A DNA stretch of 64,000 nucleotides from Perkinsus chesapeaki ATCC PRA-425 (GCA_013115145.1 JAAPAO010000090.1:1-64000), one strand, 5' to 3'; numbered from the stretch's first letter, positions 1 through 64,000 are shown. Made by a program: numbers and translations. The notes: generated by a model from the sequence alone, not told the origin.

Positions 1-2742
1 CCTCCGGCACATACTCTCGAGCGTTTCTTCGGTTCACCCGTTTAGGAAATCGCCACAGATCTCCCCACATTACTTTACGTGAGAACCGATACCTACACAG
101 ACGAGTGACAAAAGATGTATTATTGACCTACCCCATCGTATGCGGTTTTGCTCTAGACACTGAGAGCCTCTCAAAGTTATTAGGAGCACTGCATGCATCC
201 ACTAGTGTGTGGCCTCCTGCCTTGATAGGTGGCATCAGGAGCCTCGGCCAGAAATACGATTTCTCGGCCGCTGTCGGAGCGTCCTCCTCTTTGCTGTATT
301 TTTGTCGAGGCCCTACGAGGAAGAACAGAGGCTTTCCCCAGCCGCGATGCGGTGAGGGGTCACACCTTCTCCCTTACGGATGACCAAAAAGCTGAACTTG
401 TCCCACTCGACGTGCCGTGCCTGCGAGCCTTTGTTATACACATAATGTGGAAGGCGTTTCCTAACAGAAAACAGAGCATACTGAGAATGGGCAGGCAACG
501 ACTAGTTTACACTCCTTGGTGGAAGTGGCACCAATCCCTGCCAGTAGTGGCTAAAGGGCACATGGATTCATGGGGACATGGCGCGACGAAATGGAAGGCC
601 TTCTCTCTGAGACCGTAGCAACTGTCGAAGCTGAGAAGTAGAACTGTATGCTACGGGAGCTGCATGATGAAGAGCTCTCTGATGTGGTGAATAAACCGGA
701 AGCCCGTGGGCGTGCCGGCTTCGATGACAACCAACACACCTCCGTCCTCAACTCTGTTCCATAGGTTGCGTATCTATCATAGACAGTAAGCTAGTGGGTT
801 AGGACTCCTAACTTAGGAGCTCCGCCTACCAAGAGATCTCGTGCCTCCTGCCCCTTTAGATGCATGAGAACGTAACTGATGGTGATGATACTTTGTCGTT
901 GATGCTTGCTGTCATATAGCTGAGAACTCCACTCGATTGAAGAGGATAAATCAGAGAGCATGTATCTGCATCATCGGCTACAGAAGTGAATGCCTGGTGA
1001 CTAGGAACAAAGGGTCGACGGGAGCCAGGGGAGAGCAAAAATACAATGTATTTGACATCTCTGTTGACTCTAGCAAGAACACATTCTCCACTATGGTAGA
1101 AGCAACTCGTTTCCGTTGGGCTAGACGGAAATGAGGAGAGCTAAGCAGACGTTTCCGACTTCCCCATTTGCTTCATATGTAGACTTGGTTCCACACAAGT
1201 GATCCTTCTAATGTGCCTCTCCCCCCAGACATCCATAGCTGCGCATACTGATGGTGCTGGACCGGCACCGTAGTCGAGGATAGAACTGAGGAGACAAGCG
1301 ACACAAAGTAAAGATCACATCAAGATATTGGGCTTGCTTCCGTAGTCCTTGCTTCCGTAGTCCGTAGTCCGGGCTTATTTTAGAGCTAGCAAGACTCCCT
1401 TCTAGACACGCATAGGCTTCATAGATTTCAACCAAACCAGGTCTACGAAATCGGTTCTAGAATCTCACTACCCAACAGGAAACTAAACCCGAGGAGACCT
1501 GACTTTCTAAATCGATGGAAAATTGACGAACCAATACAGAGAGGAATGTGGAGTTACACGTCATAGAGAGTGAGAAGCCTATGGAGCACTCGCCAGTCTT
1601 GTCGCTCACTTTGGTTTCAAATCCGGGCATCTCTTCATGACCTCATGCAGCACTCTGAAGTTAACAGCATACGCAGGAGGGAACCTGCCATGAGCAACGC
1701 GTAACTCAACATGATAATAACGTAGAGCCCCTCCCACCGATGAGCTAGGTAGGCAACAGCTGCCTCTGGTGAATAGAACTGTTGGTATAGCCGATGTCGA
1801 CTGTCTTCAGCATGAGCAATGGAAAGCCGTTGAAGCTCAGATATCTCCTGGGAACGTTCGGGCTGAGAACCGGCGTCGAAGGAAGCGCTACATATGACCA
1901 GGCTACATCGAAAAGCTCGGGCATCGTGTGCTTAAGCTCTTGAAAGTGCTGGCCTTTGGTTATTCGATCCAGACGGCTCTTCTCTTTGTCATCTTCCTTT
2001 TCCGGGAGCTAAAGGGTGATAACAGTATAGCGGCGGGGAAAATGGACGGATGTATCCGAGGTTGAAGCGTGCAAGATACGCAACAGCTCAGGTGGAAGAC
2101 GAACTTACAAATGCACTCGAAAGAACTCTTGGGAGTTCTGTACTGCTTCTGCTTCTCTGACGCTGCATAACATACCTAGCGTAACGCTCAACATCCTTCT
2201 TGTTGCCGAAATCTCGCAGCAATCGTATTATCTGACACCTCTAGCTATCGCGTCCCATCCATATCTCAACTCACCTTAGCCTTAAGCTGAGGATTGAGGA
2301 AGTTGGTCTTTTGCGTACACATGGCGAGGTTATCCAACTCCACAACATACAGTGGGTCCAGCTCCGAAGGGCTGCCGAAATGACGGTCAAACTTGAATCT
2401 GTTCACTTCACTTCTCCGCCCCTCTCTCAGTAGCAGCAGCAAGCTCACCCTCTAGTGATGGCCTTATTATTCATATGCTGCTCGAACCAGAGGATATCGG
2501 GATTAGTAGAGGAGGCCCGCTGATCCTCCTCCCTTTCGTCCAATTCCATCGCTGAAACTAACCCTTCAGTAGGCCTAATACGATGCAATGGTACCACCTG
2601 CTCCCAGCCTTCCAGCACACCCTCCTCGGTGGCAAGAGCTGCAACTAGGAGAAGATTCACCGGTGACAGCAGTGGATGCCGAGCAACAACCCCGCGTGAA
2701 GAGGCGGGCGGACGGGGAGGCCGGAGCGGCGCGGTGAAGCAT
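1..2742 (-). CDS. METTL17: Mitochondrial small-subunit assembly factor METTL17/Rsm22 (multi-exon; C-terminus runs off the left edge)
   Basis: Spliced minus-strand translation gives YSPEAAVAYLAHR..FPPAYAVNFRVLHEV, the SAM motif SILDYGAGPA, GGVLVVIEAGTPTGF, APCPHESMCP..WCHFHQ, DKFSFLVIRKG, FWPRLLMPPIKAGGHTLVDAC and RKVMWGDLW. The N-terminus MLHRAAPASPSARLFTRG resembles a mitochondrial presequence; ATG at 2742. Confidence 0.9.
1333..1369. repeat. Short tandem duplication inside a METTL17 intron
   Basis: cttgcttccgtagtc twice (1333-1362) followed by cgtagtc. Confidence 0.85.
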
Positions 2743-2859
2743 TAAGAATAGCTGCCTGGCGCTCAAGCCTACCTAATTGAGAAACGCAAAGGCACTTGCC
2801 GATCACAGCAAAAGGCTCATCGGGGCTAGATGATATAAAAAGGATGGCGCAAAAACTGT

Positions 2860-3494
2860 TCACTGAAAATATGCAATCTCATCGCCTTCGCCAACGTTCC
2901 ACTGTACGCCACTGAGCTCGGGTGTATTGCCATAACAAGGCAACGGCTAAGAGGAAGGTCTATTAAGGTGGGAGGCAATGCTTACGTTGAATATACGAGC
3001 GACAGCATAGGCCTCTGGGCCCACTTTGATCTTGACAAAGTAGTTGGTTCCTGCCACTACCTGACAGTTAGTCTCAATGCATATTCGGTGAACTGATGCC
3101 ACAATACACGAGCAACCCGATCAGGCTAATGAGGGGTATGAGGAAGGAGGACACGGAAGGAAGGTTTTTATGTTTATAGCATAAAACTAGGTGTAAGCTC
3201 TACAAGCGTGAATTTAGTGAACAGATTCCCCTGCCGGTTTGGTACTTGCCAAAATCCAACCATTCAGCAGCCCGGTAAAGAAATAGCTATATAACGTTAA
3301 CAATGAGACGACTCCAGATAATTCATCCTACTTACCTGGCTCCTGTAAGATATCGGCTCAAACTCCGGGAATGCGGCATTAGAACTGCTCTTCTCCTGTA
3401 AAGCTGGGCGAACTTGCTCGCACAGATGCTTAACAGTATCATCAACGGGCTTAACCTCTCCTAGGCCTCCACACATTTTCCTTGCAGCAGACAT
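2860..3494 (-). CDS. Type-1 cystatin (stefin-like) cysteine-protease inhibitor, 3 exons
   Basis: Exons 3494-3336, 3060-2986 and 2946-2860 join in frame with GT-AG: MSAARKMCGGLGEVKPVDD...SYRSQ|VVAGTNYFVKIKVGPEAYAVARIFN|PLPCYGNTPELSGVQWNVGEGDEIAYFQ*. The QVVAG motif and N-terminal Gly are present. Confidence 0.93.
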
Positions 3495-3621
3495 GAAACG
3501 CTTAATCTGGTCCGAGCTGGCGGGAACTGATAACCAAACTCCCCCCAGATGCCTGGTGAAACGGTTCTGCACATAGCCTGGTATTTAACGTTTTAATGGT
3601 CGCGTTCAAAAATGTGTGCCC

Positions 3622-6600
3622 TCAATGAGGCTCCTCATCTCCGGACGATCCCTCGTGATGGACTGGGGAAGCCGGGGCGTTCTCCCCCTCTACGGCTACT
3701 GCTTCGGCAAGAGTGTGCAGCGCAGGGAATCTCACGGAAAGGTCGGAGCTTGGGTCTGAAGATGGGGAGAAAATACCACTTCAACTTGGCCCAGAATTCC
3801 GCATGAATGACCAGCATCGAAGGTGCGGACCTGTATATTATACTCCAGAGCTACTTGAACTAGATTTCTTTAGAGCCTAAAGCCCTTAAAAAAGAGTGGT
3901 ATCCTACGTGAGGCGATTTCTATAAGCCGAGCACTTCGACTCTAGGAATCGATATCAATATTAGCTACAAAACCTCCTCGACACAGCCTTATCCATAAGC
4001 AATCACCAGGACGAAGGTTACGATGTTACAAGTCTGGTAGATTGTTGCGGCATATCGTCAGTTTTCTAGGTGTGCATGGATTCACACACATGATATTGAT
4101 CCGGCTCTGGTATCGGATCTCACTGTCGACTCCCAACCGCCTAGAAGGGAGGACTCGGGTTGCAATGGGTTTATACGATGTAATATATGCGATATAGTAA
4201 CACCCATGTAACTACACTGTGTAAAAGTACCCTCTGTATGTCGAAGCAATATAGCCTGCCCACCCAATCCAATCCACGCCTTCCCTCCTATTACCAAGCA
4301 GCTGTTGATAATTAGCATCATGCGCCAACCTTTCCGCTGCGGATTCCAACAAAGCATTCATATGCTGTAAATCCAGACCCTCCGGTGGCTGGGCCCCAAC
4401 CGATCCCTCCATACCAGCCCTAGCCGACGCTGTGGACCACCTTCCAGAAACTACAATACCCTCCTACTTCCCAGCCCCTACCGGTCGGCCATCATCCCTT
4501 CAACAGGCGGTGCTCCTGCTGCTGCCACGTCATCTCGATAGCCGTTGGAGAACGGAGTGGCGGCCTGCGCCCGAGCTTCGGAGAGCTGATAAACCGTAGA
4601 CTCCTTCGATGATCCAGTAGCACTACCATATTAGGCATGAACCCTGGTCGACTTGACCACCGATCCATTCTGGCCTTAACTGTCGGGTCAACCTCTCCAT
4701 CACAGCCGTGATGGTCCGCGAAGGCCTCGTCCTCCTCTGGACGCTCCACTGACCCTGGAGTGTCCGGCAACGGTATGACATAGCCTTCAGGCACGGTGTA
4801 TGGCTCCTGCTGTTGGCGGCACTCGGGAGCCTATGGAGATAGTCCCACTAGCCTGAAGCCTTTCATCCTCCTACCTCATCAACTACACACTCCCCACCAT
4901 CAACCTCATCTGTTTGCCGGCGGTCACTCGACAAGCCGGCCTCCTGCGGTCCTAGGAACTGTATCAGCGGTGATTGCTCGCTTTGCTGTGGACCTGACCA
5001 CAGATGGTCCCCAAGTGACACTGAATGCAACGCAACAAAGCCTAAACTATAATACCACCAAGGAGAGCAGACACCTCTACTGTGGAGAACGTCGCTGCCT
5101 CTTACGCGCTCTCTCGCCTCCGTTCCTTCCCCCTCGGCCACTGGACGGTTCTGCATTAGCAGGGGCAGCTTCATCATCCCCTAACACATACTAAACAAGC
5201 CAACCCTTCAGATCGGTTACCTCGCTCTGAGGAGGAGGACCCCAGTGTTGGAGCGCCTCCTTGGACAGATGGCGCCCCGGCGTCCGTGGCACCAGCTGGC
5301 CCTGTAGGCGAGGGAGCTACCGAGGGCTCCGCTGTGGCCGAAGTGGCCTGAAGAGGCGAATAGCGTTGCCTGAATAACATATTATCATTTTCGACTACCT
5401 CCGTCTGATCAGCTGCAGCAGCAGCCCCATCCTCCCCCTGGTCTCTGGTCCGCACTTGTCCTCGACCCTCTGGATCGAACATGTCGCACCATACCCTGTT
5501 AACGACAGACACCATCATCTCGCTCGTGTCCGTCAACTCAGCCAGCATTCTCGCCAACTGATGAGGAACCAACCCTATGAGCTCTCCAGAGGCCTCCATC
5601 AGTTACATATGCCAGGTCGTCCTGCCGCTGAGGAATGGGCTCCGCATCGTCCGCTCCACGAGAGGCAGCATCACTTTGTAACTATCAAGATGGACATACC
5701 CATCCAGGGCGCGTGGGAACTTTACCATCAGACTGACGTCCCCGACCATCTGAGCAGCCGACAGAAGAAGTCTCTGGTAGTTCCTCAAAAACGTGGGCAG
5801 GTCGTCGCTGCCTCGATAGTGCCGCGGCCCCGGCAGCTGCGAGAGATCTAAGAACGCTGTATGCCAAGAGCTGGTCGGTCGCCAGGATGCTGCCTACGGC
5901 CCATGAGATGGTCCACTCGAGTGTCCGAGTCGATAAGTGTCCGCCAGGGAAAGCCCGGAGTCTGCTCGGCCCGGTGCTGTAACTCCTCATCTCGAACACT
6001 GCGTCCTCGATTGACTACTGGGTGCTGGAGGACAGGTATTCTATCTGATAGAAGAACCGTAAAACTACCAACAGTAAGCCTCCCCCTACTGGAGTCAGTG
6101 GCCACCCCTTCGCTACTGGCTGTTGACCGAGCTGCTCCTGCAGACTGCCTGCCTGGACCTTACACACACTTAAAATCACACGCCCAGATAACCACCTATT
6201 ACGCCGGCCCGAGACTATAGGTCTGCCCCGAATTGGCGGCTCTGTTGTACCAGCCGCGCCACCAGCACTCCTTCCAGGCCTGCGGAGCAATACGAGAAAA
6301 ACACCCTTAGGATGCCCTACAGTCGCGCAGAAAGCGATCTCGGCCGTGCGGCGCTGGTCGGCCCGTTGCCAGTGGTGAAGGTGGTCGTGACCGTGCCTCC
6401 CCCAGAAACTTGCCCGCCAGAGGCGAGGCTGCCGAACAACTGTGTTAGACCGCTGATGACATCCTGCCTGCAAGGGACACCAGCTCCTCCACCTACTACA
6501 CTTCCATCTTACACTCCATTGCCGGAGGTAGCCTGGGCATTCCCCTCAGGTGTTCCGGGCGCCTCCTGACCATCACATTACAAGCTGATGTCAATGCTGC

Positions 6601-7658
6601 CTACCTCTCCCGCTCCAGTGGACCTCGGTCTCGGGGCCGATGCCGAGGAGTCCCCTGCTGGTGGCGATGGACTCTGGGTGCCGCCTCCTGAAGGGCTACA
6701 GTGATGTCAACCGCGCCCCTCCCGACTACCTTGAGTCGCGGCGCTATTACCGTTGGACCTCGGAGCAGCCGCAGCTGGCGGCCTCGGCCCGAAGAGGCCA
6801 CCGAACGGCAGAGGGATAGGGCCGCCCTGTTGGTCCCCGCCAATAATCTAACACTCGGACTCCTCTCGACGCAGTTGACGAACTTCTACTACCTGGCCAG
6901 TCATAGGGTCCAACTGGAAGGACTGCATCACAACATGGGCTGTCCCCGGGGCACCTCCAACATTACCACCAACCTCACCGGGGAGAACAAATTGAGCACC
7001 AGCCCCACCGCCGGCGGCGGCGGCACCCGATAGCAGGCCGGGCGGCAACAGATTGCTAAATATGTTACCTATACAAAACACTACTGCATTGCAGCAGCTA
7101 TTCCAAGCCTACCCATCTGAGGTGGGGGGACATCGTTTGTGCCACTCGACCGCTGCTGCTGTTGCTGAGCAGTATCCGAGGCTGTACTCGATGCCGAGCT
7201 ATTAGCATTCCTTATGGTCGACACTGGCCTCACCTTGAAGATGGGACACTGGAGCGAGGGAAGCTCGGCACACCGACGCTTACCACCATGTGTACAGTCT
7301 GGCCACTTTCAGTAAGGAATTCATCCAGGTGTTTATGGGGCTCATGAGAGATCACTTGACCTCTAAAAATCAGCCGCTGCAGCATAGGGTCTATCTCAGC
7401 CTGAGCTCAAAAGAATCTTTCCTCCCCAAAGATACTTCAAGCTCCCACTTCCCTATGTATCCGATCCATCAGGTCCGATACCGTCTCCGTATGCGGATTA
7501 ATATTATAGGTAAGCGTCACACCATTCATCCGTCTGACGTGGACCACCCAGAGGTCGCTCTCCTCCGCGGAATTTTCCGGGCTACCAGTTGCGGAGGATA
7601 CAGTCGCGGAGTTAGTATTTCCCATAGAAGTGTCTTTGGTGGGTGTTTGACTGGACAT
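3622..7658 (-). CDS. Ubiquitin-like-domain, proline/glycine-rich protein, BAG6/BAT3 (Scythe)-like
   Basis: N-terminal UBL: VVHVRRMNGVTLTYNINP..TVSDLMDRIHREVG|IDPMLQRLIFRGQVI...QTVHMV. The middle is long and low-complexity. The spliced C-terminus AERLAHDANYQQLL|DPSSDLSVRFPALHTLA resembles the BAG6 C-terminal motif (KRLQEDPNYSPQRFPNA, recalled from the human protein). Internal exons are not all resolved. Confidence 0.65.
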
Positions 7659-7740
7659 GAGAAAAGTAATACTATAACCGTTCCACATTGGTGGCCACTA
7701 CCAACCCAAGGATCCCGAGGGTAAACGGAAACATGCCAAA

Positions 7741-8440
7741 TTAGCACCATTTTTGAGAACCATTGTTGATGGCAAAAATAACCTTCCCACCAACCCCGAG
7801 CTCGATGCATTCTCGATGGGTCATAAAGCCCTCTGGAGTCTGCATTATCCATGTTCCAGTGTTCATACTGACCATGACCGCGTCGCCACGAAATTATAGC
7901 CCCGGACCTACCCTGTACGCTCCTTGAGCTCGTGTGGCAAGAGCCAGATGTCTCGACTCGGTTTGGAAACAACTTGAATGTTACGGATGACCGGAGCAAC
8001 TGAGGTATCCAAGGTCGAAAGGCGGAAGATTCTTGTGAGGTTACATTGATATCTTTTCAGAAGTATATTGATGCGGTTACCCTCCACTACAAACCCTCGA
8101 ATAAACCCTTCCCTTTGAAGCAACTTCAGCAAGTGGACCTGCGTGCGTATCTTTAGGTTAACTTCAAGTCATCCGTGATATCCTACATTCATATTACTAT
8201 AAGGACATCTCTGTACCGGCGCTGTAGCCGTCAAGAGACTAGTAACCATCTCACATGCCTTCTGCATCCTCGTCAACTCCTGCCAATACAACACCTTCAC
8301 CGGCTTCCAGGCCTGCGTGGCAAATCGCGCGCGCCCAACCAATCGATTCGCCTTGCCACCATGGATAAGTCTTCCCTCGAGGCTTGCAACTCCCAGCTAC
8401 CTAAAGCCGTCAGTGCTCTTCTGAAGTAAGCCTCTAACAT
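7741..8440 (-). CDS. rps8: Mitochondrial (bacterial-type) ribosomal protein uS8, nuclear-encoded
   Basis: LLKLLQREGFIRGF..INILLKRY..APVIRNIQVVSKPSRDIW..NTGTWIMQTPEGFMTHRECIELGVGGKVIFAI follows the uS8 pattern. Stop at 7741; start at about 8440 is uncertain. Confidence 0.85.
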
Positions 8441-8601
8441 TGTGCTATCACAGGGACTACGTTTCACGTATTATGTAGGAAAATCCGCTAATTTTTGCCA
8501 AAAAAATTTCCGTAAATTTCCGTGAATTTGTGAAAGAGTGCGTCACAATCTTCGCGGAACAGGTGACGAATCTTCGAGCTCCAAGCTCAGTATTTTGATA
8601 G

Positions 8602-10026
8602 GTGTCTTCAACGACTCTGTGTTGCCATGGAGCTGGGCTTAAGGAGCGGTTATCAGGTACTCAGCGAAGAAGGCTGCCGAGAAGGCCACCAAGGACTTGT
8701 TGGCTGAGGAGGCTGGTGATACCGTTACTGTACAGATTAACGTTGATAAGATACAAGGGAAGGCCGATAATAAATACCGTCTTATGTAGTACCAGTGGGG
8801 GGTTATGCTGGCAATCACATCGGGGAGGGTTTCCTTTACGTGCGTAACCAAGTGGTAATGCGGGCTGCTTAATGGCTGCATTTTGCGAGGGTGAAGAATA
8901 TTCTTTTGTGGCTTCAGTCAAGTGCCTCACTCGATACACGGAAAGAACGGGATTGAAGGCCTCTCCGTTTGCTTCATCGCCCGAGACCCGAAGCAGGCTG
9001 CCCAGAAGCTAGTTGCCAAGTACCAAACCTCGATGGTATCTTTCCATCATCGACCTTAGATACAATCTTCCCATCAATAAGATCGTAACAGTGAAGTCTC
9101 TTCGGTCAAAGTAATACCACTCAATATGGAAGTGGTGGTCGTCATCTGCGCCCCTACAGATACTCTGCCCGTTTCGAGCTCCTTCGCGATTTGGCCAACG
9201 CCCATGACGTCTTCCTCTGCGACTCCTCGGTCGCCGACATGCTTCCTAATCTCCTTGGGAAATACTTCTATCACCACAAGAAGCAAAAGATTCCGTAGCC
9301 GTTGGTCACTAAGGCCCTTTGGGACGTTATCTTTCAGGGTTCCTGTTAAGTGGCCTGCACCTTCGTCGACCAATGCGGATCCTAGCAAGCAGGTTGAGAA
9401 GGCTTTGAATAGTAATTGTGGTGCTAGATTTTTCTCCTGAATTCACCCCCCTAGGCACACGCTACCGTAAGAGCACCGGGGCAAGCATTAGTGTGAGGAT
9501 AGGAGATACTTCTATGTCTAAAGAGTAAGATTCTCCTGGACAAAATCTTCATAGTGCGTATGCGCATATCTTTCAGGGATCTGGTCGATAACGCTAAGGT
9601 TGTCCTTGCCGCCTTGTCGAGCGATATGTTGTCCGTGAAGCGGAATATTCTCAGCGTTGGCGTTCAGAGCACGGACTCCCTGATGCTGCCTGTGTGGGCC
9701 GCCAAACGCACAAGTGCCGCGCCTGCCGAGGCTAAGCCGGCACCGGCCAAGAAGGGCGCTAAGAGAGCTTTACCGGAGGAAGAGGAGGAGGAAGAAGAAG
9801 AAGTCGATGTTGGCAAGATGAAACTGTCGGAGGTTCCTGTGGGGAAATTGGAGGAGGTAGGGATCGAACCTGAGACCTGTTCACTGACCGATTGGCTTCA
9901 GAGACGCGAGAAGAAGCGTGCGGCAGTAGCAGCCGAGGCGCCGATCAAGGCAGCAACGGTAGAGAAGAAAAAGGGGAAGAAGAAGGCAACTGGTGCTATC
10001 AACAAGAAGAAGCTCCGCACTAAATA
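8602..10026 (+). CDS. RSL1D1: Ribosomal L1 domain-containing nucleolar protein (RSL1D1/Cic1/Utp30 family)
   Basis: Exons read KDLLAEEAGDTVTVQINVDKI, VPHSIHGKNG..VCFIARDPKQ, DVFLCDSSVADMLPNLLGKYFY..KQKIP and NILSVGVQSTDSLMLPVW, followed by an acidic/Lys-rich tail. The start codon is not resolved. Confidence 0.8.
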
Positions 10027-10219
10027 AGTTGCTACCTACTTGAGGCTACAGACGTATTCTATTTACCAGGCAGGCGGCGTTGTCTTTCTATCGAGGAACG
10101 TTTCTCCCACGTAAGATACTCCCAGTGCTAGTTGTGTTGGGGGAGGGGCTTGGATGGAGGTATTTTGGTGAAAACAGCAGCAGCAGCTTACCTTACCTTG
10201 TTATTACTGCTTTACCGTT

Positions 10220-13211
10220 ATGAAGCTGAAGAAGCCTTCGAGGAGACAAACTCTTAATAGGAAGTATAATATACAGAAGAAGGTGATCTCCTTACCTGCA
10301 CCACTGAGAGGCTATCTTGGGGAATATACTTGGGAAATCTGTCGGCCACCTTGATAGAGTCAGCATTACGACGTCCTCGGCGAAGTGCCTTGGACATACA
10401 ACCTTTCCCGAAATTTTCGCTCCTCACCAACTTACGCGGGAGACTGGAGATGTTGCGCTGTTGCTGTTGCAGGTTAAGGAGCATAACAGGAAGGTTAAGA
10501 AGCAAGCCCGTGCTGCTAAGAAGGCTGGTGTTGTGATGTCTAAGAAGAGAAGGGATCCGGGCATTCCTAATAGTTGGCCCTTCAAGCAAGAGGTAGATCG
10601 GAGGCATTGGGGGGAGGGTTACTGTGGGGGGGGGGTTTAGGTGCTGAACGATATGGAGAAGAGAAAGCAGGAGATAGAGGCCAATAGGAAGCGTGAGAGG
10701 GAGCTACGCAAGAAGGTACGCTTTGGGCGGTAATCGATACGTAGTAAGTGATATAGGGATTACCAGTACAACCAGTGGTGTCCAAGAAGAACCAAGATAA
10801 GATAGTGAAGTCATTGGCAGAGCTGAAGTCTGAGGCCGATCGTCGAACAAGGTAAGGGTAAGGGTGTCCGGCAGCAGGCAGTGGTATTGCTTGTGTTAGG
10901 CTATACGATCGGTCAGCTGACGCTTTGATAGGGTCATCGGCATCTGTGAGGGACATGCACAATGTGACCCATTTGGGAGCTGGTTCAAAGGAGGTAGATA
11001 GTGGGGGGGAGATAGGGGCAGAGTAGCGTGGTGTACGGGGTGACAGTAGGGGAAAGGGATTAGATGGTTATAAGGAACATTGTATACTAAAAAGGAGTAG
11101 ATTCAGTTGTATAGTGATAATGAGTATGAGAAATATAACGATGGGCTTGTTGCACCTTTGAGACCCTCTGGTGTGATGAGTAGACTGCAGCAGTTGGTTC
11201 AACAATTGTACCCCTTTTGATGGTGGGTGGAAGTTATGGGTATAGTAGCCGCCACACTGTCATCATTACGTATTTCACCGAACATGATTAGTTTGATATC
11301 TCTGCTGTTATCGTCAGGCACAGAACACTCGTCGTGCCTATTACCGGGAGTTGAGGAAGGTCATGGGTATGGCTGATGTGGTTGTTGAGGTAGTAGTAGC
11401 AACAATACCGCTAAGCTTTCGATAGACTTGATCTATTCAGGTCCTGGACGCTCGCGATCCATTGAGTTGCCGGTGTAAGAGCCTTGAGGAGGAGATCCTT
11501 TCACAGGGCAAGAAGGTTATCTTACTGCTTAATAAGATTGGTAGGAATCTTCGACGTCTCAAGTGATGTCATACCGACTTTCCCCCAGATCTTGTCCCAA
11601 AAGAGGCTGTCCAGGCTTGGTTAGCTTATCTCCGTAAGGACTTCCCCACTATAGCTTTCAAGGCAGCCCGGAACTCTGGAGAGCGTAGCAACCACACACC
11701 GACAGTATATCATTTCACGTCCAGGTCAAACCGGCCGGGCCATTGCGGCTGAGAGCGCCTCAGAGGGCTTGCTGAAGTCAAGTTACGGTGTGGTGGGCAG
11801 CGATGCCCTCCTGCAGCTCCTGAAGAACTATTCTAGGTAATCTCCCCCCCGGTGTGCTCGATGGTACGGTACTTGCTTTAGGAGCGTTGGTACAGGGCGC
11901 ATCAATGTCGGTATTGTTGGATACCCTAACGTCGGTAAGTCGTCTGTTATCAACTCTATGAAGCGTGGAAAGGGAGTTCACCTTATGACTGGCAACAAGG
12001 CTGGTGTGACCAAACAGATGCAGGAGGTTCAGATTGATAAGACCGTAAGTGTGCGGCGCCATCCGTTTCGCCTACCACCGGTCTGCTAGGTGAGCCTCAT
12101 CGATTGCCCCGGCGTCATCTTCGCTGGGAGCGAGGAATCCGCCAGCAACACTTCCAGTTTGGTAAGCTCCCTAGTACCATCTGGAGGTCTACATCTGCCG
12201 TTGGTCAGGTTATCCGCCAGTCTGTGAATGTTGATGCCCTGGAGGACCCCATGCCGGTCGTCGAGGCTCTGGTCAAGCGCACTCCCCGAAACGCAGTACT
12301 TAAGCACTTCAAGGTAGGCTCACCGTTGAAGATGATGAAGACCGGAACCGAAGCAGATGCCAGCGTTCGAGTCCGTTACGGAGTTGGTTGGTCATGTATG
12401 TCGGACACGAGGCAAGCTCCGTCGTGGAGGAGCCCCGGATTTCCGTCAAGGGGCTAAGGACGTCCTTAGAGAGTGGACCACTGGACGGTTGAGGTAGGAT
12501 TACCCTCAACAGCAGCAGCAGCAACATCGATCAACGGCGGTTAGATTCTTCTGTATGCCGCCGGCGGCTGATAAGGGCAAGACCTTCGCCAAGGTGGTCT
12601 CCGCGGCCAGCCCCGAGTTCGACATCGACGCCCTCTTCAATGAGGTGATTCCTATCATGCTTTGGGTCGTTACTATGGTATTTTCTCAGGCGGACAGCAG
12701 CGCGGAGGCGGCTGCTGCTGGTGAATCCGGTCACGCTGCTCAGTCCGGTGACATGGGCATCGATATGGCTATGGATGACAGTGCTATGGAAGAAAGTGAA
12801 GAAGAGCAGGAGCAGGAGGAGGAAGCGTCGATGGAAGATGACGATGATGATGAGGAGGAGGAGGCTCCGGTGAGGGATTAACTGGAACGGTGGTGGTGAG
12901 GGATGACTGTTGGCAGATCTTGGTGGACGAGGCTGAAGAGGAGGAGGAAGCTGTCACCACCAGCAAGCCGAAGAAGGAGAAACGGATATTCACTGGATTG
13001 AACCCACGGGTTAATCGTGATATTAAAAAGAAGGCTAAGGAAATGAAGAGGAATCAGGGCAAGAAGGAAAGGAGACAACAGGCACAAAAAATGGAAGTAC
13101 GAGCCGCAGCTTTATCAGCAAGGAGGAGGGTAGCATTTGTACTGTTAGGCATCTGATGCGGCGATGGGCGATGGCGATGACAGCTACAACTTCCAAAGGG
13201 ATTTCCATTAA
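10220..13211 (+). CDS. GNL3: Nucleolar circularly permuted GTPase GNL3/nucleostemin (Nug1/Grn1)
   Basis: N-terminus [21 protein letters not shown]|[26 protein letters not shown]; VLDARDPL; G4 LLNKID; G1 [13 protein letters not shown]; G3 LIDCPGVI; acidic tail ending [11 protein letters not shown]. Confidence 0.93.
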
Positions 13212-13423
13212 TCCTTCACGTGTTATATAACAGGTGGCTGGAACCGGCATCCTCTGCATCCTCGATCCTTCCTTCCAGTTCACCAGCCCTAACGTCAGCA
13301 CACTATTACTAAACCTACTTCATTACGTTTCTCGACTACCATAGGCGTTTGGTTATCTTAGTGGGCCTCCTCCGCTAAGTAAATAAATGATTTGTGATTC
13401 TGTTGGCTAGTCTTGCTTCATAC

Positions 13424-15062
13424 ATGGGCACAGTGGATGCTTGCCTTCCTCAGTGGTACGTGAATTCTGACAGCGTGTGCCCCTATGGTAGCCCCTTCAT
13501 CCTGTTCATCATTACTATTACTGACTTAGGTACACATCTGGCAGGAGATGTCACTTTGCCATATGACGCTGGCTTCTTTGAGGGCCTCTCGGTCATGTTT
13601 GGCTATGTCCCTTACGCTGCTGGTATCTTCCTAATAATAATGATGTTGTAGGCGACGGTCGAGTCACTGCGCTTGGCCATCTCATTTCAGGTGGCGTCGA
13701 GGATTCCATGAGTACAGCATCATTATATTCGGAATCATAGTGGTTGTGTCAAACGAGTACGGTTGGAAGCACATCGTAAGCCTTCCTGCTCACCCTAGCC
13801 CAGTGGAGGCCCCTTCTCTTAGGTGTCGCAGCCCCGGCCAGTGGGCTCGTGCTGCCTCACTTGCGGCATGCCCTCATCCCATGCTGTCATCGCAACGGCT
13901 TTGTGGACTATTCTAGTTTTAGACTTCTCTTATCGGGTTGGTCAGACTCCCCAAGGCTACAGCGTAAGTTAGGTTCCGCTTTCCCAAGCTGTTCACGAAC
14001 GGCATTTCCCATATAGGGCTTGCCGTGACCTGCAAAGCCGTCAAGTTGCGGCATTCAATATCGGCATATTCGCCTCCATTATTTCGTTTACCGGCACTCG
14101 ATAGTCTTCTTGCCGTATGAGCATCTATATTTTCATTGTAGGTAAGTGGCACTTTTCTCAATCGTTTTCGCACCTTCATCCACGCTGGTCACATACTCCC
14201 CACAAGTCAAGTCATTTCAGAAGGTAAGATTCAGTGGTTATCTCTATTTACGACTGCGGCCCTAATCATCAGATCATTTTGTCGTCGCCGCAGGGTTCTG
14301 GTCTCTTGCATTACTACCAGTCCCCTTGTCACGTGTTATCATCAAAGACCATACAGCCCAACAGGTGTTCATGGCTGGTATCATAGGTAGGCTCAGGGCA
14401 GCGTAGGCACAAGGGGAAAAGGCCCGTACGCAGAAGTGCACAGGGAATGCTATGGATGCAGGCGACTGTCGATGACATTATATCTATCGCTGCCCCGTTG
14501 CACTGAGGTCACTACTGTGTACGGTAAACGTAATAGGACAATTATAGACCATTTGCAACAGTTTCGCGTAGTCGCTATGATCAATGACAATTCATCACTG
14601 TGACATTATTCACTCCGGCATTTATCACGATATTGCGCAACAATCTTCGAAGTTGACTCTGGCAGAACTATCTGCATGTTTGGTGCATGAAAGCTGAGTT
14701 CCTATCTCAGGTGTCGCTGAAGGTATAATATGGTACCTTCTTACTCTATTGCTCCGCGTTAAGACTGACCAGTACAATGGAAATCGCTGGCTTAAAGGGC
14801 TTTTTGTAGGACTATTGTGATTCCCACCTGAGCGTACTCCGTCCCTCTTCAGATCTATAACTGGCCAGCTCCCCGTTGCTACGTACCGTTGAAGGATAAC
14901 GAAGATGATGCAGCCGAATCCGAGCCAGTGAATCCCGCAGCAGTAGGGCCCGCGGACGGGGAGCCCACCGAGTCCTCACAGCTTGAGCCGTCATCTCCTG
15001 TGATGCCCAAACCAGCGCCACGTACAAGCCCTACTGCTGCTGCCATAGCTGAGAATGTGTAG
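13424..15062 (+). CDS. PAP2-superfamily membrane phosphatase (dolichyl-diphosphatase-like), paralog 1
   Basis: Motifs WKHIV|SQPRP, CGMPSSH and LSRVIIKDHTAQQV, with hydrophobic segments and a Pro/acidic tail. Confidence 0.85.
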
Positions 15063-15874
15063 CTATCCTAAATGTGATAATTTGTTGTTGTTATTATTGT
15101 AAAGCAAGTTGGTATATTTAAGACTGTTGTTTTATACTATTGCAATTCATTCTGTACTCATCATAGTCCCATACAGCTGCTGTGGTAGGTTCCACATTTA
15201 CTACACCAACAGTGAGGTCAGTGTGATACTGTTGAGTTATCTTAATTCTAGACTCTGTATGGTACGCGGGACTCACCTATAGACTTTATATGCTAGCCAA
15301 TGTAGAAAGTTGGCTATGCCTTGTTGTTACTAATACTGCCTTCTACTCCTTTCACCATATACCGTTTATATATCCGTTCCACCCTATATTTCTTTTCTCA
15401 CTCTAGCTCACTGCTCGATGACAATTCAGCACTCGTTTCCTGGATTAGCACTTGCGTGACGTACGCGTACGGTGTGACGCCCTGCCCCTCGGGTTGGGTC
15501 CGGTTTTCCGTCACGTCTCCGTCTTGGCTCTCTATGCTGCACATTTGCAGTGTGTGTAGTGGAGTGAAAGCCAAAGATGACTACAGCGCAGCTGTGGTTG
15601 TAGATAGGCCTCCTCTCGGCCACGCACGCATGCGCATCTTGGATGTCCCGTGATTTTGGGATGAATTGTTTTACTGTACATGCATCAGTTACATTCCACA
15701 TCATGTTCTCAACAGCAATGTAGTTATGCTCTGTCACACAGCATTCTCAGTGGATCGCAGGCCTACCCCTTCGTTACCAGCTGTGCAGCAGTTTAGAAAT
15801 CGAGACTTCCGGTCTTACCGCGTTTTGTTTGAGCTCCTGAGTATCTTGTACAGAACTTTTTACCAGCTTGTACT

Positions 15875-17050
15875 ATGTCGGCGCACCCGTGCGAGCCCGA
15901 ATGGTACACTAACAGCAGTAGTGTGTGCCCTTATGGTAAGGGAAGCTGCTCTCTAAGACTCACCTACCCATACCAGGTACGTTACTCATTGGAGGCGTAA
16001 CAGCTCCTAATAACGTGGGGTTCTTTGAAGCTGTATCTCTCATCTACGGTTATTGCGTCTATGCCGCCATGCTCTTCATGATCCTCATCATGCTGTGGGT
16101 GCTCGCTTCGTCTGTCTATGACGCCAGGCTTCCTCTCTTTAGATGGCGCAGGGGCCTGCGAGAGTACAGCTTTGTTATCTTTTTCTTGGTGATTTTTGTC
16201 ATCAACGAGCTTGGTTGGAAGCACATTGTAGGTTTAATAATATCATCGATATGTGGACTTGGCTCCTCAGGTCCCACAGGTTCGACCGGTGGGGTCCTGC
16301 AATCTCTCGTGTGGCATGCCATCTGGTCATTCGGCTGTATCAGTAGCAATGTGGATCAGTATAATGCTCGATATAGCATATCGCATACGACAGGCGGAGC
16401 CAGGCTATAGTGTACAACTATGACAGAGTAGGTCGCTAAGATATAGTGGGGTCAGGTATCCGGCTCCTGGGTTAACAAGTTGAAGAACTTCTACCAGAAC
16501 GGTCATTTCTTACCGACCACGTTCGCCATCTCGGAAGGTAGATCTTGGCCCATGCCATTTGAAAAGACTCACTTTAATGTCGGTTTCCAGACCACTTTGT
16601 TATTATTGCTGCAATATGGTCTTTGGTGCTTCTACCAACCCCTCTCTCAAGAGTTATACTCCGTGACCATACCGCTGAACAGGCTTTCATGGGCGGTATC
16701 GTAGGTGGGCCTCCGAGAAGTGACTTTGCATTCTTTAATATATATTCTAACAGGAACGGTGGAGGCCTTGGTGTGGTACTTCATCATGCTTTTTGTACGT
16801 GTTAAGACCGATCGTTTTGCTGGCATGGTCTTTGCAAAAACTCTCTTCGTAAGTGCCTGGATAACCTTCGCTTTCCCCATCAAAGAAAACACTTAGAACA
16901 TTGTTTGGTATGATATTTTATTCCCAGGCTCACAATTGGGCAGCCCCGCGTTGCTACATCCCTGACAAGTGCTCGAACGATATGGAACTCGGAGGAGTCG
17001 GTGAATGCGATGATGCCTATGTCATCGAGAAAGGCGCCAATCCTGTATAA
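15875..17050 (+). CDS. PAP2-superfamily membrane phosphatase, paralog 2
   Basis: Motifs WKHIV|.PQVRP, CGMPSGH and LSRVILRDHTAEQA. Exon layout is collinear with paralog 1. Confidence 0.85.
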
Positions 17051-17184
17051 GCTTTTCATATCGAAATCCAGTAACTTATCACATGGTGATCGTTTGTCTT
17101 TGTTAACTTTCCGTCTCACCATCTCATACTGTTCAGTGTTCAGTCTCAACATCATAAGTGTGTCACACAGGGCTCGCCGTCTGA

Positions 17185-18997
17185 ATGCTTTATCGAGTGG
17201 GACGATGTCGCTTGGCGGGCGCGTCCTCCTTAATAGGCGCTGTTAAGGCCAACTTGCCTCCTGTTCGAGTAGGCAGCATTCCAGCCTCCTTCGCCTCCGA
17301 CTTGCTGCTTAGGAAGCCAGTCTAATACCCGACAAGCGGCCAACCCAGCCATCAGCTTCCACACCTTACTCTGTAGTGAGAGCGAGACATGCCAGAAAGG
17401 CTGCGCAAGTTGAACCAAAGCGAGGAGTGAGACACGCGCCTAAGAAAGTACTTGCCGAAGTAAGCGATTCTGCCGGTGCCGGGAATCGAACCCTGGACCT
17501 CTCCCTCCAGGTGCACAGTACCAGGGTGCTTAGTCCTGGTGAGCTTCTGCCCTGGGGCTCTGTGGTCCCCCCGAGAGACATACCTGGCCCGCGGAACAAG
17601 CCGGAGGCATGGCAACTCAGCCCTGATGAACACTCCAGGTTGCTGGAAGAGTAATGGTCCTAGCTCGGAAAGTTAATGGAAGCTTTTTATGCGTATCTTC
17701 TTTAACGTTACGTATCATACAGTAAACTACTTCGGATATCTTCATCCTCAGCAGTGAGCTTTAGCGCCTTCCGCAATGACAGTATTATCTTATTCGACCA
17801 CTGCAACGCGTTCCTTTGGTAACTGAAGAGGGTGTTAGTAGTCTTCAGCATGAACCTGTGAGAGAGATTTCGTTATTATATCTCTCTGTGATAGATATCT
17901 GCCTTCTGAGGGGGTCAAGGTTGTCAAGGCTCGCAGCAAAGCCCACAAGCTTCTGGCTTTATATTGCCGCAAAAAAGACTGGCATCGGTGGCAAGCTGCA
18001 ATGGACCACTTCCACCGGCACAACGTTCCAGCTGATGAAGTTACCTTCTCCTTGATGATGTTCGGCTACATCATGTGCCCCAAGCATCCAGGTAGGCCAT
18101 CTCCCTCCAGAATTTCGTGGCGCAGTGACGTTCAGGTCTCGACATGGCGCACTCCGTTCTTGAAGAGATGAAGCAGTGCGGATTCGTTCATCCAACTGTT
18201 ATCAAATTCCACGAGAACTTCCTGATGTCTCTGCGAGAGCTCGAGGCCTTCGACGCCCGCCCCAACACCGGGAACATCCGACAGGTAGGCGCGCAGCTGG
18301 CCCAGTGTTGGTAGGCCTGTGTCAGATAATGAGGATGTTTTGGCAAATAGCGATGCTGTCCAAGAGGCGACGGATACGTCTGTTCCACCAGGAGATGGAA
18401 CGGAAGGTCCTCGCTGGAGAGTGGACAACAACCGGCATATCGGAGCGCATAATGAATGAAGACAGCGAGCTTGGTGACGACGAGGCTCTGAGGGAAGCCG
18501 CATTAAAGGCAGCGTATGGCGAGGCTGGAATCAAGCTGCCAGATGAAGTCGACGCTGAGCATGCCGGGCCTAGTGTAGTTGAGGACGGTAGGCAACATAA
18601 TAGGTGAACTTAACGAAGGCTTCAATCAGGTGACAGCGAGTTCCTGGGCACGAAGAGCCGATCGAGGATGCCTGAGGGGTCCAATAATATCGAGGCCACC
18701 GGTGGCGACGTCCCTGAGGGAAGCCTAGCTGAGGTCGGATCAGTACTTCTATTGGACCCAGGATTTCCATGCAGGCCCGGGCTGAGCCCCACTACAGGCC
18801 CTCCGAGAAGTTCTGGTCAGAGCGGGAAGAGGAGCTGATGAAGCTAAAGATGGAAGACTCGCTCTATCGAAGAACTGACAGCTTTAATAGAAAGCGAAAT
18901 CCGCATCGACGGCGGAATCGAGGGCACCGATGATGATGATGCCACATGTGTTTCCGTGAGAAATACGTTTCTACTTGCCGATGAACTCCAGCGTTAA
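17185..18997 (+). CDS. PPR-like helical repeat protein, probably mitochondrial
   Basis: Arg-rich N-terminus MLYRVGRCRLAGASSLIG. WQAAMDHFHRHNVPADEVTFSLMMFGY and VLEEMKQCG resemble PPR repeat cores. The C-terminal half is acidic. Confidence 0.5.
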
Positions 18998-19047
18998 GAT
19001 GCACCACAAGAAAGCGCGACTTCAGTTGATTAATTGGCACTTTTTAA

Positions 19048-22000
19048 ATGCCCTATTACGACCAGAATGTAGACTTTGTGGCCGAGTACGCCAAGACGGG
19101 TCGATCCAATTGCCGGGCCTGTCACACCGCTATTGCCGAAAAGTCCCTCAGGCTCGCTCGGATGGTCCAAAGCCCCCATTTCGACGGCAAGATACCCAGC
19201 TGGTAGCAGCGTGGCGAGTGTGGTGTAGTTGGATGCACGGTGTGGAATAGGTATCATACAAAGTGCTTTTGGAGGGGGAGGACCCTACCACAATCGGTGT
19301 CGGATATATACGGGTTTTCGTCGTTGAAGTTCTCGGACCAAGAGGAGATCGAGAGCCATCTGAATGTAACGCCGCACGCCACTGTCTATTACCAATTGTG
19401 CAAGTCCCTATAGAGTGGTGAGCATTCCTGGGACAGTGATTACCTCTTCGGTCTTCAGAACCATGGGCCCTCCGGCAGGAGTAGCTCATCGTCGTCCTCG
19501 TCGGCCGCCACCGGTCTCCGAGTGGAATACGCCAAGTCGAGCCGGTCAGAATGTCGAGGCTGCTACAATCGCATCGAAAGAGGCGAAGTCAGGCTCGGCA
19601 TTGACGGTGTTAAGGAGATCAGTGAGCCCGGATGCCCTGCTAGGAGACCCTATCTCCATGGCAGGTGCTGGATTCAATATCGAGGCGACCGACTGGCATC
19701 ACGTTCGCTGCTTCCTGAACCGAGGGGACTACTCGGCAATGCGCCTGACGAGTATAAGTCAGCTCCGCGGCAGCGATGGACTGGACGCGTCGGACAGGGA
19801 GGTACTGCAGGCCGCTATTGATGAGAGGAATGGTGTGAAGGCAGGAAAAGGTAGGGACAATTTCGTGGCGCGCGAAATCAGGTCTTAGGGGTTAAACGAC
19901 AAGGGACTCCAAAAGCCAAAGCGAAGAAGAAGAGTCGCGGCAGCGTTGCCGAGCTCGAGGATCCCGGCGAGGAGGTGACCTATTCATCGCTCCGCGGGTG
20001 CAAACCGTATTTTCAGTATGCGCCGAGCGGTGCTGCCAAATCCGACTTGCGGCGACAATCAGATCGGTTGTTTGAAGTGATGAGCTACCTCGAGTGCCTA
20101 AGCCGAGCCGAACTGCTGGAGGAACTGCAGGTGACTTTGATGCTTCTTGTACACATCCGTAGCACTCTCTGTGGTCAGTCGAATGGGTTCGGAATAAGGA
20201 AGGGTGGAGAGGACGAGCTTCGACAGATAGTGACAGACTGTGTTGTATTTGGTGTACCGCAGCGGTGCTCCACCTGTGGTGGACAGTTCAGGTGATGATG
20301 ATCAGCAGCTGCTGGAATCATTGCGTATCTGTGTGGTAGAGTTTTGCAGGGTGCTAAGGTCAATATGTGGTAGTCGCGAGAGTCTACCATCTGTGAACCC
20401 CCTAATTTTCTTGAAGTCAGACAGAAACATTGAAAGTTCCTCGAAGAAATGGTTCAGATGTTCATGTCCCGCCTCCTAGGATAATACTTCCTATCAAGCA
20501 CTCTAGTCCTTTCTTAACTCCCTGGACAAACTTCATTGACGCTCGATGAATGTCGTTGCTGTCGGGCTGCGGCGAAACATGCGTCGAATTTCGTGGCGCA
20601 GTGACTTATCCTGCCTTTAGGATCCACGGGGAAACCTACGAGTGCGGTGGATGGATCAGCGGCTACACGAAGTGCACAGAGACCACTCGCACCCCTGCTA
20701 GAACCCCTTGGCGATTCTCTGACGACCTCCTCATGGTTCATCCGGAACTCGACGGAATTGAATTTCCTGTTGGTAGGGACGGAATTGCAGGCAAGGTCGG
20801 CCAATAGCGGATAAATTAGGTGACCGGCTTTTCGCAACTGTGGAGAAAGTCAAGAGTGCCGCCAAGCATGAGGAGGGTGACGAGCAGAATGAAGTGCAGC
20901 CAACCGAATGGAACCGTGTTGGCGACAAGACAAATACGCCATTAAAAGGTGGGGTGCCGGGATCGAACTAGGGTCCAATATTTCCCTGGTACAGGTATGA
21001 TCATCGGGGCTATCGGTCGCCTTAGCCACACCCGTCCACAACTGAAGCAGATAATATCTGATGCTGGTGGCAAATTGCAGGATAAAGTGGACGGCAGAGT
21101 AAGTGCGCTTTCAGTCTCCCTGTTTGCGGAATCTCTGCGTCGATACCATTGACAAAGTCCGCACGATTTCAACCGCGCACTCGCATTTATCTCGGAACGC
21201 ATGCGGCTGTTTCTGGCAGGTCAATCTAGTTATATCAACAATAGAGGAGCTGGAAAAGCAAGCAAGTATCTACGCCAAGGCTAAGCGTTCGAGGCTCCCT
21301 GTTGTCAATGAGAGCTTCGTAACCGACTGTGTAGTCCGCAAGGAGACCTTGCCTTTGCAGTCGTATCTGTGCCACCCGGAAGGTGAGTATCCAGGCATTC
21401 CAGTCGAGGCAGCACCTTCTCATTGAGCAGAGGCATCGGGGTTCCTAAGCCACAGTGCGGGACGGAAGAGCGTCTCCTCGGCACGCAGCCTGGTGTCCAG
21501 GAAGTCGGCTCAGTCCAGCGGTAGGGAAAAATTAAGAGTAAGGCGCTATTATATACATCAGTGCTGCTGCATCTTGGGGGCAGGTTAAGAACGGAGTGGT
21601 AGCACATGATGAGGAACTTGCCGAGAAGGCCCACATCTATGTCGAGGGTGAAGTAGACGTCAAAAGATGTTCACCCAGCATTTGTGATCAGCCCAGGTGG
21701 TTTACAGTGAAACCCTCTCGAGAACGGATGCAGCAACTGGGATGAACAGCTATTATATTTTACAACTTTATGAGTCTGACAGCGGCACTGCTACGTACTG
21801 GCTCTACAGGCAAGTGCCCTCCTGGTTGTGACCGGGGGCGGCGGCGGAGTGGTTATTGCAGGAAGTGGGGACGCACAGGGAACGACATGATCGGGGACGA
21901 GAAACGAGAAAGAATGGCGGGGAAGGAATCTGCTATAGCCCAGTTTGAGAAGTAGACTGCTAGCATTGCCAGCCTCGTGCTTTTTTCGGTTTTTCTATCA

Positions 22001-23894
22001 GATTGTTCGAGGAGAAAACCGGCAATCCGTTCTACGAGGTCGCAACAGGCATGCTACCTTTCGAGATGCATGCTGGGAAAGCCTTCCGGTTGGACACCAA
22101 CATTGACTCAGCAGGCGGTGGCAGTGGCGATCAACGGTCGTCGAGCCAATCGCTTGTTCGGCGGATGAGTGAGTGTGTTACTTAACGCTCTCCCGAACCG
22201 CAGAGCCATCAGGCCTCAGCAGCGGATCGAGCCTCCCCAAGGCTGTGGCCAACTTGGTTACGCTCATCTGTGACATCACCGCGATGGAGCAGGAGCTCAG
22301 AGATCTGGAGATTGACGCTGATAAGATGCCACTCGGTATGATATCGAGGAGGGGCCTTACGGCGGCCTTTGCAGTGCTGCGGGAAGTTCAGGAGGAGTTG
22401 ATGCGGCCAAGTAGGGGAAAGGGTGAATAGAAGCTTTCATTTCCACTGTGTATTTCGTCCTCGTATCTCAGGTGGTCCGAGAAGCGTCATCATCGCTGAT
22501 CTTACTAATCGTTTCTACACTATGGTGCCCCACAGCATCCCCCCTGGTGCTCGACTGCCGCTTTTGAACAACCTCCGGCTGATAGATCAGAAGGTGCCCC
22601 TTTTCCGAGGCATCTCAGTTGTTGACCTGTTTGTGCTAGGTTGATCTGGTACAGAGTCTTATGGACTTGGAGGTCTCCTTCAGTGTGGTGTCTGGACCGA
22701 AGGCAGGCAATGGCGCCGATCCTGTTAGAGCACAATACGATCGTCTCGGCTGCGGCCTTAGCGTCATTGACAGGACGTCCTTCGAGTTTGAGCTAATTGA
22801 GGGGTAAGCGGATGTAGCAGCGGGCTCGCCGTAAAACCTTGGAAGCAATGATTTGCTGAGCGTGACATGACGCTTAGCATAGTACCCATGCAGCTGTAAA
22901 CTGCGAACTGTAAACAGTTAAAGCTCGCAGGAAGGCAGGGAAGCTTAGTGAAAATGACCTAAGGTCTGACCATCCCTATTTTTACTATTTACCTCGGATA
23001 AAAGCTTAAACCTAGGAGTCCAGAGGAAGTCTCTTTCAAGCATGCATGATATCTTTTGATAAGATACGTCAACAATACCCATGCCCCAACCCACACTACG
23101 TACAAGCTACGCGTCATGAACTGCTTCCGAGTTGACCGTGACGGTGAGGATCAAAGGTTCGGCCGCCACTCGAAGGACCCCAATAGAATGCTTCTTTGGC
23201 ATGGCTCCAGAATGACCAACTGGGCCGGCATACTACCGCAGGTGGGTGTCTCTGGTCCAGATTCAACTTCACTTGGCACTTTTTAGGGTCTCCGTATCGC
23301 TCCGCCCGAGGCCCCTGTGACGGGTTACATGTTCGGTAAAGGTGTCTATTTTGCGGATATGGTCACCAAAAGTGCCAATTACTGCTTCGCGTCGATGAGC
23401 GGTGACACTGGCCTGCTCATGCTCTGCGAAGTGGCACTGGGAAAATCGTAAGTCTCCCCCGCCCCTGTGCTTTCCCTCACCACATACCATTCTAGATTGG
23501 AGCTCCACGAGGCACTATTTGTGTACGGCAGCGACCAAGAGAAGCCTCCTCCAGGATTCCAAGGTAGGCATTCCCGTACGTCTACTTCGGACCCTAGTTG
23601 CCTCAGGGAAGAAGCTGCCCAAGTCGTACAGGAGCACCAAGGGCATCGGCGGCACATGTCCGGACCCAGCGGGGAACTACGTCACATCGGACGGATGCAT
23701 TGTAGGCTGCCACCGGATGCCCTTTTACTGCGATCTTCTTAATGTAGGTGCCTCGAGGTAAACCAGTTAATAACCCCGAATACAAAGCGAATGGTTCCTT
23801 GCTGTACAACGAGTACGTTGTCTACGATGTGTCACAGATAAAGTGCAAGTACCTAGTGGAATGCAATTTTGAAACTATTGGTACGATGTGGTAA
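19048..23894 (+). CDS. PARP1: Poly(ADP-ribose) polymerase with full PARP1 architecture
   Basis: Zinc finger 1 [22 protein letters not shown]|YHTKCF; zinc finger 2 [21 protein letters not shown]; PADR1/Zn3 [29 protein letters not shown]; [24 protein letters not shown]; WGR KWGRTG; regulatory DKMPLG; catalytic [31 protein letters not shown] and LLYNEYVVY. Confidence 0.96.
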
Positions 23895-23949
23895 CTTACG
23901 ATGTTAATTGCTTTTTTATATTCCATCATGTTGTGTTGTTAATGACGAC

Positions 23950-25440
23950 AATGCCTCACCGGCCGAGTGTTACCAAATTGTACGCCTCTTATCTCGGATG
24001 CCACTACATCCCACGGCCTTCTCAGCTGCTGGTCATGATTCCGGACTGGTAGCATGAGCCTTTGGCGATCTGCCCGTGCCAGGAAGGTACTTCAGGCTCA
24101 CGATGCTGATACAGCTGATAATAATGGTATCGGTTTCTCCTTCACTCGCCTGCACAAGTCTCACAGGAAGCTCCGTCTCAACCGATGTCGGCATGGTCGC
24201 TACTACTATTGCCCCATAGAATTCCTATTGATTCAGGGCGCCGTTCCAAGTGGCACAAACACCACGGGGGTTGGCCGCATGAAACCGGTCAGCACATGTG
24301 GCCTGGCATCCCCCTCGAAGAAGCTGGTAATTATCAGGTCGAGACGCCATCTATGCGATACCCTCTGGGCCCGGTGGTGGACCTGGCGGCAGCTCACTCA
24401 CCGACAACTTCGCATACCTTTCCGCACCGCTGATGAAGGTGGCATCTGCTACGGTTCCTTAGACTCAGTTCGCCAGGTACCGCTCGAGCTCGCCCCGTTT
24501 GGAACGAGAGTGGCATCTCTGACCCCTGAAAGTATCCACAATCTTATCTGTATTGGAGCGACCGTTAGACCTCTCACACTGCATAATTCCCCATCCGTGC
24601 AGACGATCGATTTTCTATGGCAACCGAGGCGTTGGCTTGAAGTTAGGCATGCAATTAATGCGCACCCTTTCCTAAGCCGTGGTTGCCAGGCTTAGCTCAG
24701 AGACCAGCGGACTAGCTCACCTTCCCATGGTTCGCAGTTTTCATACAATATGCGAGTCGAGTTTGTGAGTAAGCAAGTTCTGCATCTTCTTCATGCTACG
24801 AAGCTGCACTGTTGCTCGGTCCGTAGCCCCTAATGGCTCAGCAATGATGGGCAGTTCGAGGTGACCTATCCCACTGCATCCGTCGGGAAATATGTTCGAG
24901 GCGCTGAGGACTCGGCGTCGTTGTGTAGTGTTGAATGTAGCATGCCTTTGCATCATCTTCTGTCGAGCGATAGCCCCGAGCCATCTGCAACAGCATTCGG
25001 TCTGTTCCGACATCACCATCATCACCGTAAGTCCATCTCTCATAACGAAATCGTTCCGTGTCGCTTCGGCTCTCAGCTCCTAGTATTTTCATAATCCCCA
25101 GTGGAGGAGGGTGCGGTTGTGGAGGAGGGAGCGGTATGGCCGCCGGCTTCCCCTTCACCGGACCAATCAAGGTGGCAGATCCACCCATCACTGGCATCGT
25201 CTTGCTTGTGCAGTTACCGAACATCGCGCCACATTACCACTACCATGGTCGGCACTATTACGGTGCATCCGAGGAGGCATTGATGTGTGTGTTCGGTCTA
25301 GCTAGAGAGTGGCTCGGCATGGGCCGCCTGCGGTCGCGGCGGGTAGGGCAAATGGTCAACGATAGCTGTGGAGATTACTGTTGCCTTCAGTGCAGCAGGC
25401 ATAGGTCTGCTAGCTACCAGGATGACTTGTGGCAACTTTG
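23950..25440. other. Probable coding region; gene model and strand unresolved
   Basis: GC content and GTGAG/GTAAG donor sites look genic on both strands, for example the minus-strand exon candidate HEEDAELAYSQTRLAYCMKTANHGK with AG/GT borders. No family recognised. Confidence 0.3.
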
Positions 25441-25522
25441 ATGGCTATTCTGCTGTAAAATAACGTATAAGAGGCGTTGTGTTACCTGCCTAGTTCGGAG
25501 GGGTCCTCAGGTGGCCTACGCA

Positions 25523-28062
25523 ATGACCGCACCAAAAGGTAACCACAGCACCCCGGCAGTAGCATCCTTCAGCAACAGCCTTTATGGGCCTAAAGGAGGA
25601 AAGACGCACTTTACAGTGAAGGGCACGGAGACCTTGACACCAAGTGAAGAGAGGACCCCTCGGAAGCTACGGAAGTCTGTTCCTGTGAGATTGGTCCACA
25701 AGCCCGCGCAGTCGTTGGTGACACTGGCTGGTTAGGAGTATTTCACGAGCCTCTCAAGCCCCAAAAACCCAGCTAACCGTCCTCGGGGCATCAGAGTGGT
25801 TCAATCGGCCCGCCATATGTCGGACTCACCGGTAGGCATTTTGCTCACCTCAGCAGCTAGTAGCGCCAAAAGGTGCATCCTGTCGATGGAGTATCGGCTC
25901 CTGTCTTGCCCCGCGAAGACCCCATCGGTAGCAGCAGACCCGGCATGCGCGAGCATTTTGGCCTGTCAGGTTTCAGAGGTTCTCTGAGCGTCGGTCCTGT
26001 ATACTGCCAGGCTCACGATAAACCAGAAACAAGGCCGCACAGGTAGCGGCGGTGGCGGCGGTCAAATCCGCACCAGACATATCCCTGCTACTCAGCTATG
26101 GGGCAGAATTCCGTCCAGGGAGGCGGTTGCAGTCCAGTATAAATGTATCCCTCAGGAAGGTCCACAGCAATGACACACGGAACCCAATAACAGGTCCGTG
26201 CTCCTAGACTCGACCTGAGCTGTGTATTAAGGCGGCTTAGGGCAAGGCTTGGAAGCAGGAGAGCAGCGGCAGAATAGTAGACGCGGCATTGGCACGCAAC
26301 TGAGCACACTGATACCGTCCGAGACCAGCAAGTGGCTGAGCGCCAAGTCGGTGGTGAGTAGGCCCCTCAGCCATTGCATCAGAATGTCTAAACAGGCCTC
26401 TAGCAGTTACTCCCCTCGGAAATACGCCTCATCACACGCGGCAGTCTACAGAGAGCTAGTCACAGTCGGAACGGTGAAGTCGCCGCGGTTGGCGCTGTCC
26501 CTACTGAGAGAAGTGAGTCCTTATATAGATGCACGCAATGCAAGTATCTGCTCCAGCTCCGACACGCGGCAGTGGCCTGAGGGTCAGTGGGGACTACGCG
26601 AGGCTTAAAGGCTCATCGGTAAGGTTACCACTCAGATACACCTAGAGTTATATTGTTCATTTGAGGTCGGTGCTATCTTGACGACAGAGCTCCCGCCGCC
26701 CTCCGCAACCAACGCATCTCAGAGAGGCCGCTCAGTGGGGACAAGTGAGCCTGCCGCTCCTCAGTGGTGTAATTTTCATGCCTAGGTCCTGACTTCGAAC
26801 GGATCTGCCGAGCTACCAGATCCGCTTCGAGGGAGGCAAGGCGCCGTATGAGGCGGGCACAGGCCAATGCAGGTCGGGACCACCTCCACGGCCAAGCATG
26901 AAATGAAGCGCTCTGTTGTGTCTTTGCTGCCATGAGGAGTTGTGTGGGAGGTGTGATGCAGAGGAAGTCGGCTTTACTAGCTTGATCACTTGAATGAGCT
27001 TCTCCTTGCCTGGGCACAGTGCTGCGCTGCTGGCCGCTTTGAGCGTTCGGAGCGCGATTGAGGAGGCTGGTATAGGCGGGGCTACGCGAGGGGAGTACGC
27101 AGCCATCTATGGTGAGGAATTAGGAGATGAATATTTTAAAGTGAGGCGGCGCAAGGCTTACCCACCACTGTACCAGCTTCGACAGAACTCACAACAGAAC
27201 AGCAGCAGCAGCGCCGCCGCCGCGGCCGATTCAGTGTTTGATAATAATGAAGCAGATAGCAATCATGTTGGTGTTCCTGGCTCTTTTCGTTGCGACACTC
27301 CCTTGCCTTTGCAGACAGCTCCAGTCCGTGTGGGCACTCCGGCCAGCAGCACCTCCTCGACTACCACAAGCCCTCAAGTGACCCCAGCGACAACAGCATC
27401 GAGGCAGTTGGAGGAAACCCAGGAGCCCCACGGCGGCGGCGCCGGAGATCAGCGCTCGAGACCGTCCGAGCTCTTCCTCGACGACGATGACGATAGTGAG
27501 CTGCTCAGGACTCCTAAGAGCGGTAGGACTGCTGGAGTTAGTGAAGGGCCAGATGAGGTGAGCACCGTGGGGGCTGCCATCTTTTAATCGTTAGTTTCGA
27601 AATTTCAGGTGGATCCTGAAATGGAAGATGATGAGATCCTGGAAAGCCAATTGACTGCTGAAGTAGAAGGCTGAATGTGGCAGTGATCCGATGAACCACT
27701 TCTCTCTTTAGATTGGCGACGTTTACGTCCCGCCGCCAGGAACCACCCCGCCATGGGAGAATCCGCGACGACGTCGAATACTCAACAGCCCTACGGCTGG
27801 GCGGATAGAATGTTATTTCCTCGAGAAGGACCAAGATATGATACGAGTTTGCGAGGCCAACGGTGCCCGAGACCGATGGGTCCCGCGGGAGCGGGTGTTC
27901 TGGCACAGAGGTGAGGCAGCTCCCCAGCGTCTTCGGGGGATGCCGCTTATAGGGCCGGCAGGAATGGCGGAAGTATTCGATGTGTTCGGGGACGGAGAGG
28001 AAGAAGACGGCAGTGAACCTTCAGCTAGGGCAACCAATAACGTCAGAGATTCGCTCATCTGA
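25523..28062 (+). CDS. Hypothetical multi-exon protein with Ser/Thr/acidic low-complexity regions
   Basis: Plus-strand introns (e.g. gtgagt..aaacag near 26354-26396), a long exon ORF at 26994-27587 and a terminal exon at 27838-28062. No motif recognised. Confidence 0.5.
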
Positions 28063-28132
28063 TGACAGGACTATGCGTCATGTTTAGGCCCCATTAAGGC
28101 GACGACAGACGGCTCCATCGAATCGGCGTGGC

Positions 28133-30115
28133 TTGCGGCGCAATAGTTCTGGAGGAGTGCACACGCCGCGGGGATTCAGTGAAAGGAATACTATGTCGCC
28201 CCCGAACCCGAGACGGGGAACACCGCAGCGCCAGGTCAAGCGGACCAGAACATCTGCGACGACGCCAACAAGCGCACGGCGGAGGGGCAGAAGCGTCTGC
28301 TCGCGAACCCCGGCCAATGTGGACAGCACATTACAGCAGTGGAGATTGTTTGAATATCTTACCTCGGCCACACCGACACAGTGGATGCGGGAGGTGTTCT
28401 GCGAATCTCCAGATGCCGAGGTTCAAAGGGTCATGGCCGAGGGCTTCCATGGCATCTTACCTGATGATGAACTAGTGGCTATGGCTGGGGACTCCCGACA
28501 GGAGATGCCCCTCCGAATAGTTGCTCTCATGGCCCTGCTATCTAGTGGTGATGCGACCCAGAACCAGGAGAGCTGTCGCCAAGTCGCCGCGCTGGTCATC
28601 GACGAGCTCAACTCTGCCATAACACTCGCTGAGATCGGCGTTGTTATCCTGATGGCAATCTGCCAAAGTATATCAGGGTCGATCGGGACGGACCGGGCCA
28701 CCAGCATCAGAACTTTGACGGTCCTCAGTTTGGCTTCGACCGTCAGAGTACGCATCCTATGGAGCGTGTTGAGCCTTGCACTGCCGCAAGGGTTAACCTC
28801 ACCGAACATCGAGGTGTCGGAGGAGGAGATTCTACGCGACCTCCGATTCAAGAAAGCCACTCTCGGGGAGAGGCTCACCGGCGGTCTGCTTGTTGTGTGT
28901 GGCAAGTGGCTCATGACGGGATCGGGCCCGACGCTGAAGATTGGTACGATTATCCCCTGGTTGGTCGGCAGCGGCAGTAGTGCTTCCCTGGCGAGGAGGT
29001 CCTCAGAAGCCGGCAGTGCTGTGGTGGAGCCCTCAGAAGCACCCGCCTTGTTGACAAGGAGTGACCGGTTCCCTAAGAGCGCTGCCATACACGTGTGTAG
29101 GTTAATGATGAGCGCTGGGGCCTGCACTGCTGCTGTTGACGACCCTTTCACACCAACTCATCCGCTGCAGGTGGAGATATACTACAGCTTCCTGCTACAG
29201 CACCACGGTGATCGAGACAGGGTATCAAAGCAGATGGAGCGTTGGGGAGGGGGCTCTCCGAAACTCGCTGAGGCAGTCCTGGAGATCTTGCTACGAGACT
29301 TTCCTCAGCAGTGCTGCAAATCCGGACTGTGGGAGAAGGTTGAGAATTCTGCCCTATATAGATTGGTCGCCTTGCTGCCTGGTCAAGAGAAGCTACCAGT
29401 GGAAGCCTTACGAAGGCTGACTCCACCCTCGACATGGCCAGACAGGGTCCGTCTTTCGCCTTGTACAGTAGACGCTGTATGGGAGCTTTCGATCGCCATC
29501 ACAAACGCTGCTTGCCACTCTACAGCCCTGGACGACGGCAGTAGCGGGCATGAGCTGGAGGTCGCTGTGGAATTTCTAGCGAACACTCTGCAATTGCTGA
29601 TTCGTAGTGCAGAGGATCCCCGTCCAGCCGTACTTCTAAGCAGCGGTGGACTCTGTGACGACAGGCATTTGATGCCCTTAACTACCAAGAGGACACCAGA
29701 ACCTCGACCGTACTGGATTGCCATGTCGGAAGACCGTCTACGCAAATGGTATTTGAAAACCATTCCCGAATCCGACTTTGGGCGCTACATCAAAGATTAT
29801 CAGACAGGAAGCATCCGGCCTCTCTCACCGAGCCTATTCACCAAGATGTCCGAGAAAGCCCGTCGCACAGCTGCTGCAGTTGCCGAGCTCTTTTACTCAA
29901 AACTACTCCAACTATGGGACGCTCCAGATGTCCACCGAGGGCTTCACCGAGCTAGACTGCTCCATTGGATATTCACTGAGTCCCAGCAGCCTCCCTTGGA
30001 TTCATTGAAGCTGGTAGAGAATGGTTATAAACAGGCACTACTGAGCTGGCTGGCGGACCTTTCTTTGAGACCCTCATCATTCGTGGTGAATCGAATTAAA
30101 AGCCTCTTTGATTGA
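28133..30115 (+). CDS. Intronless 660-aa hypothetical protein (basic N-terminus, Leu-rich helical-looking body)
   Basis: Uninterrupted 1983-nt ORF from ATG, followed by an AT-rich 3' region. Confidence 0.85.
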   Translation: MRRNSSGGVHTPRGFSERNTMSPPNPRRGTPQRQVKRTRTSATTPTSARRRGRSVCSRTPANVDSTLQQWRLFEYLTSATPTQWMREVFCESPDAEVQRVMAEGFHGILPDDELVAMAGDSRQEMPLRIVALMALLSSGDATQNQESCRQVAALVIDELNSAITLAEIGVVILMAICQSISGSIGTDRATSIRTLTVLSLASTVRVRILWSVLSLALPQGLTSPNIEVSEEEILRDLRFKKATLGERLTGGLLVVCGKWLMTGSGPTLKIGTIIPWLVGSGSSASLARRSSEAGSAVVEPSEAPALLTRSDRFPKSAAIHVCRLMMSAGACTAAVDDPFTPTHPLQVEIYYSFLLQHHGDRDRVSKQMERWGGGSPKLAEAVLEILLRDFPQQCCKSGLWEKVENSALYRLVALLPGQEKLPVEALRRLTPPSTWPDRVRLSPCTVDAVWELSIAITNAACHSTALDDGSSGHELEVAVEFLANTLQLLIRSAEDPRPAVLLSSGGLCDDRHLMPLTTKRTPEPRPYWIAMSEDRLRKWYLKTIPESDFGRYIKDYQTGSIRPLSPSLFTKMSEKARRTAAAVAELFYSKLLQLWDAPDVHRGLHRARLLHWIFTESQQPPLDSLKLVENGYKQALLSWLADLSLRPSSFVVNRIKSLFD

Positions 30116-30350
30116 CTATTAGTTTCAATAGTTATTCCTTTATTGTGTTCTACATAACAACACAACACTGAATAAATAATCGTTCCTAGAAAACATAGCT
30201 AATGATTAGGTGTTAATGATTGGGCGGCGCGAATCTTATCTCACAATTCTGCGCACCATGCGGCACAATTGGCCACTACAAATCGGGCGGGTACATCAGT
30301 AAACCACCAAAATGATATTCACCTCTTCGATACTTAATCACATTTTACAA

Positions 30351-31283
30351 TTACTGAGAGTAGGTGTGAACCTTGTCTGCAGCAGTCTGATAATACTTAT
30401 CAGCAGTAGCCTTAGCATCGGCAGCATACTTGCCAGCAGTTTCCTTAGCATCGGTGGCGTATTTGGTAGCAGTCTCCTTAGCATCTACCGCGTACTTGCT
30501 AGCAGTATCCTTGGCATCAGCGGCATACTTCGTCGCTGTTTCCTTGGCCTTAGCAGCTTTCTCCTTCACATCAGTAGAGTATTTATTAGCAGCATCCTTA
30601 GCTTGGGCGGAGTACTTGGCGGCAGTCTCCTTAGCTTGAGTGGTGTACTGGTGAACTGTGTCTTGACCCTTCTTCATAGAATCCTGAGCAGCTTCCTTGT
30701 TCTCAGAGAAGGCCTTCTGAAGACGGTCAATAAATGCAACCCACCACTCGCTGGCCTTATTGCGAAGTGCAAGAACATCCTCTTCAGCAATCTGTAAAGC
30801 AGGGAATGTGTCCTTTACATAACCAACCATAGACTTTAACGACTCCAAATAAGCGGAGAAGAAGCCCATTACTGAAGCATAAACCTTCTGCCAGTACATA
30901 GTAACGCAGCTACCACACTTGGTGATTTGGTAGTTGCCACGATAATAAAGGCGGGACGCCACGGTTGAACCCAGAGCTACTGCACGACTGAGAGGACTAA
31001 CGGAAGCCCCTTGACAACTTGATGGACTAGCAGCGGTGGTCTCAGAGCGATCCTCACCAGATTGAGGCTGAGGCTCTACAGGGGGGAGATAGTGGTTTAC
31101 TAACTCTTCGCCCCGACTGAGCAGAGAGTCTAGGAAGGAGTAGACACTTCCCAATGCCGCGTTGGTTGAGCGGGTAACTTTCTTCCCAGCATCAGTTTTC
31201 TTAAAATCATCAACCATCTTCTGAGTCTTCACTGTAGCATTATCAACAGTGCTACTGATAGAGTCGGCAACGTAGTTTGTCAT
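30351..31283 (-). CDS. Perilipin-like protein with C-terminal 11-mer amphipathic repeats (intronless, about 310 aa)
   Basis: Probable ATG at 31283 (MTNYVADS). FLDSLLSRGEELVNHYLPP followed by LSRAVALGSTVASRLY resembles the perilipin EELVDxYLP...RLGSLSTKLRSRAY segment. Seven AKETATKYAAD-type 11-mers. Confidence 0.7.
   Translation of the reverse strand: MTNYVADSISSTVDNATVKTQKMVDDFKKTDAGKKVTRSTNAALGSVYSFLDSLLSRGEELVNHYLPPVEPQPQSGEDRSETTAASPSSCQGASVSPLSRAVALGSTVASRLYYRGNYQITKCGSCVTMYWQKVYASVMGFFSAYLESLKSMVGYVKDTFPALQIAEEDVLALRNKASEWWVAFIDRLQKAFSENKEAAQDSMKKGQDTVHQYTTQAKETAAKYSAQAKDAANKYSTDVKEKAAKAKETATKYAADAKDTASKYAVDAKETATKYATDAKETAGKYAADAKATADKYYQTAADKVHTYSQ
30384..30635 (-). repeat. 33-nt (11-aa) coding tandem repeats
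   Basis: AKETAAKYSAQ, AKDAANKYSTD, a 7-aa spacer, then AKETATKYAAD, AKDTASKYAVD, AKETATKYATD, AKETAGKYAAD and AKATADKYYQT. Confidence 0.95.
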
Positions 31284-32093
31284 TGTTATAAGCAATACCC
31301 AATAACGGAAACAAAGGATAACACACCACAGGACAGCTCGAGAGGAACACAAGAAAATTGCACGCATGCACATACTTGCACAAAGCTCAGTGTCTCCTTA
31401 ACGCGCAACTGGACAGTTTTGCACGAAGTGTTTCCCATTCCCACAACTCAAAATCGACACATGGCGTATTGTCCAACAAACCTAAGATATTGTGCCGGGC
31501 TGAGTTATAAGCACCGTAAGTGTAAACGTTATTCAGCAGATATTCAACTGAGGCAGCCATAACAGGAATGAGACAATACTAATCTATCACTTGGGAGGAG
31601 AATAGATATAACGAGTCATGACTGGATCGGAAGCAGCATAAGCCAGACAACGCCTTGTTAGGTAAAAGGTGAACAGACATCCGAAGCACAGAGTGCTTCG
31701 TCAAGGCATAATATGGTCAAGGAAACGGCAGTAAATGAAACATAATCCGCCATTGAATGATACACGTCTTTACTTGCCTGAAGAATGTCGACTGATAATA
31801 GAACAGAACTTGGTCAACTCCACTCACGCAGCTAAAAACTATTGAATAAAATGGACTAATGATTGATTAACGATGCTTGATAACGCTGAAGACTGAAGAC
31901 ACGAGCCAAAAATCATAAATGTATATCAGACCATGCGCAGGACCCTAAGAGCGGCCATAGCCGCCTGAGCAGCCTGAACTGTTCGGGCCTGAGATGCACT
32001 TGAATGTCGGGGCAGATAGGTAAAAGATGCTCATCACATTGCTCCATTCGTAGTCAGGGTTCGTAGCCTTGAGATTTTCCTTAGCAGCATTGA

Positions 32094-33406
32094 CTATAGC
32101 AGTCGCAAGCAGCCAGTCGTTTGAGTCATTCTGATAGTTATAACTATTGTTCTGAGAGAGCAAGGAACGATAAGATATATTATCATAGTAAAGCAGGTTG
32201 AAGCATTGCTCACCGAAAACTGAAATGGAATTGTATAAAATCCGCCGGGGAGGTATGGCTGTGAGGTGTAGCAGGGCGCAGCAGCAGCAGGTTGCGAGTA
32301 AGGTAAATGGTATGAAACAGGGTACCAAACAGAATCGTTTCCAAGGGATCTGGAAAAAAAGAAAAAGACAAGTTTCCCAAACAGTTCTAGGATAGTGGTG
32401 GTGGCCTTCTTACGTATTAGCCAGGCCGGAATTGGTTCGCGCACGCCCGTTGTTCACCGCTGCAAACGACGAGCGTCTTCTGCTTTCTCCATCCCCTTCA
32501 ATATGTTGATCGATATTAGGCACGCTTGCCCTTCGACCAGCCTTGGCTGATTTTTTATTTGTTTTAAATTTTCCGAGCAGGTCCTCAACAGCCACCCTGG
32601 CAGCAGCGGAAGCACGCTCTATACGGGTACGACCCCTCGAAGAGGTGGTGGAGACTGGGGATGAACCTGGAGACAATTCCAGGCTCTTGCTGCTGCTGAT
32701 CAAGAGAGATTATGTGAATGTTACAAAAATGTTCCTCGCTTGTGATGTTCTGATTTGTCGGCGAAATAACATCTGAACCTCCGTGGACCTGACCGAGGCT
32801 TTCAACGATAGTTCTGGTAGTCTCGCTCGAGAACTCACCGTGGCGTCCGGATTGTGGACGTGCCTCAGCTCCTCGTGGGAGTGAGCAAAAGGGCAATCTT
32901 GAGATCCTTTTCTACACGCCCCGTTCATAAAAGCGATGCACAGCTTCGTCTTGCGGAGGTCTAGTCCCTCATGGACTTCATCAGCGGTATGAGCAAAGCA
33001 ACCTAACAGGATTGCCTTATTGCCATTTGAGTGGAGAGGGCCCAAGATGGACGCACATGCGTTTCCGAAGGTGCAGGCACCTCGAGGATAATACTTGCAT
33101 AGCTTTGTACGATACAGCTTAGCCGCCAGCCGAGTTCCTGCTCAGTATAGTACTAGAAAAGAAAACAACACTACCCTACCGGTCCGAGTTGTAGGAACGC
33201 TATCATGCGTCGCAGCCCTAAAAGTGAAGGTATGATGAGCACGACGGAAACTACGCGGACTACGCCCCATGTGCGCACCTCTTCCGCGGAACGTATTGAT
33301 GCCTCGGACTCTCATAGATGGCAGATTTGGATGCCACCATTGGTGTGGGAGGCGCGGTTGGGGAAGACACATTTGATGAGGAGAAGGAGGGGGAGGATGA
33401 TGACAT
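32094..33406 (-). CDS. Tandem CCCH zinc-finger (RNA-binding) protein
   Basis: KLYRTKLCKYYPRGACTFGNAC|xFAH and LRKTKLCIAFMNGACRKGSQDCPFAHSHEELR, with Ser/Pro-rich flanks. The 3' end is uncertain. Confidence 0.8.
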
Positions 33407-33613
33407 GTTCAGAATTGTGAAATTAACCAAGCTACTCCTGCGGTATTAGCGCCATCAGCGCAACAATCGGGGGAGCAGCCCGAAACAGCCGTCATCACGG
33501 AAAAGTTGTAACTTCCATCAATCATGCGGGACGTGTTGGAATTACAGGACGCGGAGGAGGAACGCGAATATGTCGAAAATGCTATACAGTTTCCTAACTA
33601 CTAACTTCTACAC

Positions 33614-36600
33614 CTAAAACGATTGTGACTTGGACACTTTCAGGGAAGGAGCGTCACGTGGGGTACGGCGCCACTGCCTTCTCATCATAGGCATCGGCGG
33701 CGATCTACTTGATAGTAATAATAGTAGGCGGTCGTCTGTGGGGCACCTTCGAGTGGCGGAGGAGGATGAAGGGGAACCGATGATCTACCTGAGACCGAAA
33801 GACGTCATTGCTGTCAGCGATCGAGGGTCAAACCGTTCCGGGGCAGATACTCCTGAAACTGATGAGAGCGTCTGTTGTCACCAACGAGCGGCGCCGCCAG
33901 AACAGGCAGGTGTGCTCGGTCGTGAGAAGGTCGATGGAACCTACTCACATTGGCAGCAGCTTGCTCGACTTGTGGAGGGTCACCTAAATTCTCTACGGGA
34001 CCGTTCACGACTGCGTCGTTTGCCCATCGAGAACGGCCAGCAGCCGGCGCCACTCGCCGCACGGTCGGAGCCGGCCACAGGCCTCCCGCGCTGGCCCAGC
34101 GACAGCGCCCGTCTTATCGTGTTAGAAGTTGCAGCCATGAGGAAAAGCAATGTGACCTGTTATAGGGGCAGTAAGGCGGGTAAACGGTGGGCGCGCACCA
34201 ACCAGCGCTAGGGCCACCAGCGCCCCAAGCTCGGTCTCCCGAAATCCCCGAGCATCTTGTTCTGGTGGCAGAAGCAACGGGGAGTTGATGACCATACGGG
34301 ACGCGGAGTGATTGGGAACATGGGGGCGATCGGCCAGACTAGGGGGCAGCGTAATGGTGTAGGCATGGTAAAAGCTTACCCAATTCTAGAACGACCGGCA
34401 TCGAAAACGGTGTAGAACTTCTTCATGAAAGTATCGCCGAAGACCCAAGGCGACGTATCGTGGCCCATCTGCACCTGCACCGGCTCGCATCAGCTTCAAT
34501 CATCCACAGCGATCCAATTTAGTCTAGACGCTCACCTCGAGTACACACTGCTTGCTATCGAGACCAGGTCCCGTAAAGTAGTCATGTGGCAGCACCGGAA
34601 ACTGTCGGTTGGCAACGAGAACCTGATCTTGGCAGTAGTAGTAGGGGACCCCTTCCTGCTTCGGGGGCTGCTGCTGTCCTACACTGATTCTTCGGGCATG
34701 CTGCCGTAAATCACATGGACAAATCTGACCATGGTGATCTCTGTAGATGAGACGAGCAGCAGCACTTACAACAAGATTGCTCGGTTTCAGAACCGAACAC
34801 TTGGCGAGCTTATCAGAGGGCAGCAGAGCAGAGAGGAATTTCACAAAGTCCGGTCTTGGAACCATCAAATAAGAGGTTCCGGTGTCCAACACAATAGCCT
34901 GTAGCGGAGCTACCGATTGCACACCAATGCGCCGGCTCAAATTCGGAGGCTTACCTGCCTCTGGACAAGCAAGCGCTTTGGTACAGGTTCAATATCGTCA
35001 CCCCCTTCAACAAGCTCACTGTCAGCAGCAGCAGCCGCCGCCGCCACACCAACAGTGTTCCCTAAGGCGAATCGAGCCATCGACAATCTAACTGTGATTG
35101 CATTCTCTTCCAACCGTCGTCCTTGTGTGACTTTTTCTCTTCGATCACTTCTATAACTGTCTCCATGGCCCAATACACATGACTAACCAACGGAGCCCAC
35201 GTAAGGGTCTCTGCTCGGAACCTACACCACCACCAGCAATCACATCATCCCTCTGCGGTCGACACACTAACATGCTTGCATCCAAGCCACCGAAAGCAAC
35301 GGAGCTTCCCATCGTAGCAGCAGCAATAGGGTCCTCCGACAACGAGAATGCCATAACCTGCCCGATACCGCTCCCTTCCATCTGGCATGCAATTGGTGTA
35401 CTGGTTCCCCCAGGTGCTGTAGGATGTTCTCCAGTGCCGTCGTGCCCGTGCTGCCGAGCGCAGGGAAGCCGAGCCTGCGAACGGCTCTTCATAGGGAGAA
35501 TCAGGAAGCAGTTTTTTACCCCATGACACCATCATACAATCCACCCTCGAGGTCTTCACTAAGTGTCGAAACAACCCTGAGAGCTCCTCAGTGAGGCCAC
35601 AGAGCCAAATGCTGAGTACAAATGCTGATGAGGAATGCAAAGGGCCTCCGCCGAGGTCCGAGTGGGGGGCACTTCTATCATGTCGCTCTTTGGGTTATTG
35701 TCAACTGCTCCGAAACACACCCGGTCCGACCCTAAACCATGCTTCTGCTGCATTCTTTGCCGCCAAGTACCCTCACCCAGCATGCCCTCGATCGACCCAA
35801 CGCCATAGGTCAACTTCCGAGTATCTTTAGACGCCTCGAACGTGCTCGAATTCGACGGGTCGAACCTTGCACGATCCCTCGAGAGTCGTTTCCCTGCTGC
35901 TCACCTCGATCTCGGCACCCAAACGTCAGCGCTGCCAGTGTCAAATATAACAGTGACAGTCTGGGCGGGCACACCAATCTGTATAGGCCCGAAGTACTGG
36001 GTGTTAGCAACGTTGATCAGAGGCTCTAGAATGTACGACAGTCGACTCGGGTCTGCAACAATGACAACGACGACGTATTCGACAGGCCAAATGTCCGAGT
36101 TCACCAGCACCTTTCAAGGCCTGGGAGGTCGAGACCACGGCAGCCGTCTCAACTTCACCAGCCACTGAATTCGCCTGCAGAGCGGTGTTCCACGACAGGC
36201 TCCTTCACGCCCTCTTACATCGTTCGAAAACTCATCACTTTTGGGCCTCCTATAGACCACCTGAGCGAAGCTGCTGTGTTTTTCCCGCTACACACTGATG
36301 AGATATTCTACTTTAAACTCTGATAAAGCGATAGGTATCTGGCCGCGAATCTCCATCGGAGAATTGCTGTCGCAAGGTACACCGGCGTGTGACACTTGTC
36401 TTGACAAGCGCACTTTCACAGGACGCCGCTACAAGAACACCGTTAACAAGAACAAGGGAAAAGCAGGTACTTGTTCATCGCCGTCCGACCGTTGGTCAAC
36501 ACGGACATACGACGCGAACTTATTGTGCGAAGAGCCCCGCAGATCCTGTTCACCGGTTGCCATTGAGAGAACCACCAACCCGAGGTGACCAAGCCTAAGG

Positions 36601-36659
36601 CACACTAGTGCCATTGAAAAACAAACTATTTTCGCCAAAATTACACTCCTACAATCCAT
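33614..36659 (-). CDS. Pepsin-like (A1) aspartic protease with hydrophobic leader and C-terminal extension
   Basis: [31 protein letters not shown] (first DTG, about 35940), flap [22 protein letters not shown] (second DTG, about 34885) and [16 protein letters not shown]. Both ends are approximate. Confidence 0.88.
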
Positions 36660-36765
36660 GCCCTACGGATTGACAAGCACTAAATCCGCAAGCCGTCTGT
36701 CCTGTCCCGAAGAAACTCTAATAGAGCAGCATCCCTTCAGACAATGACCATCTTATCGTTCCTTC

Positions 36766-37217
36766 TTACTCGAGAGCAGTGAGAATATCGGAGTCACCGG
36801 CGTCGAGGATAGCCATGCACGAGACACGGTAGAACCTACGGCAGGCGGTACCGAGGGCATTGTTGTCACCGACGTAGTGGTGGACGCCAGTCTTGGAGAG
36901 CATGGCGTAGTACTCAATCTCGGAACGACGAAGAGCAGGGCAGTTGCTCGACACCAAGACGAGCTTGGCAGAACCGGAACGGATGGCCTAAAATGCACAC
37001 ACTTGAAGGACAGGCTAAGGGAAGGGGACACTACCTTCATGGTGGACCTCCAACCAATGGTGTACTTTCCGGACTTGAGAACGAGCTGCAAGCCGGCGTT
37101 AACGGACTCATGAGCCTTAGTCTAAAAAAATAGAAATGGTGACAAGAGGAACATGAAGGAGCCAGCATTCATCTCCCGCTAGTCGCCGCCCGGGCATACC
37201 TGCTTCTTGGACACCAT
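36766..37217 (-). CDS. RPL30: 60S ribosomal protein L30 (eL30)
   Basis: MVSKKQ|..[19 protein letters not shown]|..[56 protein letters not shown]. Confidence 0.96.
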
Positions 37218-38078
37218 ATTAAGAGATGCTTCGAGGGTGCTTCCTGAGAAAGAAGACCGACATTAGTCATCTCAAAAGTGTCATCCACAGGGTGCGAAAA
37301 CGACAACAACGGCAGAAGAGATGAGGAACCAACGTTCGCTTCTTACCCGCAAGGTTTCTTGAGGAGGTTTAGTCAAGGGCTCGCGCGAGATTCTCAAAGG
37401 GCTATCGATCGCGCAATCGATTATCAACTCTTGAAATTCTTGAACAATCTTGCTCTCTTTACTTTCCCTAATGAGATGTTTGCCTTTGCGCACCTTTGCC
37501 CCTGTCTCCGACTAGAGGCTCCTCCTCGGGCCCTCTCGCCTATCACTGAACCACCCCGTCATGCTCAATATGACGATCGACCGGGAAGCACAGTCTCGGG
37601 CGAAATTGAAGTCAGCAAGATCGAGTAGGAATATATTTTCGATGTTTTGGATTTTAAGCTAGAGCTTGCCGGTGACATTCCTCAACAGTGGGCTCTGATA
37701 GCGTCCTTAGTTCAGCATTAGTGTCTGTATTAGGCGTTCTCTTCTGTAAGGTCGTATTCTTAAGTAGCTCCGCTTTCGTCACGTCACACCTTTCGGGGGA
37801 GCTTCTGAGTTCATTAAGCTTCATTCTTTTAAAGTAGTAGCTGCAAGTAATCACCGAATATTCTCCTTTACTCGAACACTATCGAAAATGCCGTTGTTGT
37901 CCTACCCTCGTCATCTCCACTACAGAGTCGACTGGTGCTTCATCGAGCAAAATTCAACCTGATATCTTGCATGTTCATTATTATGGTGCACGTACCGCGG
38001 CTCTCATAAGATCTTATACTCCATTCGGCACTGTTTCTTATCAGGCCCTCCTTTCAACACTCTAGGGGCTGTATCGTC

Positions 38079-38614
38079 ATGGGTGACAGTTCTGTCATTG
38101 GCTCATGTGAAGATTGCCAGTCTATAGACACCGACCAGTCTCGTCGAATCAGGTTTGTTGAAAGTTATTCTCTTTTATCACTTCTGACCTCTTCAGCGTC
38201 TTATCGTTCCACGGATACCGATCCCCTACAGGGAAGCTGTCTGATTGTGTATCAGTTGACTGCGAGGAGGAGAAAGGCACAACCGCTGTGCCGACAGCTT
38301 GCTCGAGCCCCACCGGTCACGTGCACGCTCGTACGGAGGATTCCCCTACAGATGAACACTTTGGATTTTTCGTATCGATTGCTCACTCGGAAGCTTCGCC
38401 AATAAAGGCTGGTACTGTTGCCGGTGACGATAGCGTTGTTGATTACGTTGATGAGCATGGCAATCCTGAGGAACAACGCGTCCCTCTGGGAGTCTTTTCG
38501 GTTGGAGCTTCGACGTTCGGCTACCACAGGGCCCAGCAGCTGCAGACGCGCCTCGCTGGCATTATTATGACCGAGCCCAGCCGGCCGCCTTGGAGCAATA
38601 TGCTGGAGCGATAA
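38079..38614 (+). CDS. Hypothetical protein (3' exons; start unresolved)
   Basis: The exon ORF 38288-38614 has a protein-like composition, and there is an upstream exon candidate. No family recognised. Confidence 0.35.
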
Positions 38615-39115
38615 GGAGAATGTAGTATGCTGTAATTCGCTAACATGGGAGAAATATAAGTAATTATTTCATCAATTCTGATGACGCATACGTGTTGAGT
38701 ATTGTTTGGATTATTTATGTTGTTGCTTCCCTCCAGTGGTGTTGATTATTATAATGGCCCTCTCGTGGTTGATAAGGTTAACGGTATTTTTGTACGCAGT
38801 ATCGTGCGCATCCGGTTGGATCGGAACATCGACACCTCTCGCCGGGCTGGGTTATGATGTATTGATGCCCCCCAGTGTTCCGCCGTCTCTGCCGCAGCTG
38901 CAGCAGCTGCTCGAGTCTGAGCAGCATGTTTCCAATCTCTCAGATGGTCCCATGTCGGAGGGTGTTATGATGCCCAGTCCGACGGCACTATTTGTTATTG
39001 CTATTGTAGCTGTGTACTGCAGTGACCTGTTCTTTGGAGAGAGCTCTTCTTCAACGTCACCCTCATCTTCATCGGCCTATCAGGGTGATCATCAATCGGT
39101 AGGGGTTTATACTCC

Positions 39116-41624
39116 TTACTCTACTGGAGCGGATACGGTGCTTGGGTCGTCTACTCCAATGTGGCAGCAGCTGCAGCAGTCATCGATACGCAGTTGAATG
39201 TTGGTGATGAGGCCCTTGTGCCAGAGGGGCTCCTCATAATCTGATTTAATAACAAGTTCGATAAGTACACTAGTAACATAATTCTTGTAAGCTGTTAATG
39301 AACTCCTTCGATCACTACTCTTCAATTGTATCCTTGCTATACTACTACTACGACAAGACTGCTCAGGTCATTGTTTGCCGTCTCTTCGTAGTTCATATTC
39401 ATCAATACCATTATTTCCCCCAAGTTCCTGGCTTTCTAACAAGCTTTATCCGTTTGTTGGTAGCATTGGTCCCTATGAGCCTGTGAGCTCCTTCTCGCCT
39501 TTATCTGTATCGTTCTATTTAATCCCCGCTTAAGGCTACATTCCCCCTCGAAATCTCGTATTGGTTTCGTTAAGGTTGCTCATCGCTGCATGTTGCTGCA
39601 CGACTGATTCTTTCCCTCCAACTGTTATCTCTACTTCCCTACAATTGCCCTAATTATTATGATGGTAATGACTGTGGTCGTCACTTTAAAGTCCACTCCT
39701 ACTAATGCACCCCTCAATTTACCCTATTGCATGATGCTGTAGCTCGCTTATTATTATTGTCGTCTTGGTCATTTGTCGTATTATCACGGGACATGGTAGT
39801 AGTAGTGCTGAGGTGGCTGATGTCGAATTGCTAATATATCGTCTACTTGTTCACTATAATTTTTGCATCATCTCTGCATACCGCCTTGGTGTCGTTAACA
39901 ACAGCAACAACAACTTACCATCGGCCTGCTGGATTGGTAACAAGTGCTCACTGACGAGGTGGTTAATATTGGCAATGTGTTATTATTGCGTCACTGCCCA
40001 AGAATTAGGCCTGTACCGCACTGTAGCCCTACAGCCTTTTTACTATATCTGTAGCATATATACCGTCATTATAGTCATTTATCTTGTGTTGATATCACAG
40101 TTTGTCAAACCAACTAAGGGAACTCAAAACAGAAAGTTGAAAGGCAATATATTATATCATCATGCGGACTAGGCTTCACCGAGGTAGCCCAGAAGATCCT
40201 TGAATAAAGCATCCGCGTCATCTTCGACCTTGGAGCTCGAATCAAATGGCTGACTTGGGTCTGTTGAGCCTGCTATATTATTGTTGATAAACAGAAACAT
40301 CGAAGGTACCTAGGTTAACCTCGACGGGATCTAACGGTTTCACGTCATCACGGCTAGGATCTTCCGCAGAGCCTTCATGAGTAATGCCCACCCTATACAA
40401 GATAATGACGCATGATTTACCCGTACGCAAAAGGACGTGGCATTAAGTACGATGCCGCCGGCTCCAATGGCAATCTTTCCGGTAGGGGAGAGCTGATCGT
40501 TATTGATTCCTCTGCAACGGTCTTCACCATATCCTTCGTATCTATAAAGGATCATAACACACGGGCTTGCCGGCTGGACCGCTCGGGTGGCGCACCAGCC
40601 AGATATGCGGGTGAATCCGGCTGCTGGGAGATCGAATATGACGGTTCGACAAGGCTCCTAATCGGGAGGCATGTCTCCATGTTACCGGTTTCCGCCGCGG
40701 ATTCCCCTAGATTCCCCAGCGCGCCCTCCTCCTGATCTTTGTCTTTAACTCGCGCTTCGGCTTCGACCATACATCTGGCCACTTCACGCCGGCGCGCATC
40801 CACCAGGTTAGCTCGCAACTGAGCGATCTCGTCTGATTAGGACGCTAAAAATATCTGTATGTCATTCCTTTACCTTGTCGTCGATCCTCCATAACAAAGC
40901 CCTGGCTACTATAACTGCTGCTGCATTCTCGCCAGGGTCGAGCCAGGACCTCCGCTACTTTCCTCTTCTCATCAACCGCCAGTTGTTTTGCTTGGTGGAC
41001 CGCTCTAAAGGGTCGCCGCCGAAAAATACAAAACCTCTGTCTACCGGTCTTCCACAATTGGCTCAAAGTGTTGTTCTTGCTGAGCTTCCGCCCGTCGACG
41101 TTCCTGTCTTGCGGCCATGTCATTTAAGCTCGAGATTAAGTGTCCTTCACAACATACCATCGTAACTACTCCATCAATGAGCACTACGTTGTCCGCAAGG
41201 CGGCAGTTCTCTAATCTCTTCACTGCTATTCAATACTTCCGGTGAGTTCCTCGGATTCAGTAGCATCTCTGCTACTCCGACGTTGCTGCAAAACTAGACA
41301 ATTAGGTCGGTTGAGGTCTTGGCGGTACTCGATGGGTATGTCTTCGATTAGGCCAGCGTGTGCTAAGTTCTTCCCCTGCTCTTCTGCTTGGGGTACCAGG
41401 CGTCGTGTCGCCATCGCTGGCGTCTCTCGGCAGTCATTCTCAATACGGCTGTTGTCTAAGCTTTGTTTCGTAGCCGAACTCGCAATAGCGTGACCTCTGT
41501 TCGACACGTAATCGTTCGCACCGGGAAACCTAACCATTTCCCTTCCTTGCTTAAGTCCCTTCGCTAGCTGCTGGGGCGTCATTCTCTGATCAGCTCCAGG
41601 TGGGCGATTCGGTACGGGTGCCAT
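39116..41624 (-). CDS. Hypothetical multi-exon protein (possibly more than one gene)
   Basis: A chain of minus-strand ORF segments with GT-AG borders: 41226-41624, 40845-41123, 40552-40818, and further exon candidates at 39.1-40.0 kb. Confidence 0.4.
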
Positions 41625-41810
41625 TGACTAGTGAGTGAACACTAGGTGTCATATACTTTATTTATTAAGTGTAAGGCACGTTCTCTGCTCTGAGTCCGTT
41701 GCAGAGGGCGATTCACTGTACGCAAGCCTATGATTCTCAACCTTATACATCATTAATGCAATTACAGCAACAATAAGTGCAAACAACTAATGGTAAGGTA
41801 TGTGACAACA

Positions 41811-42518
41811 TTACCACCTATCGTAGTAGTAACTGCTTTCGTGTTCATATCTCGTAGTTGAGAGGCCAGATTCATTAGCTGTACGTGAGCTATAGAAGGC
41901 TGGGCGTAAAGACTGTGTGGCTCGTCGACGGCCAGAGTCATAGAGCAGTGTCGATTCTGATGGGTCCTTGTGTGGCGCGAATTGATACACAACGTCATCT
42001 CGTGCGTCACGTCTGGGCAGGGATCCGGCTAATGCGGGGCTCCGATAACTGGTGAAGGTATGGTGATCGGGGTTAGTGTATGATCGCGGTCGGAACGTGT
42101 GATCTAGCGCTCGATGGAGTGGTGCTTGAATGATGATATCAGGAGGAGCTAGGACGCTGCTAGCTCTCTTTAAGTGATACGGCGTCGTGACCTCTATATG
42201 CCTTTCAACCTTGTAGTGACCGTCATCGCCGTAAACAATATCTTCTTCGCGGTCAACTTCAAACACCTCATGTTTGCGAGGGCTTGGTGGATCCCAATGA
42301 GACATTCGACCTTGTAGTTCAGCAGCTATATTATGATGCAAGTCACGGATTATCATGTCCGTGGTTAGCCGTCGGTCGAGCGCGCTTGCCCGGTGCTGAG
42401 AGCGCCTCGACGTACCTTCCGAAGTCGATGGCTTCCCACTACCACCAACAGGGGCGCCTCTGTCATGCTCGTAACTGGGACTCATTCGGTGTTGTTGTGG
42501 ATGCTCACGTTGCGACAC
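41811..42518 (-). CDS. Intronless 235-aa hypothetical hydrophilic protein
   Basis: Uninterrupted ORF from ATG, rich in Ser/Arg/His, flanked by AT-rich intergenic-looking DNA. Confidence 0.6.
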   Translation of the reverse strand: MSQREHPQQHRMSPSYEHDRGAPVGGSGKPSTSEGTSRRSQHRASALDRRLTTDMIIRDLHHNIAAELQGRMSHWDPPSPRKHEVFEVDREEDIVYGDDGHYKVERHIEVTTPYHLKRASSVLAPPDIIIQAPLHRALDHTFRPRSYTNPDHHTFTSYRSPALAGSLPRRDARDDVVYQFAPHKDPSESTLLYDSGRRRATQSLRPAFYSSRTANESGLSTTRYEHESSYYYDRW

Positions 42519-43151
42519 AGAACCGTATGATACGTTGGAGCTGGAACTCGAGAACTGGTCTTCCTCACGCGCTGAAAATATAAATTCATATACACTTAGT
42601 CGTATACCCGTAAGGCAAGCAGATAAGGCAAGTGACGGGAATTGGAGGCAAATCGCGAGAGAGGTTGTAGCCGAGAAGCATTGCGTGGCAATTTTTGATT
42701 GTTTCGTACAAATTTATAGTTAGCATTTCACCTTACAGTTGGGTTCAGTTTTGCCTTGTGTATATTTGTTATCGCCGTTATCTTCTCCCTCCTTATCTTT
42801 ATCGGATGGACAGCAACAGTTACCCATGACAAATTCACCGAATCAATACGGAAAATATGGATCTTGCGCTCTTAGTAGCGCGCGCCGATAAACTCAAGAT
42901 CTTGAATAGACGACCTCTTCCGAAGCCGAAGCGCTCCTAGGAGCGCGCTCCAATTCAGGAGAGCCCTATTGACCACCCTGTCTGAACCGTGCAGGAGCCA
43001 CGTCCTTATGATGAAGCTTCCTTAAACTTTTATTAGCATTAGGACACATGCCGCTGGGGGAGCCCGCCGCGCAAGAATGGATACCGGGAGTACATTGCCG
43101 TCCTCTTCGATAGCAACATCCACTCGTTTACGTCTAATGACTCTAGAGTTT

Positions 43152-44496
43152 ATGTTTCGTAGTCTCTCCCCGTCGACCATGTCCCTTCTCTACACCGTTG
43201 ACCCACTCACATCGACGTTTGGGGGTGTGGTGACCGGGGGGTTTTCTATCGATGATGCTGCAGATGCTGATGATGAACTTATTGAGAAAATAAGAGCCGA
43301 CATTCATAAGTACAGGTTCCTGTTATTTCGGAAACAGAAGGATCTCACTGGCGAGCGCCAGGTAGTGACGTTCCGTGGCAACCAGAGATGGAGGGCCACA
43401 CCCGCCTTACGGGTCGGATCGGCTCGCTCAAGTAGGAGGCTTCTGCGACGAACCGTGGATCGACGACGTTTTATTCGTCCTAGGCAGTCTGATTGTAAAC
43501 CAAGTGTGGCTTGTGCAGACCGGAGATGCCAGCATTCGTCCTTTAATTCTTTCTGTGGTTAGGTAGCGTTCTCCCAGAGATTAGGGAGCATAGAGTCTAC
43601 CTTTTATAAGCACCCTAAGTCCCCTCATAAGGACATCTTCCGAGTCTCGAACGAAGAAAGCGTTGGGTGCACTCAAGTCGGTAGGAGTGGGTGGCATGTC
43701 GACGGCACCTTCCTGCAAATGTAGCCATAGTCAAGTCTACAAGTGGTACAGGTTACTCTCATAGGCCCTTCCGTTATCAAACGATGTACTTTCCCAAAGC
43801 GAGTTCGACGGGATTCACCGAGCTAGTACCGCTGAAGGAACTATTTGAGCAGCAGAACGCTGAGCGCCAGGATCGATGGAACAGGTGCTGCCAGCGGCAC
43901 ATCGCATTTGCTTGGTAAATGTGCGTTTTGATACTATGGGATTCGCGAGGACGGATTCTTTGATGAGCGCTCTTAGTATGGAAAAACAGTGTTATCCGCA
44001 GGGCATGGTTCGTGAGCGATAATGGTCGGATCGTTCACCCTCTAGTGTACAAGCATCCAACCACAGGCTACACTACTATGATCTTCCATTGTGGCAGAGT
44101 AAGCCTTATTCGATGAAGTGCTAAGCAGCATTCGTGGTTCATTTAGCCGTTCTGTGCATGCTGGGTCATGGACTACAGTCCCGACACTCGCCCTAGTGAG
44201 GATCAAATACTTCCACCATCTGAGCTCCAAAATGAGATAACTCAATCCATTCAGGAGTCACGTTCGAGGAACCTCGTGTACTGCTGCCGCAGCAGCGACG
44301 CATGTAGCTGACCATCGTATTGTGTAGGTACACAATGAAATGGGAAGAAGGCGATTTTGGCATACTAGACAACCTAGCCCTGGCGCACTATGCCGTTCCG
44401 GGCACTCAGGATCCAGCCTCTGAAGTCGGCCTACGTATTCTACACCGCACTACAATTGAGGGAGAGTCCATCCCACGAAAGAGCCGCAAATCTTAA
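43152..44496 (+). CDS. TauD/TfdA-family Fe(II)/2-oxoglutarate dioxygenase
   Basis: YTVDPLTSTFGGVVTG..KYRFLLFRKQKDLTGERQ, the HxD motif GWHVDGTF, HPLVYKHP, KWEEGDFGILDNLALAHYA (distal His) and RILHRTTIEG. Confidence 0.88.
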
Positions 44497-45341
44497 AGCT
44501 ATACCTAGTGAGCGTTGTGCCCACCTGTACTGTTATTACTGATGTTTCATGAACGTATGAGTTATTCGGTTCATAGTAAAAGCAGTAAATCTATTGAAGC
44601 ACTGATAGAGCACATGCATCGAGAAATAAGACGGACAGTTAGGGGCACCTGCAACACAGCTGTCAAGTGACTTCATCAACGTGTAGCTAGCCTCCTTTCA
44701 AGTAGGGCTAATTCCAGTAGGGGTCACGGTGACCAGTGGGGCCGCGCGCCGTGGGAGCAGGCAGCGTGAGACAGGCGGTACTATAGCACAACCAGACTGA
44801 TTATTATCCACCACATTCTGGTTCCCTCCTCCCCCTCAACTCCCCCGACACGAGCACTAATAGGCATTACGGTACAGCTATATACAATGAATGGACAATA
44901 TATACAATGAGCAGATAGAACTACAAAATAGTAACGAGGGGCAAATAAGAGATAGGCAGGTTTGCCGATACGTCACTGTGTGCTGGAGTCTTGTACCCAT
45001 CTCGTAATCTACCATCTCACACGTCACGACGATCGCGCGCCATCTCGCCATCGTAACTGCTTTGTAAGGCTCCTTTGTGCGCCACCAGATGTAGGCACGT
45101 TGTGTGCCACAATGTCAGTGTTAGTCTCAATTATCTTGTCTGATGAGTATCGATTAACATGGAGTGCGCTTATTATTGTAGCGTCAGTGGTTACTCCATA
45201 GTTGTACGTATGTACACAATTATACTCGCCTAATCACAGCCTGTTGCGCTCCTGGTACTCGGACGGCTAATCGAGCTACTATCAGTGACATCAGCTGTAG
45301 CTAGGAAACACTCGTTTACGAATCGTAGGATTCTGCCCATT

Positions 45342-47900
45342 ATGGCACTCAAAGCGCCGGCGATCATGTTACTCCTCGCGTGCCGTCTAATCGCGGTTAG
45401 CAGTCTCTGCGATGATAGGGTGAAACAGATATTCGGATATTTAAAGGGAGCATCTGATGCTCAGTAATTCTATGTTCCACGAGTTCTCAGTGTAGGTGTG
45501 TATCTGTTCAGACTATTCCGCTGGTTCTTCGAGTCCCGCGAGAAGCCGCTAACAAGTCCTATTCTCATATATTTCCAGGGGGGTCCCGGAGCTAGTAGCA
45601 TGATTTCAGCCGTTTCGGGTAATGGTGGACCGTGCATTCTTAATACTAAGGGTGATGATACATCTGTGAATAAGTAAGCTACAATGGAAAATCGCTGCAT
45701 CTCTACTTGTTTTATGCACATGGCAAGACCGTCGTCATAATCAGGTATTCTTACAACACATTCGCCAACGTTATGTACATTGATCAGCCTGCGCCAGTGG
45801 GCTTCAGCAAAGGGACAACGCCAGAGGGAGATGTTGAGACCGCCAAATCGACGTACCTTGCTAGTAGACTTCCACTGACGTCATTTGTTCTCTGTCGCAG
45901 TCTCCATGCGTTGGAGGCATTTTTCAGTAAATATCGGTCGTATAATACGCGTGTTATCCTAATAGGCCAGTCCTATGCAGGTAGTCACAGCGCTTCCTGG
46001 ATGAATCCCGTACCTTATTAACGTCTTGCATCGAGGTCATTGTCAGGGCATTTCATCCCAGCTTTGGCTCAGCTGGCAGTGAAGAGGAAGTCATCGATAA
46101 ATTTGAAAGGCCTCATTCTTGGGAATGGCTGGGTTAATCCCGAGCCTCTGTGAGTTCGTGGGGCAATGAAGCAGCACTGTATCATTCTCAGGATCCGCTC
46201 AATGCCCATAATGGCGTATAAGAGTAACACAGCCCCAATCGTCATTACGGAAAAAGAGTCCGTGTTATTAGGAGGAACGCTCCTTCACGCTCTCGTCAGG
46301 TTTGATACTTTGACCGAATGTATCCCAGGGTTACTCGGAAATATTTCTGATTGCGTCAGTCAGAAGCTCAAGGAGGTATGCGAAGGCGCACGAAAATTAT
46401 TTCGTGAACAGATGCTTGATCGTATTCGAGACAAGGATATTGATCAGTAGGTCGCAGAGCGCAGTTCTGACTCCAGTTTTCGACTTCTCAATTGCTTCCC
46501 TTAGGTTCGACCTACGACGTCGGTGCACTGAGCCAAAACCGGCATGTCGGTATATTGAAAATGTGAGTGAGGAACGTGTATGCCGTCGGCTATGCCGAGC
46601 CGGCTCTACGGCTCGTTCACTTCTAGACACTCGGAGCATCACGCAGTAGTTTCTCGCCATTTGTTGGACAACACGGTTCCGTATCTTGAGAGAATGGTTT
46701 TCATAGTATCCTGGGCTCATGCAACTTCCTGTATCTAACATTAGTTGTTACGATAACTTGTAGCAAGCGCTCGCGAACGGTGTCAGTTTGATGACATAGA
46801 CAAGAGTAGGTATGTTGGCTCCTAGATTAGTATGCGATTCTTTTGTACCCAAGAGACTCTACTCCTGCATAGTGAAACTCATATGACGAGTCTCGTCCCT
46901 CCCTCGGTTTTTGTTATTCTCTTTTGTTGGCAGTTCAAGACGTACTTTGACAGCCCTAAAGTTCAGGGGTATCTCAAGGTGGATAAGACCTGGCTATATG
47001 CCAACAACTCTGTAGGTTACCGTTTCTAAGCTTTCCTGTACGGCATAGTGTATGTGATAGTCCTCAGTCGGAAAATATTGCTTCCTCCTTCTCAGGTAAT
47101 TGATCACTTCGCCTATGACTATATGGTGGATTACAGTCCCGCTTTAGGATCACTGTTAGATGCGGGCCTCCGGGTATGTTGCTGCATTAACCCGTGGCGC
47201 TGAACTCGTGCAGCATTCCTCACAGCTACAATCAAGAAGCACTGTTTTCTTAAGTATTTTTGCTGCTCTTTTTTCGAAATGGCCTCTATAGTTGAATAAT
47301 GTGTTAGAGACACTCATTTTAAGGACTGTGTCGTAGTCCACGTAATCTGATGGTCTCATACGCATAGGTTGCGCCGTGTAACGTTGTGACTTTCTGTGTT
47401 GGATAATGTGATAGGTTCTACTATATGCCGGCGACCAGGACTACGTTTGTAATTGGATTGGAACCCGTCATGCGACTTTGAACATCCAGTGGAGCGGTCA
47501 AGACGGATTCAAAAGTGCCGAAGATGTTCCATATTATGTAAGAAGCACTATTGCTTCTTACTCCTGCTGGGGGTATCCCCAGCGACATGCCAAAACGCTA
47601 GTGTATATGGTCATCATTCAAGTCTACTATGCCTCTAGGAACTTGACTCGATTGTGTGATAAACCCTTCGAGATGTTTCCCTTCAGCTACCAGATGGAAG
47701 GGAGGTGGGCAAGTTGAGGAGGTTCGCTTCTGAACGCACAGGAGGGCAGCTCAGCTTTGCTCAAGTAGTGCTCCTTAGTCTACAGCCACTTTACTATCAT
47801 CACGTATCATTGGTGTCAGATTTATAAGGGAAGTCACTCTGCCGCGAAAGACGCTCCCGATGCGGTGCTCAAACTTGTCATGGATGTCGTTGCGAATTGA
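45342..47900 (+). CDS. Serine carboxypeptidase, family S10, with signal peptide
   Basis: Hydrophobic leader MALKAPAIMLLLAC, WFFESRE..YFQGGPGASSM, ANVMYIDQPAPVGFS, nucleophile GQSYAG, LKGLILGNGW, GDQDYVCNWIG and last exon IYKGSHSAAKDAP. Confidence 0.9.
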
Positions 47901-48513
47901 TGGCAATACGATGGCGAAGATCGGCAGCGACATCCGAAGACGAAATCTTTGACATAACCTTTTTTTATGTATCTTTCTAAAGAGCGCATGGTCTGGCTGA
48001 TTTTTCATTAGGTAGCCAGAGTTAGGATGTTCTATAGATGCAGGCGTTAATACACCTTTGCGAAGGCCTTCTTAACTTATAACAATAAAAAGGAACGAAA
48101 TTTGAAGACATATGACTTGTCCTGTTGTAGAAGAACTAGTTTCGGTTTGCTGGTAGCATCCGATTCACTAATGATGATTCACCATCAATTCTTTCTCACA
48201 TAATAGACTTTCAATCCCTTTGGCGTCAAGACCTTGCGTTGGGCCTTCAACCTTAATACTGCAGAAGGCAAATTCGGCAGTACGGCTCATTGTTCGGCCG
48301 CCGACAGGGCTGAGCGGAGCTCAGCTCGCATCAAACCTTGTTAAACGATATTACAGGGGCTTGGACCCACCGTCGAGGTCAAGTGACTGGCTTCAAGCTG
48401 GTAATGTACTAGCGCTGGCGAGGGCTAATCCTACCCCATCAGCTCCAAGGCACAAGGGCAAATTACTTCAGTGAAAGTCATGAACTATTAACAAGGAAGG
48501 AGTAAGAAGTCTA

Positions 48514-48645
48514 CACCATTGACCGGTCAAGTTTTTCTCAGTTAATTTAAACGGATCTTTTCCCGATTTAAAGATAGTTTAAAAAGCGAATCCGTTTCCG
48601 CGTCGTTTTTAAATTGATTGAAAAAAGCTTAACCTTGACCGGGTG
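48514..48645. mobile_element. Candidate MITE (non-autonomous fold-back element) flanked by TA
   Basis: Left end TA|CAC-CATTGA-CCGGTCAAG. The right end reverse-complements to TA|CAC-CCGGTCAAG. The AT-rich interior also has imperfect inverted similarity. 132 bp, no ORF. Confidence 0.5.
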
Positions 48646-48880
48646 TAGTAATGACAAGAAGAGCGGAAACAAACGACGAAACTCATCAGCACAGCGGAAC
48701 GCAGCATTATGATTCCAAATCACTATCTTGTGTTACGAAACTAGCGTAAACCGAGAGTAGAGTTGAACGCTCCACAATTGATGAGATTCCACAGGTGTCC
48801 ATATATGGAGCTCAGTTAGCATGCTTAAGCTAATAATCACGGTGAGTCAAACTATTTTACTAAGGTATGCTGAACCTCCG

Positions 48881-48909
48881 AGGCGGCTATAGAGTCTCTA
48901 TTGCCGCCT
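48881..48909. repeat. Near-perfect inverted repeat (13 of 14 bp)
   Basis: aggcggctatagag-t-ctctattgccgcct. Confidence 0.8.
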
Positions 48910-50083
48910 TAGCGACATTCTTAATTCGCTCCTAAGTGCCTTCTAATGAGCTAATGCGTCGCCGCCCTTGAGGGTGTTCAAATATAAGGTATGTTCACAA
49001 TATAAGAGAGTATGGTACTACAAGCATGAGACATGTGAAGTTTCCCCCTTTATATTCAGTTTCAACCGTGCTTCCTGCTCCATTATCTGGCGTACACTAC
49101 AGCGCCGACCGACCAGTGTGACAGGTCGCAGCTGTCTGCGTATCTTTATTATTGTATATTCATTGGCACCATCTAAAAAATCTCTCTGTTGGTTAGTTAA
49201 ACTCACTTTAGCCATCCCAGCTACTATGTTTTGGTGCAGCAAAAACTACGTAATTTGTAACAGTGCAGTATTGGCGGCTGAGAGCTTGTGTTTGAGGGCT
49301 TCTAATGGTGCTGCTCCCTATTCTGTACCCTCTTTCATCAGAGAAGGGTTCCACGTGGAATCCTGTCCCAGTGCGCGGATCCAAGTCCGTGGAATGGGAA
49401 CCTGGGAGATCGTTACACTTTAACACAAGTAATTTCTCCAAGTTTGGAAGGGTCTACTTTCCAGCTGTGCGGACTTCAAACGTCTGCAATCCTTTCGCTG
49501 GTGTTAGTGTTAGCCTTGTTCAGATTTCGCGCTGTAAAAAGCGTGCGCCATTCCAATCGATTAATATCTCGCTCGGATTTCAGCTATTGTAATCGATTTT
49601 GTGCGTAGCTGCTCTAATTATCGACATCTTCAATTATCCATTAATGTGTACCGCACACTTCGACGATCCGCTTGCCGGCCTCTATGGCTTGCGTTGATTG
49701 CGTTTCTTGTCACAAGTGCTACACAGATTCGGAACGTGTTGTCCGGCTCCGATGCTTTGGCGTCAGCCGTAGTGTGTCCAAGTCTTTCCGAACATTTGAA
49801 GTGTTAATAATACCAGCATTCCTTCTCCATAGAGGCCCTTTTTTGAAGGGCATCTTTGAAGGCTTAGTTTTTGTGTGGTATACAGGAAGTTGCTACCGAG
49901 GGCGGACGGTGCGAGGTCGCCGTGACGCTCTATCTGCAACGTACAACGTTGATGAATGATGAGCTTTTAAATGATGAAAACTCAGAGGCTTCTCCTGATT
50001 CTCTATGACTGAGAGAAACTAAAATGGATCGATAGGACTGATTAAAGCTCTAACATCTTTTGGTAGCGCTTTTGGTTTTCGCT

Positions 50084-50757
50084 ATGTCAACGGGACTGAC
50101 CGAGAACCCCGCAACAGCACTTCAGAACAGTAGGGCGTTACCTTCGCACCACAAGCAGACAAACTTTTAGGCAAATCTGTTCCGGGCGGACTTCAGAATA
50201 ACTCGCGAGATGCTTTCTCTTCGTTCGCTCCTTCCGGCTTGAAGGTGAGTTGTTGTTTCTTGCTACTGACGAGACTGAAGAGTAGGGCAAACTGGCGTCT
50301 TTGGAGGACTTCATCGCAATGCAAAACGAAGAGCTTGCTGCTCAGAGGCAAGAGATTGAAGCCTTGCGGAACGACAAGGTTTGAAATAATAGCAGCGGTT
50401 GTGATAGAATAGGCACTCTTCAGTCGAGCATCGAGCAGCACTATCAGGGTCAGCTACAGGACCTCAAGAAGACCGTTGTTTCGGATGTTCAGAGAATGCA
50501 GGTCAGCACTTCTCAAGTGCCACGTGGCCGGCTTCAGGATTCCCTGTAGGATGAAGTGAAGAGGCACTTCAGCCATCAGAAGGCCGAGAACTCTAGGCTT
50601 CAGCAGCAGATCACAACGCTTAAAGTGAGCGGTGTATAGCGAGTCCAAGGGGGCGAAGGCTTGCTCTGGTTAGGGGGAGAAGACCTCCTTACAACAGCAG
50701 ATCCTCGGACTGCAGCGGAGGATCCAAGAGATTGAGGAGCAGATAGGCTCGGACTGA
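50084..50757 (+). CDS. Small coiled-coil protein, multi-exon
   Basis: Clean GT-AG exons: GKLASLEDFIAMQNEELAAQRQEIEALRNDK|..LQSSIEQHYQGQLQDLKKTVVSDVQRMQ|DEVKRHFSHQKAENSRLQQQITTLK|GEKTSLQQQILGLQRRIQEIEEQIGSD*. Confidence 0.8.
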
Positions 50758-50939
50758 GTGACATGACTTACAGTTATTCCTATGGTGTACGTAGACATGA
50801 TAGCAATCACGAATTAAGTTGTTGTTAAATTGCATAATAGTGTCTAGTTGTGTAGTCAACTCAAACAAGAGTATCGATATGAATGCAAATTACTGCTGCT
50901 GGTGGAGTTGTTTCATCTGCCTAATGTCCCCTGGATTCA

Positions 50940-52128
50940 CCCTCGATGTTCCTGTCCCTGAAAATAGCACAGTGGAGCGAGTAGGTTCGTGCCATTGGCA
51001 CCCTCACACCATCTCTGCTAGGCTGATCCGGTAGACCTCACTCCAGTGCATTCTAGTCCCAGGCTGAGTAGCTCTTTGGAACGCTGCATTCTGCGGTCAC
51101 CTGACTCTGGAGATGTAGGCGTTTCTGCGTTGCATTTCGGTTTCAACTGTGTCCCTAAGGTACTATTATGGGTATCCACACCGAAGGTCGCCAACAGATA
51201 CACTCCCCTGACGAAGGGCGCCCGAGACACTCCCTTGTCGGCAGAGCACACCCGACGAGGTAGACGGCAGTTTCGCGGTATTACTGTGAACTAGCTGATT
51301 CTCAGCCTCGACTGCTCCGGAGCTGAAGTCAATGATTGAGTTCGAGGCCGAAGTCATCAGTGAGCTATTTATGATTCATTGTAATTGAAAGTCACCGTTA
51401 AGGTCCCATGGCCAAGCGTAGGGCTGCCGAGCAGCTTACGATGATGCAGGTGAAGAGCTTCGCCCAGCGGTGTAAAGTAAGAGCCAGCCTGTACTCCAGG
51501 AATTTGGACGGTGAGCAGCAGCAGTGCTATGCCCTACACCCAGGGATTTGTTTCAGCCTTCTCTTTTTTCTCAGGAGAGCTATTTGATGCAGTCCGATCC
51601 AGGGGTTACTCAGAAGAGTCGTCGTGTAACTCATCAGATCAAAGCGAGTAACGTACTTCTATCGCCGCACGTATCAGATGACAATGTCCAAGGTGCCAAA
51701 GCCCGCACAGTGTTAGAAAGTGTTCAACAGCAGCACCTAGAATATCTGTTGCTTCTACTGCCGCTTCGTTTGGCTCGTGCGAAGAATCGGACGAGGGCGC
51801 TGACGTTTGCGTCGGGTTTAATGATTCCTCCGAGGCCCTTCCCGCACAGCAGCACTTCAGCAGAGAGGTGAACCACATACTTTGCCCGCAGCAGCAGCGG
51901 CCTTTGTTTCAGGCCCTTATTAGGACGACGATTCTTAGGTCGAATGCAGTTGATTTTACTCTCAAGTTCGCGGAAACGGTTGAAATTATTGAAAAAACTC
52001 TTCGACTGAAGTACAGTATCTTTCACAACTTGCCTATTGAGTATTTGCTGACCCAGGAAACCCACTCGGCGTCGTTCAGTTTGCGGATCTGCCGATAAGT
52101 GGAATACAGCTGATGGTGGCGAGACCAT
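50940..52128 (-). CDS. Hypothetical Ser-rich multi-exon protein
   Basis: Minus-strand ORF segments 51724-52128, 51639-51878 and 51166-51357 with plausible splice sites. No motif recognised. Confidence 0.4.
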
Positions 52129-52402
52129 CCAAGCTTGCTGTTAAAGTTGTCCTTTCTTCCTGTTCAGATGTTAAGATGAGAATCGAGGATACCCGATTAT
52201 GGCTAGACATCATCCAATGTGATGATGTTCCTGCTGCGTTGTAGTTTACTCTATTATTTACTGTACTTTATCATATCCTAAAGTTACCTCCTTCCATGAA
52301 ACCCTAGTCTAGCACTATTCACATGCGCCATTATCCTTTCGACATTGTTATTATTGCGTTATGATGTAGTGCACTCTTCCTAATCCGAGGAAGGTTACTG
52401 TG

Positions 52403-52459
52403 GTGGTCTGAGGCATAGTTATGAACCCGTGGGGCGTCGGTTCAAATCCCACGTCTGAC
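52403..52459 (+). pseudogene. Degenerate tRNA-Leu-like remnant
   Basis: D-loop-like GTGGTCTGAGGC, T-arm/B-box GGTTCAAATCCCAC and a 3' TCTGAC end typical of tRNA-Leu. The 5' acceptor strand and a paired anticodon arm are missing. Confidence 0.5.
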
Positions 52460-52501
52460 GATTTGACGCGTTGGATAATACTCTATTTCCGTATTCACCA
52501 A

Positions 52502-55500
52502 TCAAGACAGATTCCTTTGCGGACTTGAGTAACGCAATAGTAGACAGTACGATAGAGAAATGTGAACAGTATAGAGACAGCGGTAACAATCACGCAGATG
52601 CAACTTTAGCTGGACTCGGGGCGCAGGACAAGTCAATGCTTCGATACCTGCACATCCATAGGAAAGCTGACGAGCGGCTTGAACGTACTTTTCTCGGTAG
52701 TCTGGATCGTCCTTCAGCTGCCGAATGTATGCAATTGTGGCCGCCAGGTGAGCCTTAACAGCGACGATCCCAGCAGATGAGGAAGCCGATGAAGTGGTGT
52801 GCATCGTGCCTACGAGGGTAGGAGAGTCAAGGTACTCACTACGTAATCTTTAGCTCACTGTGGTTCTCGAGAAGGGGATTTTTGGCGTTTGAGGCAGCTG
52901 TGTTGGGGTTGGTCGATTCCATGGCAAACTTAACATGCTCCATACAGAGGGCAATCAAACTGTTAATATGCGAAGATAAGATCTGAGACACTGTAACAGT
53001 GGAATGGATTACTGCGGGACAACTGACCTGCTCGTTATTCTTGTTGAAGTAGAATACATAACGGTCAAGGACATCGACAAACAGCGACACGCCGGTCACC
53101 TCAGAGACGTCGATCTTATCCAGATCTTCTGTGCTAGAGTCGCTACCGAGTCCACCTGAGTCCAAGGTTCCACATTCCTCAGGTTACCCGAAGCCCTACT
53201 CTCCAGGATTCTCTCGGCAATCCTGAGGCATCGTTGCAGACACTCAAGCACTCGTCGGGAGTCCCAACGGTCTCGAGGAAGAACCTACCAGCGAAGCATG
53301 AACGTATCGGTGGAGGGCTACTCGTAACTTACAGGATTCCAAAACATATCGGCACAGCAGAGGATCTGGCGGCACTGATCAGACTTCCGCACCAACTTCG
53401 CAGCGTACTGCGTGATCTACAAAGGAAAGTCCGCACCGCTTGTAAGCGCATAACTCACCGTGGTTGAAGTGGCCTCGTAATCGTCAGGCGTCAGCGCCTG
53501 TCCCGCTGGACCAAGAAGAGCCCCGACCATCAATGGGATGCATGCCTAATGAGAGATGCTTTGAACTGCGGGACGTTGCTCATTGCTCGTACACTTTGAG
53601 AATCGGTGATGTCGTCTTCATACGTGGCCAGTGCCCGATTGATGAACTCGTAGCCGATAGATTCGAACGCTCCTTCACCATAAAGATTCGTTTCGACGTA
53701 TCCCGCAACCTGATCATTCTATCGTCCACAAGCCACCGAGAGCTCTCCAAGTACCGCTGCTGCGTCGAGCCACATCTTCAGCGTTTGCATTGCCGCAGTT
53801 GGGCCCCCTCCCAGCAAGCAGTGTGAGCCGTAGGCATCCAGAGTTTTATAAACCTGCGAACATAATAATTAGCGGAGCGACGCACAACTTTCCCGTACAA
53901 ATTGGAAGGCCTTTTTGGTGCTATTAAAGAGCCTTGTATGCTGCAACTCCAAAGTCCTAACTTTCGGTGCTAACTTCACCGCTCGATAAATGACGGGCAC
54001 CAGCGTGACAGTCTAAGCAGTAAAGTGCTTAGACAGCGTCTTAATCTCCATTTTACCAGTTTAGCTGGGCTGCCATGACCGAGGTGCTGACGCATCACAC
54101 TCAGAAGCTGCAGCTCGAGATCGGTATTGGCATCGCTCTCTCGAATGAGATGGCAAATCTTTGCAAGATTACACTGATCCGTGGCGGCTTCGGTAGCGTC
54201 CGTTGCTGAGAACAGGTAACACTCGGGACAGGCGGCCACGTGGTGACAGTACCATAGTCCTCGGAAATGAGCGGTCGCAATAAAGTCATGAAGCTCTGCA
54301 ATCGACTAACGTTGTCAATAACTTGTTTTTCTGGATGCTCGCACATGAGTAAAGCGTTAACCATGCCCACACCACAGTGAGCTTGAGTCTGAAGCGTCAG
54401 GTACCTTTCCGAAGCGACATGGAGATATGTTCGAGATGAGTAGGCTTACCGATACACATTATTGTAAGCATCGGAGAGGCAGTCCATGCAGCTGAGACCG
54501 AGCTCTTCGATTGGTCTAAGGGGGGCGGACAGATATAACGTGTTTGGTGAAGGTAGCCGCTGGCCTACTTGCTAAGGAGGTCGACCATACTAAAGCATGC
54601 TTTCTCATCTGGGCGGATCTTCACTGCTCCACCGGATAGTTGCCTATCTAGCATTCTAGCTAGTGCAGCATGGATAGACTAATGAGATATAACATTAAAC
54701 CAGTCCAAGCTGATACACTAGCAATAGGTTAGAACTTTACTACTCTACCCATCCAACATTACGGGTGAACTGCTACTAATCATCTATAATATTATCGCAG
54801 TCTTCAAACCGCCTCATGTACTAATAAGGCTACTGGCAGCAGCGCGAAATTGCACTGTGAAATGTAGAGCCGAGTCGTGGTATAAATTCCGTTATAGATT
54901 TATAACGAGAATTTAACATAAATTTATATTAATTAATAGTTTCGGGTTAATGAACACACACTACATTGACCGCGAGTGTGGGAGAGCGGAGGGAATGGCG
55001 TCGCTGTGTTCGCTGTTATTCGGCCACTACAGTACTTTTGATACTATTAGAGTGTAGAGACCAATTTCTAGGGGCGGATCTCTTCTAGATCGGATACACT
55101 AGAGGGAAGCCTCAAGCGATTACTAACTACCCTGTCAGCAAAACATTGCATCTCTAATGAAGGCCCTCTTCACTAGAAGAAAGCTCCGCTGGAAAATCAC
55201 AGGCAATCCCAAACGTTCGTTCCGCCCCGCCACCGCTTTTATAACCTGTAAATGGTCTAGCCTGTCAGGGTAGAGCGTGATCGTGAAGCCAAGATAAGCT
55301 CCCATTATATCAATCAAAGAGGCCAAGCTGTTGTTGTGACCCTTGCTGCCGCGCCCTACCACGCAAAACTACTACTCATGACTGCCGTCGCCGGGCAAAC
55401 CTGCCTTCTCCGTTCAGCTGACTGTCTGTTGTCACAGCTGCATCATTCTCACTTCTGTCAAGCATGCGATCAAGATGCGAGCGGAACAATTCAAAGACGT

Positions 55501-57145
55501 CCAGATCTTGGGGAACTGACCCAGGGTTCGAGGACACCTACGCTAGAGCTCTCCGGGCGACTTTAGCGAATATGATCCCTACATAAACAGCAAGACGGTT
55601 CATCAGATTCACTATTATTGGCTTCAAGTCCACAGCACCTACAAGGAGGACGCCATGCTGGATGATACGGGCAGAGCCACCTACTGTTGGTTTTGCTGCA
55701 AGTTGTGAGGAGGGAATCGAGTGTTGCGAGATGATACTCATCCGGGAAAACCTGATGCGAATGGTGAGCTGGTGAAGTTAGGATATGGCCATCGATTACC
55801 TGTATAATACAGTCCAGAAGGTATTGCTGTGCCATAGTATCTTGGCATGATACCACTTGATCCAGGAGCTTTGGTAGGACAACAGATACGTAGATCTAAA
55901 AGATAAAGAGGATGTCATCGCCCAATGTAGGGGTACTACATTCTTATCCATGCCGTCTAGTTGACTTAGCCGAATTAGATTGTTGCCAACCAAAACCCTC
56001 AAATCGTGTCGTTCCCTTTCGCGCCTTGCCCTGTCCCGTGCACTACCTATCAAAGCGGTCACTGCTATTCAACGAGGGGGTCAGCTACCTTGGTGGTTGA
56101 GGCGTATCCATAATCGATTAGCTTCCGTGAAGTTATTGAGGATGAAGTCTATGGCATCATACACATTACCGCCCTCAATCCCCTCGTACTGAAGTCACAT
56201 TGTATCACCAAGTAAAGTGCTATTCAAATAGTACTACCGGTGAGCCTGTATCTGGTAGCTTATCCTTGCAGCACTGTGATAGATAGTATCGAAGAAACAA
56301 TCCCCGTATTGGATGCTGTACGCCCTGAACAACAACTAGTACTATATAACATGGTTATATATACCACATATTGGAGGTTAACGAATTTAAGAGGCTCAAA
56401 GCCTTACCCTGATACCAGTGACCACGGAGCAACATTCTATCCTGCGATTTCCCTATATATGGTCTTCCGAGCCATAATGTGAGTATATGAAAGCCAGTAC
56501 TATGGGTCATCCCAAGTACCTTGCAGAGCTCAGTAAGGTCTGTGAGTATCTCCTTAGCAGGCGCTTCCTTGCTTTGTATGAAGCCGGCACCAACAGTAAT
56601 AAGCAGATATAGTCTCGGTATTATATTGCCTGAACAAGCCGCTTTCTGTTATGATCAAATTCGCAAGTGGTACGCATTCTGAGCTAGTTTGAATCTTTAT
56701 TACCAGCATGTTGCACAGACTCGTACAATGCAGACAACTTCATACCATGCCTTTGAGTATCTTGGAAGTACAGAGCCAAAGTTTGGAGCTCGGTGAACAC
56801 CTACAGCATAATTATTCAAGTCAACTTGACCAGCAATGGGATAAAGTCTATGCAGTATTCCCCCCTCCAAAACTGATAGAAAAACCGTATTTCCGCGGTT
56901 TATACCTGCATATATAGCTCATAGTAGGTCTTTGGCTCCAAGGTACCGGTTCTGAGCTCACATATCATATTAGAGGCATGTTTCAGTGTTTCCCGCATAT
57001 TATTGTTGGTGATTGCCCTAAGTGCAATAGGTGCTAGATGTGGTTCGGTTCATTACTGTTTCATAAGCCATGACTGCTCCTTAACAACCGCTGAGGCTTC
57101 CTCTAGTAGACGTTCTTGCTCGGAGTCTGGGCCCGTACTTCTCAT
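52502..57145 (-). CDS. VPS35: Retromer subunit VPS35 (many exons)
   Basis: [118 protein letters not shown] and [14 protein letters not shown]. The 3' end is approximate. Confidence 0.93.
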
Positions 57146-57455
57146 ATAGGGAAAACGAGGTAAAGTATCCAACAGAAGAGATATCACGACTTGAGCACAT
57201 GTAGAGACGCATTACGATCAAAATGGTAGTCATGAATCGCTTCGTTCCGCCTATTTAAGGCTCGAGGTCACCCGTGCATACGTGCAATACAAAGGCTAGC
57301 CCCCTCACCTCGCTACAATTAAATGTTATCTTTGGGCTGTCCGTGCAAGATGTAAAGTTTGTTAGCTTTGTGCCCTTTGTTTATTTCCCAGATGGTTCAT
57401 TTTTGCACTTTTGTATATTTCTCAATGATCTAGCATTTATTAGCTTATTATTATA

Positions 57456-58259
57456 ATGGCTGCGAATGCTGCCGCCCATCGCTATTGCACCGTCCCTAAT
57501 TGTACCAAGTATAGGCAAGGCGGCACTCTCTTTTGCATCTCTCATGGTGGTGGTAGACGTTGCCAGCATCCAGGTTGCCTCAAGTCGGTCTACGGCACTC
57601 TGACGTCACGGTAGTGTCCCTCCTAGTGACAGCCTGTTCATGTGGATGTCTTAGGTTCTGCTGTGCACATGGCGGCGGCCCTCGCTGCCAGGTCCCCGGT
57701 TGTAATAAGGGGAGCCGAGGCAAGAAGACAGGACTGTGCTTCAAGTAAGGAAGAGCCATGGAGTATCTTCGATCATTCAATCCCTTAGGCACGGTGGTGG
57801 GCTGGCTCAAAGGTGCCGTGCACAGGGTTGTAGGAGAGCTAGACTAAGGCGGAAACTGTAAGGATAGTTGAGTGTCGGTATATGGAATAGCATATCAGGT
57901 TCTGTGGGGAGCATGCTCATCTTGAAGAGCTGGATGCCGTCGTTAACAGTGGTAATACTGCAACATCCCCGAGGACGACTCCCTCTATGATGGTCAGAAG
58001 CATCTCGCCGCTGAGCAGCTGCCTATCGGTTATGTCCAGAAGTACAGAAAGCTCCAGTCCAAGTAGACTTGGAGATAGGATACCGTCACTTGCCTCCCTT
58101 GGCGGAGCCAACGTAGCTTGTTCTTCAGTGAAGGCGCTGAATGTGAAGGACTATAATAGGACTACTTCTGGTCAAATTCATTCAATAGAACAGGACATAA
58201 CCACTCAATGGCAAACATCTTATTATGAGATTGGTTTGGCTTTACTGGGTGATGTATAA
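57456..58259 (+). CDS. Protein with about 4 tandem C-x4-C...C-x2-HGGG zinc-finger repeats (WRKY19-like type) and a Ser-rich tail
   Basis: CTVPNCTKYRQGGTLFCISHGGG, RRCQHPGCLKSVYG|FCCAHGGG, PRCQVPGCNKGSRGKKTGLCFK|HGGG and RCRAQGC..|FCGEH. Confidence 0.8.
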
Positions 58260-59004
58260 AAGCATTATTGCTGTGCTGGCATCATATCCCTTGGTCAAGG
58301 ATATTAATAATCCTATCATACTCTTACCATACGTACCATACAAAGACTATCTTTGAAGATGGTTAGATTACACATTAGTATTTCTTATTCTGGGGTTGTC
58401 ATTGGTGCTTCCCACCATTATATACCACTTCTGCTGCAGTTGATATCGGCAGATGTGCGAACTCTTGGGTGTTGAAACCCTTTATTATTGATGGCGTCTC
58501 CTCCGTGCTTGACTAATCACGTTGGTTGCTGCTAGGTGACACTTCTGTCATTATTTTACCCGATCATAAGTATCGTTATTGCCGTATTATCTCGCATACT
58601 TTTCTTCTGCTTCTCGAGGTCGTGCTAAAGTGGGTTGGTTATCTAACAGTAATAGATCCACTAGTTGGTGCTCGCAATGGAGGGATAGTTTCACATTCTA
58701 CATGTCTTTTTGTTGCCTATAATAGGGGCGAAGTCTGGCCTTTGGTACAAGGTGGCCTGGTTCTACGGGAGAGCGGTTTAAGATTGGCACCAGTGATGAA
58801 GTTGTGGCCTGTGATGCATCGTCTTCTGCTGTATAGTCTGGTCTGATTGCCTCGAGTCTTAATGGCTTGTAAGGTGCAGATAGCAAAGTACATTTGAGAT
58901 GATGCTCGGAGCATAGCGTTGTAAAAAGCTGGAATTATATAGACGGGCAAATTTCGAAAGCAGTTCATCCAATTAGAAGGATCAGGCCTGGTAAGTAGTT
59001 GACC

Positions 59005-62000
59005 ATGACGGATTCATCATCAAAGGGAGGATCACCTCAACAGAGGAGGGGGCCTGTTAAGAGGGCTGGGATGGATATGAGCATGGATAAGACCAATGTG
59101 GTACCTCGGAAACAGCTATTGGCGTACGTCCGAAAGCAGAAGGTAATACTGAGGGAACTTTCTTAACTTGTAGTATTGTTATCAATTGGGTAACACTGCG
59201 CGATACATCCTCCAGATCACCACCGTTACTGGGGATGCAAAAGAATATCGTTTGGTCTGTTGTTTGGTACTGGTGCTATTGTTCAGGAAATCATGGTATC
59301 CTGCCAATACCTACCCTTTGCTGCTCTGTTCTGGGTGGCTTTTGTATTAGTCTCGGTAATAATAAGCTTATCGCCTTCGCATTAGATATCCTTTAGGTGA
59401 TGCATGGTTCAGTGGAAGTATCCTATCAAATGACCTCTAGTGTGGAGTCGATGGTAGAATCAGTATCATTTACAAGACCTGTAGCTCCTTCAAACGATAC
59501 TACCGGGAGTTCTCAAAGTACTAACAGAGATGGGGTCGGTCATTCTGTTCGTCGCATATCCGGAGAGTTGGACGCCTATGGTTCCTTGGTTGCATTGGGT
59601 TCCCACACTAACGGTATCTGCTCGTGTTGTCTTGGCATCACTTTATTCATTTATCATTCGTGAGTCGCCGTTTACAGCATAGCCATTCTCACTTGTCAAT
59701 TTCTGCCTTTTAGCGGTCCCTCAATGGAAGACAGGAGATGTAGGGAGTTATGATGACATCTGGCTGTGGCTGAAGGATGGCCTTTTGCCTGCATTAATGT
59801 CGGATGGTCGAGTTCGGTACTATAATGAGCTGGTGGGAGGAGTAAGTTACCGAGCTCTCACTGGTAACGGTTTGTATCGCGGTCTCGGCGACTAGCAGAG
59901 CTCCAGTTGAGGTAGACAGTCCTATATAGCATTTCACAACCTAATAGTCGAATCACCGGCAGTTGGGTGGGTACGGGTTCCTACTAGGAACTCCAAGCCT
60001 CACACTGTGGGGCATACGGTACCGTCTGTGTCGGGGGTCTTCGTCTAGAGCATTCTCGTACCTGTTATCGGCAACCTCTAGGCTAACACTCCCGCCATAG
60101 GTTCGCCTGTTGCAAGAGCGATCGGCTATAGAAAACTGCGATGATGAAGTTATGGGGCCCATTTATACGTAATAGTAAAATTCAGAACTCGCTGCTGCTG
60201 GGCACCTTCTCCCGTGTAGCTTCCCGGCAGACGAGGACTCAAAATGCCATCCACTCGCCAGTATATCTCGCCAGCCCATAGCCGACCAGGTCGGCAGATT
60301 CGGCTTCGAGCCATCGACAGAAGGACACTTCGAGTGGGGCTCTCCTTGCCGTTTGGTGGCCTATCGGGTATTGTACAGGTATTACATTGATGGCAGCCGA
60401 GGGTCGGACTCACTAAGGGCTGGGCAGGCGACTATTGATCGACTTGCGAGCGCTCAGTGGCTCGATTTGAGTGGGGAGCAATGGGCTGAGGCTGATAGGC
60501 CATGGATTACTCTGGCCATCTCTATAGGCACGAAGCTGGTCAAAGTCGAGGCAATTTTGTTTAATGGGGAAACTAACATGTTCCTTCATGTAGCAATATC
60601 ATTTGAAGTTCAACGAGGCGGTGCTATAATACCGAAAACAACGGCTCGAACTCTCGTTAGTAAGGAGCCTTCATCTCCTCTGACTGGGCCCACCATGTCT
60701 TCATTAGGTACGGTGTATAACAGCATGGCAGATTACGTCATCGATCTTATATGGCTCGTGCTTATAGCTTACTTAGTCGTAATACAACGGAGGAGGAGGA
60801 AGAGGGGGGCATTATGTGGCCGCATCTTGCTGGGCACTCGTATATCATCGGACGCAGTAGTTCTTCTATCGAAACCCGCCAGGCCAATTCTGTACTGTGG
60901 AATAGAACATTTTCCTTTAAGTGTGGCTATTGTTGCACGCAAAGTACTTGGCATGGGGGGAAAAGTGTATGGAGGATGTGGGTAGTCGTATCGAGCAGCA
61001 TCAATTATTCCTGGGAGCGAGGGGGGGTCTCTCGTGTCATCCTATTCCGCTAGGATTTGTGTACGAGGGATGCTGCCTTGTCATTAAAATATAGCATACT
61101 TGAGCTCTGAGCTTGGTTTCGCCAAGCAGGAGGAAAAACTTCAAATGTTGATCAGATGAGGGAAGCTCACCAGATATATATGGTCCGCAGAATAGGAAGG
61201 ATAAGGTACTATCTCACGGACTTCTGGAGCTTTGTGGACTGGATGACAATTTTCGGCGGAATAGGAGGTAGTCCATCCCCGGATTTGAACCTGGGTCGTT
61301 TGCATGAAAGTTTGTCGTAACTTTCAGTTGGTATATTCTATGCGTATCTCGCTCAACGTGTGAGCGCTGTGAAAGAGGATATAGTAGAAATATCCGACCT
61401 CGGAGACACCATATCACCGTAAGGCGACGGCCATCCGGACCTCGCAGGAGCGATCTTTGACCATGGCTTGGTCCTGCTGCTGCTGCTTATACTTTGGGTC
61501 GTTGTAGGTCGGAGCTGGACAGCCTCACCCCAACCGTGTACACCATCGCCTACTATGAACGGTGATAGGCAGTGCAAGTACTATCTTGCCTTTGTAGCTT
61601 CCTATTGCAGATGGAACACTGTATACGATAGCTTGAACACGATCATCTCGCACCAAGTCTATCACAGACTACTTATGTTTTGGTATGTCATCATATGCCC
61701 TTCCTTGCCAATACCTTGATCTTTCTATAGGTACACCATAGTCAACATGCTCCGCTTCTTCCGAGCTTTCCGGTCTGTTGAGGTTTCTCTCATTTTCCTT
61801 GGTAGCGGTGTTACCTTTTCAGGGGTCAACCTCGTCTGGCAGTTATTACTGATACGATGAAGCGTGCTTGGATGGACGTCGCGTATTGCGGCAGCCTCGT
61901 AGTTTTCTGGTTCCTTTGTATCATTCAGATACTTCCTGATTGTCTTCTGTACGGTCTTCTTCAATTTCGTCCTTGGCGGTGAGGAGACCTCCGGATCGCT

Positions 62001-63624
62001 CCGTTCACAGGGAGCCTTCTCAGGTTACACTTTGTTCGGCAAAAGATTAAAGGGCTGGTCGACCCCTGGTGATGCCATCAATACGGCCTTCGTCGCCCTT
62101 ATGGGCGATTTCGATTACGTGGTGAGTTTCTTGGGAATCTTGAGGTTGATGCGTGCATTTGTCACACCCGAAGATCCCCTTACTCCCTCCGGTGCTTTAG
62201 TTGTATTTTCTTCAGGCAATGCGTAGAGTGGCGCCTATCAGTGCTGCCATTTGGTTCTGGTTTTATATGGTTTTAGTGTTCCTTATGTAAGCATGCACAC
62301 ATGTCGCTCTTCACAGTGTGACCTTTCTCAGAATGCTTAATATGCTTCTTGCTATTGTTATGGACACGTAAGCTCTTCCTCCATTTACCTGCTCTGTCAT
62401 ATTCCGATTTTCATTCAGATATACTTCAGTCAAGGATGAGGCATGTGCTGCCGAGATGTTCACGATGACACCTGGCGACGAGGGCAGCGGCGCTCCCAAA
62501 CGAAAGTTCCTAGAGTCGCTTGGCTTCCACCGCAGCTCAATAGGGCAAATTAGCCCCGGCGAAGGTGAGTTAGAGAGCGTTCTGCTGCTTCATTCTACTC
62601 CCTGTATTCTATGGATGTTACTATGTGTATCAATCGAAAGCCAATGAGAGTGCCCCTTCGGCAGTTTGGCTTGCGGTTCATGATATCCCTGCTTCGGCTA
62701 ACAATGATTTATCACTCATCAGAGAGCATCTTATTTGTTTCTTTCTCCGAGGGTCTTCTTTCATTTCATCTGGGCTTCAGGTGGGGTATCCTCGTATGCT
62801 TTACTTGATCGCGTCATGGAGGCATTGGAACCGTCTGGATTCCATGTAAGAGATCTTTTGGATCTCGAAAACGAAGCGAAGACACGGGAGCGACGAGCAA
62901 GTAGAGCAGTGCGTGCAGCAGCGGTGCTAGTTTATCCCCGTCATTAGGTCAACAGCAACAGGACGCGTCGGACCTAGTAACGCTGCCACAACTGATGAGC
63001 ATCGGTCTACCCCTCGAGGATGCTAGAAGGCTCATACAGGGAGTCGGCCTCCGCTGTCCTCATTTGCCCTCATGCCGAGTTTCAATAGGCACGCAATATG
63101 TTCGGCATTGGCGAAGATGAGCTCATTGGTGGTGGTGATGACGATAGGAAGCCAGTTTCGGATGCCCCCCCTCCAGCACCCCGCCACGTAGGTGTTGCCT
63201 GCTGAAGCTTGCCCCATTTCTCTGGTCAGGGCCGTCCAAGCCGAATGCAGCTTCTGGTGAACCAGCTCGTATTGAATAAGAATAAGGCCGCTGAGGTTAG
63301 TCCGTACGGTCATTAGCTGAGACGCGGTTCCCTTCAGAATGACACAGAGAAAACTCAAAGCGATGATGCTGGTAAGCTAGGTTACAAGCTGTGCGAATAA
63401 AGTGACTCAGGTGTAGGAAAAGCTGATATCAAAGCTCTTACCAGGGACATAGAGTACTTGAAGGACCGGGTGAGGTCATTGCTTGTTCTGTGGTGGGAGG
63501 CTCGATATAGGTTGCTATGATTGATCGGAACCTAGAAATTATTGCCAAACAGCTCACACCAGGAGAGAGCGGACTGAGGAACACTGGTAAGTTTTACGCG
63601 AACGGCGGCGGCGGCTTGGTTTAA
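59005..63624 (+). CDS. Polycystin-2 (PKD2/TRPP)-like cation channel
   Basis: Polycystin-domain-like QWLDLS..GTKLVKVEAILFNGETNMFLHVAISFEVQRGGAIIP, LRFFRAF|RGQPRLAVITDTMKRAWMDV, pore region WSTPGDAINTAFVALMGDFDY, MLNMLLAIVMDTY and a C-terminal coiled coil IKALTRDIEYLKDR|VAMIDRNLEII. Both ends are approximate. Confidence 0.85.
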
Positions 63625-64000
63625 AATTTCTAACGTCGATGAAATAAGATTCAACTTTTTCGGTACGTTGTTAGGCACACAACGCTTCCTGTCGAGCACC
63701 CCACCCCAGCCGGGCTCAATTGGAGAGTGGCACTCGCAGCAGCAGCAGGCAAGTCACTCTACTCGAAGTACTTGGTATGCCGACCACCGTGAAGATCTTC
63801 ATCGTTTTTGACATTCATATAGATTTGCCATGTGTTAGGATTGTTGATGTGTTCCTTGTGCTGCTTTGCTGTACTGTACTAGTGTTCAGTGATGACAATT
63901 CATCATCATCGGGGAGGGTCTCAACAACATCTCAGTGGGTTTTCTCACTGTCTGCAACCTTATGTCGATGACTTCATCAACCTCCTCCCCGCCACCATCA

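What the first reader, a model, noticed from the sequence alone, without database searches (positions are those of the whole stretch)
30351..31283. Perilipin-like lipid-droplet protein with rearranged architecture and seven 11-mer repeats
Seen in sequence: FLDSLLSRGEELVNHYLPP, a flexible linker, LSRAVALGSTVASRLY, a hydrophobic/aromatic helical segment, then seven AKETATKYAAD-type repeats. Established: the EELVDxYLP...RLGSLSTKL segment is a perilipin hallmark, 11-mer amphipathic repeats target lipid droplets, perilipins are known from animals, Dictyostelium and fungi, and similar 11-mers define group 3 LEA proteins. Inference: I know of no characterised alveolate perilipin, and here the repeats lie C-terminal to the hallmark rather than N-terminal. 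This could be an unrecognised droplet coat or perilipin/LEA hybrid in a lipid-storing parasite.
Basis: partly seen in the sequence, partly recalled or inferred. Interest (0 to 1): 0.75.

Follow-up and report, generated by a model that had tools for sequence, protein, structure and literature searches.

The report
Perilipin-like repeat protein of Perkinsus
A transcribed, single-exon Perkinsus gene encodes a 310-residue helical protein whose first third is distantly related to the middle of animal and fungal perilipins and whose tail is a new 11-residue repeat array, so it is a credible but untested lipid-droplet coat protein in a lineage where none has been described.

Summary
It carries both quoted motifs (residues 50-68 and 98-113), a variable linker, an aromatic amphipathic middle and a C-terminal 11-residue repeat array.

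The perilipin reading is partly supported:
- Pfam Perilipin (PF03036) matches residues 3-118 only, at profile positions 117-231. The score is 22-23 bits, E about 5e-5, below the curated cut-off of 33.
- All seven family members examined match the same profile stretch.
- A family profile aligns to a metagenomic family that passes the Perilipin cut-off and has a PAT domain. hhalign gives 93.6% probability, E 2e-7, score 56.7, against 14.4±2.6 for column shuffles.
- There is no PAT domain and no detectable four-helix bundle, so it is not a canonical perilipin.
- The repeats match neither LEA_4 nor Apolipoprotein at family level.

The family appears confined to Perkinsus: positional orthologues in P. 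marinus and P. olseni, and repeat-less paralogues. RNA-library contigs carry a Perkinsus-type spliced leader 14-37 nt upstream of the ATG, on about 92%-identical copies, so the gene family is expressed and this start codon is probably real.

Lipid-droplet localisation is inferred, not shown. The scan holds two other untested first-reader notes on similar repeat proteins elsewhere in this genome.

The parts
30351..31283 (-). Complete single-exon CDS, 310 aa plus TAA stop (P0001)
   Evidence: ORF list and translation. Positional orthologues P0003 (P. marinus, single exon) and P0002 (P. olseni) share the same start.
31284..31320 (-). Short 5' UTR with the spliced-leader acceptor zone
   Evidence: Two contigs about 92% identical to the window, from RNA libraries, have loose 5' ends at 31297 and 31320. 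Their reverse complements read GCCATCTGGCTCAAG (PmaSL2) and CGTAGCCATTTTGGCTCAAG (DinoSL) (PMC3101222). An exact-match contig reaches 31300.
30930..31277 (-). Perilipin-like N-terminal module, residues 3-118 (Pfam PF03036 profile positions 117-231)
   Evidence: 22.8-23.1 bits, E about 5e-5, unchanged when the repeats are removed. hhalign to family A3 gives 93.6% probability, E 2e-7. 70% of columns in residues 1-67 are invariant among the four sequences.
31080..31136 (-). Motif 1, residues 50-68 (FLDSLLSRGEELVNHYLPP)
   Evidence: E59, L61, V62, L66 and P67 are invariant across 12 sequences: the Perkinsus repeat type, the Perkinsus non-repeat type and the PAT-bearing metagenomic family.
30996..31079 (-). 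Variable, probably disordered linker, residues 69-96
   Evidence: 7% invariant columns, length-variable among homologues, pLDDT 29-36.
30945..30992 (-). Motif 2, residues 98-113 (LSRAVALGSTVASRLY)
   Evidence: L104, R111 and R115 are invariant and R100 nearly so across the 12 sequences. This lies within the Pfam-matched stretch, profile positions up to 228-233.
30669..30929 (-). Aromatic, strongly amphipathic helical middle, residues 119-205
   Evidence: 22-residue windows give mean hydrophobicity 0.34-0.69 and moment up to 0.50; 15 aromatic residues. Predicted helical. No Pfam hit for residues 120-210. No transmembrane-grade segment: maximum 19-residue Kyte-Doolittle mean is 0.96.
30354..30650 (-). 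C-terminal 11-residue repeat array, residues 212-310, consensus D-A-K-E/D-T-A-x-K-Y-A-A
   Evidence: A2, A6 and Y9 are invariant and K3 and K8 nearly so. The repeats are weakly hydrophobic (mean about -0.1 to 0.08, moment about 0.25). Only sub-threshold Apolipoprotein and YtxH hits.

Best explanation
This is a Perkinsus-specific, cytosolic, all-helical surface-binding protein built on a perilipin-derived core, and it most likely coats neutral-lipid droplets. Shown: the gene is intact and syntenic in three Perkinsus species. Transcripts of it or of a 92%-identical copy are trans-spliced just upstream of the ATG. Residues 3-118 are related to the perilipin segment that joins the 11-mer region to the C-terminal domain. 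The tail is a true 11/3-periodic amphipathic array. Inferred: in solution the protein is largely unfolded or loosely helical. On a phospholipid monolayer with packing defects, the strongly amphipathic helices rich in bulky residues (residues 34-66 and 122-198) insert and provide affinity. The long, weakly hydrophobic Ala/Thr/Tyr-faced repeat helix lies flat on the surface, as the perilipin-4 repeat helix does. It would add avidity and lateral polar contacts and shield stored triacylglycerol from lipases. Without a PAT domain or a four-helix bundle, it would not be expected to carry out the functions attributed to those domains.
For: Homology of the core:
- Pfam Perilipin matches all four orthologues (best E 3.4e-5) and the three repeat-less paralogues, always at profile positions 117/118 to 201-233.
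- The motif stretch alone keeps 15-20 bits.
- hhalign of the Perkinsus family against metagenomic family A3 gives 93.6% probability, E 2e-7, score 56.7. Column-shuffled controls give 14.4±2.6 (maximum 23.6) and reversed controls 14-17.
- A3 members pass the Perilipin cut-off: P0024 scores 39.2 bits including the PAT region at profile 8-104, and P0014 scores 33.6 bits.
- An HMM of the family run against 1.84 billion representatives recovers P0014 at E 2.3e-4 through the motif region.
- Language-model neighbours are perilipins (0.84; 0.89 without the repeats), followed by fungal Perilipin_2/Cap20 and plant REF/SRPP, all droplet proteins.

Physical properties: amphipathicity and periodicity; no signal peptide or transmembrane segment; all-alpha prediction with a disordered linker.

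Expression and start codon: together with PMC3101222.

Conservation: synteny with P. marinus and P. olseni; the N-terminal module is 70% invariant.
Against: - The Pfam score (about 22-23 bits) is below the curated cut-off of 33.
- The detectable similarity spans only about 75-115 residues, and most of the score comes from one two-part motif.
- No hit to the solved PLIN3/TIP47 C-terminal domain by sequence at E<=10, using the single protein or three different profiles.
- No PAT domain and no four-helix bundle signal.
- Both AlphaFold models are low-confidence (pLDDT 56 and 48) and Foldseek finds nothing.
- Atlas scores stay below 0.9, which the tool rates as leads only.
- The repeats are very polar (mean hydrophobicity about 0 or below), more like hydrophilins than typical droplet-targeting helices.
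- There are no localisation, proteomic or lipid-condition expression data. No paper mentions the P. marinus accessions that I could search for.
Confidence: 0.55

Rival explanations
1. It is a LEA-like or hydrophilin stress protectant. The polar 11-mer array would stabilise membranes and proteins during osmotic, thermal or dormancy stress in Perkinsus resting stages, and the perilipin-like core would serve only as a general membrane-binding handle.
For: The repeats are strongly hydrophilic with an Ala/Thr/Lys/Glu/Asp composition and clean 11-residue periodicity. The model predicts a long uninterrupted helix at low confidence, consistent with disorder in solution. Similar DAKETA-type repeats occur in unrelated bacterial proteins (P0006). 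Other 11-mer repeat proteins were noted elsewhere in this genome (untested).
Against: LEA_4 gives no hit at E<=10. The most conserved part is the perilipin-like N-terminal module, not the repeats. Paralogues P0007 and P0028 keep that module but have no repeats. The aromatic amphipathic middle is not LEA-like.
Confidence: 0.2
2. It is an exchangeable apolipoprotein-like lipid carrier, secreted or vacuolar, that solubilises host-derived lipid.
For: The best Pfam hit by E-value is Apolipoprotein A1/A4/E (E 1e-5 for the whole protein, 4e-6 for the tail). The helices are of the class-A type, with Lys at the polar/apolar interface.
Against: The score is 25-27 bits against a cut-off of 90. No signal peptide: mean Kyte-Doolittle hydrophobicity of residues 1-25 is -0.26. 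No proline-punctuated 22-mers: there are no prolines in residues 206-310. The hit comes from the repeat region alone and reflects periodicity and composition.
Confidence: 0.08
3. The perilipin resemblance is convergent or due to chance, and this is an unrelated helical structural protein of Perkinsus with no lipid role.
For: The match is below the cut-off, short and motif-centred. There is no structural corroboration.
Against: Seven of seven family members match the same profile coordinates. The hhalign score lies about 16 standard deviations above column shuffles. An independent embedding search ranks perilipins first, more strongly once the repeats are removed.
Confidence: 0.17

Closest known systems
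Perilipins PLIN1-5 and their Drosophila, C. elegans and Dictyostelium homologues (Pfam PF03036)
   Same: The module joining the end of the 11-mer region to the ELVDxYLP ... R-x3-L-x2-T-x3-R motif is shared, in the same order and with a variable acidic or Pro-rich linker inside it. Both are cytosolic, helical, amphipathic proteins without a transmembrane segment. Both rely on 11-residue amphipathic periodicity.
   Different: No PAT domain: the protein starts at profile position 117 and the mRNA 5' end lies a few tens of nucleotides upstream. No detectable four-helix bundle or rest of the alpha/beta subdomain. A crisp, recently homogenised 11-mer array sits at the C-terminus instead. The Pfam score is below the cut-off. 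The protein is much shorter (310 aa).
Perilipin 4 (giant 33-mer amphipathic helix; PMC8064757)
   Same: A long, repetitive, weakly hydrophobic helix with small residues (Ala/Thr) on the apolar face and many polar residues. Its period is a multiple of 11.
   Different: About 8 units rather than dozens. There is an invariant Tyr in each unit. The array lies C-terminal to the motif. No sequence homology of the repeats was shown.
Fungal Perilipin_2 proteins (Cap20, MPL1, Pln1/Pet10p; PF17316) and plant REF/SRPP droplet proteins (PF05755)
   Same: They appear among the nearest embedding neighbours. They are small droplet-coat proteins lacking the full mammalian architecture.
   Different: Only one faint Pfam hit to Perilipin_2 (E 0.13, one orthologue) and none to REF.
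Group 3 LEA proteins (LEA_4) and exchangeable apolipoproteins (PF01442)
   Same: 11-residue or 22-residue amphipathic periodicity and an Ala/Lys/Glu/Thr-rich composition.
   Different: No LEA_4 hit. The Apolipoprotein score is 25-27 bits against a cut-off of 90. No proline punctuation and no signal peptide.
Perkinsus paralogues P0007 and P0028, and the 'Oxyrrhis marina' UniRef entry P0027
   Same: The same N-terminal module (33-38% identity, BLASTP E 1e-15 to 1e-22) and the same Pfam Perilipin coordinates.
   Different: A C-terminal half rich in Trp, Phe, Tyr and Cys replaces the 11-mer array, and there is a 14-residue N-terminal extension.

Membership tests
Perilipin (PF03036) | Whole-protein score at or above Pfam's gathering cut-off (33 bits) | tested here: not met
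   21.7 bits for the full length and 23.1 bits for residues 1-130. Orthologues give a best E of 3.4e-5.
Perilipin (PF03036) | N-terminal PAT domain (profile positions about 1-110) | tested here: not met
   The match starts at profile 117 with residue 3. The orthologues share the same Met. The spliced-leader junction lies 14-37 nt upstream of the ATG on near-identical transcripts. No second perilipin-like stretch was found in the window with these queries.
Perilipin (PF03036) | Central 11-mer amphipathic repeat region preceding the motif | tested here: inconclusive
   Residues 3-57 align to profile 117 to about 165 as part of the whole hit, but give no hit on their own. Their lag-11 identity is only 0.12. 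Residues 34-66 are strongly amphipathic, with a moment of 0.46-0.49.
Perilipin (PF03036) | Conserved ELVDxYLP ... RLxSLSTKL-type segment at the start of the C-terminal domain | tested here: met
   The stretch alone scores 15-20 bits at profile 161-233. hhalign to the cut-off-passing family A3 gives 93.6%, E 2e-7, with shuffle and reversal controls. Invariant residues are listed.
Perilipin (PF03036) | C-terminal four-helix bundle with alpha/beta subdomain (PLIN3/TIP47 fold) | tested here: not met
   Profile positions beyond about 233 add no score: the full-length score is no higher than that of the N-terminal part. No sequence hit to PDB perilipin chains. The models are low-confidence and Foldseek finds nothing, so a divergent bundle cannot be strictly excluded.
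Perilipin (PF03036) | Localisation to the lipid-droplet monolayer | not testable with these tools
   This needs tagging or proteomics. No literature was found on the P. marinus accessions searched.
Group 3 LEA (Pfam LEA_4) | Match to the LEA_4 repeat model | tested here: not met
   LEA_4 is absent from the Pfam results at E<=10 for the whole protein and at E<=1 for residues 200-310. HMMER's filters may drop very weak matches.
Group 3 LEA (Pfam LEA_4) | Tandem hydrophilic 11-mers forming an amphipathic helix | tested here: met
   This is a resemblance in kind, not evidence of membership.
Apolipoprotein A1/A4/E (PF01442) | Score at or above the cut-off (90 bits); proline-punctuated 22-mers; secretion signal | tested here: not met
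   25.6-27.2 bits. No Pro in residues 206-310. The N-terminus is not hydrophobic.

The most novel reading that the evidence does not exclude
Perkinsozoa carry a small family of true perilipin descendants. P. marinus has at least four genes in two architectural classes, and one class replaces the four-helix bundle with a homogenised 11-mer helix. This would show that the perilipin core is not confined to opisthokonts and Amoebozoa. Either it dates back to an early eukaryote or it was transferred. It would also give alveolate parasites their first identified droplet-coat protein.
Probability: 0.4. Interest if true: 0.72.

Novelty: new variant of a known kind. Interest (0 to 1): 0.55.

Why it matters
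Recent literature describes perilipins as restricted to animals, fungi and amoebae and their close relatives. It takes that restriction as a reason to doubt a single origin of droplet coats (bioRxiv 10.1101/2025.10.20.683490; PMC4562238; PMC8100218). A perilipin-derived protein in Perkinsus would widen that range to alveolates. It would also provide a natural 'minimal' design, consisting of the motif module, an aromatic amphipathic helix and a perilipin-4-like repeat, for asking which parts suffice for droplet binding. Finally, it would supply a marker for neutral-lipid stores in an economically important oyster and clam parasite. If the droplet role fails, it remains an ordinary lineage-specific repeat protein.

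Tried and rejected
1. Sequence searches of PDB chains with the protein and with three profiles (A1, A3, A7) gave no perilipin/TIP47 hit at E<=10. They returned only designed helical proteins and noise.
2. AlphaFold2 on a 12-row alignment gave pLDDT 56 and pTM 0.24 for this protein, and pLDDT 48 for paralogue P0028. Both models are all-helical but unusable. Foldseek against PDB found nothing below E 3.
3. The Atlas structure neighbours all have TM below 0.45 and are unrelated bacterial proteins, so I disregarded them.
4. The word-index searches and the exhaustive representative search found no further alveolate homologues beyond Perkinsus and one 'Oxyrrhis' entry. Most other hits match only the low-complexity repeats (for example the Macro-domain protein P0010, the DUF4342 protein P0006 and GPCR fragments) and were rejected as compositional.
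5. Neighbouring genes give no functional clue. They are aspartyl proteases upstream, a CCCH zinc-finger ORF and a 660-aa ORF without Pfam domains.
6. The antisense ORF 30312-30797(+) is a by-product of the repeat.
7. I did not type perilipin sequences from memory, so there is no direct alignment to human PLIN2/3.

Full report
**What is there**

On the minus strand, ATG 31283 to TAA 30353-30351 is a 310-codon ORF. The longer 340-codon ORF only adds 30 codons upstream. These are absent from all orthologues, which start at the same Met.

The protein (P0001) has five parts:
- A conserved N-terminal segment, residues 1-67, ending in FLDSLLSRGEELVNHYLPP (50-68). 70% of its columns are invariant among four Perkinsus sequences.
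- A variable Pro/Ser/Glu/Gln linker, 69-96, with 7% invariant columns.
- LSRAVALGSTVASRLY (98-113).
- An aromatic amphipathic middle, 119-205.
- An 11-residue repeat array, about 212-310.

**The repeats**

Lag-11 identity is 0.51 in the tail, against 0.11-0.12 elsewhere. The hydrophobic moment peaks at 98 degrees, as expected for an 11/3 helix. It reaches 0.32, against 0.18±0.02 for shuffles. Tandem Repeats Finder reports a 33-bp period.

The unit is D-A-K-E/D-T-A-x-K-Y-A-A. A2, A6 and Y9 are invariant and K3 and K8 nearly so. On an 11/3 wheel the apolar face is T5-Y9-A2-A6-A10, flanked by Lys and Asp.

There are six canonical units, an 18-residue hybrid and a degenerate end. Orthologues differ by in-register 11- or 22-residue indels.

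The repeats are very polar, with mean hydrophobicity about -0.1 to 0.08 and a moment of about 0.25. By contrast, residues 34-66, 122-155 and 166-198 are strongly amphipathic and carry bulky residues, with mean hydrophobicity 0.34-0.69 and moments of 0.37-0.50.

There is no transmembrane-grade segment and no signal-peptide-like N-terminus.

**Organism, orthologues and expression**

The only close relatives are Perkinsus proteins annotated as hypothetical: P. olseni P0002 (64% identity) and P. marinus P0003 and P0022/P0004 (61-64%).

The window is collinear with the P. olseni and P. marinus loci. Aspartyl-protease genes lie upstream at about 34.3-36.4 kb, then this gene. A convergent gene downstream is shared with P. 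olseni. P0001, P0002 and P0003 are therefore positional orthologues, and the P. marinus gene is a single exon.

P. marinus also has repeat-less paralogues, P0007 and P0028. They share the N-terminal module (about 29-38% identity, BLASTP E 1e-15 to 1e-22) but end in an aromatic, Cys-rich half. A UniRef entry labelled Oxyrrhis marina (P0027) belongs to that subgroup.

Contigs from small RNA or putative-RNA libraries match the CDS exactly. Two contigs about 92% identical (another allele, copy or strain) carry 5' loose ends at 31297 and 31320. The reverse complement of one reads GCCATCTGGCTCAAG, the 3' part of the 21-nt Perkinsus spliced leader PmaSL2 (PMC3101222). The other reads CGTAGCCATTTTGGCTCAAG, the dinoflagellate leader, which may derive from the library primer.

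So mRNAs of this gene family are trans-spliced 14-37 nt upstream of the ATG. That supports the start codon and leaves no room for an upstream PAT-coding exon. The junction was seen on the divergent copies. The exact-match contig reaches 31300.

**Is it perilipin-like?**

Pfam gives a sub-threshold Perilipin hit for the whole protein: 21.7 bits, E 1.2e-4, cut-off 33. Dissecting the protein shows three things:
- The hit comes wholly from residues 3-118, matching profile 117-231 at 23 bits, E about 5e-5.
- It is unchanged without the repeats.
- The tail matches only Apolipoprotein and YtxH, far below their cut-offs, and residues 120-210 match nothing.

The motif stretch alone keeps 15-20 bits at profile 161-233. 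All four orthologues and all three repeat-less paralogues hit the same profile coordinates.

An HMM of the family, run against 1.84 billion representative proteins, found only three kinds of match:
- Perkinsus proteins.
- Repeat-only compositional matches.
- P0014, through the motif region, at E 2.3e-4.

P0014 and its four metagenomic relatives (alignment A3) carry a PAT-like N-terminus. Two of them, P0024 at 39.2 bits including profile 8-104 and P0014 at 33.6 bits, pass Pfam's Perilipin cut-off.

Profile-profile comparison of the Perkinsus family with A3 gives 93.6% probability, E 2e-7, score 56.7 over 101 columns. My controls gave 14.4±2.6 (maximum 23.6) for 100 column shuffles and 14-17 for reversed alignments. 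The result is unchanged without the repeats.

Across the 12 aligned sequences, Q21, E59, L61, V62, L66, P67, L104, R111 and R115 are invariant.

The language-model search independently puts perilipin clusters first, at 0.84 for the whole protein and 0.89 without the repeats. Fungal Perilipin_2/Cap20 and plant REF/SRPP droplet proteins follow. These scores are below the tool's 0.9 line, so they count as leads only.

**What is missing**

- There is no PAT domain.
- The N-terminal 57 residues show no 11-residue periodicity of their own.
- Nothing matches the four-helix bundle.
- PDB sequence searches never reach PLIN3/TIP47.
- Both AlphaFold models are low-confidence, all-helical and have a disordered linker, and Foldseek finds nothing.

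By the defining features listed in recent reviews (PAT domain, 11-mer region, four-helix bundle; PMC13753571, PMC4562238), this is not a canonical perilipin. It is a protein that retains one perilipin module.

The motif is real and is probably homologous to the perilipin segment.

'Rearranged' is not the best description. The perilipin order (tail of the 11-mer region, then the motif) is kept. The PAT domain is absent, and the new repeat array occupies the place of the four-helix bundle.

'LEA hybrid' is not supported at family level, because LEA_4 gives no hit.

The claim that no alveolate perilipin has been characterised fits my literature searches. It also fits a 2025 preprint stating that perilipins appear restricted to the lineages where they were first found and their close relatives.

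**Mechanism (inferred)**

I read this as a soluble, largely unstructured protein that folds into amphipathic helices on a lipid monolayer.

The helices rich in bulky residues (34-66 and 122-198) would insert into packing defects. The long, weakly hydrophobic repeat helix would add avidity and lateral polar contacts, as proposed for perilipin 4 (PMC8064757, abstract). Together they would form a coat on triacylglycerol droplets.

I put homology of the core at about 0.8 and the droplet-coat function at about 0.55. The rivals are a LEA-like stress protectant (0.2), chance or convergent resemblance in a structural helical protein (0.17) and an apolipoprotein-like carrier (0.08).

**Novelty and interest**

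The proteins are already in databases as hypothetical proteins. Their perilipin relationship and two-class architecture in Perkinsus appear to be undescribed.

I rate this a new variant of a known kind, of moderate interest (0.55). It bears on whether droplet coats share an ancient origin and it is easy to test. However, the homology rests on a short module and the function is untested.

Two other first-reader notes in this genome (s1-238486, s1-235068) describe further perilipin-like or 11-mer repeat genes. I could not examine them.

Noticed in passing
window 31284-31320 (-): RNA-library contigs about 92% identical to the gene carry a Perkinsus PmaSL2-type spliced leader (and, in a 454 RT-PCR metatranscriptome, the DinoSL, possibly from the primer). 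The leader is joined 14-37 nt upstream of the ATG. In the window the bases just before these junctions read GG rather than AG.
   Followed up: partly
L006:4001-4968 (P. olseni orthologue): The annotated P. olseni protein lacks 28 residues only because the assembly has a frameshift near QKAF/NKEAAQ. The annotation bridges it with an 86-nt 'intron'. Straight translation shows the missing segment split across two frames.
   Followed up: yes
window ~34272-36423 (-): Multi-exon aspartyl-protease (PF00026) gene or genes, conserved in position upstream of the perilipin-like gene in P. marinus and P. olseni.
   Followed up: partly
window 28133-30115 (+): A 660-aa ORF without Pfam domains, convergent with the gene. 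It is homologous to the 965-aa gene in the same position in P. olseni, so it probably extends further upstream to about 27.7 kb and is spliced.
   Followed up: partly
window 32713-33045 (-): An ORF with a sub-threshold CCCH zinc-finger match lies between the protease genes and the perilipin-like gene. No counterpart was seen in the shorter intergenic region of the P. marinus or P. olseni loci.
   Followed up: no
window 30312-30797 (+): A 161-aa antisense ORF rich in Leu, Ser and Ile runs through the repeat array. It has no Pfam hit and is most likely a by-product of the repeat's codon pattern.
   Followed up: partly
P0027 (UniRef A0A7S3ULT7, labelled Oxyrrhis marina): It is 61-63% identical to the P. 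marinus paralogues P0007 and P0028. That is as close as Perkinsus species are to each other for this family. It is either a true Oxyrrhis homologue or cross-contamination of the transcriptome.
   Followed up: no
L001:35-1231 (metagenomic contig carrying P0014): The PAT-bearing perilipin-like gene sits in a very gene-dense, apparently intron-less contig. Its neighbours are a probable Macro-domain protein with EKPASED-type repeats (judged by eye, no domain scan run) and a possible small Tim-like protein (also by eye). The source organism is unknown.
   Followed up: no
window 30888-31320, read laying records 15 and 22: A second sequence variant (24-27 differences in about 300 nt) diverges completely below 31010, in the linker. 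It could be a second allele, the other genomic copy or a sister strain.
   Followed up: no
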